Shown here one piece after another: positions 1 through 64,000 of a stretch of DNA of 64,000 nucleotides. Each line of letters begins with the position of its first letter. Position 1 is the stretch's first letter. Source of the stretch: an uncultured Methanomicrobiales archaeon (GTDB taxonomy: Archaea > Halobacteriota > Methanomicrobia > Methanomicrobiales > Methanospirillaceae); NCBI GenBank assembly GCA_963758915.1, contig CAVWXH010000002.1:32001-96000 (forward strand), read 5' to 3'. The notes beneath the pieces are model-generated. The model was given only the letters and a program-made list of their open reading frames with translations, was not told the DNA's origin and searched no databases. The position numbers and the translations under genes are program-made.

Positions 1-807
1 ATGCCGTTCGAGTTCCCCGGTCTCATTGACGAGGGACTTCTGTTGTTCGGCAAGGCGTGTGTATTGTGTTTTTTTCTCGGAGAATAGGGCTAATTCTGCC
101 GATACTCCTGTCTTCTTCTGAAGGTGGCATTCCCGCTGCTGATTCATTTCCCCGATCTCCGCCTGGAACGTGACAACCGATGACCGGAGCATATTCAGTT
201 CTTCAGGGTCCTGTCTCCCCACGAGCCCGTTCAAGTCCCCCACTTTCAGGCGTAGCTCGTTTTCTTTCCCGTCGATCCGCTCTTTGAGCAGTTTTTCGCT
301 TGCCGTCTTCAGAAAATCGATGCCAAGTGCCTTAAGGAACCATTCTTTCCGTTTACCGGGAGTATTTTCGAGAAGGGTTAAGAGGTCTTTCTGGGCGGCA
401 TAAATCGTGTTCCTGAAATCGACCGGCCCCATGCCAAGCACCCTTCTTACCTCGGCCTCGACCTGGCTCACCCCTGTCGCCCGGAGTGATGTCCCCCGGT
501 AGATCCGTGCATCGTGCTGCACCGTCTTTCCTTTTTTAAAAGTGCGTATGACCGAGTAACTATCCCCGCCGATCCTGAAGTCCAGCCTCACTTCGCAGTT
601 CTCTTTCTGGGATGCAAACGAGGAGACAATATAGTCCCCTGATATCCCGGTTGCCTGCACCCCGTAGAGGGCGAACAGTATCGCCTCGACGATGCTGCTC
701 TTTCCAGTCCCGTTGTTCCCCACAATTCCGGTGATCCCGTCCTTGAAATGAATCTCCTGTTTACGGAACCGTTTGAAGTTATTCAGGACGAGGCGCTCGA
801 TGATCAC
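1..807 (-). CDS. rad50: Rad50/SbcC SMC-family ATPase, N-terminal part (runs off the window)
   Basis: Manual translation from GTG at 807: MIIERLVLNNFKRFRKQEIHFKDGITGIVGNNGTGKSSIVEAILFALYG (Walker A GNNGTGKS). AGGAGG RBS upstream; lies downstream of mre11. Confidence 0.92.
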   Translation of the reverse strand, partial: MIIERLVLNNFKRFRKQEIHFKDGITGIVGNNGTGKSSIVEAILFALYGVQATGISGDYIVSSFASQKENCEVRLDFRIGGDSYSVIRTFKKGKTVQHDARIYRGTSLRATGVSQVEAEVRRVLGMGPVDFRNTIYAAQKDLLTLLENTPGKRKEWFLKALGIDFLKTASEKLLKERIDGKENELRLKVGDLNGLVGRQDPEELNMLRSSVVTFQAEIGEMNQQRECHLQKKTGVSAELALFSEKKTQYTRLAEQQKSLVNETGELERH

Positions 808-971
808 CGGATGACCTCCTGATTCATACACCGTGCAATATTGACCGGATTCATAAGCAGGGGCTGGCTTGATTTGGTTAAACGGGCTGTTAAAGATCTA
901 AACAGGTGTGTCCTGCCGGAGGACTCCCCTCGCTTTGGTGTCCCCCTGATGGGCAGCCGGACTGGTTTCAT
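804..971 (-). CDS. Possible 55-aa basic small protein between mre11 and rad50
   Basis: ATG (969-971) overlaps the mre11 stop (ATGA) and its TGA (804-806) overlaps the rad50 GTG (GTGA). No recognisable domain. Confidence 0.35.
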   Translation of the reverse strand: MKPVRLPIRGTPKRGESSGRTHLFRSLTARLTKSSQPLLMNPVNIARCMNQEVIR

Positions 972-2132
972 TCCGAATCCCCCCTGTGGTCTTCCATGAC
1001 GGTCCTTAACAAATCGAGACCGCAACTGGCAACATATTCCCTCTGGCGGGCACTCATCTGCTGTTTGCCGACGAACGAAGAGAATTCCTGCAGGTAATCG
1101 ATTGCTGTTACGTCCTGCTGCAGCGGGGAGATCTCTCCCTGGTCTTTTGCTGCAGACCTGATCTTCAGGTCGAGAAGTTTTTCCTTTACCCCGGCAAGTT
1201 CCTTCAAATCGATCCCTTTCCCGTGTTCGCGGGACATGCCATCAAGCGTCACCTGTACCATCGACAACGGCGGGATGCACCGGTCGGTAATCCGGGCGAT
1301 AATCTCGGACGTGATATCCCCTACATGCACCCCTTCGCACGGGATAGTCCCAAGGTCGACCATCGGGGTCTTCGGGAGGTCGAAATGGCGGACGACCGCG
1401 GAAACTGCCTTATCAGACATATGGTCCAGGTCTACCAGGAGTCCCCCCTTCGTATCGGCAATCTCTCCATACGCCATGTATTCCGGCGACCCCGAGTACC
1501 AGGCATTATCGGTGATCTGCACCTGCCGGTGGTAGTGGCCGAGGGCGATATAGTCGAACCGGTCGGAGAGGATAGTGCTGTCCAGCTCGTGTTCTGCGAC
1601 GGTCGCGAGCCGTTTATCCTTGATTGCCGACGCGAGACCGTGGGTCACGAGCACGTTTTGGCGGTCTTTTGCAATCTCAACCTGGTCATATGCAACCCGG
1701 TAATCCTCAGGCCTGAGCATATTCGGGATCAGGTGGAACACCGTGTCACCGATCTCGACATGTTCGTAACGGAATCGATAGGCTGCATGAATTCTTGAAT
1801 GGTGGTAGGAAATGACTTCAAAAGGCGACGTCGTATAGCGGGTCTTCACCATGCTGTGGTTCCCGGCGATCACGATGAACGGGACCCCGGCGGCAATGGA
1901 GCCGTTCCAGTGCTTCGAGCACGGTCGTATAGGCCCGGGTCTTCGGTTTTACGGTGTCAAAAAGGTCACCGGCATGGACGAGGACATCTGGTTTAGCCTC
2001 GATGATCTTGTCCATTGCCGACAGGAAATTATCATAGACCTGCTTCTCGCGGAGGTTCATCCCGCTCTCCGGGTCGAGGCGGTTGAAGGCGGCGAGACCA
2101 AGGTGGGTGTCGGCGATGTGGATGATCTTCAT
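968..2132 (-). CDS. mre11: Mre11/SbcD metallophosphoesterase nuclease (frameshift near 1896)
   Basis: Motifs ADTHLG, HAGDLFD, AGNHS, THG and ALGHYH are spread over ORFs 1818-2132 and 968-1873. Removing one base joins them. Confidence 0.92.
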
Positions 2133-2382
2133 CTATGTTTCTTTTGGACTTGTGTGGGATATAAGGTGTCGGGGGACGCGGGGTGAAAGTGAGCTTCTGG
2201 TATGATTGGTAATACGAATTCTGTAAGAACGTAGCACGTCTCGACCACCCAATCCACATTATTCAGATAAAAAGTTGCTAATGGATGAGTATTCGAATTA
2301 CAACCCCTAAATACGATTTACAGTTATTCCTGGAACGGACCTAACCTGAAAAAAGGAAGGATCGGATATTCCTGGGAAATCC

Positions 2383-3606
2383 CTATTTCGATCGTTTAAA
2401 CGTATCTATTGCAATATCCGACGGGTTGTCAGTGTTCCTGAAGAGCAGCTGGATCTCGTCAGCAGAAATGATGACCCCGTTACTGAACCCGTCCGGGTAT
2501 TCCACGGTTGCTATGGTCATTCCATCCCTGCCAAGGACACCGGCAAACTCCTTGGTCACCGGGCTCCCGTTTATCGCGTATTGAATGATGCCCTTGAAAA
2601 GCCGGTCATCCTGATCGGTGACATTCATGGTCATTGTGCCCTTGATAACCTGGTACCCTGATGCGGTTTTCATGTAGCCCATCGAAATCCCTGACCAGTT
2701 CCCGGCAATACGAGGCATCACCGAAGCGGGAAAGGTAACCCCGGGGGTGGTCACCGTGGACCTCCTCAGCGAGTCGATAACAACCCTGGATGGGTCGACA
2801 TTGTCCCGGAAGGTGAGCTCGATCTCGTCTGCAGATAGTATTACACCGTCACTGAAACCGTCAGGGTTCTCCACGGTCTTTAATGTCCTCCCATCCCGCC
2901 CGATAACCCCTGCAAAGTTCTTGGTTACGGGGGTTTTGTTCAGCATAAATGAGACCTGTCCCTTGAAGAGGCGGCCGTTCTGTTCGGTGATGTTCATAAC
3001 CAGGACATCACGGGTGACCTGGTACCCAGATGTATCCATGTAGCCTATCGAAGACCCGTTCCATTTACCGAGAAGGACCGGCATCGGCTGGACTACGGGG
3101 GTGGCCGCCTTGTCAGAAGCTGTGGACCGCTTAAGGGAATCGATGGTGATGGTGGACGGTTTGGCCTGGTCCCTGAAGATAAGTTCTATCTCATCGGCTG
3201 ATATGACAATCCCGTCACTAAATCCGCCTGGGTACTCCACGTCATCGATGGTCTTCCCGTCGGCACCGATAACCCCTGCGAACTCCTTTGTTATCAGAGC
3301 CCCGTTTTCCGGGAAGGAGAGTTGTCCTTTAAAGAGGCGGCCATTCTGTTCGACAACATTCATCATAATGACCATATCCGCAACCTGGTACCCTGATGCA
3401 TCCACGTAACCCCGGGATGTCCCATTCCAGGTCCCTACAAGGTCTGGCATAACTGTGACGGCCGGGGTGGTGGTCGCCGGGGTATCATGCGATGTAGCTG
3501 CAGGCGTTGTTACCGGTGTCGTTACCGGAGTTGTGCATCCGGCAGTCAGTACAAATGCAAGGCACAGACACACCAGTAATACGATGAATTCCCGTTTCAT
3601 TTTCAT
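2383..3606 (-). CDS. Lipoprotein with three tandem ~120-aa beta-rich repeats
   Basis: Signal peptide with LTAGC lipobox and a Thr/Pro linker. Three repeats of P.L.G.W.G.S.GY...SGYQV...EQ.GRLFKG...TK.FAGV.G.DG.T...VE.P.GFS.G...SADEI.L.FR. Confidence 0.85.
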   Translation of the reverse strand: MKMKREFIVLLVCLCLAFVLTAGCTTPVTTPVTTPAATSHDTPATTTPAVTVMPDLVGTWNGTSRGYVDASGYQVADMVIMMNVVEQNGRLFKGQLSFPENGALITKEFAGVIGADGKTIDDVEYPGGFSDGIVISADEIELIFRDQAKPSTITIDSLKRSTASDKAATPVVQPMPVLLGKWNGSSIGYMDTSGYQVTRDVLVMNITEQNGRLFKGQVSFMLNKTPVTKNFAGVIGRDGRTLKTVENPDGFSDGVILSADEIELTFRDNVDPSRVVIDSLRRSTVTTPGVTFPASVMPRIAGNWSGISMGYMKTASGYQVIKGTMTMNVTDQDDRLFKGIIQYAINGSPVTKEFAGVLGRDGMTIATVEYPDGFSNGVIISADEIQLLFRNTDNPSDIAIDTFKRSK

Positions 3607-3889
3607 CACCAATTCTCTTTTTGCTAAATTGAACGATGTTTACCTATTATTTATTTGTTTTTTATAATTTTTTAAACCGGAATTTCAGGTGTTGAGAGAG
3701 TCCTCCGCTTGTTTTTCAATGAACTAAAAAAAATTCATGCCAGGATTTCTGGTATGCTGGAACTGACAGTAGTCTGTCAGGTACCTTCCAAAACAAACAT
3801 TTCAACTCAGCCGGGGAGGCCCTTTTTCACCCTGCTGAATATTTAAAAAAATTCACCCGGCCAACTGAAGGAAATATGAAAAGTGCTGT

Positions 3890-4441
3890 TTATTCTTCAG
3901 ATTTGAACTCGATTTCACCATTCATATGTTCATATCTCCATTCCCCGGCCTCTGAAATTTCATCAGACTCATAATCGTCTGAACTCTTCTCTTTAAAAAT
4001 GCAGTAAGAGTCCCCCTCCAAATGATTATCCAATTCGCTGATAAAGGTGTTGAGCCTTGAAACAGGCACGATAGGCACTCCTTCATACACCCGTATTTCC
4101 TCTTCGATGAGGGTGACTATGATCGGAATCGCTTCAGCCTGGGTGATATCTTCATAAAACGTGGTCCTTTCTTTATGCTGTTCGATTGCCTTTTTTAATC
4201 CGGACAACCGGTAGCGTTTGCCCGCCCATTTCTTGCATTCTACAAGGAACGTCTGGTCGTTCTTCCGGGCGATAACGTCATATTGCCTTCGTTTTTTATT
4301 CAGTGTTTTTACGGTGTTTACCTTCACCAAAAAATCATTTTGTTCGAAGATGAAAGCCGCGAGTCTTTCAAAATCCTGCCATACCGATTCTTCTGATACG
4401 GCTTCCAGGTCATCGATGCAGGTTATTTCTTCGAAGTTCAT
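3890..4441 (-). CDS. Restriction endonuclease-fold (Mrr-like PD-(D/E)XK) protein
   Basis: WQDFERLAA...RQYDVIARKNDQTFLVECKKW motif; AT-rich surroundings. Confidence 0.75.
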   Translation of the reverse strand: MNFEEITCIDDLEAVSEESVWQDFERLAAFIFEQNDFLVKVNTVKTLNKKRRQYDVIARKNDQTFLVECKKWAGKRYRLSGLKKAIEQHKERTTFYEDITQAEAIPIIVTLIEEEIRVYEGVPIVPVSRLNTFISELDNHLEGDSYCIFKEKSSDDYESDEISEAGEWRYEHMNGEIEFKSEE

Positions 4442-4933
4442 GACGTGCGTGCTTTTATTTATGGATTTTTTGTATAATGAAATCTGGCAATATGGCACCC
4501 GGCTGGGCAGGCCATTCGCGAGGACCGGTTATAATATCTTTCCCCGCTCTGATCAGAAATGCGTTTTAATTTGATGATATTTACCAAATCCCCGATAAAT
4601 TTGACCGATTTATTATCTTCTGGCCATATCATTTCTCTCTTATCATATTATACCCTCGACATTCGGCCCAAATGCCCGCATTATCCGTTAAGCGGGGTCA
4701 ATTTTTCCGTATTCGCCCATCACTGCAAAAACCCGCCTTTTGAGGGTTATTTACCGGAATCTAACGATTATACGTCATTTTTAACAGGATAAACCTTTTA
4801 GATCCCCTTAACCTGAACATTCCGATGCCGAATCCCTGCGATGGTTTTCAGTAAATATTTTCATCCGAAAACTGGGTTTTTTTCACCACCCTGTTTGTGT
4901 GATTAATAAGTCAGCAGGAACAACCGATATAGC

Positions 4934-5398
4934 ATGAGTACGGAAATCCCCTGGGACAAGACACGGATGGAGTGGAAGCCGGTAGATATGACCGTCACAT
5001 ACAATGGGGGGACGGGGTTTACTGCACAGACTGGATCAGGCGATATCACGTTCCCGATGGAGATCCCGATAGGCATGGGTGGGCCTGGAATGGTTCCAAA
5101 TCCTATTCAGTACCTGATCGGCTCGCTCGGGGGGTGCGTTGGCGTGAAGATCGTTCTTGCGCTTTCTGACCAGGGCATCGTCCCGGACGAGCTGACGATC
5201 GGGATACATGGGACCCGAAAAAAGACTATGCCTGCATTTTTTGATCACATTCATATGGTAATCGTACTCAGGGCCAAAGTTGACGAAGCGATGGTCTCGA
5301 CCATTATCGAACAGACCCTTACCCGTCTCTGCCCAATCGCAGCAATGTTTGCCGAGGTCGGTGAAGTGACGTCGGAACACCGGATCATCCGGAACTGA
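4934..5398 (+). CDS. OsmC/YhfA family protein
   Basis: NPIQYLIGSLGGC...RLCPI two-Cys OsmC signature. Confidence 0.85.
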   Translation: MSTEIPWDKTRMEWKPVDMTVTYNGGTGFTAQTGSGDITFPMEIPIGMGGPGMVPNPIQYLIGSLGGCVGVKIVLALSDQGIVPDELTIGIHGTRKKTMPAFFDHIHMVIVLRAKVDEAMVSTIIEQTLTRLCPIAAMFAEVGEVTSEHRIIRN

Positions 5399-5405
5399 CT
5401 GAGTA

Positions 5406-6293
5406 ATGGATCAGAAACCCGTTAACCCCGGTGCATATCCTAACACCAATATACCCCGCTCTCCCGATACTATTTGGATGACAAAAAAGAGCCTCTCGTC
5501 GGAATTCCGCGATCCCGATAAAGCCGATCGGCTCGATGAACTCGTGAAATACCTCGAATACTTTGACTCCCTGCCGGAAACACAGGTGTTCAAGGAACGC
5601 TCGTACCAGTACCTGGGACTGAAAGCAGGAAGCGTTCTGCTCGATGCAGGATGCGGGCCCGGTTATGATTCGCTCCGCATGGCGGCACGTGTCGGGAGTT
5701 CCGGGCACGTCACGGGAATTGATCTGAGCACGGGAATGGTTGCCCGGGCACAGGAAAAGGCGGCGGGGTCGGGCTTACCGGTCACATTCAGGACAGGAAA
5801 TATCTGTGACCTGGACCTGCCGGACGACAGTTTCGATGGGGTGAGAGTAGAACGCACCCTCCAGCTCGTTGCCGACACCGGGCGGGGAATCGACGAACTA
5901 ATCCGTGTACTTCGACCGGGAGGGACACTGGTGGCAGTCGACCCCGACTGGGAGACGTTCGTCGTCGACCCGGGAGACCGCGATACCACCCGGAAATTTT
6001 TCAGGTTCTGTGCGGACCAGTTCCCTGACGGCTCATCAGGACGCAAATTCTACCGGTACTTCCGTGAGCGGGACCTCCGCGATGTCGTGATACATCCCGA
6101 ACCCCTTGTATTTCATGATTTTTCCCTGGCGTACCGGGTATTGAATATGAACCAGTTCCTTGCGGCTGCCGTGGAGCAGTCCGTACTCTCACAGGGCGAA
6201 GCGGAGGCCTGGGAACAGGAGCTGAAGTCCGCAGATGCTGCAGGGAATTTCACCTTCACCGGTATGATGTTTGCCGTGTCAGGCCGGAAGTGA
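5406..6293 (+). CDS. Class I SAM-dependent methyltransferase (UbiE-like)
   Basis: LLDAGCGPG motif I, GIDLS, DDSFDGV, RVLRPGG. Confidence 0.88.
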   Translation: MDQKPVNPGAYPNTNIPRSPDTIWMTKKSLSSEFRDPDKADRLDELVKYLEYFDSLPETQVFKERSYQYLGLKAGSVLLDAGCGPGYDSLRMAARVGSSGHVTGIDLSTGMVARAQEKAAGSGLPVTFRTGNICDLDLPDDSFDGVRVERTLQLVADTGRGIDELIRVLRPGGTLVAVDPDWETFVVDPGDRDTTRKFFRFCADQFPDGSSGRKFYRYFRERDLRDVVIHPEPLVFHDFSLAYRVLNMNQFLAAAVEQSVLSQGEAEAWEQELKSADAAGNFTFTGMMFAVSGRK

Positions 6294-6392
6294 CCCGGGG
6301 TTTAAGATACACGGCTCTTCACCCGGACCCATTTTCCAGGGATCTTTCATGGCGAAAAAAATGGTTCCCGTATTTGTCCATGGCGGGTGGAA

Positions 6393-7098
6393 TTATCTTT
6401 CCGGAATACCGGTCCCGGTTTTCTCTACCAGATACCGGAGCCATACGATACCATTCCCCATCACTTCGGTATGAACGTGTGCCAGGGGGACCTGGAGATC
6501 GTTAAAACCGGCCTTATGCGGATCGAACATAGTTGGATCAGGGAGGCCTCCTGCAAGGTAAGGGTGGACAAGCACACTCACTTCATCCACCACCCCGGCC
6601 TGGAGAAGGACACTGTTGAGGGTCCCCCCGCTGTCAACCCTGACGGTTTTAACCCCGTAATCCTTGTTCAGCGCTTCCAGTGCGGGACGCATATCGATAT
6701 GGTCATCTCCGGCAACGATGGCACCGATTTTTCTTTCCCGGAGATAGTCCCGGTATTGCTGCGGGGTTGAGGTTGAACACAGGGCCAGAACATCCCGCAT
6801 GTAGGGCCATTTCCTGATGGCGTCCCAGCAGCGTACCCTCCCCCGGCTGTCGGCGATGACCAGCAGGGGACGCGGGATCGGGCGATCCATCCGGTGGTCT
6901 GAACATCTCCTCGTGCTCCGGGGGAACTTCCAGCGCAGGGTTGTCCCGGACTGCTGCAAGCACCGTCTCACTGCCAAACAGAATTGCATCGGGGTTCCAT
7001 TGTGCAGCAAGCGCATAATAGAGTTCAAGGTCTGCTGGAAATCCGGTAATACGACCATCGAGACTTGTAGCGGTATGGAGTATGACTTTTGGTAGCAT
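6393..7098 (-). CDS. RibD C-terminal / dihydrofolate reductase-like protein (frameshift near 6880)
   Basis: N-terminal PKVILHTATSLDGRI in one frame; LLVIADSRGR, VDSGGTLN and VDEVSVLVHP in the next. Confidence 0.8.
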
Positions 7099-7414
7099 GA
7101 GAAAATCTCCTGGATAACAGTTCCGGAGGTGTGAATTATAAAATGATGGTAGGCGGGGTGAAACTAACAGACAGAATAATTAAAAAATATACTGGTGTTG
7201 GCAACGGGTTAACACGCGGTGTTTCGAGAAAGACCCGTAATTTTTTTAAGTAATTGTTGTTTCACTCTCCCAGCCAGGACCGGCGCCGGACCGGGTCCCG
7301 TGTTCTACGATCCTGCCATCCCGCAGCAGACCTGATCGGTCGGCGGATATTTCGTCACCCAAATGGTGTAAGCCCACAATGCCCTCGTCCCGGTAGTTGC
7401 TCCGGTTCCGCATA

Positions 7415-8725
7415 TTATGTTGTTTGTCCCGGCATTTTTACAAAGGAAAGGACCAGGCCGGCAAGGACCATGCCTATACCCAGGACAACCACCTTCCAGT
7501 CCTGCTGGGAAAGCAGGAGTGCCGAGGTCAGTAGCCCGAACAGCGGGAGCAGGGGAAATCTCCCGATACTGATGGGGACCCTGAAAGGCCGGTGAATATC
7601 CGGTAACCGGTAACGGAGGACAATTACCGAGGCATTGATCATGATGAAGGTGACGAAAAGAGTAAAATTGGTGAGGTTTGCTACGAATGTGATGTCACCG
7701 GGCAGGAGAAAGACAAGGGCGACCAGGCCACAGATAAGGACTGCAATCCAGGGTGTTTTATGCCGGGGATGCACTAATGCGAGGATACGGGGGAGAGCAT
7801 TGGAAACCGCCATACCGTATAAAATCCTGGAAGATGCGTAAAGTGACAGGAGAACCGTATTCCCGGTTGCAAACAACGCAATAAAGGAGATTCCAATCAC
7901 TGCCCCGGTGCCGAAGCGGGTGGAAACGATATCTGAAAACGGTGCTTCAGAAACGGCAAGTTCCTGCCAGTCGAGGACAGAGACCGCACAGAGTGCGACA
8001 ATTACGTATATTGCAGTACTGACGAGGACCGCATATACCAGTGCTTTTGGAATGGTTGTTTCCGGTCTTTTTGTCTCTTCGGAAAACTTCACCATCGATT
8101 CGAAACCCTGGTACGCAAAAAAAATGAGCGCTGACGCGGCGAGGAGACCGGGCACCCCATCGGGCATCACGAAATAATCAACGGAGCCGAGACCGGGGAT
8201 CCCGATAACAATAATCACGAGAAGCCCGGCAATTTCGATACAGGTCGAAATAATTGAAATATATGCGGTCTCTCTCACCCCGTAACCAAGGACGAGGCAG
8301 AGCAGTATGACCAGCAGAAATGCACCGGCAACGATCGGGATGCCAGACAGGCGCATCAGGTACCCGCCGAATCCCAGTGCAACAGTGGAGGCCGCCAGGA
8401 TCCCCGAGAGAAGAACCAGGAAGCCGATTACGAATGCCGGACGTGAACTGAATGCATTTTTTATATAGTCATACTCGGCACCGGCTTGGGGAAAGAGTGA
8501 AGACAGCTCTGCATAGCTCAGGCAGGACAGCAAAGCGATAACCGCTGAAATGATAAAGGAAATCCAGAGGGCATTCCCGGCAAGTGCCGCTCCCTCGCCG
8601 ATAAGGACATAGATCCCGGCCCCGAGGATTATCCCGATCCCGGCTAACGTGACTTCAAAGAGGCCGAGTTCACGCTTAAGCGATGGAGTTGTTCCCCGAT
8701 CTGGTCCGGTACCGGTCATGTGCAA
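7415..8725 (-). CDS. APC-family amino acid permease
   Basis: LKRELGLF, GIILGAGIY, YAELSS, FAYQGFE, SEETKRPE, RPFRVP; about 12 hydrophobic segments. Confidence 0.9.
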   Translation of the reverse strand: MHMTGTGPDRGTTPSLKRELGLFEVTLAGIGIILGAGIYVLIGEGAALAGNALWISFIISAVIALLSCLSYAELSSLFPQAGAEYDYIKNAFSSRPAFVIGFLVLLSGILAASTVALGFGGYLMRLSGIPIVAGAFLLVILLCLVLGYGVRETAYISIISTCIEIAGLLVIIVIGIPGLGSVDYFVMPDGVPGLLAASALIFFAYQGFESMVKFSEETKRPETTIPKALVYAVLVSTAIYVIVALCAVSVLDWQELAVSEAPFSDIVSTRFGTGAVIGISFIALFATGNTVLLSLYASSRILYGMAVSNALPRILALVHPRHKTPWIAVLICGLVALVFLLPGDITFVANLTNFTLFVTFIMINASVIVLRYRLPDIHRPFRVPISIGRFPLLPLFGLLTSALLLSQQDWKVVVLGIGMVLAGLVLSFVKMPGQTT

Positions 8726-8943
8726 CTAGTGATCTTCATCCCGGACAATATAACTGTCTGGAAAAGGTAATTTCTGCAGCCCGTTTTGTTTGTATTCTAA
8801 ACTGAATATAGAGTTCTTCCACCGGGCTATTGCGTCATACTGCCTTCGTTTGTTATCCAGTGTTTATACGGTGTTTCCCTTCACCCGGAAAACATTTGTT
8901 CGTAATTCTGGCACACAGGATCCTTCTGGTACGGTCTCTTACT

Positions 8944-9723
8944 TTATTTTTGGATTTTTTCCATGATGTTTTCAAACCGCGTGCCGCTGATCGGGTGATG
9001 GCTGATTACCTCCCCGTTATAAAGAATGCAGAACGTCCCGAAAGCACAAGGTGACTCCTGGACAGCCTCCGCACAGTCCAGTTCAACCAGCCGGGGTTCG
9101 AGGCCATACTTCCTCCTGGCGATTTCCATGATGGCTGCCACATTCTTCTCAGAATAGGGGCACTGGGCTGAACGGAGAATCGTAAGTCCTTCTGTATACA
9201 ATTCCCTGTTATTTATCAGGTCTTTTCTGAAACAGGGACTCATTGAACCGGGATCAAATTTCAGGGCCAGCAGTTCGAAATCCGGTTCAGCCGTGTCAAC
9301 CGGTTCGAACCCCAATTTGATAAAAATGTCCCTTTTTGCCATGAACGGGCCTTTCCTTGTGACAACGGCAACACCCTGCATGAGTGAATTTTTTGCATCT
9401 GTGATACATGCACCGATAAGGGAGGAAGCATATCCTTTTCCCTTGAACTCATTGCTGAACCCTACGAAAATACAATGGATGAACATATAACCCTCCGCTT
9501 CCACGGGACGGTGTGCATACCTGCCGGGAATATATTCGATCATGCCCTGGTAACCGCCTTTCCTGGAAACCAGGACCTTGATCTTCAATCCCCTGGTATA
9601 ATAGTTGCAGAACCAGTGAATTTTCCGTTTCAGTCCGGCATGTTTTTTTTGGTCTTTATACCCGCAGACCCCGTAATCGGCAATATTCTCCGGTGTGAGG
9701 TCAATGATTTCCATCTCGCCCAT
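8944..9723 (-). CDS. GNAT acetyltransferase with YoaP-like C-terminal domain
   Basis: FIHCIFV...FKGKGYAS acetyl-CoA motif; QCPY...QESPCAFGTF...HHPIS tail. Confidence 0.8.
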   Translation of the reverse strand: MGEMEIIDLTPENIADYGVCGYKDQKKHAGLKRKIHWFCNYYTRGLKIKVLVSRKGGYQGMIEYIPGRYAHRPVEAEGYMFIHCIFVGFSNEFKGKGYASSLIGACITDAKNSLMQGVAVVTRKGPFMAKRDIFIKLGFEPVDTAEPDFELLALKFDPGSMSPCFRKDLINNRELYTEGLTILRSAQCPYSEKNVAAIMEIARRKYGLEPRLVELDCAEAVQESPCAFGTFCILYNGEVISHHPISGTRFENIMEKIQK

Positions 9724-9887
9724 GATCTGAGTTCTTGCGTCTTTGTCACATCAACCATCCGGTCCAGGCCCTGTTGTAGCCGCCATCACTGATTTTCAGG
9801 GATTTATCCTTCTGGAAAAACTGCCACGGGTTACCTGTAATGATGTCCGTTATAACCCGGGATAATCAAAATAACAAAAAAAATCGT

Positions 9888-10136
9888 TTAGTGCCTGACA
9901 GCACAGAAATATCCCCCGCGGAGGTGGTGCTTCGAGAAGAGCTCACAGGCCGGGCAGAAGCAGCCGATTTCTTTCACTGACGGGGCCGAGGACGTCCCGC
10001 ATGAGCAGAACAGTTCGTCGGGCTGGTAATTCCCAAGGGAATGACGCTTGTAGTTTTCGCAAATGGAACAGTACTTTCTGCAGATCTGGCGGTTCTCTTC
10101 GGTATCGGGTACAGTGTTGTTGCCTGAATTCGACAT
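9888..10136 (-). CDS. Cys-rich small protein (DUF2769-like)
   Basis: VPDTEEN...CSIC..Y...LFCSCG.S...GCFCPAC...GYFC pattern. Confidence 0.7.
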   Translation of the reverse strand: MSNSGNNTVPDTEENRQICRKYCSICENYKRHSLGNYQPDELFCSCGTSSAPSVKEIGCFCPACELFSKHHLRGGYFCAVRH

Positions 10137-10194
10137 GCCCGCTAACGTGAGCGATGATGGATAATATGTTTTTTTAATCGTGTTTCCCGACGTT

Positions 10195-10255
10195 ATTAGG
10201 GGTGAGGCAGGGGGGTGAAACCATTCCTGCCCGTGCATTCATCTTTTTTATATAA
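10195..10255 (-). repeat. MITE family remnant (hairpin-1 segment)
   Basis: GGGGTGAGGCAGGGGGGTGAAACCATTCCTG...CATTCATCTTTTT matches the 34575-34630 segment of the full copy. Confidence 0.6.
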
Positions 10256-10591
10256 TAAAAGCATTATGAAATTGTTCTGTCACTTTCCGGAAGGCAATCT
10301 CCACCCGGATTCGTTATCAATGTTATATATTCCAAAAAATCACTTTTTATTCAGCCTGGAGTATGAAAAATGATGTCGACGGGATATACCGGAATACCCC
10401 CCGGATAAAATTCCCTGGAATTATGAAAACCCGCCGTATGCCCTTGTCAGTGTGGTAAAGAGCGGGAAAGTCAGTCCCTGGAAGACATTGACCTCGGTTG
10501 CGGGACGGCAACTATGCCATATCCGGCCAAACTACCGGGACCGTTCATTCCTTAAATAAAAAGAAATTCCAAATCGTAACATTACCCAACT

Positions 10592-11104
10592 ATGCGTATC
10601 ACCACACCCACTTCCATTCTCCGCGACTGGACCCCGGACGATGCGGGACCCCTCGTGAAGCATGCGGATAACCCCCGTATTGCAGGGTCAATGAGGGACG
10701 CCTTCCCGAGCCCCTATACACCGGATGATGCAAAACGTTTTATCGCGATGGCAACGGGCCCTGGGCCGGACCTTTTTCTGGCAATTGATGTACATGGTGA
10801 AGCTGTTGGTGGTATCGGAATACACCCAAAGAGTGATGTGCGGTGCCGGTCTGCTGAAATCGGGTACTGGCTTTCAGAGTCGTACTGGGGACAGGGAATC
10901 GTGACTGATGCGGTCTCTTCTCTCGTACCGGTTGCATTCGGGCGATATGATATCGTAAGGCTCCAGGCCGGGATTTTTTCAAATAATCCTGCATCGATGC
11001 GTGTGCTGGAGAAATGTGGTTTTATCCGGGAAGCGGTTCACAAAAAAGCCATCTGGAAAAATGGTATCCTTCTTAACGAAGTGGTATATACACATTTTGG
11101 ATAA
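10592..11104 (+). CDS. RimJ/RimL-family GNAT acetyltransferase
   Basis: FPSPYT, AEIGYWLSESYWGQGI, NPASMRVLEKCGF. Confidence 0.9.
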   Translation: MRITTPTSILRDWTPDDAGPLVKHADNPRIAGSMRDAFPSPYTPDDAKRFIAMATGPGPDLFLAIDVHGEAVGGIGIHPKSDVRCRSAEIGYWLSESYWGQGIVTDAVSSLVPVAFGRYDIVRLQAGIFSNNPASMRVLEKCGFIREAVHKKAIWKNGILLNEVVYTHFG

Positions 11105-11157
11105 ACCAGGGGATTAATCCCCAGTCTGAATAAAAAACAGCACGGAGAGTCTTGTTG

Positions 11158-12010
11158 TTACACCAGTTCACCGTTTATTGTTATCGTATAATCTTTCACC
11201 GGGACCTTCTTTCCCGACTGTTCAAGTGCCTGGTCAATGACATATCGTACCCCGCTGCAGCACGGTACCTCCATGTGGACAACAGTGATTGAATTGATCG
11301 TGTGAAGGACCAGGATCTCTGCGAGTTTCGTGATGTACCCGTCGATATCGGAGTCCAGTTTCGGGCAGAATATGATCAGGATTTTTCCCATCAGGATCTC
11401 CTGGTGAAACCCTGCATAGGCAAACGGGACGCAATCGGCAGAGACCAGCAGGTCGGCATTTTCAAAATACGGGGCTGCCGGGTTTAAAAGTTTCAGCTGG
11501 ACCGGCCACTGCCGCAGTTCCGAGCTGGTTATGCCCGATGGCTGTGGAGGTCCGGTCCGGGTGCCCCGTGCAATGCTATGAGCTGCAGCTTCCCGGACAG
11601 CTGGCAAAGTCCGGTTTATTTTGCCCGGCCGGCTTCGTGGAACACGCCCATTTGGTATGCTCCGGTATGGCAAGACTCTGTTTATTCAGGTAATCTATGG
11701 CCTGGTTATAAAGGTCCACCTGCCCGTGGCCGGCAAGATGTTCAAGGTGGGCCCGGATCACCGGCTCGCCCTGCCGGACAATGGTCTCCATCACGGCTTT
11801 CTCGTCGTATGCACCAGCTTCCCGCTCGATAACTGAAATTGCTCCCTCCGGGCAGGTGCCGATGCAGGCCCCGAGGCCATCGCAGAAGAGGTCGCTGACA
11901 AGCCGTGCTTTCCCTTCGATAAGCTGGAGGGCACCTTCCGGGCAGTCAGGAATACATTGTCCGCATCCCGTGCACCTGTTTTCATCAATACTGATTATCT
12001 TACGCTTCAT
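11158..12010 (-). CDS. 4Fe-4S dicluster protein with Cys-rich C-terminal domain (frameshift near 11600-11670)
   Basis: CTGCGQCIPDCPEGA and CDGLGACIGTCP ferredoxin motifs; SELRQWPVQL, ADC, CPKLD and MEVPCC in the second frame. Confidence 0.85.
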
Positions 12011-12116
12011 ATCATCGCTCCTTCCCGAATATGCAGGTTAAAAAGAGATACATGTTCTGGTAATGGCAACCAGGAATCCCGGATACTATCAGAAACCGGG
12101 GATGCCTGGCTTCTAT

Positions 12117-12962
12117 TCAGATAACCCCACGGTAGTACGCGAGCGGTTCAGCATATGGCCGGATCTCTTCAACCATCGCTGCCTGCTCATCCTCATCCAT
12201 TGGTGTGAACTCTTTTTCCTGCCGGGCAAGGAATTCTGCTTCATTTGGGGTTGAACATCCTGATATCACTATGTCCACGTCCTGGGAGAGGGCAAACCTG
12301 ATCAGGTCCCCTGGTGAAAACCCGCCATCCCGGGAAATATAGGCACCTGCCCCCAGCACCTTCATTCCAATAACCCCGATACCACGTTCCCGTGCTGCCG
12401 GTATTACCCGGTCCATAAATCCTCCAATGGCAGCCTCAACCGGGCTGACCGGGAGAAGTACAGAATCGATATCCCATTTTGTGACCGCATGCAGCAGGAT
12501 TTCCGGATCGTGATGACCTGTCACCCCTATTCCCCTGGTGATCCCGGTCTCGCGGGCCTCGTAGAACGCACTGAGCGCCCCACCTGCCTCCTCAATCTGT
12601 CGGATATCGGCATTATCCCGGACATCATGGATCTGCCAGAGGCCGAGATGGTCTCGTCCCATACGGGCGAGAGTTCGAATAAGGTCCCCGCTGGCACCTT
12701 CTGCACTCCTCCTGGCCGATTTGCTTGTCTGGAACGTGAGTGTCCTCCTCCCGGGGTGCTGGTCCCAGAATCGCCCGTAATACTGCTCACTTCCCGCATA
12801 AGCCGGGGCTGAATCGTAATACCTGATCCCGCTTGAATATGCCGCTTCAAGCATCGCAATCGCTTCGTGCTCCCTTCCGTTCGACCTGAGCACCCCTTCG
12901 CCCCCCAGTCCGATCCGGAGTGGACTGCCAACGAGTCTCCTGAGCCTGCTGTTCCCTGCCAT
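12117..12962 (-). CDS. Aldo/keto reductase
   Basis: IGLGG, YDSAPAY, QTK, WQIHD, IGVTGHH, GMKVLG. Confidence 0.88.
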   Translation of the reverse strand: MAGNSRLRRLVGSPLRIGLGGEGVLRSNGREHEAIAMLEAAYSSGIRYYDSAPAYAGSEQYYGRFWDQHPGRRTLTFQTSKSARRSAEGASGDLIRTLARMGRDHLGLWQIHDVRDNADIRQIEEAGGALSAFYEARETGITRGIGVTGHHDPEILLHAVTKWDIDSVLLPVSPVEAAIGGFMDRVIPAARERGIGVIGMKVLGAGAYISRDGGFSPGDLIRFALSQDVDIVISGCSTPNEAEFLARQEKEFTPMDEDEQAAMVEEIRPYAEPLAYYRGVI

Positions 12963-13154
12963 GAATGATTATGATCTCTTGTGCAGGCTATATAACAGCT
13001 GAAGGGGACATGTTCCCGTATGCCAGGTCTGATTCACCATATTCTTCCGACAGGTGGCATCACCAGTAAAAGTACATAAAAACAGGAATGATGCCTGCCT
13101 GACAGTTCATGCACCGTGGCTGGTCCAGGGGATGTTTCCGCAGGAAAACCGCTC

Positions 13155-13868
13155 CTACCAGTTTTTTTTCATCGCTTCTGCCTTCATCTCTTCCGGCATC
13201 AGCTCGATGGCGTACCTCAGTGCAGTCCTGGGCATTTCTTTCCTGTTCCGGATGACAAATGCGAACACCTGCTGCTGGTTCTTCCGGCTTGCCTCTTTAA
13301 GGAGCCAGCCATAGCCTTTCTGCACCATGTCATCGGTGTCAGTGAGGAGCAGTGTTGCGATTTCGATTACTTCTTCGGTAAACTGACCCCGTTTTGCCGG
13401 GATAATAAGTGATACTGCTGAAGCACGACGGACCCACCGGTTCCCTGACGAGGTCCAGTGTTTCAGCTCACCGATATACTCAGGGAATTTTTCAATAAAG
13501 TCGCCCATTGAATGGTTACAAAAACCGTCACACATGGCCCAGTTAGAGATGTAGGTATCAATCCATTTGTAAAAGACCAGGAAGTCTTCCCGCTCGTACC
13601 GGTCTTTTAATCGTGGCACCCAGTTGGAGACGATGAAGGCCTCCTCGGTGTAGTGCGACGAGTACAGTTCCTCGCAGAGTTGGAAAATTTCTTTCTTATC
13701 CCTGGATTTTATCTCTTTCCAGTATTTTTGTGCGATGGTTCCGACGGCTGCCGTTTTAACACCATAATACTGCACGTCTTCCCGGAAAAATCTCTGGAAG
13801 TTCTTCTGTGTACCGGGATCAGCGTGGTCTTTGAGGTCCTGCCTTATGTGCGTGATGACCGGGTCCAT
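13155..13868 (-). CDS. AlkD-family DNA alkylation repair protein
   Basis: NWAMCD, NRWVRR, DDMVQKGYGWLLKE, MPRTALRYAIE. Confidence 0.88.
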   Translation of the reverse strand: MDPVITHIRQDLKDHADPGTQKNFQRFFREDVQYYGVKTAAVGTIAQKYWKEIKSRDKKEIFQLCEELYSSHYTEEAFIVSNWVPRLKDRYEREDFLVFYKWIDTYISNWAMCDGFCNHSMGDFIEKFPEYIGELKHWTSSGNRWVRRASAVSLIIPAKRGQFTEEVIEIATLLLTDTDDMVQKGYGWLLKEASRKNQQQVFAFVIRNRKEMPRTALRYAIELMPEEMKAEAMKKNW

Positions 13869-13989
13869 GGGTGAAGGTAAGGGGGATAAGCGGATAAGGG
13901 CTCTGGTTGGGCTGTTGATTATCCTTCCTTATGATGGAAAACACCTTCAAAATGCGTGAAATGCCTGGTACCCAGGTTCAAAAGAGGGG

Positions 13990-15219
13990 TTATATTTTGT
14001 CATACACAATAGCTCCTTTGACCGGGCAGGCCTCTGTACATCGCCCGCAGAGATAGCACTCGCGCTTGGAAGCACCCGCCTCCGCGACATGGACCGGGCA
14101 GACCTTCTCACATTTTCTGCATTGTATACATTTTTCTGTCCGTTTCAACCGGTACCTGCTTACATGGGACAGAAGAGAAAACAGGAGACCGTACGGACAG
14201 AGAAACCTGCAGACCGGGCGGTAGAGAAATGCAGAGAGCACCAGGAGTGCAGCAAAAACAAAAAGCCCTGCTGTCAGGGTCAGGCTGAAGAAATCATAGA
14301 CCCCGGTATATGCCATCAGGTCGATAAGGTATACCCCCCCTGCGACTACCACGATAAACACGATAAACCTGATAATCTCAGGGACTATTGTGTTCCGTAT
14401 GTCGATTTTTTTCAGGGGTGCATGCGATGCGAGTTCCTGGATGCTGCCCACCGGGCAGATATGGCCGCAGAACATCCTGCCGACCAGCAGTGAAATGGCC
14501 AGTACGATCAGGATACCTATAATTCCTGGTACAAGCAACCCGCTTCCGGTAGCAAGCCTGATAAGCCCTATGAATTCCATGGGCATGATCGGGGAGAGGA
14601 ACACGAAACCTGCCATGGTGCTGAGTGCCAGGACCAGCAATGCGGTTGTATGGTCCATATTCCCTGTCTTCCAGAGATACGCAACGAGTGGTACCCCTGC
14701 GAGCATGTAGATGAGTGCAAACGGTACACCTGACAGAGTCCCACCCATCAGCAGGTAGACAATGATCTCTGATATTCCGAGGGCAAATAATGATGTTACC
14801 GCCAGGAGTGGCCCTTTTGAGAGTGTTCTCATTCCCCACCTGCCCGAGCTGAAAACCCTGAGAAGGATAACACTTATGACAAGGAAGAGGAGGATCCCAA
14901 CAACAACCGGGCTTATATGGGCAAGGTCAAAAAAACCGGACGTTACGGGATCAGGGGCCAGCCGGGCAGCCTGCACGGTGTCCACAAGCGGGGTTACGGG
15001 TGGTGTATCTGCTACAGGGACTATTGTCCGCGTTGCCTGGGTTATGGCAGTGCGGGTATAATCGCAGAGTGAATTACCGTCCATGTCGGTGAAAAGGAAG
15101 CACCTGCCCGGGTAGACGCACCCGCCTATTCCCCGTGGGCAGACAGCAGCACATACCGGCTGTACAAGCGTAGCTGTGCCAAGGAGTCCAAATAGGCCCA
15201 ACCCGGTTATTTTTTTCAT
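13990..15219 (-). CDS. Membrane polyferredoxin (NapH/MauN-like 4Fe-4S binding protein)
   Basis: GRMFCGHICPVG, RPVCRFLCPYG and two C-terminal CxxCxxCxxxCP motifs; multiple TM segments; N-terminal CPRG...CVYPGRC motif. Confidence 0.85.
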   Translation of the reverse strand: MKKITGLGLFGLLGTATLVQPVCAAVCPRGIGGCVYPGRCFLFTDMDGNSLCDYTRTAITQATRTIVPVADTPPVTPLVDTVQAARLAPDPVTSGFFDLAHISPVVVGILLFLVISVILLRVFSSGRWGMRTLSKGPLLAVTSLFALGISEIIVYLLMGGTLSGVPFALIYMLAGVPLVAYLWKTGNMDHTTALLVLALSTMAGFVFLSPIMPMEFIGLIRLATGSGLLVPGIIGILIVLAISLLVGRMFCGHICPVGSIQELASHAPLKKIDIRNTIVPEIIRFIVFIVVVAGGVYLIDLMAYTGVYDFFSLTLTAGLFVFAALLVLSAFLYRPVCRFLCPYGLLFSLLSHVSRYRLKRTEKCIQCRKCEKVCPVHVAEAGASKRECYLCGRCTEACPVKGAIVYDKI

Positions 15220-15548
15220 GGATATCATTGGTAACCCCATGCGATGGTACCATATGATCATCCATCGCAAATGTAATTTAAACATTACATTATGGCAAGT
15301 TATGCATACAATTATTGTCCCTGCTTATGAAACAGGGATGTGCCAGGCATTCCAGTGTGCCGGGAGGATACCTGACACACTTCCCGACACCCCGTCATTA
15401 TGCTGTTGCACTGATTGCAGGACCTTACCTGCGCATGCTCATGCATAGCACCCTTACAGATCATATCAGCAGTTTTTTTTATCGTTCCGTAACCCGTTGC
15501 ACCCCTTGCGATACCTATTTTGTAATTTGGGATCCACTAAGTTACGTA

Positions 15549-18486
15549 ATGGCCTCCTGTGTCCACCGGATAGAAGTCCGCTTTACAAAGGACCCCCGTC
15601 TTAAGACCCGTACCGACCGGATACGGTCACTGGGTTTCCCGATCGACGAGTTGCATCTTGTTGATGTCTATACCATCACAACGGGTGTGCAGGATTTTTC
15701 GGCAGTCGAGCTTGACCAGATCGGATCGCAGCTGGTCAATCCGGTGGTGCAGGAATTTTCAGTAGACCTTCCATTCCTGGCTGATTTTGATTATGCCATT
15801 GAAGTCGGGTTCCTGCCTGGGGTTACTGATAATGTGGGCACAACAGCACGGCAGACAATCGGGGACTTTTTCCCCGGTGTCGAAGATGTCTCTGTCTATA
15901 CGTCTCAGCTCTTTTTTATATGCGGGGTTTTGTCAGCAGGTCTTGTGCAGAAACTTGCATTGACGCTTGCAAACCCGCTCGTAAACCGGGTCCATACAAA
16001 GACCCGGAAGGAATACGGCACATCAGGCATGGGCCGCGAGGTCCCGCTGGTCCGGTTGCACGAACTGCTGGGTGCCGGCGAAGTGGACCTCAGTCTTGAC
16101 GACCGTGAGCTCTCACGGATAGGGAAAGAGGGCATAACCGATCCCCTCAGTCACCAGAGACGGGGGCCGCTTGCACTTGACCTTGTCCAGCTGCATGCGA
16201 TCCGTGACTATTTCATGAAAAAGGGACGAAAGCCCACGGATGTGGAGCTTGAATCCCTTGCACAGACCTGGAGTGAGCACTGCAAGCACACGATCTTTGC
16301 CTCGCCAATGGATGATGATCTCCCGGACGGGCTTTACAAGACCTATATCCAGGCCGCAACCAATAAAATCCGGAAGGAAAAAGGAGAGAAGGACATCTGC
16401 CTGACGGTGTTTACCGACAACTCCGGTGCCATTATTTTTGACGATCACTACCTCGTGACCCACAAGGTCGAGACCCACAACTCCCCCTCTGCCCTCGACC
16501 CGTTTGGTGGTGCACTTACCGGCATTGTCGGCGTGAACCGCGATACTATCGGTTTCGGCCTCGGGGCGAAGCCCTGCATCAACGTGTACGGGTACTGTGT
16601 CGGGGACCCGGAGTCTGACCCGGCCCTGTATCGCGGCAGGGACAAGACAAACCCGATCCTCTCACCGAGGAGGATCCTCGACGGTGTTGTCCACGGGGTT
16701 GGTGTCGGCGGCAACTGCTCCGGGATCCCGACCCCGCAGGGATGGGTATATTTTGATAACCGGTACGTGGGAAAACCCCTTGTCTTTGCAGGTACGGTGG
16801 GTGTTATGCCGCGTGAACTGTCGGGAAGGAAACTCTACGAGAAACAGGCAGAACCTGGTGACCTTATCGTTGTTGCCGGTGGGCGGGTGGGAAAAGACGG
16901 TATTCACGGTGCCACCTTCTCATCTGAAGCCCTTGACCCGGGAAGCCCGGTGACCGCGGTGCAGATCGGCGACCCGATTACCCAGAAGAAGTTATCGGAC
17001 GCGATCGTGAAGGAAGCCCGGGACCTCGGACTCTACCGGAGTATCACGGATAACGGGGCAGGCGGCATTTCCTGCTCGGTTGCCGAGATGGCAAAGGAGT
17101 GCAACGGGGCCCGGGTATCACTTGACAAAGTCCCGCTGAAATACCCTGGTATGGCCCCGTGGGAGATCTGGATCTCTGAATCTCAGGAGCGGATGACTCT
17201 TGCAGTTCCGCCAAGAAAAATTGGTGCATTCATGGAGCTGATGGGGCGGCGTGAAGTCGAGGCAGTGGTCATCGGGGAGTTTTCGGACATCAGGCAGGTG
17301 TATCGTTGAATACCATGGTGACGTGGTGATGGATATTGAGCTTGCCTTCCTGCACGACGGCCTGCCAAAAAAACACCTGAAGACCCGGTTCACAAAAAAG
17401 ACCTATCCCGAACCGGCCGTTCCCTGCCCACAACGTCTTGACGCAACATTGGTCGCGATGCTTCAGCGAAAGAATATCTGCTCAAAGGAATTCATTTCGA
17501 TCCAGTACGATCATACCGTGCAGGGAGGCCATATACTTGGGCCTTTGCAGGGAAAGGGGCGGGTGCAGGCAATGGCGACGCTCACCAAAGTTGTGCCCGG
17601 TTCAAAAAAAGGTGTGGGGCTGTCCCAGGGAATGTTCCCCTCGTATTCCGAGATTGACCCGTACCTCATGGCAGCTGCCGGGATCGATACCGCGATCCGC
17701 GGCCTTATTGCACTCGGAATACCAATTGATGCGATTGCAATTCTCGATAATTTCTGCTGGTGCTCGTCAGATGACCCTGAACGCCTCGGGCAGCTGAAAC
17801 GTGCGGCAAAAGGGTGCTACGATATTGCGACTGCATTTGGCACGCCCTTCATCTCGGGTAAAGACAGCATGTACAACGATTTCTCCGGGTATGATGCGGA
17901 TAATAACCCCGTGAAGGTCTCTGTCCCCCCTACCCTCCTTATCTCATCCATCGGTATCCACGAGGACGTGGTACGATCCGTATCCCCCGATGCGAAGATT
18001 GAAGGTGACCTGGTCTATGTGATCGGGGCAACAAGGGAAGAACTTGGGGGATCAGAGTATTTCGCGTATCTCGGAGGTGTGGGAAACATCGTCCCGTCCC
18101 TTGATCCTGGTATGGTAAAAGCACGCTACGGGCGGCTTACGAAAGCCATCCTGAACGAGCTGGTGGCATCAGCCTGCCCGGTCGCCCGGGGCGGTCTCGG
18201 GGTCGCCCTTGGCATGGCTGCCATTGCCGGCCGGGTTGGCATGGAACTGTCGATCCCTTCCGGTATGCGGCCGGATTATTTCCTCTTCTCCGAGTCGCTC
18301 GGCCGTTTCGTCGTGACCATCTCCCCGGAAAACAGGCAGGTATTCGAACAGATTCTGGGTGGAGATGCGGTGCTGCTTGGAACGGTAACCGGAAACAACC
18401 TGCAGATCACCGGAAAGGACCTCCTGGTTGATGTTCCGGTGAGCGAGCTTGAAAATGCCTACAAGGCACCATTTAAGGAGTACTGA
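15549..18486 (+). CDS. purL: Phosphoribosylformylglycinamidine synthase subunit PurL (long N-terminus; frameshift near 17285)
   Basis: QTWSEHCKH, KVETHNSPSALDPFGGA, DGIHGA, DNGAGG, ISESQERM, QYDHTV, FISGKDS, FSES. Confidence 0.95.
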
Positions 18487-18489
18487 ACC

Positions 18490-19353
18490 ATGACCGCTGC
18501 ACATGCCCCCGTAACAATACCCCCGGGAAAGGACAATTCACACGGGCCAGACCTGATAGCGGAGAAAGCCCTCATAATGAGTGGCTTTGGAATTAACTCT
18601 GAGATGGAGACGAAGGAGGTATTGTTACGGGCAGGGATGGCGTCGGACATCGTCCATATTAATGACCTGATCGACGGGAGGAAGGAACTTGGACAGTACC
18701 GCCTCCTGGTGTTTCCCGGCGGTTTCTCCTATGGCGATGATACCGGGGCCGGTAATGCGTTTGCCAACCGGGTCCGGAACAACCTCTGGAAGGATGTTGA
18801 GGAGTTCCTGGACGGTGATAACCTCGTCCTCGGGATCTGCAACGGGTTCCAGATCCTCTCAAACCTCGGGCTGGTCCCGGCGTTTGACCACCATTTTTCA
18901 AGAGATATCGCCCTGGTGCCCAACCGCAAAGGTGTGCTCGAGTGTCGTTTTGTGACCCTGAAACCCGGCGCAAAAAACCTCTGGACAAAAGGGATCGAAC
19001 GAATCTTCTGTCCTGTTGCCCACGGGGAAGGTAATTTCTCCTGCTCGCCTGATACACTCCGGCGCCTCAAAGAGCAGGAGATGATCGCGTTTACCTACTG
19101 CCGGGAGGACCTGTCCCCTGCAAACGGCGAGTACCCTTTCAATCCCAATGGTTCGGTTGAGGATATTGCCGGTATCACTTCTGCAGACGGCAAGGTACTC
19201 GGCTTAATGCCACACCCTGAACGGGCGATGGAGTTTGTCAACCTCTACGACTGGCCGCTCCGGAAAGAGCAGATGAAACGGAGCGGTGCAGTAATACCCG
19301 CTGAGTCGCTGAACATGCAGCTGTTCCGGAATATCGCTGACTATTTCAGGTGA
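18490..19353 (+). CDS. purQ: FGAM synthase glutaminase subunit PurQ
   Basis: PGGFSYGD, LGICNGFQIL, AHGEG, NPNGS, GLMPHPER. Confidence 0.95.
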   Translation: MTAAHAPVTIPPGKDNSHGPDLIAEKALIMSGFGINSEMETKEVLLRAGMASDIVHINDLIDGRKELGQYRLLVFPGGFSYGDDTGAGNAFANRVRNNLWKDVEEFLDGDNLVLGICNGFQILSNLGLVPAFDHHFSRDIALVPNRKGVLECRFVTLKPGAKNLWTKGIERIFCPVAHGEGNFSCSPDTLRRLKEQEMIAFTYCREDLSPANGEYPFNPNGSVEDIAGITSADGKVLGLMPHPERAMEFVNLYDWPLRKEQMKRSGAVIPAESLNMQLFRNIADYFR

Positions 19354-19503
19354 CTAAAGTTAGTAAGGGAAATGACTGGAGGGGTTTTTCATGGATAACC
19401 CAACAACTAGCAATACAGGTTTCAGCGGATACCCGAAAAAAGCAAAAAAAAAAGATTTCTCCCTGATACAAATGAGTACCCCGACCCGTCCTGGTAGCGG
19501 GGA

Positions 19504-19980
19504 TCACCGCATGATACGCGTTGCCGCAAACCCGGCTGCAAGGAGAACGACAAACGGCAGGGCCCCGGCTTTTGTCGGTGAGGCGGCCGGCTGTTGTGCC
19601 CCGGGTGTGGACTGATTACCGTCCGGGACCTGCGTCCTTGTCAGCACCAGCGTTCCTGAACGGGAGCCAATTATATTGCACCCGACATCGACCCTGACCA
19701 CCCCGGTGCTCCCTTTCAGCTGCGGGAGATTATAGCGGTTCGTAAACGAGGATTTATCCGGCTGGCTGGTATAGGACGTATCGATGAGTACCGTGGTACC
19801 TTGCTGGACGGTCACATGGTTCACAAAGTGCGTTGCGGGATCGTCCACCTGGTGCGTGATGGCAACAACAAGATCTCCACTATTTTCATCATATGACACA
19901 TCTACACCTGCAGGGGTGTGTGCAAGGGCATAACCGCTCAATGTGGTCAGCACTATGATGAGTATGACAATGCGCCGCAT
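19504..19980 (-). CDS. Secreted His/Cys protein with C-terminal membrane anchor
   Basis: Signal peptide ending ALA-H; THQVDDPATHF...GCNIIG; C-terminal PTKAG + hydrophobic helix + Arg. Confidence 0.7.
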   Translation of the reverse strand: MRRIVILIIVLTTLSGYALAHTPAGVDVSYDENSGDLVVAITHQVDDPATHFVNHVTVQQGTTVLIDTSYTSQPDKSSFTNRYNLPQLKGSTGVVRVDVGCNIIGSRSGTLVLTRTQVPDGNQSTPGAQQPAASPTKAGALPFVVLLAAGFAATRIMR

Positions 19981-20416
19981 TCCGAATATTCCGATGCGGG
20001 ATATCATTGAGCGCTGAATCTGTTTTTCCGGCATAATAACAACTCATCTGCCCCGGGGTATATCCAGGAACTCTATTCTGATCCTGCACGGGATTGGTTA
20101 TAAGGTCTTGCACGGAAGATGCAGGCCCGACAGGATCATTGTCGGGGGCATCCAAACTGGCAGTAACTATCTGGTTGATGACCGCCTTGATTCATTCTAT
20201 TGAGGGCGCCCCGGGATGTCGTGGCTCCACGAAGACTGCAGGGGAAATGATTTATAAAATTCGGGTCTAATAAAAGGGGAATTCTTTTTCCCTCAGAGTA
20301 CCGGCCATTAAAACCAGCAGGGGCCGGGTAAAAAAACCCCTCTGCAACCCCTGTCAGAACATGATGTTGTTGGCCGATTCAAAAACTTCTTATTTGTGAA
20401 ATGAATCAATCATGTA

Positions 20417-21632
20417 ATGGCAAATACTGAAGGGGTAGTGAAAAGGAAAAGAAAAAACGACGGACATAATTACGGCGTACCACTTACCACTGGAAAACGG
20501 AAGCAACTCCTGCAAAAACTGGCTGAGGAACATGGGACACCCATATTTGTAATCGATCACGAGATAATCCGCCAGAATTACAAAGAATTTAAAGAGCGGC
20601 TGCCAAATATCCAGGTATATTTTGCAGTCAAGGCGAATTCAAACCCGGAAATTGTCAGGACGCTTGTACGAGATGGGGAGCAGTTTTGATGTTGCATCCA
20701 TGCCGGAATTCATGATCGTCCATGAAAACATAAAAGACCTGCCAGAAAAAGAACGACAGGACTGGATTTGGGATAAAATCATCTATGCAAATACCATCAA
20801 GCCGATAGAAACGCTGAAAGCTCTCGATCAATACAACCCCCTGGTCACCTTTGATAACAGCGAAGAGCTGAAAAAAATCAGGCTGCATGCACCCCACGCA
20901 GGCCTGGTGTTGCGGATACGGGTCCCGAATACCGGTTCCGTGGTTGAACTCTCATCAAAGTTCGGGGCTGACCCTGGCGAAGCAGTTGACCTGATCGTCG
21001 AGGCATTTGACATGGGCCTTGTGGTGGAAGGGTTAAGTTTCCATGTCGGAAGCCAGTGCACGAATTTTGACAATTATGTTCAGGCCCTGCACCTGTCGGA
21101 AAATATTATCAGCGAGACAGAGACGCGGACAGGCCAGAAAATCAGGATCCTTGATATCGGCGGGGGCTTCCCGGTGAAGTACCACCCAGAGGTAAAGTCC
21201 TTCAAAATTCTCGCAAAACAACTTAATACTGAGATTAAAAGGCTCTTCCCGCCTGACATGCAGATCCTCGCTGAACCGGGAAGGTTCCTGGTGGCCAATG
21301 CCTGCACCCTCGTAGCCAAGGTAATCGGGAAGGCATTCCGCGATGGAAAGCCGTCGTATTATATCAATGACGGTGTTTACCACACCTATTCAGGACAGGT
21401 ATTTGACCATACTACCTACCCGGTGCTGGCTTTTAAGGAGGGGGAGACACAGATTTCGGCCGTATTCGGACCGACCTGTGATGCCTTTGATACGATTACA
21501 CTAAGTGCAGAACTGCCGGAACTTGATATCGGTGACCTGGTCTATTCTGAAAATATCGGGGCTTATTCCCATGCCTCGTCCACCTACTTCAACGGGTTTC
21601 CCCCGGCGAAGGTGGTGCATATCAACCGTTGA
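20417..21632 (+). CDS. Fold-type III PLP decarboxylase (ornithine/lysine decarboxylase; frameshift near 20665)
   Basis: FAVKAN (PLP Lys), FDVAS, SSKFGA, SFHVGSQ, DIGGGF, EPGR, GPTCD, GAYS. Confidence 0.9.
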
Positions 21633-21699
21633 TTTTTTTATATCCCGATTGATTGTGGAATTTTTACCCCGTAGCATTCCTCTAATCTATCTTGCCTTG

Positions 21700-21895
21700 T
21701 AGAATATTTCGAAATTCTATCCCGCTCCCGGGGGTTCCATCCGGATGTCTGGCGACTCCGGCTGGGACAGCAACCAGGGCCCTCCTGAACTGCTCATGCA
21801 CCCTTCAGGGGAAGCCTGAAAATAGGCAATCTTAATGGTAAGGGGAGTGATAGCGGTTTGGTGCAGAATGAATCAGGATATTACCTCTTCATCGG
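21700..21895 (-). repeat. Degenerate MITE family copy
   Basis: CGAAATT...CGCTCCCGGGG...GGCGACTCCGGCTGGGACAG...ATCTTAATGG...TTACCTCTTC is collinear with copy 34398-34660. Confidence 0.6.
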
Positions 21896-21959
21896 GGCCT
21901 TCCCGCGAACCAGTTTCTTATCCATTCCTATGGGGGGATTATCCCCCGTGCAGCATGCC

Positions 21960-22701
21960 TCATTCGCTTTTCCTCCCCACCGCTGCGCAGTACAGGTACA
22001 AACTCCTCCTCTCCATCAATATCCAGGACATCTGCCATCTCCTGGTCATCAAATGCCCCGATTGCACATGCTCCACAGCCGATCTGCCCAGCTGCAAGGT
22101 AGAGGTTCTGGCAGGCGTGCCCGGCATCGAGGTGAACGAGCCGGTACGCCCGTTCGCTGTACCGCCATGCCATCCGGTAGATCACCGCGGACCAGATGAA
22201 AGATACTGCTGATGATCGTACGAAGGCCTGACCCAGACAGGCAGACATGATTCTATCCGATATCCCGCCGGAGGTATCAATGGCGGCAAGACTGTGGGAG
22301 AACGCGAGGTAGCGGTACAGCCCGGGTTGTATACCTGTTACCCGGTTGATGAGCAGGTAAGTCTCCAAAGCATGTCGTCCTCCGGCAGACGGGACGTTAC
22401 GGAGGGTGTAAAACGGGACATTCACTTCCGCTATTCCCTGGGTGCACCAGCACAGGTAGGTAAGTTCTTCGATGGTAAGTGGATCACGGGCATAATGACG
22501 GGTAGAACGCCGCTCCTCGATGCCAATACGGAGATCCAGGGCCTTCACGGTAATATCTTCCGGTCTGGGAAGCGGGATGACGGGAGCAGTCCGGGGAACT
22601 TCTTTTTCCAGCGGTGGAGCAGGACGCCCCTGTCTCTGGTCAGATTCGGTCAGGTATTCATACCGGGTCTGTTCCATGAATGTGCGACCGGTTGGCAGCA
22701 T
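21960..22701 (-). CDS. SagB/ThcOx-family nitroreductase (1-bp indel near the C-terminus)
   Basis: RRSTRHY, RNVPSAGGRHALETY, HLDAGHACQNLYL, CAIGAFDD. Correcting one base gives ...FVLYCAAVGRKSE*. Confidence 0.88.
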
Positions 22702-22962
22702 ACGCCAGTGATTGCTGCTTTGTGGGAATAAATGCAACGGTGGTGGCACGGGAATACCCTTCCTGCCAGCAGAATAATTACATTGAGACCCGCCAACTTT
22801 TTAATCGTCAGAAACAGTTTTTTCGCTATCATGAACTGCTCTTCCTACCAGGTTGATTCCGGTGGACAGCAGGATACCGCTGTAATCCCATGGAATCATA
22901 TCTGATGAATCAACCGGATTCAAATAGAAACTGTTTTAATTTTCAATCTGTTATGAAAATCT

Positions 22963-23523
22963 ATGAAGTTACGTGGTATATTTTGTTTGATACTCATCCT
23001 GTCCGCAATAGTGCTGTCTGCCGGGTGTACAGGTCCGCAGCCTTCAACCCCCTCCTCTCCTGCAACAACCACCATGGTGGTAACAACTACTGCCACCCCC
23101 GCGTTCGCGGAAAAACCTGCGACACCGGTGCCCATGGTTACCCAGAATGCCAACGCCCGCAAATTTCTTGTGAATAAGAGCTGGAAAGTCCAGTCCTGGC
23201 GAACGGAGCCAGAAATGGACCAGCAGAACAATACGGTAAAGTCCTTCCTGGCAAGTTATCACAACCGTTCGAATCATACCTTCACATGGTATGACAACGG
23301 CACTCTCGCATACCGTTACCCCAATGGCACAGCGTACACAACCGGTACCTGGAACCTGACCAAAAATAACGCAGTTATTGTCGAAAAATATACGAATACC
23401 GACGGTTTCTACCAGGAGAGTGAAAATGAGATCCTCAACCTTACGGAATCAATATTTGTCATCCGGTACCCTGCCAATGTGGCTGGAAAGGAGTATTTCT
23501 TCATCGAGACCCATAGTCTGTAA
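22963..23523 (+). CDS. Lipoprotein (lipocalin-like beta domain)
   Basis: LSAGC lipobox, Thr/Pro linker, KSWKV...GTWNL; many N-X-S/T sequons. Confidence 0.75.
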   Translation: MKLRGIFCLILILSAIVLSAGCTGPQPSTPSSPATTTMVVTTTATPAFAEKPATPVPMVTQNANARKFLVNKSWKVQSWRTEPEMDQQNNTVKSFLASYHNRSNHTFTWYDNGTLAYRYPNGTAYTTGTWNLTKNNAVIVEKYTNTDGFYQESENEILNLTESIFVIRYPANVAGKEYFFIETHSL

Positions 23524-23828
23524 CAGGATATCCGGGTCCTGGGGAATGGCAGGTATACGGGTAAATAGCAGGGGAAACCTGGAAGGGACCGCCTGCCATA
23601 CTCCTGTTTCTCTTTTCCCGGATTGTTATGGTAACATGTTTCATGGGTTATCACGGATCCGGTCTTTGGAAACCGGCTTGAAATTTTCAATTCCCTCTTT
23701 GTACTCGTTTAAGCCAGGTCCGCTCTGACAAAGCAATGCGTAAACCCCGGTTACCGCATAAACCGCGGGGAAAGAATCGACGGAGCGGTTATTTAATTCA
23801 TCATAATCGATATTAGTATAGTGATTTG

Positions 23829-24011
23829 ATGTCGAAACGGGCTGTCGATTCAGTATTCCAGGCGATGTTCCTGCTCACCGATTTGAGGGTGATCCTCCGT
23901 GATACCGCCCCGGTTCACGAGCTTGATGAAGGCCAGCAGGCCATGGTGTCCCGGACGCTCGCAGAACTCGAAGAGCAGGTGAAGGTCATCAGGAAGGAGA
24001 TGGTGGGATGA
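23829..24011 (+). CDS. Small SepCysS-associated protein (SepCysSn-like)
   Basis: 60-aa helical ORF with ATGA overlap onto pscS. Size and position match the SepCysSn genes that accompany some SepCysS clades. Confidence 0.65.
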   Translation: MSKRAVDSVFQAMFLLTDLRVILRDTAPVHELDEGQQAMVSRTLAELEEQVKVIRKEMVG

Positions 24012-25189
24012 AGTGCGGGCTTTCACTGGATGTCCGTGACATTGACGAGACCACGATCAATATCGACCCGATCCAGGTAGGCGGGCGCCTTACCGCTGAT
24101 GCGATGAAGGCGGTCATTGCATACGGTGACGGGTATTCAGTCTGTGACAACTGCAGGAAACCAAACCGCCTTGACATGATAAAAAGTCCCCCCATTGATG
24201 CATTTCATCGCGACCTTGCGGCGTTTGTGAACATGGACGAGGCCCGTGTTGTGCCAGGGGCACGGCGGGCTTTCCAGGCAGTTGCAGGGACGTATATAGA
24301 AAAGGGCGACCCGGTACTGCTCACCGCCCTGTCTCACTATACTGAATTTCTCTCTGTTGAGGCGTATGGCGGGGTACCCCTTGAGATCCAGAAGAGCCCG
24401 GAGAATATCATAACGGCCGACGCTGCCGGAGAGAAGATCGATGCGGTCAAACGCGAATACGGACGACCCCCGAAACTCCTCTATGTCGATCATTTCGATT
24501 ACCAGTTCGGCAACGAGCATGACGTGAAAGGGATCGTCAAAGTCGCGAAAGAGAACGATATCCCGGTGCTCTATAACGGGGCATACACTGTCGGCATTCT
24601 GCCGGTCGACGGTCGTGACCTTGGTGCTGATTTTGTTGTCGGATCTGCCCACAAGAGCATGGCCTCACCTGCCCCTTCCGGTGTGCTTGCGGTAACCAGA
24701 GAGCGTGCAGAGGAGGTATTCCGGACAACGAAGGCCCAGGCTGACCTGACTAAACGGACATTCGGGATCAAGGAAGTCGAGATGATGGGCTGCACCCTCA
24801 TGGGCGTCACACTCGTTGGCATGATGGCCTCGTTCCCCCATGTACGCGAACGGGTGAAACACTGGGACCGTCACCTTTCAAACGGGAGTATGATCGTGGA
24901 CGCACTCCTTGCCATTGATGGTACAACAGTAAAGTCGGAGTACCCGAGGAAGCATACGCTCACCAGGGTTGATACGACCGGGTCTTTCGATACCGTGGCC
25001 AGGACTCATAAAAAGCGCGGTTTCTTCCTGACCAGTGCCCTTAAAGAGATGGGTATTGCAGGGACAATTCCCGGTGCAACGAAAGTCTGGAAGTTCAATA
25101 CCTATGGAATGACCGATGCCCAGGCACGGTACACTGCGAAGGCTTTCCAGGATATTGCCCTTCAAAACGGGCTCCCTGTATCCCCGTGA
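24008..25189 (+). CDS. pscS: O-phosphoseryl-tRNA:Cys-tRNA synthase
   Basis: NIDPIQVGGRL, DGYSVCDNC, GARRAF, GSAHKSMASPAPSG (PLP Lys), EVEMMGCT, KKRGFFL. Confidence 0.95.
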   Translation: MKCGLSLDVRDIDETTINIDPIQVGGRLTADAMKAVIAYGDGYSVCDNCRKPNRLDMIKSPPIDAFHRDLAAFVNMDEARVVPGARRAFQAVAGTYIEKGDPVLLTALSHYTEFLSVEAYGGVPLEIQKSPENIITADAAGEKIDAVKREYGRPPKLLYVDHFDYQFGNEHDVKGIVKVAKENDIPVLYNGAYTVGILPVDGRDLGADFVVGSAHKSMASPAPSGVLAVTRERAEEVFRTTKAQADLTKRTFGIKEVEMMGCTLMGVTLVGMMASFPHVRERVKHWDRHLSNGSMIVDALLAIDGTTVKSEYPRKHTLTRVDTTGSFDTVARTHKKRGFFLTSALKEMGIAGTIPGATKVWKFNTYGMTDAQARYTAKAFQDIALQNGLPVSP

Positions 25190-25208
25190 TCCTGCACTCC
25201 CAAATAAC

Positions 25209-25469
25209 GGTTCTGCAGGCGTCCTCTCAAACCTGTCCTGTAGATGGGAAAAGTCCAGAATTTAATAACGCTCCCGGGGCTCCGCCGCTTTTGCGACCCC
25301 GGTTGGGACAGGGCATGGATTTAACAATCCCTGAATTTTTCAGGGACCCAATTGATAAACCCTGCCCATGAATTGTTGTATCCGGGTGGACCAGGGAGGG
25401 GGTGAAACCCACTCCCGTCTACACATTCCTCTTTTTCTCTTCAACACTCATGGTTTGTAAAAAAGAGCG
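25209..25469 (-). mobile_element. MITE family copy (older, eroded termini)
   Basis: CGCTCCCGGGGC...GCGACCCCGGTTGGGACAG...GGGGGTGAAACCC...CATTCCTCTTTTT is collinear with the 34398 and 62476 copies; ~261 bp between TIR-like ends. Confidence 0.7.
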
Positions 25470-25480
25470 AAAAAAAACAT

Positions 25481-26011
25481 TTACTTTTTCTGAACTTGTT
25501 TCTTATTGTCGGGAAGGGTCTCTTTCCGGACTATTTTCATCTCGCATGCCTTATCCCCCATGCACATGCTCCGTACGAACCTGAGTGAGTAATCCGGGTT
25601 CAGTGTCTCTATCGCAGAGATACTGAATGCAAGGCACTTGGAAAACAGGGGCTCCGTATGGCCCCTCATCTCCATTTCGCGGAAAATGAACGGGCATTTC
25701 GTGACCCTTACGACCGACCTGTCTTCTTCGATTTTAAGATGCTCCATGTTATAATCCGGGGAAAAAAAGATCTTTGAAATCGTCCGGTAGGTATTTGCGA
25801 GGTCCGGCGCTGTCTTTACCGGGAGTTTAAACGCATCGGCGACAGATTTCGCCTCTTTTCCTGTCTCGATCCAGATGTCCTGTTCGAGCTCGTCATACTC
25901 ATCCCCCAGTTTCTTCCGAAACGCGATGTCGTACATAACGGGGAGACGGGATGCAAGACGGCTTGCTATCAGCCATTTAGCGGCATCCGGGATGTCAGTC
26001 TCTTCAACCAT
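25481..26011 (-). CDS. V4R/ATC-hydrolase-like (DUF6125-like) protein
   Basis: VTKCPF...SKC...LNPDY...SMCMGDKACE Cys pattern. Confidence 0.6.
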   Translation of the reverse strand: MVEETDIPDAAKWLIASRLASRLPVMYDIAFRKKLGDEYDELEQDIWIETGKEAKSVADAFKLPVKTAPDLANTYRTISKIFFSPDYNMEHLKIEEDRSVVRVTKCPFIFREMEMRGHTEPLFSKCLAFSISAIETLNPDYSLRFVRSMCMGDKACEMKIVRKETLPDNKKQVQKK

Positions 26012-26482
26012 TCCATCCGAAATCTACCCCGGGAGGGAAAAAGTAATTGGATCGTACCAATGCCAGGTGCCTATCCCGCAGGCGGTACCAATCCGGCGGA
26101 TTTTAATGGTCCCTGTACCTGAATAATACTATACGAGACCGTTATCGTTACTACCTGCCAGGTGCGGTCGGCAGTTGCGGTAACTGGTATGCCGGTCATG
26201 GATAGTACAATCGTGAACGTGACCGGAAAATGATCAGGGCATCCAGGAAATTTCCGGTGGAAGCCTGATAACAACGAAAATATATGGCTGGTTTCATATT
26301 CCATGGTGGATATCAGGGCGCTCTTCATGGTCGACCAGCGGGTATTAACCGGCAGGGAAAGGATGAATGATGAGGTAGAGTGGATATAACCGGATGACTG
26401 AAATGATGCACTGTAACGTTCCAGCCGGAAATCAGGCAGAAAATAGATATCTGTCTGGTCGCAGCGTGACAGGAGGCCTGTT

Positions 26483-28006
26483 ATGACTGAAGAACGAGCA
26501 TGGGAGATCATCGTGATAGGGGGTGGACTTGCAGGGCTTACGTCAGGTGCTTACCTTGCGATGGCCGGAAAATCAGTCCTCCTCCTGGAGCAGCGGGACC
26601 TGCCCGGTGGCTGTTGCGGGGCTTTCTCATCAGGTGGACATAATGTACCGGCGGCAGCCCACCTGGTGAATGACCCTGGCATGATAAACGGGATACTCCG
26701 TGAGCTGGGTGCTGCAGAGATCACGTTCACCCGTCTCGACCCGGTCTTCGACGTGGCGGGTCCCTGCCCCGGGAAACACCTGATAATCACTTCAGACAGG
26801 GAACGTTTTGAAGAATCCGCCCATGGAATGGTCACGGATTCAGTGCGGGAAAAAGTTAGCCAGGGACTTGGCAGGCTCATTGAGTTATCGGGACAGATTA
26901 ATCGCGAAACGAAGGCGCTGCCGCTTGAAAGCCCCGAACTGATGTCATTTTTCAAACGGCTGTTCCTGGGCATTTCAATGCAGCGAAAACTCCCCATGAG
27001 CATGGAATATGGCAGGATGCCCGTCCAGCAGTTCCTCAGCTCGGTCTTTCCGGGTGTTGAGATGCAATGCCTCCGGGCTGCGCTCCGGTCTGTTGTTCCT
27101 CTACGTAGTGCCCGTGCCCTTGACCTCCTCCAGCTTCTTGGCAATGTAGCCGAAGGCAATGTTTTTTACCCGGATGGCGGAGTTGAATCGCTAATCGAAA
27201 CCCTGAACGGTTGTTTCCAGTCATATGGAGGGGTAGTAAGGACAGGGGCAAAAGTCACCTCTGTCAATGTGGCCGATGGGCAGGTCACCGGTGTAACACT
27301 GGCAGATGAGAGCACCATCAACGGTGACATGGTGTTATCGGCAATCGATATGAAGGAATTGTTCTTTACCCTGCTCCCCGAAAAGGTGGCCCCGCGGCTG
27401 TTCCAGGAGAAACTCGCAAAAATTCCGCTATCAGACTCGTACATCACGGTAACGGTGACCACCACCTTCCCCGCCGGGACGGTTAACGAACATGGAAAAG
27501 GTGTCAGGGTAATAAACCCCGTTGTTGAGGAAGATGAGCTGTTCACCTCAGATGAACCTGACCGCGTCTCACTATTTATCCATTTCCCGGAACTGGTGTC
27601 GGGACACGTGCCGGATGGCCGGTCAGTGGTCCAGATCATGGCCCCTGTCCGTTTTATATATGAAGATAACTGGCATTCAGGGCCGGAGTGCAAAAAAACG
27701 GGGGAGTATAATGAATTCAAGAAACAGTACGCTGCATTGCTTATTAAGCGGGCTGAGGCCGTGGTCCCCGGCCTGTCATCACACATTGCGGATATTGCAG
27801 TTGCCACACCCGTAAGTTACCGGTCCTGCACCGGGAATGACGAGGGCGCTGTCTTCGGTTGGCGCCGGCCGAGGATGTGGCGGCAGAAAGTGCATTACAC
27901 CCATGGCCTTTACCTCGCCGGCCACTGGACCTATCCCGGGCCCGGGATATTAAAAACGATGATGTCAGGAAAAAATGCCGGCAGGATCATGTTATCCGGG
28001 GAGTAA
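26483..28006 (+). CDS. Phytoene desaturase-family FAD oxidoreductase
   Basis: IVIGGGLAGL...LEQ...PGG, YPDGG, ATP.SY, GAVFGW, GLYLAGHWTYPGPG. Confidence 0.85.
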   Translation: MTEERAWEIIVIGGGLAGLTSGAYLAMAGKSVLLLEQRDLPGGCCGAFSSGGHNVPAAAHLVNDPGMINGILRELGAAEITFTRLDPVFDVAGPCPGKHLIITSDRERFEESAHGMVTDSVREKVSQGLGRLIELSGQINRETKALPLESPELMSFFKRLFLGISMQRKLPMSMEYGRMPVQQFLSSVFPGVEMQCLRAALRSVVPLRSARALDLLQLLGNVAEGNVFYPDGGVESLIETLNGCFQSYGGVVRTGAKVTSVNVADGQVTGVTLADESTINGDMVLSAIDMKELFFTLLPEKVAPRLFQEKLAKIPLSDSYITVTVTTTFPAGTVNEHGKGVRVINPVVEEDELFTSDEPDRVSLFIHFPELVSGHVPDGRSVVQIMAPVRFIYEDNWHSGPECKKTGEYNEFKKQYAALLIKRAEAVVPGLSSHIADIAVATPVSYRSCTGNDEGAVFGWRRPRMWRQKVHYTHGLYLAGHWTYPGPGILKTMMSGKNAGRIMLSGE

Positions 28007-28024
28007 GACCCGGGGGTGGTGTGC

Positions 28025-28546
28025 ATGGAAGATGAAAGAACCGAAACGATCAGCCGCATTGCAACGTTCTGTGCCGGGTCCTTCTGGGACCTTGAATCGG
28101 TTTTCAGGCATTTGAACGGTGTTGTTGCCACGTCCGTGGGATTTATGGGGGGTACTGTGACGGCCCCCACCTACGGGGAGGTCTGTACCGGGAAGACGGG
28201 GCATTCCGAGGTGGTCATGATCGCCTATGATCCAGGCCACATTTCGTACGGGAAACTCCTCGATATTTATTTTAATTCCAGTGACCCCTGCTCCCGGCAG
28301 CAGGGGGAATACGCAGGAACCCAGTATGGACCGGTGATCTTTTGTCATGATGACCAGGATAAGCAGCTGGCGGAGGAGTATATCCGCGAATTACGTCAAA
28401 AAGGACGATGCCCGGAGGGGGTAGTCACCCGGACCGCTCCCGCATCAACATTTTATCGGGCTGACGAATGTCACCAGCAGTTTTATGAAAAGATGGGGTG
28501 CTGTTATCCTGTCCTTCATACCGGCGATCACCGCAGTGAAGAGTAG
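28025..28546 (+). CDS. msrA: MsrA-like paralog lacking the canonical catalytic Cys
   Basis: Overall MsrA pattern (GFMGG..PTY.EVCTG.TGH.E, YDP..ISY..LL, QY..IF, FY.A...HQQ), but GSFWD replaces GCFWG. Confidence 0.75.
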   Translation: MEDERTETISRIATFCAGSFWDLESVFRHLNGVVATSVGFMGGTVTAPTYGEVCTGKTGHSEVVMIAYDPGHISYGKLLDIYFNSSDPCSRQQGEYAGTQYGPVIFCHDDQDKQLAEEYIRELRQKGRCPEGVVTRTAPASTFYRADECHQQFYEKMGCCYPVLHTGDHRSEE

Positions 28547-28850
28547 TGCCCGAATCACCGGTCTCCATGGTTTATTATGCGCAGGCGTTCACCAGTCCCG
28601 ATATTATCGCTTCTGCACCGTTTTATTCCCTTGAAACCCCGGAGCACCACCTGCCAGGAGCCAGGTAATTGTGGTCATCCCATTGAGGCCTGACAGGCCG
28701 GAGCATGGTGATAGTGGAGGGGACCCCGGTTTGATGAGACTGTGGACATGCAGGCGGGTCCTGATTTTTATTCCGAATGTATAGGGGGATGAAAAGTTTT
28801 ATGTAATCAATAGCGGAAATTGAATATAAAAATAAAAAGGGACGAAAAAA

Positions 28851-29309
28851 ATGGCTCTTAATGTCAGTCATCCTGGTATTTTTTCAAAGATAGTCATCTT
28901 TTCAATAGTTATCTCCCTGTTGATGTTTGGAACTCCTGTGGCAGCCCTGCCCATATCAAATTCCTATTCAGGCTATTATCATGGAATGTCGTATGGATAC
29001 TCTGTCAACCTGCAATCAACCTCAACACACCCGGTGATAGGGACTTCGGAATCCCAGGGAATAAGCGTGGTCTTTCTCTCCCCGGTCCTTGCCGGACCCG
29101 GATATCGTGGAAATTATCTCCCCGCAAATCCCGGTTCAACACAGGCATTATTTAAAAAATTGAAATATGATTATTCTTTGAACTCACAAAAATTCATTCC
29201 TGTACCACCTGATTACATACAACTGTTTTCAAGTTCAGAAAATATTCATATCGCAACATCCATTGACTACGTGGATACATCCAATCAGCACATTCATTCT
29301 GAATCCTGA
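28851..29309 (+). CDS. Hypothetical secreted protein
   Basis: N-terminal hydrophobic signal; AT-rich; no recognisable domain. Confidence 0.45.
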   Translation: MALNVSHPGIFSKIVIFSIVISLLMFGTPVAALPISNSYSGYYHGMSYGYSVNLQSTSTHPVIGTSESQGISVVFLSPVLAGPGYRGNYLPANPGSTQALFKKLKYDYSLNSQKFIPVPPDYIQLFSSSENIHIATSIDYVDTSNQHIHSES

Positions 29310-29442
29310 TATTTGTCATTCCCCCGCTTTTTTTGCCGGGTATGAAACCTGACTGGAAAATCAGCTGATATGAAAAACCCCGGTAAAACATCTGAAAGGC
29401 AACCTTTTTCATGCACCTCTATGATCCAAAGGCTCATAGCAC

Positions 29443-29675
29443 GCTTTGTTGAAACACAGGTGAACGGGAAGTTCAGACCAGGGCTATGAAAATGCCTCGT
29501 TCAAAATTTCCATAAATTGAGGTCCGGTTTCTCATTTTCATGGGAAATTCTCTGATACGTTCTTACTGAATCCGGACTATCCCTTAATTTTTCAACGCTC
29601 CCTGGGCTCATGGCCCGCTGCGGTGGCGACCCCGGCCGGGACAGGAAATGATCTCTCTGAATTATTGAAATATCT
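29443..29675. repeat. MITE family remnant (TIR + module A, followed by inverted core segment)
   Basis: GCTTTGTTGAAAC then TGAACGGGAAGTTCA...TGAAAATGCC.CGTTCAAAAT, shared with 31229-31310; CGCTCCCTGGGCTCATGGCCCG...GCGACCCCGG at about 29596-29640. Confidence 0.65.
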
Positions 29676-29851
29676 GGCGGGACCGTACAATAGAGAAGTG
29701 CTTAAATACAAATCTTGATAATAAAATAACTAGTTTTATGGTTATTTTTAACCAATTAAACCCCCTGATAACTGCCAATTGCCTAAATGGTTAAAACCGT
29801 GACACTTGAGAAGTCAGGACTCCGGAGAATACCGGATCCGGGATTGCAGGT

Positions 29852-31232
29852 ATGGGAATTCGATTTTTCCGCGGCCAGAAGACAAAATTCGAACATGAGC
29901 ACCACCAGCTCAAAGAGATAGCCCGCATTGTCGTGAAAGAATTTCCGGATGAACCGGTGTACCTCCTGACCAACGTCCTCGTCGCGAACGGGGAACTTGA
30001 CTGCGTGGTCCTCACCCGTCACGGCCCTCTTATCCTTGACCTGAAGGCATATTCCGGGACTATCCGTGGGTCAGAGAACGGGAAATGGCAGGTCGAAACA
30101 AAGGACGGGGTGCATTCACTCCCTAACCTGTTCATCCAGTCCAAAATCCACCGGCAGGACTTTATTGACAAGATGATCACAATCTGCCGGACCCATTTCC
30201 CTCATATCGGTGAAATTAACCTAAAAAAAATCGGTTCCTGGGCGTATTTCTGCAAGGGAAGTGTCTACCCGGCGGGACAGATTGATTTTCGCCGGGTGAA
30301 ATGGTTCCGTGTTGTAACGGCAGAAAGCCTGGCCGAAAAACTTCGTTTTACCGATGCCGGTTACACCCTCCGTCCTGAAGACATGGATGCCATTGTCACT
30401 GGACCTTCACCTCCAGGAATACTCTTTTTTCACAGACAAGGAAATTAAACGGTCCGCCGCGGGCAAACCCGGAGGTTTCCTCGGGACTACCCGGCGGAAG
30501 ATCCTTGTAGCCCTGGTGATTATTGCTGCACTGGTCCTGATTATTCCTGGAATGAACATGATGGTTACCGATACGGCTTCAGGGGCCGCGAGTGCAGGCG
30601 GGTCATTGTTGCAGTCTGTCTCAAAAGAGACGCTCAAGAGTGCTTCAAGACCGTCGGACTCATCTGATGCACTGGCCTATCTTAACCAGTTCAGGGAACA
30701 GGACGGAAGAAAACCATTATACTTTGACGAACGGCTCTACAACCTCTCCCTTGTCCGTGCCCAGGACATGCAGCAGTACGAGTATCTTGCCTATGTCAAC
30801 CCCAGGACCGGGACCTGTGCAAACTCCCTGAAGACCAGGTACGGGCTGTCAGTCGATGAAAACGTGGTTGAGAGTGCCTATGGGCAATGGAACGGGTACA
30901 CCCGTGGGATTGAAAAGCAGGCAATTGATTCATGGATGAAAGAACCCGGGAACAGGTACCAGTTACTCCGGAATTATAGCGCGGGGGCCATCTCCTGTTC
31001 AGGCGGGTACTGCTCATTTATTGGCCTGAATTATGACCGGACGGGAAACGAATGTCAGACCGGGCCTTCTGGTATGAACATGACCTTCTTGATATCCACC
31101 ATAGAGAACAGGTTTTTTGCCTGGTTACCTAAAAGGGCACACGGAAGTGATAATATCCGGTTTTATTATGATTTTTCAGGCTCTTTAAAATCCAGTACAT
31201 TAAAAAAAAGGGTTCTGTTGAAACCCACATGA
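29852..31232 (+). CDS. NERD nuclease domain - TM - CAP/SCP domain protein (frameshift near 30404)
   Basis: NERD motif NVLVANGELDCVVLTRHGPLILDLKAYSG. Removing one C gives MDAIVTGLHLQEY, joining to a TM helix and a CAP-like region YLNQFR...L.FDERL...RAQDM...EN...IDSWMKEPGNRYQLL. C-terminal end uncertain. Confidence 0.7.
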
Positions 31233-31532
31233 ACGGGAAGTTCATACCCGGACGATTGAAAATGCCACGTTCAAAATCCCTTCATATTGCTGGCCGTTCA
31301 GGTATTTTCATATTTAAACACTGCATATTTAGAAAAAGAGGAAAAACGTTGACAGGAGGGGTTTTCATCCCCTCCCTGACCCACCCCAATAAAATATCCT
31401 TTGGCAGGGTTCAATGGGGGTATTCCAGAAGAATTCTGAGATTTTGAGGCAATATCCTATCCCAACCTGGGTCGCCAAAGTGGCGGGTCATGAGTCCCGG
31501 GGTTGCCAAGGGATGGATGGTTCAACAAATCA
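31211..31532 (+). mobile_element. MITE family copy with extra module A
   Basis: GGTTCTGTTGAAACCC left end; core AAAAAGAGGAAA...GGAGGGGTTTTCATCCCCTCC...CTATCCCAACCTGGGTCGCCAAAGTGGCGGG. Right end uncertain. Confidence 0.75.
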
Positions 31533-31593
31533 TGATTTGTCAGATGGTTGTAAGATATTAACCGTATCACCAGGACCCCTGGATAAAAAAAGG

Positions 31594-32484
31594 TCAGAAT
31601 TTTCTGGCCGCAATAAACAGCCCGAGAATTCCAAGTGCATAAATAGGCAGGAATATTGATCCTGGCGCTTTGGTTGTTGGAATTAGAGATTCCGTCACCC
31701 TGCCGGGTGGTGGAGTCATTGTTGTGGTAACCGCTGGTGTTGCAGGGGATATGGCGGGTGTTGAGGCCGGCGCAGGTGCTGCCAGCCCCTGGTTCACGTG
31801 AATAATAAACGTTGAGACTGGCTGCAGCCCTACTATTCCTGCCTTACCCGGGCATTTCTCTGCGAGCCCCTGCCCTTTGACAAACGTGATTACCACACTT
31901 GAATTATCATTCCGGCCATTGTAAACGACTTTCTCGCCGGACCCGAGGATCTTTTGGAGGACCGTCCTGTCTGTACTATTCAGTATGATAGCGGTGGATA
32001 ACGCATTACAGACCGATCCCGTGCAGTTACCACATTCGGGGGTGGTGGTATATCCGAAGGAATAATCGGCTGCAAGATCCACAGGCAGCGAATCAGGGTC
32101 ACCAATTATATCTGTCGCCAGCCAGTTCTCGATACCCGGGGTAGGGAAGACCTTTGCCACGCCAATCCATGTGCCACCTGGTCCGCCCATGCTTGTGGCA
32201 ACGACCGGGTCCCCCGCTTTCAGAACGGTAAATACCGCAGGGTCCGGCACGGTGCCTGTCAGGTTTTCCGGTTTTGCCGGGTTCCAGCTGCATGTTGAAG
32301 AACCGTTGGTAAACGTACATCCATAGGTATACCCGGCATTAATCGTGACTGTACCAGCGGACTGGTTCATGGAGACCATCGTTCCACGAAATGCGATTTC
32401 CTGGATTACCGCCGATGCCGGTGCTGCAGCAAGGATTACCACCGCCGCTGCAATTAACAAGGTTACAATTACCTGTTTTTTCAA
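31594..32484 (-). CDS. Secreted Cys-containing surface protein with PGF-CTERM-like anchor
   Basis: TTG start then KKQ + signal peptide (AAPASA); Pro/Thr linker; PTTKAPG + TM helix + RK. Confidence 0.75.
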   Translation of the reverse strand: MKKQVIVTLLIAAAVVILAAAPASAVIQEIAFRGTMVSMNQSAGTVTINAGYTYGCTFTNGSSTCSWNPAKPENLTGTVPDPAVFTVLKAGDPVVATSMGGPGGTWIGVAKVFPTPGIENWLATDIIGDPDSLPVDLAADYSFGYTTTPECGNCTGSVCNALSTAIILNSTDRTVLQKILGSGEKVVYNGRNDNSSVVITFVKGQGLAEKCPGKAGIVGLQPVSTFIIHVNQGLAAPAPASTPAISPATPAVTTTMTPPPGRVTESLIPTTKAPGSIFLPIYALGILGLFIAARKF

Positions 32485-32605
32485 AACTATCAACTCTGTA
32501 ATGGGATGCCTGGTTGTTACCCGGTGGATAATATCCCTTTGAAAGATGGATTGTCGTGAACCGATAAAAATGAATTCTATTGTCTCCCGGTTAACCATCA
32601 GGAGA

Positions 32606-33508
32606 TCAGAGATGACCCCGGTCAAAACCCTGTCTGAGGGTTTCATCGCCAAACCAGACAACCTGTTGAGGAAATGCAATCTGGATACCATTGTTTTCAA
32701 GCGTTTTTTTAACATCCTGGAGGATACTGGTGTTAAAAGATGCACCATCAATTGTATTAACCCAGATTGACGGAAGCCAGAGCCTGAATTTGATCTGCAC
32801 GCTTGAAGAATCAAATGACGATACAAACACTTCAGGGGGTGGATTTTTCAGGACATGCGTATAGCCATCAAACAGTATCTCCAGTATTTCAACCGCTTTC
32901 CCTACATCGTCTTCATACCTGATACCAACATCGTAGTCGTATCGACGGGCAGCATTCGCATAATAATTGTAAAGGTCATTCGTGTAGATTTCATCGTTAG
33001 GGATCCTGACATAGACCCCGTTATCAGTCCTTAGAACCGTGGAAAGAAGCCGGATCTCCTCAACAGTACCTGATTTTGTTCCTACCTCAACAAAATCACC
33101 TGTCCGGATCGGGTGGTCATAGAACAAGGCAATGCCTGCTACAAAATCAGTCAGAATCTTTGCGCTTGAAAATGCGATCGCCACGATAATACCCGCGATG
33201 ATAAGCCCGAGAAAGAACATCGAAGTTTCAAAGATTGCCGGGGCGGCGATGAAAAATCCAACCATGAAAATCGCTATCCTGGCCAGCAAGGTCAGCTGGC
33301 TGAGGCGTTCTTTTTTCATCTGGTGCGAGTACCGTTTCTTCAGGTAGATCGCAACGAGCTTTCCCAGAATCAAGGCAACCGCGAGGATAATAAAAAAGAT
33401 AAGGACCTCTGCGATCGAAATCCGGCCGATAAAATCCGGATCCGGTTCAAAATTTAGTTGCGGCATTGTTTTGTTGACAATCCCGGTAAGGAGGTCAACA
33501 GGTGTCAT
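32606..33508 (-). CDS. mscS: MscS small-conductance mechanosensitive channel
   Basis: DFVAGI...PIRTGDFVEV...GTVEEI.L.ST...VRIPN...VGIRY...PEVFV...IQIAFPQ. Confidence 0.9.
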   Translation of the reverse strand: MTPVDLLTGIVNKTMPQLNFEPDPDFIGRISIAEVLIFFIILAVALILGKLVAIYLKKRYSHQMKKERLSQLTLLARIAIFMVGFFIAAPAIFETSMFFLGLIIAGIIVAIAFSSAKILTDFVAGIALFYDHPIRTGDFVEVGTKSGTVEEIRLLSTVLRTDNGVYVRIPNDEIYTNDLYNYYANAARRYDYDVGIRYEDDVGKAVEILEILFDGYTHVLKNPPPEVFVSSFDSSSVQIKFRLWLPSIWVNTIDGASFNTSILQDVKKTLENNGIQIAFPQQVVWFGDETLRQGFDRGHL

Positions 33509-34212
33509 GATATCCCCTGTTCCATTACGTAACCTGACTGCTGGACAATCGGGAGTTTCCTGGCCGTGTAGAGCTCGACCGATGGCGTCATCTCATCAAT
33601 CAGCGGGCGACGCAGGAACGTAGTCCTGGCAAGTTTCGGGTTCCAGATCTCCATTACGGCAGCCATTGAGACAATATTGCCATAATACAGGTGCATATCA
33701 GTATTGAGGAAAACCGCCCGGGAGACCTCGGCCCATCCCGATCCGGAGTTCCGGAATTTGAGTTCTATGACTCCTTCACGCAGGGGATCAGTTTCCGGTA
33801 TTTCTGTATAGACCCCGCTCCTGTACCATTTTGTAATACAGCCTGTTTCAGGCTGCCCGTAGAGCGAATACCTGGCGGGGACCAGGGAGAATATGTCAAG
33901 AACATCATATACGCCATCAGATTCAAGAAATACGGCTGTTTCAACAGGGAATTTGAGGTATATAACCTGTTCATCACCGGGTTTTATTACTACCGGATCG
34001 AATGAAATTTCCAGGTGGCTGGTAAGTCCATCCGGCAGATTCACTGGTTCAACAGGGTTGATAATAATCCTCCCGATATCAGAGGCAAGATTTTTTTCGA
34101 CGCGCTTTCCGGAACATTCGCGTCTATAACGCCGGTTTCCAGCCGGGCCACTGAAGGACAGGGAGATACCAGGGCCGGTGTAGGAGAAATTTTCGTTGTA
34201 GGTCCCGTACAT
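33505..34212 (-). CDS. DUF432 family protein
   Basis: MYGTY, INPVEPVNLP, LKFPVE, YSLYG.P..G.I; coupled to mscS by an ATGA overlap. Confidence 0.8.
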   Translation of the reverse strand: MYGTYNENFSYTGPGISLSFSGPAGNRRYRRECSGKRVEKNLASDIGRIIINPVEPVNLPDGLTSHLEISFDPVVIKPGDEQVIYLKFPVETAVFLESDGVYDVLDIFSLVPARYSLYGQPETGCITKWYRSGVYTEIPETDPLREGVIELKFRNSGSGWAEVSRAVFLNTDMHLYYGNIVSMAAVMEIWNPKLARTTFLRRPLIDEMTPSVELYTARKLPIVQQSGYVMEQGIS

Positions 34213-34397
34213 TACTGATGTGTAACGTGTTCCTCACAATAAAATGATCAGTTGAGACCTGATACATGAGTCATGGATTCGACAACCTGACTAGTATGGC
34301 TGTAAAACGGTTATGGGGGTGTGAACTGCATGCAACCCGTCTGGGATAACACCGGCCTGTTATATTTTATATCGTACTGGATAAGGTCCGGGGAATC

Positions 34398-34660
34398 GGC
34401 TCTGAAGAAATGCTCTTATGATCTCTAATGATTTCGGGTTGTTCCGAAATTAACCCACGCTCCCGGGGCTCATAGCCCGTCGCTTCGGCAACCCCGGTTG
34501 GGATAGAGACGATCCAAAAATACCCTGAAATTAATGAGCCTTCGCCGAAACCGTTGCCTGAAAAATATCTTAATGGGGGCGGGGCAGGACGGGGTGAAAC
34601 CCCCCTGTATTCGAATTTACCTCTTCTATTTTTATAATCCTGCAGGGTTTCAGCAAAGCC
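34398..34660 (-). mobile_element. Full-length MITE (263 bp) with TIRs and 8-bp TSD
   Basis: Ends GGCTCTGAAGAAA...TTTCAGCAAAGCC, flanked by direct repeat GGGGAATC (34390-34397 and 34661-34668). Reverse-complement match to 62476-62736. Confidence 0.9.
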
Positions 34661-34666
34661 GGGGAA

Positions 34667-35171
34667 TCAAAAAAACACCTGCTTGTAAACCAGGCGGTTT
34701 TTCCCTGATCCATCCGAAATAGCCATATTTTCTCCATTTATAACATAAACGGTTGCATTCCGGAGAATAGCGAAGTACCCTCCTTCCTGTTCCATGACGC
34801 CGGGAGGCGCATCGCACTGGTGCCCCTCACCGGACAATCCGCTGATGCTGATATGACGGTTATCTACCTTCCAGCTCCCTGTATACGGGTTGCAACTGTC
34901 ATACCCGCTGAAGCTTCCAATGGTATCGAATTGAATAGTAATGCCGGTGAGTGGCCACGGGTGCGGTGGGGACAGGGCTGATCACCATTGACCTGATATA
35001 CCTGGTCCTGGTAAGGGAGGATTGGTTTACCTCCATATTCGCCTGAATACCTGTACTGATCTCTGGTGCATCAGTTTGTGATTGTGGCTGTACCGGCTCC
35101 CGGGTGGTACATCCGGTAGCAGGCATAATAACTGCGAAAACCAGAATCAGGACAATCCCTGCCTATCTCAT
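34667..35171 (-). pseudogene. META-domain lipoprotein paralog, disrupted
   Basis: ATG AGA TAG GCA... gives an in-frame amber at codon 3, then a signal peptide and TGC lipobox. After a frameshift near 34955 it reads FDTIGSFSGYDSCNPYTGSW...QCDAPPGVMEQEGGYFAIL...LVYKQVFF*. Confidence 0.7.
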
Positions 35172-35238
35172 CCACTCACCCCTGCCCATAATGGAGCGGT
35201 GTTCCCGGAATAAACCCAAAAAAAATGGTGTAAAAATA

Positions 35239-35742
35239 TTATCTCTTGTAGACCAGCATGCTGTTTAAATTATTTGTTATCGTGAGACCATCGCCGTTTA
35301 CGGTGTATGTTTTTGCAGTCTGCAGGACCTGGAGGTACGTTGTTTCCGTATCGCTCATGTCCGCACAGTACATCTGGGTGGATGCGATCGGCCCGATTGA
35401 TATACCCATTCCGGTGTACAACTGCTGGCCCGACAGGGTATAACCGGCATTGTAATTGTTACATCCTGCGAAACCCGCCATGTTGCCATTATCATAGAAG
35501 GTTGCGGTGATCCTTGCATTGGTTGGGAATGTAAATGCCGAACCTCCCTGTAACACCATCGATTTCAGGTTCCATGTCCCGAGAAGCGTGGGGTCCATAA
35601 CAGGTGTTGGTGACGGTGTGGACACAATAACAGAACTTGTTGGTGCAGGTGTTGCAGGCTGTACCGTTGGTACACTCGTACATCCTGCGATCATAACCAC
35701 CAGGATCATACAGGCTATGCTACATACTGTAATTATTTTCAT
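35239..35742 (-). CDS. META (HslJ-like) domain lipoprotein
   Basis: IAGC lipobox; LLGTWNL...ITATF...GFAGCNNY...IGPIASTQMYC...ETTYLQVL. Confidence 0.88.
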   Translation of the reverse strand: MKIITVCSIACMILVVMIAGCTSVPTVQPATPAPTSSVIVSTPSPTPVMDPTLLGTWNLKSMVLQGGSAFTFPTNARITATFYDNGNMAGFAGCNNYNAGYTLSGQQLYTGMGISIGPIASTQMYCADMSDTETTYLQVLQTAKTYTVNGDGLTITNNLNSMLVYKR

Positions 35743-35867
35743 ACACTCTCTGTTACCCTCACCTTTTTCAAGCTTTCGATAAATCTGAAGAATACGAGAG
35801 TTTCTTAATCCATTGAGTTTGAGGGCCCGGAAATCTTAAAATCAGTTGTTAATGAACAATCTCTTCA

Positions 35868-38800
35868 TTACACTTTGCAGTAATCAACGGTGTACCTGCC
35901 CCGGGGTACATGGATCTCGAACCTTGCACCATGACCTGCTTCTCCTGTTTCCGTAATGGTAATCCCGGTAATGGAGAGGATCTCCCTGACAAGGAACAGT
36001 CCAAGTCCCGTGTTCTGTCCGACCCCCCGTTCAAAGATCCTTGATTTATCTTTTCTTGTAATCCCTATCCCGTCATCCTCGAAGATAATCACGAGTCCTG
36101 ATTCCCCCTCGCGGGCAAGGAGCTGTATCGTGGTGAGCGGTTCACCCCCATACCGGAGAGTATTGTCAATGAGATTATAGAACACTTTTTCGAGCAGCTG
36201 GTCTGCCAGAACCCGCACTTTACCCACATCGATATCGATCGTTATCCGATCGTTATGCAACAGGCTGGATGCCCTCGTGACTGTCTCCGCAAGATCCTGC
36301 CAGACAGGGTCATTCACCCCGATATCCTGGTAATCTTTCGTGAAGGTGATCTGGCGCTCGATTATCGTTGTTGCATCCCGGATCATTTTGATATATGGTG
36401 CCGCATGGTCCCCGGGTGGCTCAGCGGTGAGGAGGTCAAGGGCCCCCTTCAGGACGGTGAGCTGGTTTAAGAGGTCATGACGGGTAATGCTGTTCAGGAG
36501 GTGCAGGCGCCTGTTCGTCAGCTCGATCATATCCCGGTATTTCCGCATCTCAGAGATGTCAAGGATTGTCCCGGCTACGTGGGCCGGTTTTCCCATCACG
36601 TCGTACCTGATTACTTTACCCCGGAACAGCAGCCACTTGTAGGACCCGTTACTGCAGAGGAGCCGTTGTTCCTCGTTCAGGATTGATGATGCGCCGGACA
36701 GGAAATTCTTAAGGCTGCTGATGGCTTTTTCAACGTCCTCAGGATGAATAATCTTTTCAAGGAGGGCAATATCCACGGTTGTGGATTCTCCCTGGTATCC
36801 AAGGAGGTCAAGTACTTTCTGGCTGACTATTAAATCCGGTTCAGGTGTTACATCGCATTCCCATATACCTACATCCCCTCCCTCGATCGCAAGCTGCAGC
36901 CGCTCCTCGTTCTTACGGAGTTCTTCTTCGAGCTGCTTGTAGCGGGTAATAAACAGGCCCACACCCGTCAGCCGGGCTGGCTGACCGCTTTCGTCCCCGA
37001 TCACTCTGCCAATCGCACGCATCCACTCTACCCTTGCGTCCGGGAACAACAGGCGGAATTCGATGGCAAAATCCGGATGAGACTGCCACCCGGCAATAGT
37101 CCCGGATAGTGTTGATTCAATGTGCCCCCGGTCGTCCGGGTGTACAAGTTTCAAAAAATCAGTGAAATTGTCGGCAAATGCAGCCTCCTGCATGGTCCCA
37201 CGATCCCGCACAGGCAACTCACTGATGCGGTCGTCGATAATGTCCCACTCCCATAGCTGCATTTCAGAGATGGATAAGGCCATTTTCAGCTTTGCATAGG
37301 TGTCTTTGAGTTCATCTTCTGCTGCTTTCCGGTCTGTAATATTCCTGAGGTACTCGATTACCCCTTTCGATTCCCCGCTCAAATCATCGATTAGCGGGAA
37401 ACTATAGAGTTCAAACCACCCGTCGATTTTACCGGCAGGACCTATTTTCGGGACCGTCTCAACCCTTGGTTCCCCGGTGGATATTGTCAGGGAGGAAGGA
37501 CAATTTTCACACGGTTCTTTCCGGAGATGATAGGCCTCGTAACATTTTTTTCCTACCAGCGGCATCTGGTGGGCATACCACCCCTCAATTGCCGGGTTTA
37601 CCCGGATGATCCGCATCTCGTGGTCAAGGATGCTGATGCCGTCCCTGATACTTGAGAAGATATTATTAAGAAAACGTTCCCTTGCCTCAAGTTCAAGTGC
37701 ATAGGTCTTTTTACTGGTGATATCCCGTCCGAAAATGGCCAGTTTCCTGACCCGGCCATCGGTTTCCCGTATGGGGTTAATGGAATTTTCGATGATCCGG
37801 TTGCCTGTTGTAAATTCAAAAGACCCCGGGTACCTCCCCGGACTGCCTTGTTGACCTGTTCTTTCAGGGCAGCGGCATAGTCTTCCGGGACGATCTGGTA
37901 TAAATTAGTCTCCAGGACATCGTCCATATTCATGTGGAACCATTTTGCTGCGACCTCGTTGAGTTTCAGGATAATCCCTGTATCCGTAACCAGGACTGCA
38001 GCTTCATGGGTCGCATCGAGAAGTGCACCTGTCGTTGTTTCGCTCTCCCTCAATATCTCTTCTATCTGGTGACGTTTTGATGTTTCAAGGGCGAGCGAGA
38101 TATAATCTGCAACTGACGTCGCAAATTCCTGTTCCTTTTCGTTCCATGTGCGTTGTTTCCCGACGTGTTCGTGGCATACGATACCAATTACATGGCCGTT
38201 TAACCAGACCGGGACGTCCAGTATGGAGGTGATGCCATGTGGCTTGAGATAGTCCTCGAACAGTTCTTTCGTGCAGAAATGTTCTTTCACATCGTCTGCA
38301 GTGATCAATCTCTGTTCCCCCAGTTCGTGGAAGTATACCGGGTGCCCGGGGGCATCAAGATGTCCCCCTTCCTCATGGGAATCCGTGCTCTTTGTATAGA
38401 GATCACGGCAGGTGATGCCCTTCCGGTCATTATCACATGTCCAGAAACTGACACGTTCAACGTCGAGTAACACTGCATCGGTCTCAAGGAAGTGCCTGAC
38501 CGCAGGAGTAAACAGGGAGAGATCGGTCCTTGCGAGGTCAAGGAGCGCCTGGTGATACCTAAGGCTCCAGCTCTGCCTGTGATTTGGCAAGTTCCTCGCT
38601 GTTCTTTCTCCCAGTGATATCACGCGCAATCAGGAGGACTGCAGAACGGCCCTTGAAACTGGTGATCCGTCCCCGCCCTTCTATCCATCGTTCTGCACCT
38701 GAAACGGTCTTTATCCTGTACTCCCCAAGGAGAGGGTGCCCATCCCTTACCTTCGCCAGCTGGTACCGTGCGGTTGAAAGGCTTTCGTCAAGAATAAAGT

Positions 38801-40152
38801 CAAAAATATTCCGGACCTTGCCGGACTCCCCGGACGGCAGACCAGCCAGTTCCGCCACATTTTCGTTCGCGAAGAGGACTGTCCCATCCCAGTCGAGTAT
38901 GAAAATACCATCTGGCATGTTCTCGACCAGCGATTTGAAGAGTTTCTGGCTTTCCCTGGCCTTTTCTTCGGCTGCCCTGATCTCGCTGAGGTCGATGATT
39001 ATTCCCCGCAGGCCGGAAATTCCCCCGCTCTGGATAATGGGTGACGCAAATATCTGGATTGGGAACGTTGTCCCGTCCTTGCGGGCCGCTGTGTAGACAT
39101 CCCCCTGTTCGCCCGCACCATCGGCAAGTGCCCGGATACCCTTCATCGCCCGTTCATGCTCTTCGGGAACCAGCATTGCTGAAAATATTGTACCCGTCAC
39201 CCAGTTCTCCACGGGGGTACCGGAACATATCAAAGGTGCGCTGGTTTGCGTACAGGATTTTACCCCGGTTATCGATCTCAAACACGCTCTGGGGAAGCAT
39301 CTCGGTAAGTTCCTGGAACCGGTCTTTTCCTTCGAGAATGGTCTTCTCGTACTGTTTCAGATCGGTAATATCCCGGATGCTCTCGATCGCTCCGATTACA
39401 TTCCCTTCATTGTCATAGAACGGTGTGGCTTTCGCCCATACAATGGTCGGTCTCTTATGTAATTCCGGGACTTCGGTTTCTGCGATAATGCCATGCCCGT
39501 CCCGGGTGATGCTCTTGTAATACTTGTTCCTGATTTGTTCGTCTTCTTCATAGAGCAGGTCAATCAGTATTTTACGTCTTATTCCGTAGAATGGTATGGA
39601 GTATTCATAATCCCCCTTCCCCAGCATATCCGCGGCAGGGACTTCTGTCATCTCCTCGATCGCCCGGTTCCACGCGATCACCTTTCCCTCACGGTCGATA
39701 GCAAAGGTCGCATCGGGAAGGAAGTTTATTATATCGTGCAGCCTGCGTTCTGAACGGATGTGGGCTTCTTCCGCTTCTTTTCGCTTACAGGCCTGGTGGA
39801 CCATGTTTCGCAGTTCGGCGAACTGTGACTTCGGGTCCCCACCTTTCTGGAGGTAAAAATCAGCCCCGTAGTTGAGCGCTTCGATTGCCACCTGCTCCCG
39901 CCCCCGCCCGGTGAAGATGATAAAGGGGGTGTTGTTCCCGTCTGACCTGACCTTCTTGAGGAACTCGATCCCGTCCATTGCCGGCATCTCGTAGTCAGAG
40001 ATGATGATGTCGAACTGTTCCTGTCCCAGGATCCGTAATGCATCGAAGGCAGAAGGGCAGGTCTTTACCCTGAGCCTCTCGTCACGTTCGATAAAAATGC
40101 GTGCAATATCAAGAAGAGCCGGTTCGTCGTCAACAAGAAGTATCCGTATCAT
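35868..40152 (-). CDS. Hybrid sensor histidine kinase REC-PAS-GAF-PAS-HK (three frameshifts)
   Basis: N-terminal REC (LLVDDE, SDYEMP, FYLQKG), several PAS domains, GAF (SILDVPV...GIVCHEH), H-box NSITRHDLLNQL, YNLIDN, EDDGIGI, GLGLFL; split across four ORFs. Confidence 0.88.
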
Positions 40153-40272
40153 TTTTGACCCGCATAACTGATGGTATCGCCCCGCTGTACCTAATAGGTA
40201 ATTATCGGAAAGTTTAAATAAACTTAACTGTTTAAAACGCTTACCCAGACCTCATAAACAGCAAATTCTGCA

Positions 40273-41079
40273 TTATTTTTTCGCGGTGCCCTTGAAAAAG
40301 GTATAACAGAACGTACCCTCCGCTGAGGCAGTACGGTGGAGGTCAGCAATTCCCAGATCAAAATCATGGGGGCTTATCATTCCTTCCCCGACCGCCTGGA
40401 AACGTACTCCTTCAACCATTGGAATAATGGTCTTCCTGACGAACCCTTCTTCGAAATCCGGGTTTGAGTGGTCAGAAGAGACCATTCTTGGCGATACGTG
40501 AATATCCTGATACCCTGCAGATGACAGGAGCGGATAGAGTTGTCGTCCAATCAGCGAATTACCGCCGATTATTGCCTGTACATCGATCAGACAATGCCAG
40601 GCAGCAAGCGCCATCCGCGTCTCGGGGTGGAAGTAGCAGGAGCCGTGATCACCTTCGATAACCGTGATCGATCCACCGGGTTTCAGGAGATCCCGCAGGA
40701 TCCGGAGGGCAGCTCCCGGGTCAGGCAGATGTTCAAGCACGAAGCAGACAAAAATATGATCGAAGGAATTTACCCGGAACGGGAGCCGGAAAAGGTCCCC
40801 CAGGATAAACTGGTGCCCGGGCAGGCCCAGGTCATCAAGTGCGGCTTTTGCCGCGGTGAGCGAGACCCTGGATATATCCACCGATACGATCTCCGCACCA
40901 GGGGAATGGCCTGCTACAATACGTGTCTGACAACCGGTCCCGCACCCAGCCTCAAGGACACGTGACCCCGGTGGAAAGTACGTATCATGGTGCAGCAGGT
41001 CAGATAGGGTCGACGCCTGGTCGGAAAGCCGTTCTGCCTCCCTATCAGAATATCCATGGACGTAGTGCGTATGTTTCAT
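40273..41079 (-). CDS. SAM-dependent methyltransferase
   Basis: YVHGYS..E..RL.DQA, VLEAGCGTG, FDHIFVCFVLEHL, LKPGG. Confidence 0.88.
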   Translation of the reverse strand: MKHTHYVHGYSDREAERLSDQASTLSDLLHHDTYFPPGSRVLEAGCGTGCQTRIVAGHSPGAEIVSVDISRVSLTAAKAALDDLGLPGHQFILGDLFRLPFRVNSFDHIFVCFVLEHLPDPGAALRILRDLLKPGGSITVIEGDHGSCYFHPETRMALAAWHCLIDVQAIIGGNSLIGRQLYPLLSSAGYQDIHVSPRMVSSDHSNPDFEEGFVRKTIIPMVEGVRFQAVGEGMISPHDFDLGIADLHRTASAEGTFCYTFFKGTAKK

Positions 41080-41155
41080 GCTCCTCAATTAATCCCGGGT
41101 CCCCCTGCCGGTCTCCGGATTATGCAACCTTCTGCTGGATTATATTTGTATATAA

Positions 41156-41863
41156 TCATGGGATTGTCCTCACTATACGTTCCTTGTCAAGGAACCTCGT
41201 CATGGCATTGACTGCCAGGAGAAGAGCGATTGTGATGACGAGGGCGACCCCTTCTCCTGCCCATGAAATGGCAAACCCTGGTCCGAGGAGTTCCCGGGAG
41301 AAACTGATCAGGAAGATGAGGCCGAATATCACTGCAATGTTGATGATCTGGTTTTCCCTCATCCCGAGCAGCAGCTGGATAAACCCAAGCACCCCAACCC
41401 CGCACGCGATAAATGCGGGCACCACGGTAACAAAGTGGAGGATTATCGGTCCTGACGGGGTGAGGGCCTCCCCCCGGAGTGCTCCGGCTATGATGATCAT
41501 CAGTACCGTCGAGGCAAGTGTCAGGAGATAGGCCGGGATGAGCACACCGATTACTTTCCCAAGCCAGATCTCCTTTATGGGAAGCGGTCCGGCAAGGAGG
41601 GTCTCGATGGTACCGTCCTGTTTTTCGCGAAGGAATGTCTGGCCGGAGAGGATATACCCGATAAGGAGCCCAATCATGAGCCCATAGGTAAACAGCAGGG
41701 TATCTATCCCGATACCTGTACCTGGTCCCCCGGTGGCAATCAGCGCGGGACCTGATATTGCCCCGAAAACAAAGGCCATTACGAATGAGGAGACCATAAG
41801 TTGCGTGTTGTGCGTCAGCTGCCTGATTTCCTTTTTTGCGATGACGAAGACCCCGTTCATCAT
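41156..41863 (-). CDS. ABC-2 type transporter permease
   Basis: IAKKE, FLREKQDGTIETLLAGP...IWLGK; about 6 TM segments. Confidence 0.88.
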   Translation of the reverse strand: MMNGVFVIAKKEIRQLTHNTQLMVSSFVMAFVFGAISGPALIATGGPGTGIGIDTLLFTYGLMIGLLIGYILSGQTFLREKQDGTIETLLAGPLPIKEIWLGKVIGVLIPAYLLTLASTVLMIIIAGALRGEALTPSGPIILHFVTVVPAFIACGVGVLGFIQLLLGMRENQIINIAVIFGLIFLISFSRELLGPGFAISWAGEGVALVITIALLLAVNAMTRFLDKERIVRTIP

Positions 41864-42840
41864 GATACCTGTCCTTTCCCGGGGTCTGCAACCGCTACCG
41901 GATTGTCCTGTATACCTCCGGCCTCGCGGACAACCTCCAAATAGATCTCTTCAAGGGTACGCTTTCGTCGCACTGCCTCCTCCACCCCGATACCTCCCGT
42001 TATCAGCGCTGTAAGTACCGGGGACACACCTGAACCGGAAAGTGTGACCATAATATGCCCGTGTTCCTCCGAGTTCATGGTCACGCCCGGCAGTGCACTG
42101 ATAATGGCCACAGCCCTGTCCGCGAGGGACGGTTCAGAGAGCGTGATCTCAAGCCCTGTCCCTGAGGGACCGGCCCGGAGCCGCTCGATTGAATCATATG
42201 CCCTGATTGTCCCGCGGTGGAGAATTGCGACCTTCGAACAGACCCTGCTCACCTCGTCGAGGTTATGGGAATTTAAGAATATCGTCATCGCCTGCCCGGA
42301 AAGGCCGACGATCAGGTCATGGACCATTTTCTGGCCCTCGGGGTCAAGCCCGGATGAAGGCTCGTCGAGAAAGAGAATTTCAGGCTTGTGGAGGATCGCC
42401 CGGGCGAGGCCGAGCTTACGTTTCATCCCGGTTGAGAATATGCCGACGAGGTCGTCCCCCCTGTCTGAAAGGCCGACATATGCCAGCAGTTCACGGGCCC
42501 GTTTCTCCGGGTCCGGGACATCGTAGAGCTCAGCATAATAGAGGAGGTTTTCCCGGGCTGTAAACCTGTCAATGAGGCCGTTATTCTCAAACAGTACCCC
42601 GACACGCTTTCGTACGGCATCGGCGGTGTCGAGAGACTCCCCGAGGACCAGTGCCTCACCGGAGTCGGGCCTGAGCAGGCCGAGGAGTATACGCAGGGTG
42701 GTCGTTTTTCCTGCACCGTTAGGACCGAGAAATCCGAAAACATCTCCTTTCCCTACTGAAAAACTGATACCGTCCAGTACCCGTGAACCCTGAAAATTTT
42801 TCGTCACCGAACGGACTTCAATACTGTTGTTATCAATCAT
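41860..42840 (-). CDS. ABC transporter ATP-binding protein
   Basis: GPNGAGKTT, FSTGMKRK, LFLDEP, NSH. Confidence 0.93.
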   Translation of the reverse strand: MIDNNSIEVRSVTKNFQGSRVLDGISFSVGKGDVFGFLGPNGAGKTTTLRILLGLLRPDSGEALVLGESLDTADAVRKRVGVLFENNGLIDRFTARENLLYYAELYDVPDPEKRARELLAYVGLSDRGDDLVGIFSTGMKRKLGLARAILHKPEILFLDEPSSGLDPEGQKMVHDLIVGLSGQAMTIFLNSHNLDEVSRVCSKVAILHRGTIRAYDSIERLRAGPSGTGLEITLSEPSLADRAVAIISALPGVTMNSEEHGHIMVTLSGSGVSPVLTALITGGIGVEEAVRRKRTLEEIYLEVVREAGGIQDNPVAVADPGKGQVS

Positions 42841-43026
42841 CAGGCACCGATCCCGTGGGTAGTCCCGGTAATAACACCCGGGAAATGCGAAAGGATGACC
42901 TCTTTAGCATCACCTATGTGATGTCCGTTTATTTAATACAAATATTTCCCGCCTGATCAACGGGTTGTCCTGATACCAACCCCCATATAGGATGAGAGGG
43001 AAGCATTTTACCGGATTGATGTGCAA

Positions 43027-43524
43027 ATGACTGATACTGGTACAGGGAATGGCTATAAAAAAGCGACGTTTGCCGCCGGTTGTTTCTGGGGAGTCGAAGC
43101 AGCATTCCGCAGGATGAACGGGGTTCTATCGACAAGAGTCGGCTACACCGGGGGTCAGATGAAGAACCCGACATACCGGGATGTCTGCACGGATACTACG
43201 GGACATGCAGAGGCCGTGGAGGTCACGTACGATCCGGCACTGTTATCATACGGGCAGTTGCTGGACGAGTTCTTCAGGATACATGATCCGACCACGCCTG
43301 ACCGCCAGGGTCCGGATTTCGGGAGCCAGTACCGCTCCGCGATATTTTACCACGATGATGCGCAACGGTCAGCGGCTGAATCGGCAATTATGCAGTTGGA
43401 AAAGAGTGGCCGCTACCGGCAGCCGGTTGTGACCCAGGTCGTCCCTGCCCGGGAATTTTACGAGGCTGAGGAGTACCACCAGCAGTACTTTGAGAAGAAC
43501 AAGGGTGCACGGTGCCATATTTAG
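43027..43524 (+). CDS. msrA: Peptide-methionine (S)-S-oxide reductase MsrA
   Basis: FAAGCFWGVE, GYTGG, GHAEAV, RQGPDFGSQYRSAIF, AEEYHQQY. Confidence 0.95.
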   Translation: MTDTGTGNGYKKATFAAGCFWGVEAAFRRMNGVLSTRVGYTGGQMKNPTYRDVCTDTTGHAEAVEVTYDPALLSYGQLLDEFFRIHDPTTPDRQGPDFGSQYRSAIFYHDDAQRSAAESAIMQLEKSGRYRQPVVTQVVPAREFYEAEEYHQQYFEKNKGARCHI

Positions 43525-43718
43525 TGGGATATGGCTCTGCTGACATCCTGTCAAATCTATCTTTTTAATTACAATAGTTACTAACGCTGAGTGTTTCTTT
43601 GACGAAATACCCGGTGCATACCCAGTCGTGACCGTGCTCCGCCTCTTCCGTTTCTCCAGGGTGCACACCGGTGGCGGTTTATCATACAATCTGCCCGGTA
43701 AGGCCCGTGTATATAGGC

Positions 43719-43988
43719 TCAGGCACAGGAACCCCTCTTCGTTGCAGACCGGTTAACGCGGTGCTCTTTCTGCTTTGCACCATCAGGTTCATCCTTGCGG
43801 TACCTGACCTGTCGTGCATCTTCAAAATTCCATTCTTCCGCGATAAGGCGGTTCTCCCGTAATTTCTGGATGGCATACCTGACCGTGCGGGGAGAGAGCC
43901 CGGTCAGCGTGATAATCTCCTTGTTCGTGAAGGCCTTGCCTGCACTGAGCAGCGAGAGCACTATCCATGAGGAAGGTGGCAGTTTCAT
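43719..43988 (-). CDS. Small winged-HTH transcriptional regulator
   Basis: KLPPSS...TNKEI...TGLSPRTVRYAI..L...NFEDARQ archaeal wHTH pattern. Confidence 0.8.
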   Translation of the reverse strand: MKLPPSSWIVLSLLSAGKAFTNKEIITLTGLSPRTVRYAIQKLRENRLIAEEWNFEDARQVRYRKDEPDGAKQKEHRVNRSATKRGSCA

Positions 43989-44250
43989 TCTTTCTTCTCC
44001 TCGGAATAAGCCGTGTTACGGGACTTGCGGTATCCCATAACCGCGGCGGTATTGTATGAGTACTAAGAAGATCCCGGGTATAAAAAAATAAGAAGATATA
44101 GGGAGTTCATTGGTTGAACCATGCGGTTATAGCCAGTTATATGCTCAACCAGAAAGGATTTTAACCCCTTTATCGTCCCGTATTTCATGGGACGGACCGG
44201 GCGCATAGCCGGTATAAGCGTTCATGGAGGGGGATCTCCTCCCGCTCCAC

Positions 44251-45474
44251 TCACACAGGAATGGTCTGTTCATATTCCGGCTTTTCATGCACGGTAATTT
44301 CACCATTCAGGGCGGTGACTACCTTTATCCGTTCAATCGCCTGCGCAATCAGCAGGTCAAAATCAATCCGCTCTTCTGCAGCGATCACCTCTGCAAGGTT
44401 CGCCGCGGTGGAGGGCATCGCAGGGACTGCCCTGCAGCAGAGGTCCCCGGGCTTCTGGTTAAATGTCCCAATCCGGCGGGCAATTGTGACAATCTCTCCT
44501 TTATCAAAGGTCACGAGCGGCCTGATAACGGGGACGCTCACTGCCGACGAGATGACCGCGAGGTTGGAAAGGGTCTGCGAAGCGACCTGGCCCAGGTTTT
44601 CTCCGGTAACAATCACCTCTGCGTTCTCCCGGTGCATGAGTTTTGCAGCAACCCGGAACATGAACCTCTTACAGATGACACAGATATACCGCTGCGGCAC
44701 CCCTTTGGACATCGCGTCGTAGAGCGGGGATGAGTCCACGACCAGCATCCGGAGCGGGTAGCCCTTCACCCATAGCGAAAGGCGCCGGTGATTTTCAACG
44801 GCCCCTTCAGCAGTCGCACAGCCTGCCCATCTTCCCGCGTCCATATTGAGGTGCACCATGCCACACCCACGTTTCATCATCATCCAGGACGCAACGGGAG
44901 AATCAATCCCGGCCGAAATCAGGCCCAGTGCAGTTCCCTGCGTACCAAACGGGAGGCCTCCGGGTGCGGGGATCCGGTGGTCGTAGACGAACCCCCCGTT
45001 TACACGTGCTTCGATAAAGACCTCGTATTCGGGGTGCGAAAGGTCAACCCGTGCCCCGGGCTGATCGTCGAGCAGCACCCCCCCGATGACCCTCCCGAGC
45101 TCCTGGCTGTCAGGGCCCCCTGACCCTTTCTCCCGTTTCGCCCTGACTGCAAACCTCATTCCCGCCTTTAAGTGTTTCTGCCCGAGAGTCCTTGCCACCC
45201 TGCCAAGTTCTTCCGGGGTGTTATTGGTGATAGTGGCGACGCTGACATCAACCACCCCGAATACCCTTGTCACCTCGGCGGCAATCTTACGCGGGTGATC
45301 TCCGTAGATGAGTATTCTCCCCCGGGGGGTCTCGTGCCGGAAGGACAGCCCGGCAGCGTCAAGTGTCCGTTTAATGTTCCTGATAAGCAGACCGATGAAA
45401 TGTCGTTTGACCGGCTCACTTTTCAGGAAGAGTTCGCCGTACCGGACCATTACCACCGTCTGTTCTTCCACCAT
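44251..45474 (-). CDS. thiI: tRNA 4-thiouridine synthase ThiI (no rhodanese domain)
   Basis: VRYGELFLKS, THUMP region, GGLP.GTQG, LISAGIDSPVA PP-loop, CVICKR, GENLGQVASQT. Confidence 0.93.
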   Translation of the reverse strand: MVEEQTVVMVRYGELFLKSEPVKRHFIGLLIRNIKRTLDAAGLSFRHETPRGRILIYGDHPRKIAAEVTRVFGVVDVSVATITNNTPEELGRVARTLGQKHLKAGMRFAVRAKREKGSGGPDSQELGRVIGGVLLDDQPGARVDLSHPEYEVFIEARVNGGFVYDHRIPAPGGLPFGTQGTALGLISAGIDSPVASWMMMKRGCGMVHLNMDAGRWAGCATAEGAVENHRRLSLWVKGYPLRMLVVDSSPLYDAMSKGVPQRYICVICKRFMFRVAAKLMHRENAEVIVTGENLGQVASQTLSNLAVISSAVSVPVIRPLVTFDKGEIVTIARRIGTFNQKPGDLCCRAVPAMPSTAANLAEVIAAEERIDFDLLIAQAIERIKVVTALNGEITVHEKPEYEQTIPV

Positions 45475-45580
45475 TTCCACAGTTCCCGGCCAGGGATCCA
45501 CTAATCCTTGGTCTTTGGGGATTGTATGTAACTTATCTGCCTTGTAAGTTTGTCCCGGAAAAATAACGGTATTTTTTCCT

Positions 45581-45745
45581 GGCTTCGTTAAAACCCTTCG
45601 TGGCATAAAAAACACGTATGAGGACTGCGGTCAGAGGTCTTACGTATGAACAATTATGAATGGAACTACTCAGGCTGGAGGGGTTTTCATCCCAACACTG
45701 TCCGCCCCTGTAAAGATACCCGTTTGGTACAGGATTTCCTGAAGA
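45581..45745 (+). repeat. Degenerate MITE family copy
   Basis: GGCTTCGTTAAAACCC left TIR; GGAGGGGTTTTCATCCC...CCGCCCC..TAAAGATA core segment. Confidence 0.55.
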
Positions 45746-46007
45746 CCTAAATTTTAGCCTCTTCGCTGTTTTGAGTGGGTAAATAAACTGAATATGATAT
45801 CCATAAATGAAATCAAAAGGCAATTAAACATTAGAATAGGGAAATAGCCTTTAAAATTGGAAATACTATGGGCAATCGCGTCAACACATACTGAACCGCC
45901 GCCGGGGCGTCCTTTGGGGGCGGCTGTTACTCTGATCCCACCTGCTACCGGCGAATATCTTTTTAAAAACAGAATACCCAGTAAAAAATTACCATGAACG
46001 GAGTATC

Positions 46008-46967
46008 ATGATCACCCAGGTCCATTTCATCCTGACGTACATGTGTACACTCTCGTGCGAACACTGCTTTGTATGCAGTAGTCCGGACGCAGAGGGCACT
46101 TTTTCCCCAGGTCAGATTAACCAGGTGCTGGACCAGGCAAAGGATACCGGTACCGTCGATACGGTTTACTTCGAGGGTGGGGAACCATTCCTGTTCTACC
46201 CGCTCCTCATCGAAAGCATCCGGCAGGCACGCCAGCGGAAGTTCTCTGTCGGGGTCGTGACCAACGGGTTCTTTGCAACTTCTGAAGAGAATGCCCGGCT
46301 CTTCCTGGAGCCTCTTGCCGTTCTCGGGATCACGGACCTGAGCATCAGCGATGACATATTTCATTACGGGGACCGATGTGACAACCCGGCCCGGCGTGCA
46401 TTCAGGATTGCACAGGAAATGGGGTTACCGGCATCAGTCCTGTCACTTGATCCCGGTGCATCGGGGCCGGACACTCCCGGGTCTTCGCGGGAAGAAAAGA
46501 CCGGGATTGTCGAAGGGGGCGGGGTCATGTTCCGGGGCCGTGCTGCTGAAAAACTGAGCACGTATGCTGTTTGCAGGGACTGGCAGCAGTTCACCCGCTG
46601 CCCCTACGAAGATCTCTCAAACCCGGACCGGCTCCACGTGGATGCGATGGGGACGCTCCAGATATGCCAGGGGATCTCAATTGGAAACATCTGGGAACAG
46701 CCAATCAAAGAGCTGGTACGCCGGTATGACCCGGCCTCACATCCCGTCTGCGGACCACTGGTCATGGGTGGCCCGGCAGAACTGTCCCGCGCCCTTGGCT
46801 GTGTTCCCCCCGCAAAGGTCGCGGATGCCTGCCATCTCTGTTATCTTGTACGAAAGGAGAAACGGCAGAGCAACCAGACGTTCCTCACTCCCCCGCAGGT
46901 TTATTGTGAAGATTGCGGGGTACCGGTACCCGGTTTCACCGTTCCTGCCCAGGTCCGTAAACTGTAA
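46008..46967 (+). CDS. Radical SAM protein
   Basis: CTLSCEHC (CxxxCxxC), FEGGEPFL, VTNG, ISDD.FH, C-terminal CP...CQG...CHLCY. Confidence 0.88.
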   Translation: MITQVHFILTYMCTLSCEHCFVCSSPDAEGTFSPGQINQVLDQAKDTGTVDTVYFEGGEPFLFYPLLIESIRQARQRKFSVGVVTNGFFATSEENARLFLEPLAVLGITDLSISDDIFHYGDRCDNPARRAFRIAQEMGLPASVLSLDPGASGPDTPGSSREEKTGIVEGGGVMFRGRAAEKLSTYAVCRDWQQFTRCPYEDLSNPDRLHVDAMGTLQICQGISIGNIWEQPIKELVRRYDPASHPVCGPLVMGGPAELSRALGCVPPAKVADACHLCYLVRKEKRQSNQTFLTPPQVYCEDCGVPVPGFTVPAQVRKL

Positions 46968-47308
46968 AACACGTGGGCTACCCTTTACAGAGTTACATCT
47001 CTGGGGAATTATTTTCCAGGTTTTTGGCACCCAAAACGAGGTGATACAGGGAGAGGCTGCAGGACAGGCCTGAGCAGACAAGTACGAAATGCCGCGGTCT
47101 GAATTCAGGGTGTAAACTTCACGTTCAGGCGTGGTTATGCAGATCCTTTTTACGATACTTACCACGGGTTTGCCTTTGCCCCTCCTATTCATATCCCTGG
47201 CCCGTGGATTTTGAGGTCACCGGGATCCCGGAAATCCCGCCCAGTCTGGCGGGTTTTATCAGCACTATACAGAAAATTCTTTAATTGGCGAGAATTAAGT
47301 TGTACAGA

Positions 47309-47941
47309 ATGGCAAAAAAAGCAAAATCGGCGGCTGCACCGGAGCCGATGAAACTGTTCTATATATTTTATAACCAGGAACGCTGGGATAACTGGCTGAA
47401 CCGCCTGAGAGAATCTGATTTTGAGGTGGCTGAAGATGCCGAGGAGATGCCGGAGGGGTTCCGGGCGCTCTATAATTTCGGCCAGGATATCACCGTATCA
47501 GTTCTTAAAATCATTAAGCTCTACCAAAATGGCCGGTTCCCAAAGGAAGAGACCCTTGAGAGACTCGCCCAGGTGGAATCGGTCATAATGTCAGCGGCGC
47601 CTGAGGACGAGATTGAAGAGATCGTCGAGTCACTCCAGCTCTCCATGCTTGCCCTTTTCGCCTCATGCCGGATGTTTATCGAGGGTGGCTACCCGACAGA
47701 TATCAAGGTCCTCGTCAAGGAAGGACGAAAGATGATCGACGAGGACATGGAGAAAGCCCTCGGGATTGCAGCAAATATTGGTGCCAACGTTATTAACGGG
47801 GCTGCCTGCTGCGGGAAGTATGTCAAGGATGACATCGAGCAGCCGACACTGTTCGACGAATGGTTAATAGAGATCGAGACGATGAACGAGGCGATGACCA
47901 CCCTGAAGAACTTTGACGAGGATACCGGGGAAGAGAGTTGA
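47309..47941 (+). CDS. DUF2150 family protein
   Basis: FYNQERWDNW motif; acidic methanogen protein. Confidence 0.75.
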   Translation: MAKKAKSAAAPEPMKLFYIFYNQERWDNWLNRLRESDFEVAEDAEEMPEGFRALYNFGQDITVSVLKIIKLYQNGRFPKEETLERLAQVESVIMSAAPEDEIEEIVESLQLSMLALFASCRMFIEGGYPTDIKVLVKEGRKMIDEDMEKALGIAANIGANVINGAACCGKYVKDDIEQPTLFDEWLIEIETMNEAMTTLKNFDEDTGEES

Positions 47942-48390
47942 TTGCGGAAAAGGCACGGTTCAGAAGTGCAAAAAAGATCGAACGCCTTGTGGGATACCGG
48001 CTGCCGATGTCTGCGTTTCATGGCACGACCCTTGAAGCGATCTCGGGCCGTTTAAATTTTGATTACCTTGACCCGGCTGTCAGGGACCAGCTCCTCTCAT
48101 TTTTCGACGATTTTCTCAAGTGTGACTGCAAAGAGTCCCCGCTCTGTGACTGCCCTGCAAAAAAATTTGCGACCCTTGTTATCGAGCTCCGCGAGAGGGG
48201 CCTCGAGCACCGGCAGATAAGCAGTTATTTACTCGATGAATACGGAATCGAGATGTACCCGACAGACCTCCTCTCGTTCCTTGAGGATTCGGTCCATGTG
48301 CTGGAAGCTATCCGCGATATTGCGGGCCTCGACAAGCGGGTGGAACTTGAGAAGAAGGCAGACGAGCACATCGCCCTGATTTCCCGTTAA
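47938..48390 (+). CDS. DUF5814 domain protein
   Basis: DFLKCDCKESPLCDCP...LRE.GL...QI...YGI..YP.DLL.FLE; overlaps the upstream stop. Confidence 0.7.
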   Translation: MIAEKARFRSAKKIERLVGYRLPMSAFHGTTLEAISGRLNFDYLDPAVRDQLLSFFDDFLKCDCKESPLCDCPAKKFATLVIELRERGLEHRQISSYLLDEYGIEMYPTDLLSFLEDSVHVLEAIRDIAGLDKRVELEKKADEHIALISR

Positions 48391-48580
48391 CCCGTTTAAC
48401 CGGTTACCCTCTCCTGTAATTCGTAGTGTTCGCAAACGGTCCGGCGGGGTGTTTTGCGACGGTAATTACCCGGCAGGGTGTCAGGGTCCCGGCAATCTGC
48501 CTGTTTTGTCTGCCACCGGCGCCGGAAACGATCAGCTCATCACCCTTGCAGCAGATATGGACTGAGGAGTACCGGGTACC

Positions 48581-48922
48581 ATGGCACGTGAACTTGATGA
48601 GAGGGATATTAAGATCCTGCGTATCCTTGCGCCGGAATGCGAAGAGATGATATGTTCAGGTTCGGGGGTTGAATTCCGCTCTATCCTGCCGCCTGTGGCG
48701 AATCACTATTCCAGGGATGAAGAGGATTTCAAACACCGCCTGATGAGGCTCACCGATGGTGACTTGTCATACCTGGTTGAAAAAATGAGGACTGGTGAGG
48801 AAAGTGTTGCGTGCGTACCACCGGAATATGCTGACATCCTGATTGGAGAGATCATGTCCCGTGCAGGGAAAGACGTCGCCGATGAAGTCCTCAACATCTA
48901 TGAGACTGCTGATGAATGTTAG
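48581..48922 (+). CDS. Conserved hypothetical acidic protein
   Basis: LAPEC...SG.EFRSILPPVANH...DL.YL...GEES.AC pattern; overlaps the downstream ORF. Confidence 0.7.
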   Translation: MARELDERDIKILRILAPECEEMICSGSGVEFRSILPPVANHYSRDEEDFKHRLMRLTDGDLSYLVEKMRTGEESVACVPPEYADILIGEIMSRAGKDVADEVLNIYETADEC

Positions 48923-51498
48923 CATTGAACGGAGATAAGGACGAAAACCCGTCCCCCGTAACGAGCCGGATCAGGGAGGTCCTCGCACGGAATATTACTG
49001 CCCGGAACCACGGGCTTTCGCCCCACGGGTTCGCCGAAGCAGTCACAACCCTTCTTTCCTCCCTCATTGCTGCGAACCTTCTTGAAGAGGCGGGCGTTTT
49101 TCGTTATGGCTCGGTTGAAGAGGAGACCCGGTTACGAGGTCTTGCCGGAGGACTGTCGTCCCTTTTTGAGGATAATACCCCGGGAAAAGACGGGGGCGTC
49201 CCACCCGGGCTGAATGGGACTGATGCCCGGGCCTGGCCGTACGTTTCAGCCTGCAGGACTCTCTCTGTTGACCCGTTAGTTACCAGCCGGGTGGTCTCGT
49301 TAACGAAACAAAAAAAATTCTACGATGAATGGGCTGATGCATGGTCTGATTCACATGAACGCTCCCTGATCGCATTCCTTCAGTATTCAGCATACCTGTC
49401 CCACGACGGCCGGATGGCCATCAGGGAACAATACCCGTGTCATGCCGGGCCCGGGGCCCTCCTGCTCCCTGCCGGGTTACTACAAGAGACCGCCAGGGAC
49501 CTGCTCCTTCCACGGCTGGCAGGAAAAACTCCTAAAAACGCCGGAATAAGGCTTCTTGATCCGGCCTGCAGGACCGGCCGTATCCTTCTGGCAATGTACC
49601 AGGTCCTAGCCGGCTGGCACCTTTCATGGTATACAAAACACCTCGTCCCGCTTCTCGCAGAAGGCCGTGACCCGGCTTCCAGGAAGGTGCAGGGGCTGCT
49701 GCCGGTCGTTGCCACCACCGGTAACCGTGCCGGATACCAGCGGTTCGGCACGCTTCCCCTTCCGGTCTACCAGCTGCCTGACAGCCGGTGGGACCTTACA
49801 TTCGATGAAAAAGTCCGTATCCTCGGGGACTCGGTGTATGGTATTGACAACGATCCGGCAGCAGTTGAAGTCACCCGGCTGTCCCTCCTCTCATATCTTC
49901 TGCAATCAACGGGACGCAACGGTTCAGAATGTGCCCCTGAACGTCTTTTAAGGGTTATACTATCACGAAATATCCGGTCCGGGAATATCCTGATCGGTAA
50001 GGACTACGAGGAACAACTATCATTGTCATCCTGTTCCGGGGTGAACCCCCCTGCCCCGGGTATTTTCATCGGCGATGTATTTCCGGAGGTGGCATCAGAT
50101 GGCGGGTTCGGGGTGGTTTTTTCCATGTTCCCTTCCCTTCTTCCGTTTTCCGGGATAGACCTGAAGGACTACCTCCACCGTCATTACCGTCCAGGTAAAC
50201 CGGATGACGCCACCCCGTATTACCTTGAGTCCGGGCTTTTATTAACACGGCCCGGCGGGGTGCTCTGCGGGATTGTTACCGGTAGCTGGCAACGTTCCCG
50301 GGAGGCTGCCCATTTTCGCGGGTGGCTTGCCAGTTACCAGCTGGAACATGTCATCGGCCTTGGGGACCTACCCGTCTTTGCTGGCATGCGCGACCCCGTG
50401 CTTATTACCATCACCAACCGTCCCCCTGATCACCCTGTGCGTGTGACAGATGCGGTACAACCTGGTAAAGATAGCCTCGGGAGCATTTCTTTTCGTACAA
50501 TCCGGACCATTGATCCAAGATCCCTTGGCAGCAGTCCGTGGATGTTCAACGGTGTGCCTCCCGCTGAAATAAGAAAGAAGATAGATTCCGCCGGCACACC
50601 CCTTGCACGCTATATCCTCGGGGAATACATGCTCGGGGAAACAGGCAATACCGCGGGTTTTGTCATCAGCAGGCACGAATATGAAAGTATCCTTCGAAAA
50701 GACCCTGTTGCAGGGACTTTCATCCGTCCGTTTATTCCACCCGGGGTGATCCGGCGGTACAGCCCGCCGGGGTATTCGTGGTATATTGTCCGGATTCCAC
50801 CCGGGACGACCCGTTCATTGGCCGGGGATGTCCCTGACCTCGGGGAATGGTTTTATAACCATCACCATACCCTGGCGGTAATTCTTTGGAAGAACCACTT
50901 AAAGCTGCCAGAAACCAGCCCTGAAGATTGTTGCTGGTGGGAATGGCAAGGGCCAGCCACGCCGCCGTTCATGGAAGCGCCCGTCCTTCTTACCCGGGCA
51001 GCCGGGGTATCAGGCGGCCCCGAATGGATGACCGTCTCCTGCGGGGTTTATCCCGGTGCCGGGGTGCTTGCGATCCCGTGTAATGACCCTGCATTACCGG
51101 GAATTCTGAATTCCCGCCTTGCAACCTTCTATGTCCTTTCATCGGCCCGGAAAAAAGGGATGCCGGGATACCTCCTCCGGCACCTCATGAGATTCCCCCT
51201 GCCCGTCCCTGAAACCGAGGAGTTTTCCGGGAACAAACTTTTCGATACTATAGCCCGCCTCGTGGAGAGGCGACACGCGCTCGGTAAAGCAGGTGATAAT
51301 GCAGTTTCAACCCGGGAAGTCACAGCGATCCGGGAACGGGTACAGGGATGTGATAAAGAGATTGATACCCTTGTGTATGAACTGTACGGCCTGTCTGCTG
51401 GTGAGATCGGGAGTATCGAGGACTGGTTGTCGCGTGAAAATGAACCCGTCGCTACACAAAGCCCACCTGAAACACCAGATTATTCAAACCCGGGTTGA
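48916..51498 (+). CDS. Degenerate Type IIG/Eco57I-like DNA methyltransferase homolog (likely inactive)
   Basis: LLDPACRTG (for DPACGSG), VYGIDNDPAAVEVTRLSL, NIRSGNILIG, GGFGVVFSMFPS (for GGFDAVIGNPPY), GDLPVF, GILNSRL, DKEIDTLVYELYGLS..EI. Confidence 0.75.
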   Translation: MLALNGDKDENPSPVTSRIREVLARNITARNHGLSPHGFAEAVTTLLSSLIAANLLEEAGVFRYGSVEEETRLRGLAGGLSSLFEDNTPGKDGGVPPGLNGTDARAWPYVSACRTLSVDPLVTSRVVSLTKQKKFYDEWADAWSDSHERSLIAFLQYSAYLSHDGRMAIREQYPCHAGPGALLLPAGLLQETARDLLLPRLAGKTPKNAGIRLLDPACRTGRILLAMYQVLAGWHLSWYTKHLVPLLAEGRDPASRKVQGLLPVVATTGNRAGYQRFGTLPLPVYQLPDSRWDLTFDEKVRILGDSVYGIDNDPAAVEVTRLSLLSYLLQSTGRNGSECAPERLLRVILSRNIRSGNILIGKDYEEQLSLSSCSGVNPPAPGIFIGDVFPEVASDGGFGVVFSMFPSLLPFSGIDLKDYLHRHYRPGKPDDATPYYLESGLLLTRPGGVLCGIVTGSWQRSREAAHFRGWLASYQLEHVIGLGDLPVFAGMRDPVLITITNRPPDHPVRVTDAVQPGKDSLGSISFRTIRTIDPRSLGSSPWMFNGVPPAEIRKKIDSAGTPLARYILGEYMLGETGNTAGFVISRHEYESILRKDPVAGTFIRPFIPPGVIRRYSPPGYSWYIVRIPPGTTRSLAGDVPDLGEWFYNHHHTLAVILWKNHLKLPETSPEDCCWWEWQGPATPPFMEAPVLLTRAAGVSGGPEWMTVSCGVYPGAGVLAIPCNDPALPGILNSRLATFYVLSSARKKGMPGYLLRHLMRFPLPVPETEEFSGNKLFDTIARLVERRHALGKAGDNAVSTREVTAIRERVQGCDKEIDTLVYELYGLSAGEIGSIEDWLSRENEPVATQSPPETPDYSNPG

Positions 51499-51674
51499 AG
51501 ATTCCTGTGATTTTTATTCTGGTATGCCCGGGTCAGACACGGTGGCTGACTGTCAATTCAACAGGTTTTTTTGCAGTGGATTCATTCACCTATACAAGTA
51601 CAGTACCTGACGAGTCCATACATTACAGGCCCCAGGTACCTGTAAGAATACATAATAAACCGGGATATTCCTCT

Positions 51675-52868
51675 ATGATCTCTGTCCTTCTCGTCGAAGA
51701 TGACCATAACCTGCTTGGGATAACGAGGGATTACCTTTCAAAGAAGGGTACGATCTCGGTCCATACCGCGACATCCGCGGGGGCGGCCATCGAACTGTTA
51801 AGGACGAGAAATTACGATGCAATTGTCTCTGATTACCAGATGCCTGATATGGACGGGATAGAATTCCTCAAGTACCTCCGCGCATCAGGAAATGATATCC
51901 CGTTTATCATATTTACCGGTCGTTCACGTGAGCAGGTAGTAATCGAGGCGTTGAACAACGGGGCTGATTTTTACCTCCAGAAAGGCGATGAGCCGAAGAC
52001 ACAATTTGTCGAACTTGAGAATATGATCATCCAGGCGACGGCCCGGAAGAGGGCCGAAAACTCTCTGCGGGAGTCGATCAGGAGACTATCCGATATCATC
52101 AGTTTCCTTCCCGACGCGACGCTGGCAGTTGACCGGGGTGGTAACCTGGTCGCCTGGAACAGGGCGATGGAGGAGCTGACCGGTGTCCCTGCACACCAGA
52201 TGCTCGGGCGGAATGAACCTGACTATACCCTTGCTTTTTATGGGAAGCGGCGTCCACTCCTGATTGACCTTATTTTTGCCAGCGATGAAGAGGTCATGAA
52301 CTGCGGCTATACCGGGGTGAAAAGAAAAGGAAATGCGTTGATTGCTGAATGCACGGCAACCCTGCCGTCCGGCAAGAAAACCCTGTGGGGGATTGCCACC
52401 CCGCTGTATGATGAACAGGGGACCATCGCCGGAGCAATTGAATCAATACGGGATATCAGCGGTGTAAGGGATGCAGAATATGCCCGCCAGCAGAGCGAAA
52501 TTAAATTCAGGGGGATCTTCGAGCATTCCCCGGTAGCAATAGCACTCTTCGATGAAAGGGGATGGCTGATGGAAGTAAACCAACCCTGCAAAGCGATCGG
52601 CTTCCCGGGTACCGGGAGGGACCGGTATAACCTGTTCAGCAGCAATATTCTCCCTGCCGGGAGACGGGAGGCGTTATCGAGGGGTGAAGCGGTAAGATTT
52701 GAGATCGCAGACCGGCGGGATATTTGTTTCCCGCTACAACCCTCCTGCCATCTTGATGTGCTTATCACTCCCCTCTTTTCCCCCTGCAACGAGTTTTCAT
52801 CGGGGTATATTATGCAGCTTCGGGATATCCCTGACTATTCACAAAAAGACCTCCTGATTGCCACCTAA
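51675..52868 (+). CDS. Response regulator with PAS domains
   Basis: VLLVEDD, SDYQMPDMDG, FYLQKG, DIISFLPDAT...AWNRAMEE...GAIESIRDI; paralogous to the N-terminus of the 40152 kinase. Confidence 0.88.
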   Translation: MISVLLVEDDHNLLGITRDYLSKKGTISVHTATSAGAAIELLRTRNYDAIVSDYQMPDMDGIEFLKYLRASGNDIPFIIFTGRSREQVVIEALNNGADFYLQKGDEPKTQFVELENMIIQATARKRAENSLRESIRRLSDIISFLPDATLAVDRGGNLVAWNRAMEELTGVPAHQMLGRNEPDYTLAFYGKRRPLLIDLIFASDEEVMNCGYTGVKRKGNALIAECTATLPSGKKTLWGIATPLYDEQGTIAGAIESIRDISGVRDAEYARQQSEIKFRGIFEHSPVAIALFDERGWLMEVNQPCKAIGFPGTGRDRYNLFSSNILPAGRREALSRGEAVRFEIADRRDICFPLQPSCHLDVLITPLFSPCNEFSSGYIMQLRDIPDYSQKDLLIAT

Positions 52869-53033
52869 CGTGACGGCCAGCGAAAAATGATACCTGCAGG
52901 TCGCAGCACAAGGTCCGGTTTCCTGCTAATGGTCCTGTGTAATCCAGCTGTGCGTGATCAGAATCGAAACGTAACATATATCAGCTCAACACCACAGGTT
53001 ACACATAGTCAGGGATTGGCACAAGGGGGGTCA

Positions 53034-53336
53034 ATGACTATACTTAATCTTTCATCGGCACTACGTGAGAAACAGCTGAAGCTTGCTACCGGTTATTGCT
53101 GCGAATCGTGCGGCAGTGTTGTTCCGCATTCCATGCTTGAACTCCATCCTATCCCGTCGGACACTGAAACAAAATCCTTTACGGGTGCATCGGATATACT
53201 GGTGCTTTGCACGCTCTGCCACACCCGCCTCCATGATGCGGTCATTCCCCATGAACTTCAGCGCTCTGCGATAAGGATTCGCCCGCCGGACGTGATGGAT
53301 AACATTAACGTCATCCTTTCCAGGCCCTTCACATAA
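53034..53336 (+). CDS. HNH-like Zn-binding small protein
   Basis: CESCG...LELH.I...ILVLCTLCH..LH. Confidence 0.55.
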   Translation: MTILNLSSALREKQLKLATGYCCESCGSVVPHSMLELHPIPSDTETKSFTGASDILVLCTLCHTRLHDAVIPHELQRSAIRIRPPDVMDNINVILSRPFT

Positions 53337-53540
53337 TATACACCGGTAGCCCCTGCCGGGTCAGGATAGCCGCATACTTTTGTAGTACCAGACCCGCTGA
53401 CCCCCGGTTTAATGGGTTATGAAGGGGAACTAATTTTGGATTACTCACCTCCCGGGGACATACAGGCCCCCCCTCAAAACTGGCGAAAATGGCCCGGTGT
53501 CTCGTGTGAGCCCCATGAAATAATCCCCGGCTGAACTATC

Positions 53541-54643
53541 ATGGAACTTTCGAAACCCATAACCGGACCCGCACAGCGGATCATCCTCCATGTAGATATG
53601 GACGCTTTTTTTGCCGCTGTCGAGATGCGGGAACACCCGGAAATCAGGGGATGTCCAGTCATAGTCGGTGCGGACCCGAAAGATGGGAAAGGCCGTGGTG
53701 TAGTCAGCACAGCGTCCTACGAGGCACGGATATTCGGTGTGCATTCTGCGATGCCAATCTCGAAGGCCTTTGAGCGTCTGTCCCGGGGGCGTATTTGTGC
53801 GCCCCCATTTTGACCTGTATGTCCAGGCATCCAGGGATGTGATGGAGATCGCAAAGAGCGCCGCCGAACGGTTTGAGCAGGTTAGTATCGACGAGGCATA
53901 CCTCGATATCTCCATGACCCGGGACTATACGTCCGCCCGTGCAACAGCAGTTGCCCTGAAAGAGGCTATCAGGAATAAAACAGGGCTTACCTGCTCGATC
54001 GGGGTTGCCCCCTCAAAGGTCGTGGCCAAAATTGCATCAGATTACCGGAAACCTGACGGGCTCACCGTGGTGGAGCCAGGATGTGTGAGCGGTTTCCTCT
54101 CGCCGCTTCCTGTCGGCAAGATCCCCGGGGTCGGCAGGAAGAGCCGCGGGACGCTGCACCAGCTGGGGGTCCGCACGATTGGTGATCTCTCCCGTATCGA
54201 TGTCCAGGAATTAATCGCACTCTTCGGGAAGTGGGGAGCGGTGATCCATGACCTTTCATTGGGAACTGATGACCGTGAGGTAAGGCAGGAAGAGGGATAC
54301 AAATCGATATCACGCGAGATTACCTTTGAGAATGACACCGATGAGAAAACAGGTACTGGTACAGACGCTCGACGACATGGCACTGGAGCTCCATGCGGTC
54401 CTGGTCAACGAGCACCTCCGGTTCCGGACAGTTACGGTGAAGGTACGAGACGAGCATTTTCTGACCCGTACCCGGTCAAGAACATTTGAGCGGTACAGTG
54501 ATGATCCCGGCCTGATAAGAACAACTTCACACGGACTTCTTCCCGGGTTTCCGGAAGGCCGGAAAATCCGGCTGATTGGACTCAGGTTGTCAGGATTTGA
54601 GCCGAGAGGGGGTCGCCAGTCGACAATTTCGGAATTTACCTGA
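53541..54643 (+). CDS. dinB: DNA polymerase IV DinB (two frameshifts, near 53775 and 54345)
   Basis: [64 protein letters not shown]. Confidence 0.93.
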
Positions 54644-54658
54644 TATTATTGCCTTTTG

Positions 54659-54885
54659 ATCTCTGGTGAAACCCTGTTACTTACATAAAAGCGATCTGTT
54701 GCCATCCTTGGTGTGTTATTGTAGAAGGAGGAATATGCGGACAGGAAGGGGCTTTCACCCCCTTCCTACCCCACCCCAGTAAGATATCTTTTGGGCAGTG
54801 TTTCTATAATGCTCATCATTCCACAGTAGTTGGAACAGGTCTCTATCCCAATCGGCGTCGCTAACGTGGTGGGTCTGCACGCGGC
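54659..54885 (+). mobile_element. MITE family copy, right end missing next to dapB
   Basis: CTCTGGTGAAACCC left end; AGGAAGGGGCTTTCACCCCCTTCCT...TAAGATATC...CTCTATCCCAATCGGCGTCGCTAACGTGGTGGG core. Confidence 0.75.
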
Positions 54886-54891
54886 CACGTT

Positions 54892-55607
54892 TCAAAATTT
54901 AAATAGATCGTCCATCGAGTAGATGCCCCTGCGGCCATAGAGAAATTCACCTGCCAGCACGGCTCCAAAAGCCAGGCCACGGCGCGATTTTGCGCAGATA
55001 GTTACCGATAGCACGTCGTTTTCCGATTCATAGATGATTTTATGGATACCGGGGACTTCACCTTCCCGAAACGAACTGATGCCTATTTCTTCGACGGAGT
55101 CGGTATAGCGGTTCAACCACAATTTTTTTGTACCGCACTGGCTATTATGTCTTCCGCCAGTGTGATGGCAGTGCCGCTCGGCGAGTCGAGTTTATGCCTG
55201 TGGTGGGTTTCTTCAATGGAAACGTTGTAATCTGGGAACTGGTTCATTATGCGTGCTAGTTCCTTGTTAAGATGAAACATGATGTTCACCCCGATGCTGT
55301 AATTGGACGAATAAAAGAATGAACCACCGTGTGAATTACATAACTCCCTGACTTCACCGAGATGTTTGTTCCAGCCTGTCGAACCGCACACCACTGCGGT
55401 GCCGCATTCGATGCATTTCCTGACATTTGCGTACGCCGTGTCCGGGGATGTGAACTCGAAAGCCACATCGACCTGCCGGAGGTTTCCGGCGTTCAGGTCG
55501 GCCACATTGTCCTTGGTTATCGTAAGCACGGTTTCGTGTCCCCGTTCACCAAGGATTTTCTCGATTTCCCGGCCCATTTTGCCGTATCCAATAATTGCCG
55601 CTTTCAT
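54892..55607 (-). CDS. dapB: 4-hydroxy-tetrahydrodipicolinate reductase (frameshift in poly-T near 55125)
   Basis: IIGYGKMGREIE, EFTSP, GSTGW, SNYSIGVN, EETHHRHKLDSPSGTA, REGEVPGIH, GAVLAGEF. Confidence 0.92.
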
Positions 55608-55763
55608 CGTTTTACCCTGTTTTCGGGAAAGATAATGCATTTGGAGGTTAAAAATATGGCGTATCAATGTGTTATTCTTTAAAAATTACGAAGGGTTTTT
55701 TAAAAAAAGGAGGATCAAAAAAAGAAAAGATGGTCCGATGGTAATGGGGTTGCAACCTGCATT

Positions 55764-57500
55764 TCATACTGCCGGCAGTTCTATCACGGTTGATATGACT
55801 TCCCCTTCTGTTTCACAGGAGAAAAAGCCCCCGGAAAGCTCGCACTCTTTTATCATGAAACCGAGCCGTTCCCCTGGAAAATCAATGCCTGGCGAATGGA
55901 ATTCTGCACTGATTGTCACAAAGCCGCGATTGGTCTCTTTCGTATTGCTGACGGTTATCTGTTCACCGCCGATACCTGCCATATCCTCGAGAATACCTGC
56001 AATTAAGTCTTTTAATCGTTCCCTGTCTGCAACTACGCTGAATGGATATTCCCCGGGGATGAATGAGACCGGGTTCTCCTCAAAAACAGGTACATAGACG
56101 AGCCTTTTCACAAGTGCCTGCCGGTACAGGGCTTCATCATCGGCAAGTGTTATAAGGTCCTCGTCACTGCAGGGGGGTGAAACGAGCGTCCGGATGCAAT
56201 GGCCAACGAAGGTGTCCAGTTCAAATTCCTCCCTCTCGATGGCTGGTCTGAACCCCCGAAAAAGGGTCATATAATCTGAAAGAAGTCGTTCTGCACGTTT
56301 TACGAGGTAGGGGTCGATGACAAGGTCAAGCTGGCCCGTCCTGTACACCGCTTCAAGTTTTGCCGTGATCTGTCCGGCCTTCAGGGCGAGGTGGACATCG
56401 CGCTGATTTCCTGCACGGTAGTCCTCGTTGAACCGGTGGAAATCAGCGAGGATTGAATCGATTGCATCCAGGCAGAGCAGGCCCGACAGGTTCTCTGCTT
56501 CACCGGCCTCCTCGAGTTCCTCCAGGATATGGGCTGCACGGTAACACCTTCCCGCCATGATGGTGAAGGTCTCAGCCACACGGTTCATCAGGTCGTTTGC
56601 ATACCGTGCAGTCTGCTTTGCCCACTCGGGATTGATCTCCTGGATCTCGGTCAGGAAATAGGTCTCTTTCTCCATATTGGCAAAGACAGCTTCAGCACTT
56701 GCAGAAGATATCAGGCGCCCGTGTCCCGGGCAGCAGACCCTGATATCTTCGTTATCCAGGATCCACCTGACTTTGTGAAGCGATGCGATGAGATCCTGCT
56801 GGCTCCACCCACGAAGACCGGCAATCCCCGGGCTCGCCGCAAAAAGCAGGTCGCCAATGAAAAGCAGGCCACCGACCCGGATACAGATGCTGTCACTGCT
56901 GTGGCCCGGGAGATGGTAGACCTCCACCCTGTCCTGCGGCCCGGAAACCACGACCTGGCGTTTCAGGAAGAGGGTGTCATCTACCGTTATATCACTCTCC
57001 TGGACACGGACACAGGGAGCAACAAGCGGGCAAATCTCAAAAAAATCAGTCTTATGTTCCCGGGTCGGGGCGAACAGCTGCATTGGTACATGCAGGGGGG
57101 TGAGCCTGATCTGGAACAGGTCTGCCTGGGTACTTGCGGTATCAGCAGTCTCAAGGCTTGCTGCCCCTGTGGCATGGGCGGCAATGATGGGTCGCACCGG
57201 TCCATTAAAGAACGGGTGAGACTGGATTACCACAAAATGGTCGACATGGGTATGGGTGAGGTAAATAAAGACCGGCCGTGGATTTACCGTCCGGATCCTC
57301 TCAATTTCAGTTGCAAGCAGGTCCATCTGCTCCATCAAACCGCCAGGATCGATAAGGATGATCTGAGACGGCGTCGAAATAATATAAGAATTTGATGAGT
57401 TTGTATCTACTTTCCTGATATAGGGAAAGATTTGTGCATGTTCATCACCGGGAAGCGGCTGCCAGCGCTGGTTTTCGAGCAGTTCACTTCCATGCGTCAA
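55764..57500 (-). CDS. Metallo-beta-lactamase-fold hydrolase with helical region and degenerate HATPase-like C-terminus (start uncertain)
   Basis: LIDPG, THTHVDH, PGHS, FIGDLL and CPGHG are intact; C-terminal VVADRERLKDLIAGILEDM...ECELSGGFF...VIELP. Overlaps the STAS stop. Confidence 0.8.
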   Translation of the reverse strand: MTHGSELLENQRWQPLPGDEHAQIFPYIRKVDTNSSNSYIISTPSQIILIDPGGLMEQMDLLATEIERIRTVNPRPVFIYLTHTHVDHFVVIQSHPFFNGPVRPIIAAHATGAASLETADTASTQADLFQIRLTPLHVPMQLFAPTREHKTDFFEICPLVAPCVRVQESDITVDDTLFLKRQVVVSGPQDRVEVYHLPGHSSDSICIRVGGLLFIGDLLFAASPGIAGLRGWSQQDLIASLHKVRWILDNEDIRVCCPGHGRLISSASAEAVFANMEKETYFLTEIQEINPEWAKQTARYANDLMNRVAETFTIMAGRCYRAAHILEELEEAGEAENLSGLLCLDAIDSILADFHRFNEDYRAGNQRDVHLALKAGQITAKLEAVYRTGQLDLVIDPYLVKRAERLLSDYMTLFRGFRPAIEREEFELDTFVGHCIRTLVSPPCSDEDLITLADDEALYRQALVKRLVYVPVFEENPVSFIPGEYPFSVVADRERLKDLIAGILEDMAGIGGEQITVSNTKETNRGFVTISAEFHSPGIDFPGERLGFMIKECELSGGFFSCETEGEVISTVIELPAV

Positions 57501-57819
57501 GCGCATCCCCTTCAGAGGAAAAGATGGTAAAAATTGTGGTGAACCCTGCAAGTTTCAGGATTTTATTCACCTCCTGGGTAAGGCAGCAGAGTCCGAACTT
57601 ATCGTTTGGGCTCCTTAGTTTCTTTGCCGTGGAAAGGAGCACCCGCAGGCCACCGCTGCTGATATAGGTCACTTCTGAGAAGTTCAGGAGAATTTTGCGT
57701 TTTCCTTCCCCCATCAGGGTATTCAGTTCCTTCTCCAGCTGTGGTGCCGCAGTGGTATCGATCCGGCCGAAGAGTGCAATGATGGCCACACCCTCCCTGT
57801 GGCTCGTGGTGGTATCCAT
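57484..57819 (-). CDS. STAS domain anti-anti-sigma factor (RsbV/SpoIIAA-like)
   Basis: GRIDTTAAP.L, LNFSEVTYISSGGLRVLL (phospho-Ser motif), ILKLAGF. Confidence 0.92.
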   Translation of the reverse strand: MDTTTSHREGVAIIALFGRIDTTAAPQLEKELNTLMGEGKRKILLNFSEVTYISSGGLRVLLSTAKKLRSPNDKFGLCCLTQEVNKILKLAGFTTIFTIFSSEGDALDAWK

Positions 57820-58089
57820 TGGTCCCATCTCCTTGTAGTGAATATACATTTGATCCGGTTACTTATAAGTACACCATAATGCAACCCGGTCAGAACCTCC
57901 CCGTTTCAGCAACGGGCAGAAAAAAAGGTCAGTCCACCTTGAGCATGCCTCCGGCATTATAATTTTGGTTTGCAAAAACGACCTTTTCATGTAACCGGAT
58001 GTCATACGTGTCCGGCAGGTGGCCGTATAGAACCCGGAGGTGCACTATTAATGCATTTACTGACTACCTTTTGATGGTAATCCTGTATT

Positions 58090-59482
58090 ATGGCGCTCTT
58101 CATGCCTGATGACCTGCTTGTCCTGGTCCAGATGATCTGTGTAATCGTCGTAGTTGCCTACCTCCTGACCCGACAGCGCATCTTCACCGATGTTCTTGAT
58201 GGTCATCCGACCCTGAAAGCCCAGGTACTGCTTACGCTGATATTTGGTGCACTTTCTATATACGGGACAATGTCAGGCATAACGGTGCTCGGTGCCCCGA
58301 TCAATGTCCGCGACCTTGGGCCCATGGTCGCAGGTCTTACCTGTGGTCCTTTTGTCGGGCTCGGAGCCGGCCTTATCGGTGCGGCGTACCGGGTGACACT
58401 TGAAGGGTTTACGGTCTATGCCTGCTCGCTTGCCACGGTGCTCGCAGGAGTGCTCGGTGGCCTGGTCTGGCTTTTACATAATAAAAAATTCCCCGGGACC
58501 CGTATTGCAGTTGAATTTGCCGTCATGATGGAGGGGCTTCATATGCTCCTCGTACTTATTATCGCCACCCCGTTTGCCATGGCACTTGCACTGGTATCTG
58601 CCGTCGCAATCCCGATGATCTTCGCGAACGCGTTAGGGATGTTCATCTTTTCATTTATCATCACAAATCTGCAGGAGGAGCGAAAGACCCGGGTGGAACG
58701 TGATAATTATCTCCGGGATATCGAGCGGAAAAATACAGAACTGGAAATTGCTGCGGATATCCAGAAGAGTTTCCTGCCCACGGAAATTGAGCAGCTCATC
58801 GGTTTTGATATTGCGGCGACGAGCATCCCTGCAAAAGAGGTGGGTGGAGATTTCTTTGATGTAATCCCGTTTGCCGTGGTCCCTGCAAAAGACCACAAGG
58901 CGGGTATTATGATTGCCGATGTCTCGGGAAAAGGGATCCCCGCTGCCCTGTTTATGGCGTTATCGCTGGTCGTCATGCGGGTCAGTTCACTCTGGCATAC
59001 CCACCCGGCAGATGTGCTCAGGGATGCGAACGGTATCATCTCCATGGACACAAAAGAGACGGGCATGTTTGTCACCGTTTTCTACGCAGTGATCGACGAG
59101 GAACTACGGCAGGTTACGCTACGCGAATGCGGGCCATAATCCACCGATGGTCTACCGGGCCGGTACAGGGATGATCGAGGAGCTCGGGGTGACAGGGGTT
59201 GCGCTGGGTATTATGGACACGGCAACCTACACTGAACAGGTATGTGTGCTATCCCCTGGGGACATTGTGCTCCTTTATACCGACGGTATAACAGAGGCAG
59301 AAAACGAGGCTGAGGAGATGTTTGGAGAAGAAAGACTGCGTGAAGCGTTATTGCAGTACCACACCCTCCGTGCCCGCGGGATAGTGGACTCGGTACTGCA
59401 TGATGCACGGGCATTTGCAGCGGGATACCCCCAGTCTGATGACATGACGCTGATGGTGCTGAAGGCAGTAAAAGACAAATAA
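58090..59482 (+). CDS. 5TM-5TMR_LYT (LytS-type) sensor fused to a SpoIIE/RsbU PP2C phosphatase (frameshift near 59120-59145)
   Basis: FGALSIYGT..G...INVRDLG...AGL..GP.VG; ELEIA.DIQ.SFLP, VGGDFFD, IADVSGKG.PAAL, MFVT, LYTDGITEA, SDDMT. Confidence 0.9.
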
Positions 59483-59516
59483 GAAATCTGATAAGGGTCT
59501 GAACCATGGTTTTGTT

Positions 59517-59933
59517 ATGAAAGGCCGGACTGACCAGACGATCCCGGCTGATATGTCCGGTCTTAAGGAAATTCTTGACGGGATAGCGATACTGCTTGAG
59601 GAGCAGGGATTTCCTTTAGAATTGATCAGCGATGTACAGCTGGCGACAGATGAGGCGGTGGTGAACGCTATCATCCATGGTTATGCTGGAAAAGAGGGTG
59701 AAGTGCGTGTTATTGCAGAGGCTGACGACCGGGAGGTAGTCGTCATTGTTGAGGACCGGGCCCCGGCCTTTGACCCGGTTACCTTCGTATCGCGGGATGT
59801 GTCATTAGACGGGGATGACCGGCCGATCGGCGGCCTCGGCCTTATACTGATCAGGAACGTCATGGACGAGGTCGGGTACCGCCGCCAGGACGGAAAAAAT
59901 ATCTTGACGATGGCAAAGCGCCGGGGTCAATAA
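59517..59933 (+). CDS. RsbW/SpoIIAB-like anti-sigma factor Ser kinase
   Basis: LATDEAVVNAIIHGY (N-box), EDRAPAFDP, IGGLGL.LI...MDEV.Y...GKN.L. Confidence 0.92.
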   Translation: MKGRTDQTIPADMSGLKEILDGIAILLEEQGFPLELISDVQLATDEAVVNAIIHGYAGKEGEVRVIAEADDREVVVIVEDRAPAFDPVTFVSRDVSLDGDDRPIGGLGLILIRNVMDEVGYRRQDGKNILTMAKRRGQ

Positions 59934-60458
59934 CGCCACCACGAATAAGGGATGTTTTCTTCTTCGCTCTGTCGGCAGCCGCCTGCACAACAGGAAGATG
60001 GGATGCGAATGACAGAGCAACACCGGCGCCAGGGATGTCCGGATCATTACGCTTAACAGGGGGATGGATATCATTTCTGTTCTCCATATCGACTAATCCT
60101 GCCATGAGAAGAATCATCGAATCTATTGATTATTCAACCGTCTGCATAGGTGTGGCGTTCCTGGTATTCGTGGGCCCTGGCCTGATCTCCTGACCATTCA
60201 GGCGGCTTTTTTTAGACTGTCACGTTTCCGTAAGGTCATTTTCTGGAATATTCACATTGCAGGAGGACCATGAATCCGGGGTCCCGGAGACCGTTATTGC
60301 AACACCTGGTAGCATGTAGTTTTGCTTTTACCGGCCATTCTCTTTCTCTTATCTCTCCTCGTTAGTAACCCCCTGTTCAACGCACAACTCCTCCGGGCAG
60401 GTATATATACCATGTGTGGTGATTACAGACTTGTCAGATAACAACAGAGTGATGTAAT

Positions 60459-62417
60459 ATGGCAGAGGAACCCAAACCGACGCTGGTCCGGGAGAAGCTT
60501 GATGTCTGTGAGCTCGACAGAGCGCGAATGTCGCTTCTGAACCCGGTATTAATCGAGCAGAAGAAAAATGAGCGGACGATAGATGAGAATGCCAAACCTG
60601 TCCTTGAACTGATGATGCGGGAGGGAATGGAGACCGTCTGGGACCGGTTCGAGATGCAGCAGCCTCCCTGTAAATACTGTGAGGCAGGTACTTCCTGTTC
60701 ACGGTGTACCATGGGGCCCTGCCGGATCATCCCTCCCCACCGTATCCGTGGGGTTTGCGGTGCCGATGCAGACCTGATTGTGTCCCGGAACCTGCTGGAC
60801 ATGATCGCGACCGGTGCGGCAGCCCACTCGGACCATGGCCGTGATATTGCCGAGACATTGTATCTCTTCGGCACCGGAAAGGCGCCGGATTATGTAATCA
60901 CCGATAAGGAAAAACTCCGGACCATTTGCAAAGAATATGCGATCAATACGGAAGGGAAGAAACCGGAGCAGCTTGCCGCAGAACTGGGCGGGGCCATGCT
61001 TGATGAGTATGGCATGAGGAAAAACACGCTCCAGTTCCTCAACCGGGCACCGAAAGCCACCCGGGAGATATGGAGCAACATGGGTATTACCCCGCGGGGG
61101 ATTGACCGCGAAGTGGTGGACTCAATGCACCGCGTCCAGATGGGTGTCGGTGCGGATTATGTCAATATACTGCTCCAGGGTCTGCGCACCTCGCTCTCGG
61201 ATGGCTGGGGTGGATCGATGATCGGCACCGAAGTGTCGGATATCCTGTTTGGTACTCCCACGATTAACAGCTCGAAGATGAACCTGGCAGTCTTAAAAGA
61301 GGACCACGTGAACATCTCGGTGCACGGCCACAACCCGGTCCTCTCCGAAGTCATTGTAAGAGCAATCGATGACCCTGAGATGAAAGCACTCGCGCTGAAA
61401 CAGGGTGCGAAGGGGATCAACCTTGTCGGCATGTGCTGTACAGGTAATGAGCTGCTCATGAGGAAGGGCATCCCGATGACCGGAAACCATCTCAACCAGG
61501 AACTGATCATCGCAACCGGTGCCCTTGAAGCGATGGTCGTGGACTACCAGTGCATCTTCCCCTCCCTCCCCCGGACTGCCAGCTGTTACCATACCCTGAT
61601 CATCTCCACGAGTTCGAAAGCCACGATCCCGGGCTCGTACTTCTTTGACTTCCATGCGGAAGATGCCTATCTTACCGCAAAGGCGATCGTGCGGATGGCA
61701 GTGGAGAACTACAGGAACAGGAACCCTCAGCGTGTCCTGATCCCGGGAGAGCCAGTGCCGGTCATGGCGGGTTTCTCCAACGAGGCGATTAAGAACGCGC
61801 TCGGTGGCACGTTCAAACCACTTATCGACCTGATCGCTGCCGGGAAGATCCGGGGGGCTGTCGGGATTGTCGGGTGTAACAACCCGCGTGTGAAGCATGA
61901 CTTCGGTCATGTGACACTGGCAAAGGAACTGATAAAGAGAAATATTCTCTGTGTCGAGACTGGTTGTGCAGCAATTGCATCAGGAAAAGCGGGGCTGCTC
62001 CGGCCCGAGGCCGCATCGCTGGCAGGCAATGACCTCCGGGCAGTCTGTGAGTCCCTGAAGATCCCACCGGTGCTCCACATGGGTTCCTGTGTCGACAACT
62101 CCCGCATCCTCGTGCTTGCAGCGGAACTCGGCAATGCGCTCAACGTGCCGATCCACAAACTTCCCATCGCCGGTGCCGCTCCCGAATGGTACTCCCAGAA
62201 GGCGGTCTCAATCGGGGCATACTTCGTTGCGTCCGGTGTCTACACGGTGCTTGGTGTTATGCCGCATATAACGGGGAGTCCTGCTACCGTTTCGCTCCTT
62301 ACCGAGGGCCTGAAAGGGGTTGTGAATGCCAGTTTCTCGGTTGAACCCGACCCGGTAAAGGCATCAGTCCTGATATCAGACCACATCGAGAGGAAACGGA
62401 CAGAGCTCGGGATCTGA
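60459..62417 (+). CDS. cooS: Ni,Fe carbon monoxide dehydrogenase catalytic subunit
   Basis: CSRCTMGPC...GVCGA (B-cluster), AAHSDHGR, HGHNP, GMCCTGNE, DYQC, VGCNN, TGC, GSCVDN, SQKA. Confidence 0.95.
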   Translation: MAEEPKPTLVREKLDVCELDRARMSLLNPVLIEQKKNERTIDENAKPVLELMMREGMETVWDRFEMQQPPCKYCEAGTSCSRCTMGPCRIIPPHRIRGVCGADADLIVSRNLLDMIATGAAAHSDHGRDIAETLYLFGTGKAPDYVITDKEKLRTICKEYAINTEGKKPEQLAAELGGAMLDEYGMRKNTLQFLNRAPKATREIWSNMGITPRGIDREVVDSMHRVQMGVGADYVNILLQGLRTSLSDGWGGSMIGTEVSDILFGTPTINSSKMNLAVLKEDHVNISVHGHNPVLSEVIVRAIDDPEMKALALKQGAKGINLVGMCCTGNELLMRKGIPMTGNHLNQELIIATGALEAMVVDYQCIFPSLPRTASCYHTLIISTSSKATIPGSYFFDFHAEDAYLTAKAIVRMAVENYRNRNPQRVLIPGEPVPVMAGFSNEAIKNALGGTFKPLIDLIAAGKIRGAVGIVGCNNPRVKHDFGHVTLAKELIKRNILCVETGCAAIASGKAGLLRPEAASLAGNDLRAVCESLKIPPVLHMGSCVDNSRILVLAAELGNALNVPIHKLPIAGAAPEWYSQKAVSIGAYFVASGVYTVLGVMPHITGSPATVSLLTEGLKGVVNASFSVEPDPVKASVLISDHIERKRTELGI

Positions 62418-62475
62418 CGTCGCTTCCGCTCATACGGTTACAAGGGATATAATCCCGCTATTTTTTCCTTTTTCA

Positions 62476-62736
62476 GGCTTTGTTGAAACCCTTAGGTGAT
62501 ATAAAAAAAATAAGAGGGAAATACGAAGACAGGGAGGGGGTTTCACCCCCCCTGCCCTACCCCCATTAAGATATTCTTCGGGCAGGGTTTCGGCGAAGGC
62601 TCATTAAATTCAGAGTATTGGGGGAGATCTCTATCCCAACCGGGGCGCCACAGCGGCGGGGTGGAGCCCCGAGAGCGTAGATAAATTTCAGAATAATCAG
62701 GATTCCGGGTGCCTAATATACCTTTTCAACAGAGCG
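62476..62736 (+). mobile_element. Full-length MITE (261 bp) with TIRs and 8-bp TSD
   Basis: GGCTTTGTTGAAA...TTTCAACAGAGCG flanked by direct repeat CTTTTTCA (62468-62475 and 62737-62744). Confidence 0.92.
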
Positions 62737-62865
62737 CTTTTTCAGGGTAATCATACGAAAGGTCATAACAGGCCCCGGTCACACAGGTTGTTCCCGGACA
62801 GAAGTTGAATGCCTGTCATTAAAAGCCAAAAAAAAGCAAAAAAAAATATCCTGTAATTTTTAATT

Positions 62866-63204
62866 TCAGAGCAGTTTTGTCTCTTTGTCAGGTCTTGGGA
62901 CTTTGACGACAAGGACCCTGAATACGTGCCTGCTCTCATTTATCCAGCGGTGAGGAATCCCTGCCGGGCTCTCGACAAGCATATCTTTTTGTATGGTATT
63001 CCGTTCATCGCCGATCTCAATATCTGCCCTGCCTTCCAGGACGTAAAAGAACACATCAACCGGGGTGATGTGTTTCCTGAGTGATTCACCCGGGTGGAGT
63101 GTAATTACTACGGCAACAGCATTGGGTGAATCGTATATTTTCCTGACATCGACATTATGCGGGTTTGGTCCCGAAACTACCTGGCTTATATCAGTTATCT
63201 GCAT
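62866..63204 (-). CDS. Cupin domain protein
   Basis: LHPGESLRKHITPVDVFFYVLEG...SPAGIPHRW.N. Confidence 0.88.
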   Translation of the reverse strand: MQITDISQVVSGPNPHNVDVRKIYDSPNAVAVVITLHPGESLRKHITPVDVFFYVLEGRADIEIGDERNTIQKDMLVESPAGIPHRWINESRHVFRVLVVKVPRPDKETKLL

Positions 63205-63289
63205 ATTTCCTCTACCTGCCTGATTATTGAGGCAACCCTATATCAGGAATAACAATTGAAATAGTTATCCTATCCCCTTTCATCACCCA

Positions 63290-64000
63290 TCAAAATTCGG
63301 TTTCGGCAAGCACTTCGGCCGTTGGCCCCATGCTGACAATCCTCCCTCCCCTGACCAGGGCGACCCGGTCACACACATCCCTGACAAAGTCCATGTCATG
63401 CGAGACAAGGATGAATGTCTCGTCCATCTCGTCCCGGGCATGAAGGATGGAATGTTTTACGTCCATTTTTGTGATCGGGTCCATCGTCCCGGTGGGCTCA
63501 TCCAGGATCACGATTCGGGGCTCACGGATCAGGACCTGTGCAAGGGCGACCCGGTGACGCTCCCCGTCTGACAGTTCACCCGGAAAATGAGAGAGGACTT
63601 CCTTTGCTTTCGTGTCAGAGAAACCTGCCATGGCGAGGGTGATAAGGGCTTTCCGGATGGCAAGTTCCCGCGGGAATTCGAGGCCGATTGAATCGGTAAG
63701 GTTGTCGAGGACAGTGCGGTGCGGGAACAGGTCGTATTCCTGGTGAAGGAGACCGATGTACTCCTTTGCCCGTCCCCGCTGGTCAATTCCCGGGGTTGTC
63801 ATGTCGACCCAGTCATCCCCGATAAGAATATTCATCTCACCACTCGTGGGTTCTATAATGCCTGCAATAATCTGGGAAAGGGTCGTTTTTCCAGCGCCGC
63901 TTTTTCCTATGATGCCAAAAATCTCCTTCTTTGCGACGTCAAAGGAGACCATGTTTACCGCTTTGACGACACCGCGGTCAACCGAGATGTACCGCTTGGT
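63290..64000 (-). CDS. atwA: Methyl-coenzyme M reductase system component A2 (ABC-F-like ATPase), C-terminal part
   Basis: KRYISVDRGVVKAV, GKSGAGKTT, RGRAKEYIGLLHQEY.L, LSDGERHRVALAQVLI.EP, DEPTGTMDPITK. Confidence 0.92.
   Translation of the reverse strand, partial: TKRYISVDRGVVKAVNMVSFDVAKKEIFGIIGKSGAGKTTLSQIIAGIIEPTSGEMNILIGDDWVDMTTPGIDQRGRAKEYIGLLHQEYDLFPHRTVLDNLTDSIGLEFPRELAIRKALITLAMAGFSDTKAKEVLSHFPGELSDGERHRVALAQVLIREPRIVILDEPTGTMDPITKMDVKHSILHARDEMDETFILVSHDMDFVRDVCDRVALVRGGRIVSMGPTAEVLAETEF

Follow-up and report, generated by a model that had tools for sequence, protein, structure and literature searches.

Three protein families are common to the RsbU/RsbV/RsbW and SpoIIE/SpoIIAA/SpoIIAB modules of Bacillus and to the archaeal locus described here: PP2C phosphatases of the SpoIIE type, STAS proteins that consist of one domain and carry a conserved phospho-serine, and small GHKL serine kinases (HATPase_c_2). 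RsbW, SpoIIAB and RsbT bind STAS domains via the GHKL/HK fold. Nevertheless, the archaeal locus differs from the Bacillus modules in several respects: its host is an archaeon in whose genome no sigma factor was found, a membrane domain of the 5TM-LytS type drives its phosphatase, and the predicted partner of its STAS protein is an apparently catalytically dead kinase-like module carried by a hydrolase. The LytS, BtsS and YpdA proteins are 5TM-LytS sensor kinases with a histidine-kinase output; the 5TM-5TMR_LYT membrane domain is common to them and to this locus, but here it is joined to a PP2C output.

Another system worth comparing is SiaABCD of Pseudomonas aeruginosa, whose SiaC protein is not known to be a Pfam STAS protein. 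By binding to the diguanylate cyclase SiaD, SiaC activates it (PMC8457831). There, a small binding protein works together with a kinase and a phosphatase to control, through direct binding, an enzyme and not a sigma factor, and the same is proposed here; the output of that system is, however, a diguanylate cyclase, and docking takes place on stalk helices, both of which differ here, making this a likeness and not a membership (PMC8457831). Genes for STAS proteins, kinases and serine phosphatases of bacterial type have already been published from an archaeon, Methanobrevibacter ruminantium, where they flank NRPS genes and are assumed to regulate them; the passages on these genes describe no MBL-HKL protein (PMC2812497). 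Such genes in methanogens are already known, and the dead-kinase module of MBL-HKL appears to have gone unnoticed so far.

The locus lies in a window of 64,000 nucleotides, the whole stretch of DNA that was analysed, and comprises the following features:

55764..57506, minus strand: MBL-HKL gene, 580 aa from the ATG at 57506; the longest ORF extends to 57551
56658..57506, minus strand: MBL domain, glyoxalase-II-like, aa 1 to ~283 (Pfam Lactamase_B)
55767..56657, minus strand: histidine-kinase-like (HKL) module, aa ~284-580, in which a CA/GHKL-like alpha-beta domain follows a helical bundle
57484..57819, minus strand: STAS gene of the anti-sigma-antagonist type, 111 aa from the ATG at 57819; the longest ORF extends to 57849 (121 aa)
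57850..58089, no strand: divergent intergenic region of 240 nt that separates the STAS-MBL genes from the phosphatase-kinase genes
58090..59482, plus strand: 5TM-LytS membrane sensor-SpoIIE/PP2C phosphatase (Pfam), split in the assembly into ORFs 58090-59139 and 59147-59482
59517..59933, plus strand: RsbW/SpoIIAB-type GHKL serine kinase, 138 aa (Pfam HATPase_c_2, 3.1e-28)

The four genes named in a sequence-only reading of this DNA are all present where it placed them, according to the ORF list and Pfam, and its central proposal of a sigma-less STAS/RsbW/PP2C set in an archaeon holds up as well, all three families being matched by Pfam. The Sigma70_r2 profile gave no match in the genome of the host (94% complete), while as a control it was positive in 10 bacteria and in none of the archaea. 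Matches to Sigma70_r4 were rejected as evidence of a sigma factor, being generic HTH matches that are also seen in the archaeal controls. The host of the four genes is an archaeon of the Methanoregulaceae, and bacterial contamination of the contig, which the sequence-only reading had named as a risk, can be dismissed: a family profile search found archaeal markers in the window (SepCysS, 1.4e-167; methyl-CoM reductase component A2, 3.5e-116; and cooS), the GC content is even along it, and the same locus adjoins cooS in four congeners.

The STAS ORF matches Pfam STAS at 4.4e-19 and the NCBIfam anti-sigma factor antagonist family TIGR00377 with 73.2 bits against a cut-off of 53.45. Its T-Y-I-S-S-G-G motif is encoded at 57669-57649, with the codon of Ser55 (Ser65 in the 121-aa ORF) at 57655-57657, and Y52, S55, G57, R59 and L61 are invariant in 50 cognate STAS sequences; the protein is thus a single-domain STAS with a conserved phosphorylatable serine, as in modules of the RsbV/RsbW/RsbU type. 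The intact phospho-site and the overlap with the MBL gene had both been read correctly, the overlap amounting to 23 nt with ATG 57506 as the MBL start and to 68 nt with the longest ORF (57551). The start at 57506 is favoured because the homologues are 578-583 aa long; they carry only the name 'MBL fold metallo-hydrolase'.

That name, which is also what the sequence-only reading used, suits the first ~283 residues of the 580-aa protein, but it overlooks a second module with the look of a dead kinase, separate and conserved, that makes up the last ~297. No Pfam family, HisKA and HATPase_c included, matches the HKL module even at an E-value of 10. With its AF2 model (pLDDT 83.7, pTM 0.83; full-length 580-aa model, pLDDT 85.4, pTM 0.74), Foldseek retrieves histidine kinases and PDKs at ~3e-7 (WalK/YycG, HK853, PDK4), and VIA-align superposes it on the CA domain of ZraS with a Z of 15.7 and an rmsd of 2.4 A over 131 residues, both indicating the DHp-CA fold of a histidine kinase transmitter. 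The module shares with histidine-kinase DHp-CA regions and PDK/BCK-type kinases the arrangement of a helical bundle first and a Bergerat/GHKL alpha-beta domain after it. Unlike in those kinases, the helical part contains no His that is invariant in either set of sequences (15 or 59), and the candidate positions are taken by H, Y, Q, L, F or R; conservation is likewise missing in both sets at the N-box Asn and the G1 DxGxG positions; the G2 ATP-binding box of a transmitter is not conserved either; and the ATP-lid segment is missing or shortened, the strand and the last helix being ~9 residues apart. Judging from residue conservation and the modelled fold, HKL is a degenerate histidine-kinase-like pseudokinase module.

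In the case of the MBL domain, the match to Pfam Lactamase_B is 1.7e-11, and the ligands H85, H87, D89, H90, H202, D219 and H262, that is, the H-x-H-x-D-H motif plus His, Asp and His of the MBL superfamily, are invariant in 59 sequences. The nearest solved sequences are 7ev5, 2zwr, 7l0b, 4ysb and 6rz0, and the top Foldseek match is S. aureus GloB (7l0b, 1.0e-9). The domain has the same ligands as the YcbL/GloB-type small glyoxalase II enzymes (S. aureus GloB 7l0b, TTHA1623 2zwr, BLEG-1 7ev5), but its identity to them is only 19-23% and it carries an insertion of ~70 residues. Assignment as GloB was rejected (NCBIfam TIGR03413, 30.1 bits against a cut-off of 200.8), the enzyme being the nearest neighbour in fold and sequence only. 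These comparisons point weakly to a kinship with small glyoxalase-II-type thioester hydrolases, and the classes suggested earlier (a second-messenger phosphodiesterase, a lactonase or a nuclease) find no support. Use of glutathione is not known from methanogens, and therefore the substrate must differ from that of GloB-type enzymes; a thioester is our best guess at its class.

On the plus strand, the 5TM-5TMR_LYT domain is matched by Pfam at 2.9e-41 over model positions 3-168 of 169, and its output is a SpoIIE/PP2C domain instead of a histidine kinase. The SpoIIE match comes in two pieces, positions 2-81 in ORF 58090-59139 and 87-190 in ORF 59147-59482, and one extra base at 59117 splits the LytS-PP2C frame in this assembly. 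The domains and position claimed earlier for this gene are correct, but a single ORF is not what the window holds. The gene is one continuous ORF in seven relatives, and one base is absent at 59117/59118 in the contigs of all three public runs that cover the site (X1, X3 and X4; X2 has no cover there), and because of these run contigs, in which the SpoIIE-type phosphatase gene is whole as in the relatives, the extra base is probably an assembly error. The metal-binding Asp motifs of PP2C are kept in the translations, as seen by eye. The 138-aa protein combines the HATPase_c_2 match with the ATP-binding residues of a small GHKL serine kinase, E46, N50, D80, R102 and G105-G-L-G being kept in at least 90% of 45 sequences, and a scan of its own genome finds it to be the only small dedicated HATPase_c_2 protein there. 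It was rejected as an RsbW orthologue, scoring 53.4 with the NCBIfam RsbW equivalog against a cut-off of 145. The same genome encodes two more PP2Cs and another small STAS protein, whose gene neighbours one of the acetate-permease family.

Among 67 Methanomicrobiales loci, the STAS gene lies directly upstream of MBL-HKL in 44, directly downstream in 12 and is fused to its C-terminus in 5, six loci being cut by contig ends; it is therefore adjacent or fused in 61/61 assessable loci, in a scan seeded with patterns from the seven closest sequences, which biases it toward the clade of the window, and over related genomes that are not independent. Fused 691-aa STAS forms are also found in the protein database (P0105, P0108), and for 56 neighbouring ORFs the domains assigned in-house are borne out by Pfam. 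In the loci of relatives, the two are adjacent or fused in 14/20, while in 5/20, the most divergent (27-36% identity), STAS, kinase and PP2C were not found within ~5 kb. A full-length MBL-HKL is encoded by 26 of 41 relatives, all 26 of which have the kinase, and the seven kinase-less genomes all lack MBL-HKL. The link is not universal: besides the five unlinked loci, 8/34 kinase-bearing relatives are without MBL-HKL, and in view of these eight the switch must have one or more further partners. Where the STAS-MBL pair stands apart from the switch, which is so in five genomes, a single small kinase follows immediately on a PP2C at another place in each. In a genome of another family, outside the order, MBL-HKL, STAS, LytS-PP2C and RsbW form one co-directional, re-ordered operon. 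An extra 436-aa STAS-X protein adjoins the kinase in 20/67 loci.

Modelled as a complex, the 580-aa protein and STAS scored 0.85 in three runs, and the best of three controls scored 0.00; the 0.85 mark is reached by 116/157 solved complexes and 2/215 mismatched pairs, which is a rough calibration since it relied on our own alignments. At least 97% of contacts are common to the runs, and the partner has a pLDDT of at least 89. The predicted interface lies wholly on HKL (residues 312-327, 353, 357, 472-474, 507-513 and 541-542), includes its near-invariant residues F314, G319, R320, L353 and E507, and on the STAS side involves S54, S55, L58, R59, K66, G92 and F93, so that the phospho-serine loop touches HKL and no MBL residue. 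The score expresses the confidence of a model and is no measurement, and part of it may reflect the known geometry of solved GHKL-STAS complexes; with this in mind, the model suggests that STAS most likely docks onto the HKL module, and it favours the pairing of STAS with the MBL protein that had been put forward for modelling.

With modest confidence, we lean toward a sigma-less partner switch in which STAS regulates the hydrolase through a pseudokinase adaptor, the read-out of this partner-switching type of phospho-relay in Methanomicrobiales being an enzyme and not a sigma factor. From family knowledge and the conserved residues, the RsbW-type kinase would phosphorylate the invariant STAS serine, and the 5TM-LytS-PP2C would remove the phosphate when its membrane domain senses a cue. 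STAS is predicted by the model and its controls to dock via its serine-bearing loop onto the HKL pseudokinase at the C-terminus of the MBL protein, and its phosphorylation state would decide whether the hydrolase is bound and hence switched. Much as an anti-sigma factor does with its target, the pseudokinase may restrain the MBL domain in cis for as long as no unphosphorylated STAS is bound; binding could either activate or inhibit the hydrolase. The co-directional MBL protein, which the sequence-only reading had proposed as the enzyme under control of the switch, is the best candidate for the STAS partner, given adjacency, fusions, co-occurrence, the re-ordered operon and the model, but the link is not universal.

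A rather unlikely alternative is that MBL-HKL acts as an input: the MBL domain would bind or turn over a metabolite, and its state would set the capture of STAS by HKL, thereby titrating STAS away from an RsbW kinase that has another partner as the real output. The MBL domain sits at an N-terminal, sensor-like position and HKL at that of a transmitter, a hydrolase serves as input in the RsbQ-RsbP pair of Bacillus, and the eight relatives with a kinase and no MBL-HKL require another partner. The HKL module is also fused, without MBL, to 5TM-LytS sensor domains (P0134, P0140, P0166), where it takes the transmitter's place, a placement compatible with input and output roles alike; no STAS was found nearby in the one LytS-HKL locus recovered. 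Against titration, no conserved partner candidate for the 138-aa kinase was found among the neighbour genes of MBL-HKL loci, the LytS-PP2C already supplies an input sensor, the invariant catalytic ligands suggest a working enzyme and not a mere sensor, and the fusion of STAS in cis behind HKL in five loci better suits regulation of that very protein.

It is very improbable that the MBL domain is a second phosphatase, a phosphoesterase recruited via HKL to dephosphorylate STAS, notably in loci with a kinase and no PP2C. MBL-fold enzymes do include phosphoesterases, and the 44 STAS-upstream loci have the kinase in 41 and LytS-PP2C in only 19, but PP2C genes are present elsewhere in every genome checked, the nearest MBL relatives are thioester hydrolases, and the modelled phospho-serine loop contacts HKL alone. 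Still less probable is an active HKL kinase, be it a histidine kinase or another kinase of STAS, with the MBL protein as a sensor kinase; its clear HK DHp-CA/PDK-like fold would suit this, but the missing profile matches, invariant His, conserved ATP-binding positions and ATP lid all speak against it. That STAS and MBL-HKL are merely co-inherited in one clade, a neighbourhood without function, is the least credible account: the genomes are closely related and five divergent loci lack the linkage, but the pair is kept in three arrangements (upstream with overlap, downstream and fused), it recurs in the re-ordered operon of another family, and the complex model passes its controls.

The preferred reading of STAS regulating the hydrolase makes the predicted STAS-HKL docking a concrete, testable target for partner switches in sigma-less organisms. 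More tentatively, as a possibility that we do not rate as likely, HKL may be a dedicated STAS receptor and portable adaptor whose GHKL fold holds its fusion partner in cis until displaced by unphosphorylated STAS, so that a membrane signal would gate a hydrolase of a methanogen-specific thiol adduct. If true, archaea would have turned the anti-sigma-factor principle into a direct post-translational control of metabolism. Under such an adaptor reading, the fusion partner in most Methanomicrobiales is an MBL hydrolase of the thioester type, and a few have LytS/transporter-like membrane proteins in that role.

The four genes proposed to form a sigma-less partner switch with an MBL-fold enzyme as its output were all found, in divergent order, within 55764-59933 of the window:

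55764-57551, minus strand, MBL-HKL gene as a long ORF, its start overlapped by the end of the STAS gene
57484-57849 as the longest ORF, minus strand, STAS gene (Pfam STAS, 4.4e-19)
from 58090, plus strand, 5TM-LytS membrane domain fused to a SpoIIE/PP2C phosphatase
59517-59933, plus strand, RsbW-type HATPase_c_2 protein (3.1e-28), after the LytS-PP2C gene

The STAS gene probably starts at ATG 57819, giving a protein of 111 aa that scores 73.2 bits against the NCBIfam anti-sigma factor antagonist model (cut-off 53.45) and carries the motif T-Y-I-S-S-G-G, whose YISS phospho-site had been read from the DNA. The homologues of the MBL-HKL protein are 578-583 aa long, a length consistent with translation from ATG 57506, where the overlap with the STAS gene is 23 nt. 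The window is archaeal throughout by gene content, GC, synteny and the names of relatives: SepCysS, methyl-coenzyme-M reductase component A2 and cooS are present, GC content is even, cooS adjoins the same locus in four congeners, and the contigs of relatives are named Methanomicrobiales, Methanoregulaceae, Methanoregula or Methanolinea. The switch is also sigma-less as proposed, with no Sigma70_r2 match in the genome of the window (94% complete) and the control positive in 10 of 10 bacterial and in none of the archaeal control genomes. Sigma70_r4 matches in the same genome were rejected as evidence of a sigma factor, their control also being positive in all four archaeal control genomes. In PADLOC the five ORFs of the locus matched no defence system.

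The domains of the LytS-PP2C protein are present as described, but in this assembly the gene is broken into two ORFs (58090-59139 and 59147-59482), with the conserved A-N-A-G-H-N-P-P stretch in a different frame. In seven relatives, with identities between 97% and about 55%, the ORF is single and continuous, and the window has one base more than they do. One base is missing at 59117/59118 in the contigs of all three public metagenome runs that cover the site, one of which may be the window's own source; a fourth run (X2) has no cover there, and the RNA runs X18-X20 contain a fraction of only 0.06-0.08 of the words. Other genes of the window are split or truncated as well:

15315-18486, PurL, as two overlapping ORFs
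35868-40152, a PAS/response-regulator/histidine-kinase stretch spread over several ORFs
53541-54643, a DinB/IMS polymerase gene, as three ORFs
55113-55667, DapB, ending after 184 aa

Such breaks are consistent with indel errors in the assembly. An error of this kind is also the simplest reading of the LytS-PP2C break, and the native phosphatase is probably whole.

The description of the fourth protein as an MBL hydrolase is right for its first half, where Pfam finds Lactamase_B and nothing else, and incomplete for the whole, which consists of two modules. All seven metal ligands (H85, H87, D89, H90, H202, D219 and H262 in 580-aa numbering) are invariant in 59 homologues, so the enzyme is, judged from its sequence, most likely active. 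Among solved proteins, the closest in sequence and fold are small thioester hydrolases of the glyoxalase-II type, namely S. aureus GloB (7l0b, Foldseek 1.0e-9), BLEG-1 (7ev5) and TTHA1623 (2zwr), at an identity of only 19-23%, and the score against NCBIfam GloB lies far under the cut-off. Nothing points to the nuclease, lactonase or cyclic-nucleotide phosphodiesterase that the sequence-only reading had suggested.

Pfam searches with the C-terminal 296 and 96 residues at E up to 10 assigned no family to the final ~297 residues, and the module is nevertheless conserved. Modelled alone, it forms a helical bundle and an alpha-beta domain (pLDDT 83.7, pTM 0.83), for which Foldseek returned histidine kinases and pyruvate-dehydrogenase kinases (~3e-7) and VIA-align the catalytic domain of ZraS (Z 15.7, rmsd 2.4 Å over 131 residues), followed by some 50 more kinase CA domains. 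Since the helical part has no histidine invariant among homologues, the N-box asparagine and the G1 box are unconserved and the ATP-lid segment is absent, the HKL region is read as a degenerate, non-catalytic histidine-kinase-like module. Its profile recovers 273 clusters (50% identity) from 1.84 billion representatives; nearly all are proteins of 530-590 aa in which the module spans about residues 275-575. Three database proteins of 1124-1167 aa (P0134, P0140 and P0166) combine a polytopic membrane region and two 5TM-LytS domains with a C-terminal HKL module and have no MBL domain. Full-coverage fusions of this LytS-HKL kind were not found in 151 genomes of the order, and a metagenome scan gave one locus (L115:3962-7462), too few for a conclusion on neighbourhood, with no STAS, RsbW or PP2C gene inside 4 kb; the gene there adjoins a phosphofructokinase gene.

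The small STAS protein is a predicted partner of this module. A complex of the 580-aa and 111-aa proteins, each with its own alignment, was modelled, and a contact was predicted: three runs gave a score of 0.85, and the best of three controls scored 0.00. Of 157 solved complexes 116 reach the 0.85 mark, as do 2 of 215 mismatched pairs, a calibration only roughly valid with the alignments used here. The runs share at least 97% of contacts, with a partner pLDDT of at least 89. In the large protein all contacts fall in the HKL module (residues 312-327, 353, 357, 472-474, 507-513 and 541-542), including the near-invariant F314, G319, R320, L353 and E507, and those of STAS include S54, the invariant S55, L58, R59, K66, G92 and F93. 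The model supports binding of STAS to the HKL module. RsbW, SpoIIAB and RsbT bind STAS domains through the same GHKL/histidine-kinase fold, and GHKL-STAS complexes have solved structures; some of the score may come from this known geometry. No profile detects similarity of the HKL module to the solved GHKL-STAS proteins.

The kinase retains its catalytic residues, the STAS serine is invariant, and the phosphatase, placed behind a membrane sensor domain, is unbroken in relatives and in public contigs. Because of these features and the established logic of the family, the phosphorylation state of STAS would report a membrane-sensed cue. The partner of STAS would be a dead kinase module fused to an active-looking hydrolase, and it is somewhat favoured here that unphosphorylated STAS docks on the HKL module and in this way switches the hydrolase; it may do so by lifting a cis inhibition, much as an anti-sigma factor is relieved by its antagonist.

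The genomic linkage of the two genes was followed in a locus scan with one genome per species, seeded with the seven closest sequences and hence biased, which yielded 67 MBL-HKL loci, all in Methanomicrobiales records; neighbour genes were called by in-house profiles, with Pfam confirmation on 56 neighbouring ORFs. In 44 loci a small STAS gene immediately precedes MBL-HKL on the same strand, in most cases with an overlap; in 12 it lies directly downstream, and in 5 STAS is fused to the C-terminus; the other 6 are cut by contig ends, 2 of them with STAS at the expected place. Fused forms of 691 aa occur in the protein database too. The kinase lies inside 6 kb in 41/44 upstream, 1/12 downstream and 0/5 fused loci, and LytS-PP2C does so in 21/67. 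A whole-genome search of relatives gave 20 loci: STAS is adjacent or fused in 14, one has the whole switch ~0.9 kb away, and the five most divergent have no switch gene within ~5 kb. In L050, L052, L053 and L070, where STAS is downstream or fused, a common neighbourhood holds a Metallophos_2 phosphoesterase and a divergent protein of ~440 aa with no obvious family; genes for a PALP enzyme and an NAD-kinase-like protein follow downstream. The STAS and MBL-HKL pair is duplicated in tandem, with the first copy in pieces, in a congener (L032:4786-9163), and L041 is alike.

Co-occurrence is given as plain counts because related genomes are not independent. Full-length MBL-HKL is present in 26 of 41 relatives and the kinase in all 26; eight relatives carry the kinase but no MBL-HKL, and seven lack both. 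Each of five genomes with a separate STAS-MBL has exactly one small kinase gene, right behind a PP2C gene elsewhere. Across the phylum sample, the HKL module was found in the genome of the window, in 22/47 other genomes of the order and in 1/253 outside it; in this last, MBL-HKL, STAS, LytS-PP2C and kinase form one co-directional operon.

The main rival, appreciably less probable than docking-controlled hydrolysis, reverses the flow, with the enzyme domain as metabolite sensor and the HKL module titrating STAS. The transmitter-like position of the module argues for it, as do its occurrence behind LytS membrane domains in the three long proteins and the eight genomes with a kinase but no MBL-HKL. 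The MBL domain, whose solved neighbours hydrolyse thioesters, is unlikely to be a STAS phosphatase, and a catalytically active HKL kinase is rated lower still, given the degenerate boxes and missing lid. Mere neighbourhood of STAS and MBL-HKL, set beside their fusions and the predicted interface, is the least probable of these readings.

Control of the hydrolase by docked STAS would work like the partner switches of Bacillus, although their defining sigma-factor feature is absent here. To our knowledge archaea have no sigma factors, and archaeal partner switches have therefore stood without a known target. Methanoregulaceae are abundant in freshwater and peat sediments, and the proposed control would, if true, point to a regulated hydrolytic step in this family, show how a bacterial transcription switch was turned into direct enzyme control in methanogens, and make the HKL clusters a new domain family. 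The locus supplies a specific candidate target, approachable by ordinary biochemistry, with a docking surface specified on a pseudokinase module unrecognised by profile libraries and residues named on both sides of the interface. SiaABCD of Pseudomonas is similar in principle, with a small protein under kinase/phosphatase control that binds and activates an enzyme (PMC8457831). STAS, kinase and phosphatase genes of a methanogen were noted in 2010 beside NRPS genes (PMC2812497), and archaeal partner-switching genes have been annotated for more than ten years. A literature search outside subscription journals returned no paper linking an archaeal partner switch to an MBL protein or a pseudokinase, and the new element is the STAS partner, a putatively dead kinase module on a hydrolase.

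The network appears branched. The genome of the window encodes a single kinase, two small STAS proteins and three PP2Cs, of which two are LytS-type and one is PAS-type, and a longer STAS protein recurs among the scanned loci:

L112:5172-5561 and 5975-6562, genome of the window on another contig, second small STAS gene and a GPR1/FUN34/YaaH gene
L114:3116-4513, same genome, second LytS-PP2C
L113:3233-4831, same genome, PAS-PAS-PP2C
L049:2945-4252 and 19 other loci, 436-aa STAS-X protein with N-terminal STAS (4.6e-19)

The second STAS gene lies upstream of the GPR1/FUN34/YaaH gene, a member of the acetate/succinate permease family. In 20/67 loci the genes of STAS-X and the RsbW-type kinase stand back to back; the remaining ~330 residues of STAS-X match no Pfam family and hhalign found no similarity to the MBL-HKL alignment (probability 0.1). 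STAS-X is a candidate second partner or output of the switch and, because of the extra STAS, PP2C and STAS-X genes, MBL-HKL is probably one partner and not the sole one.
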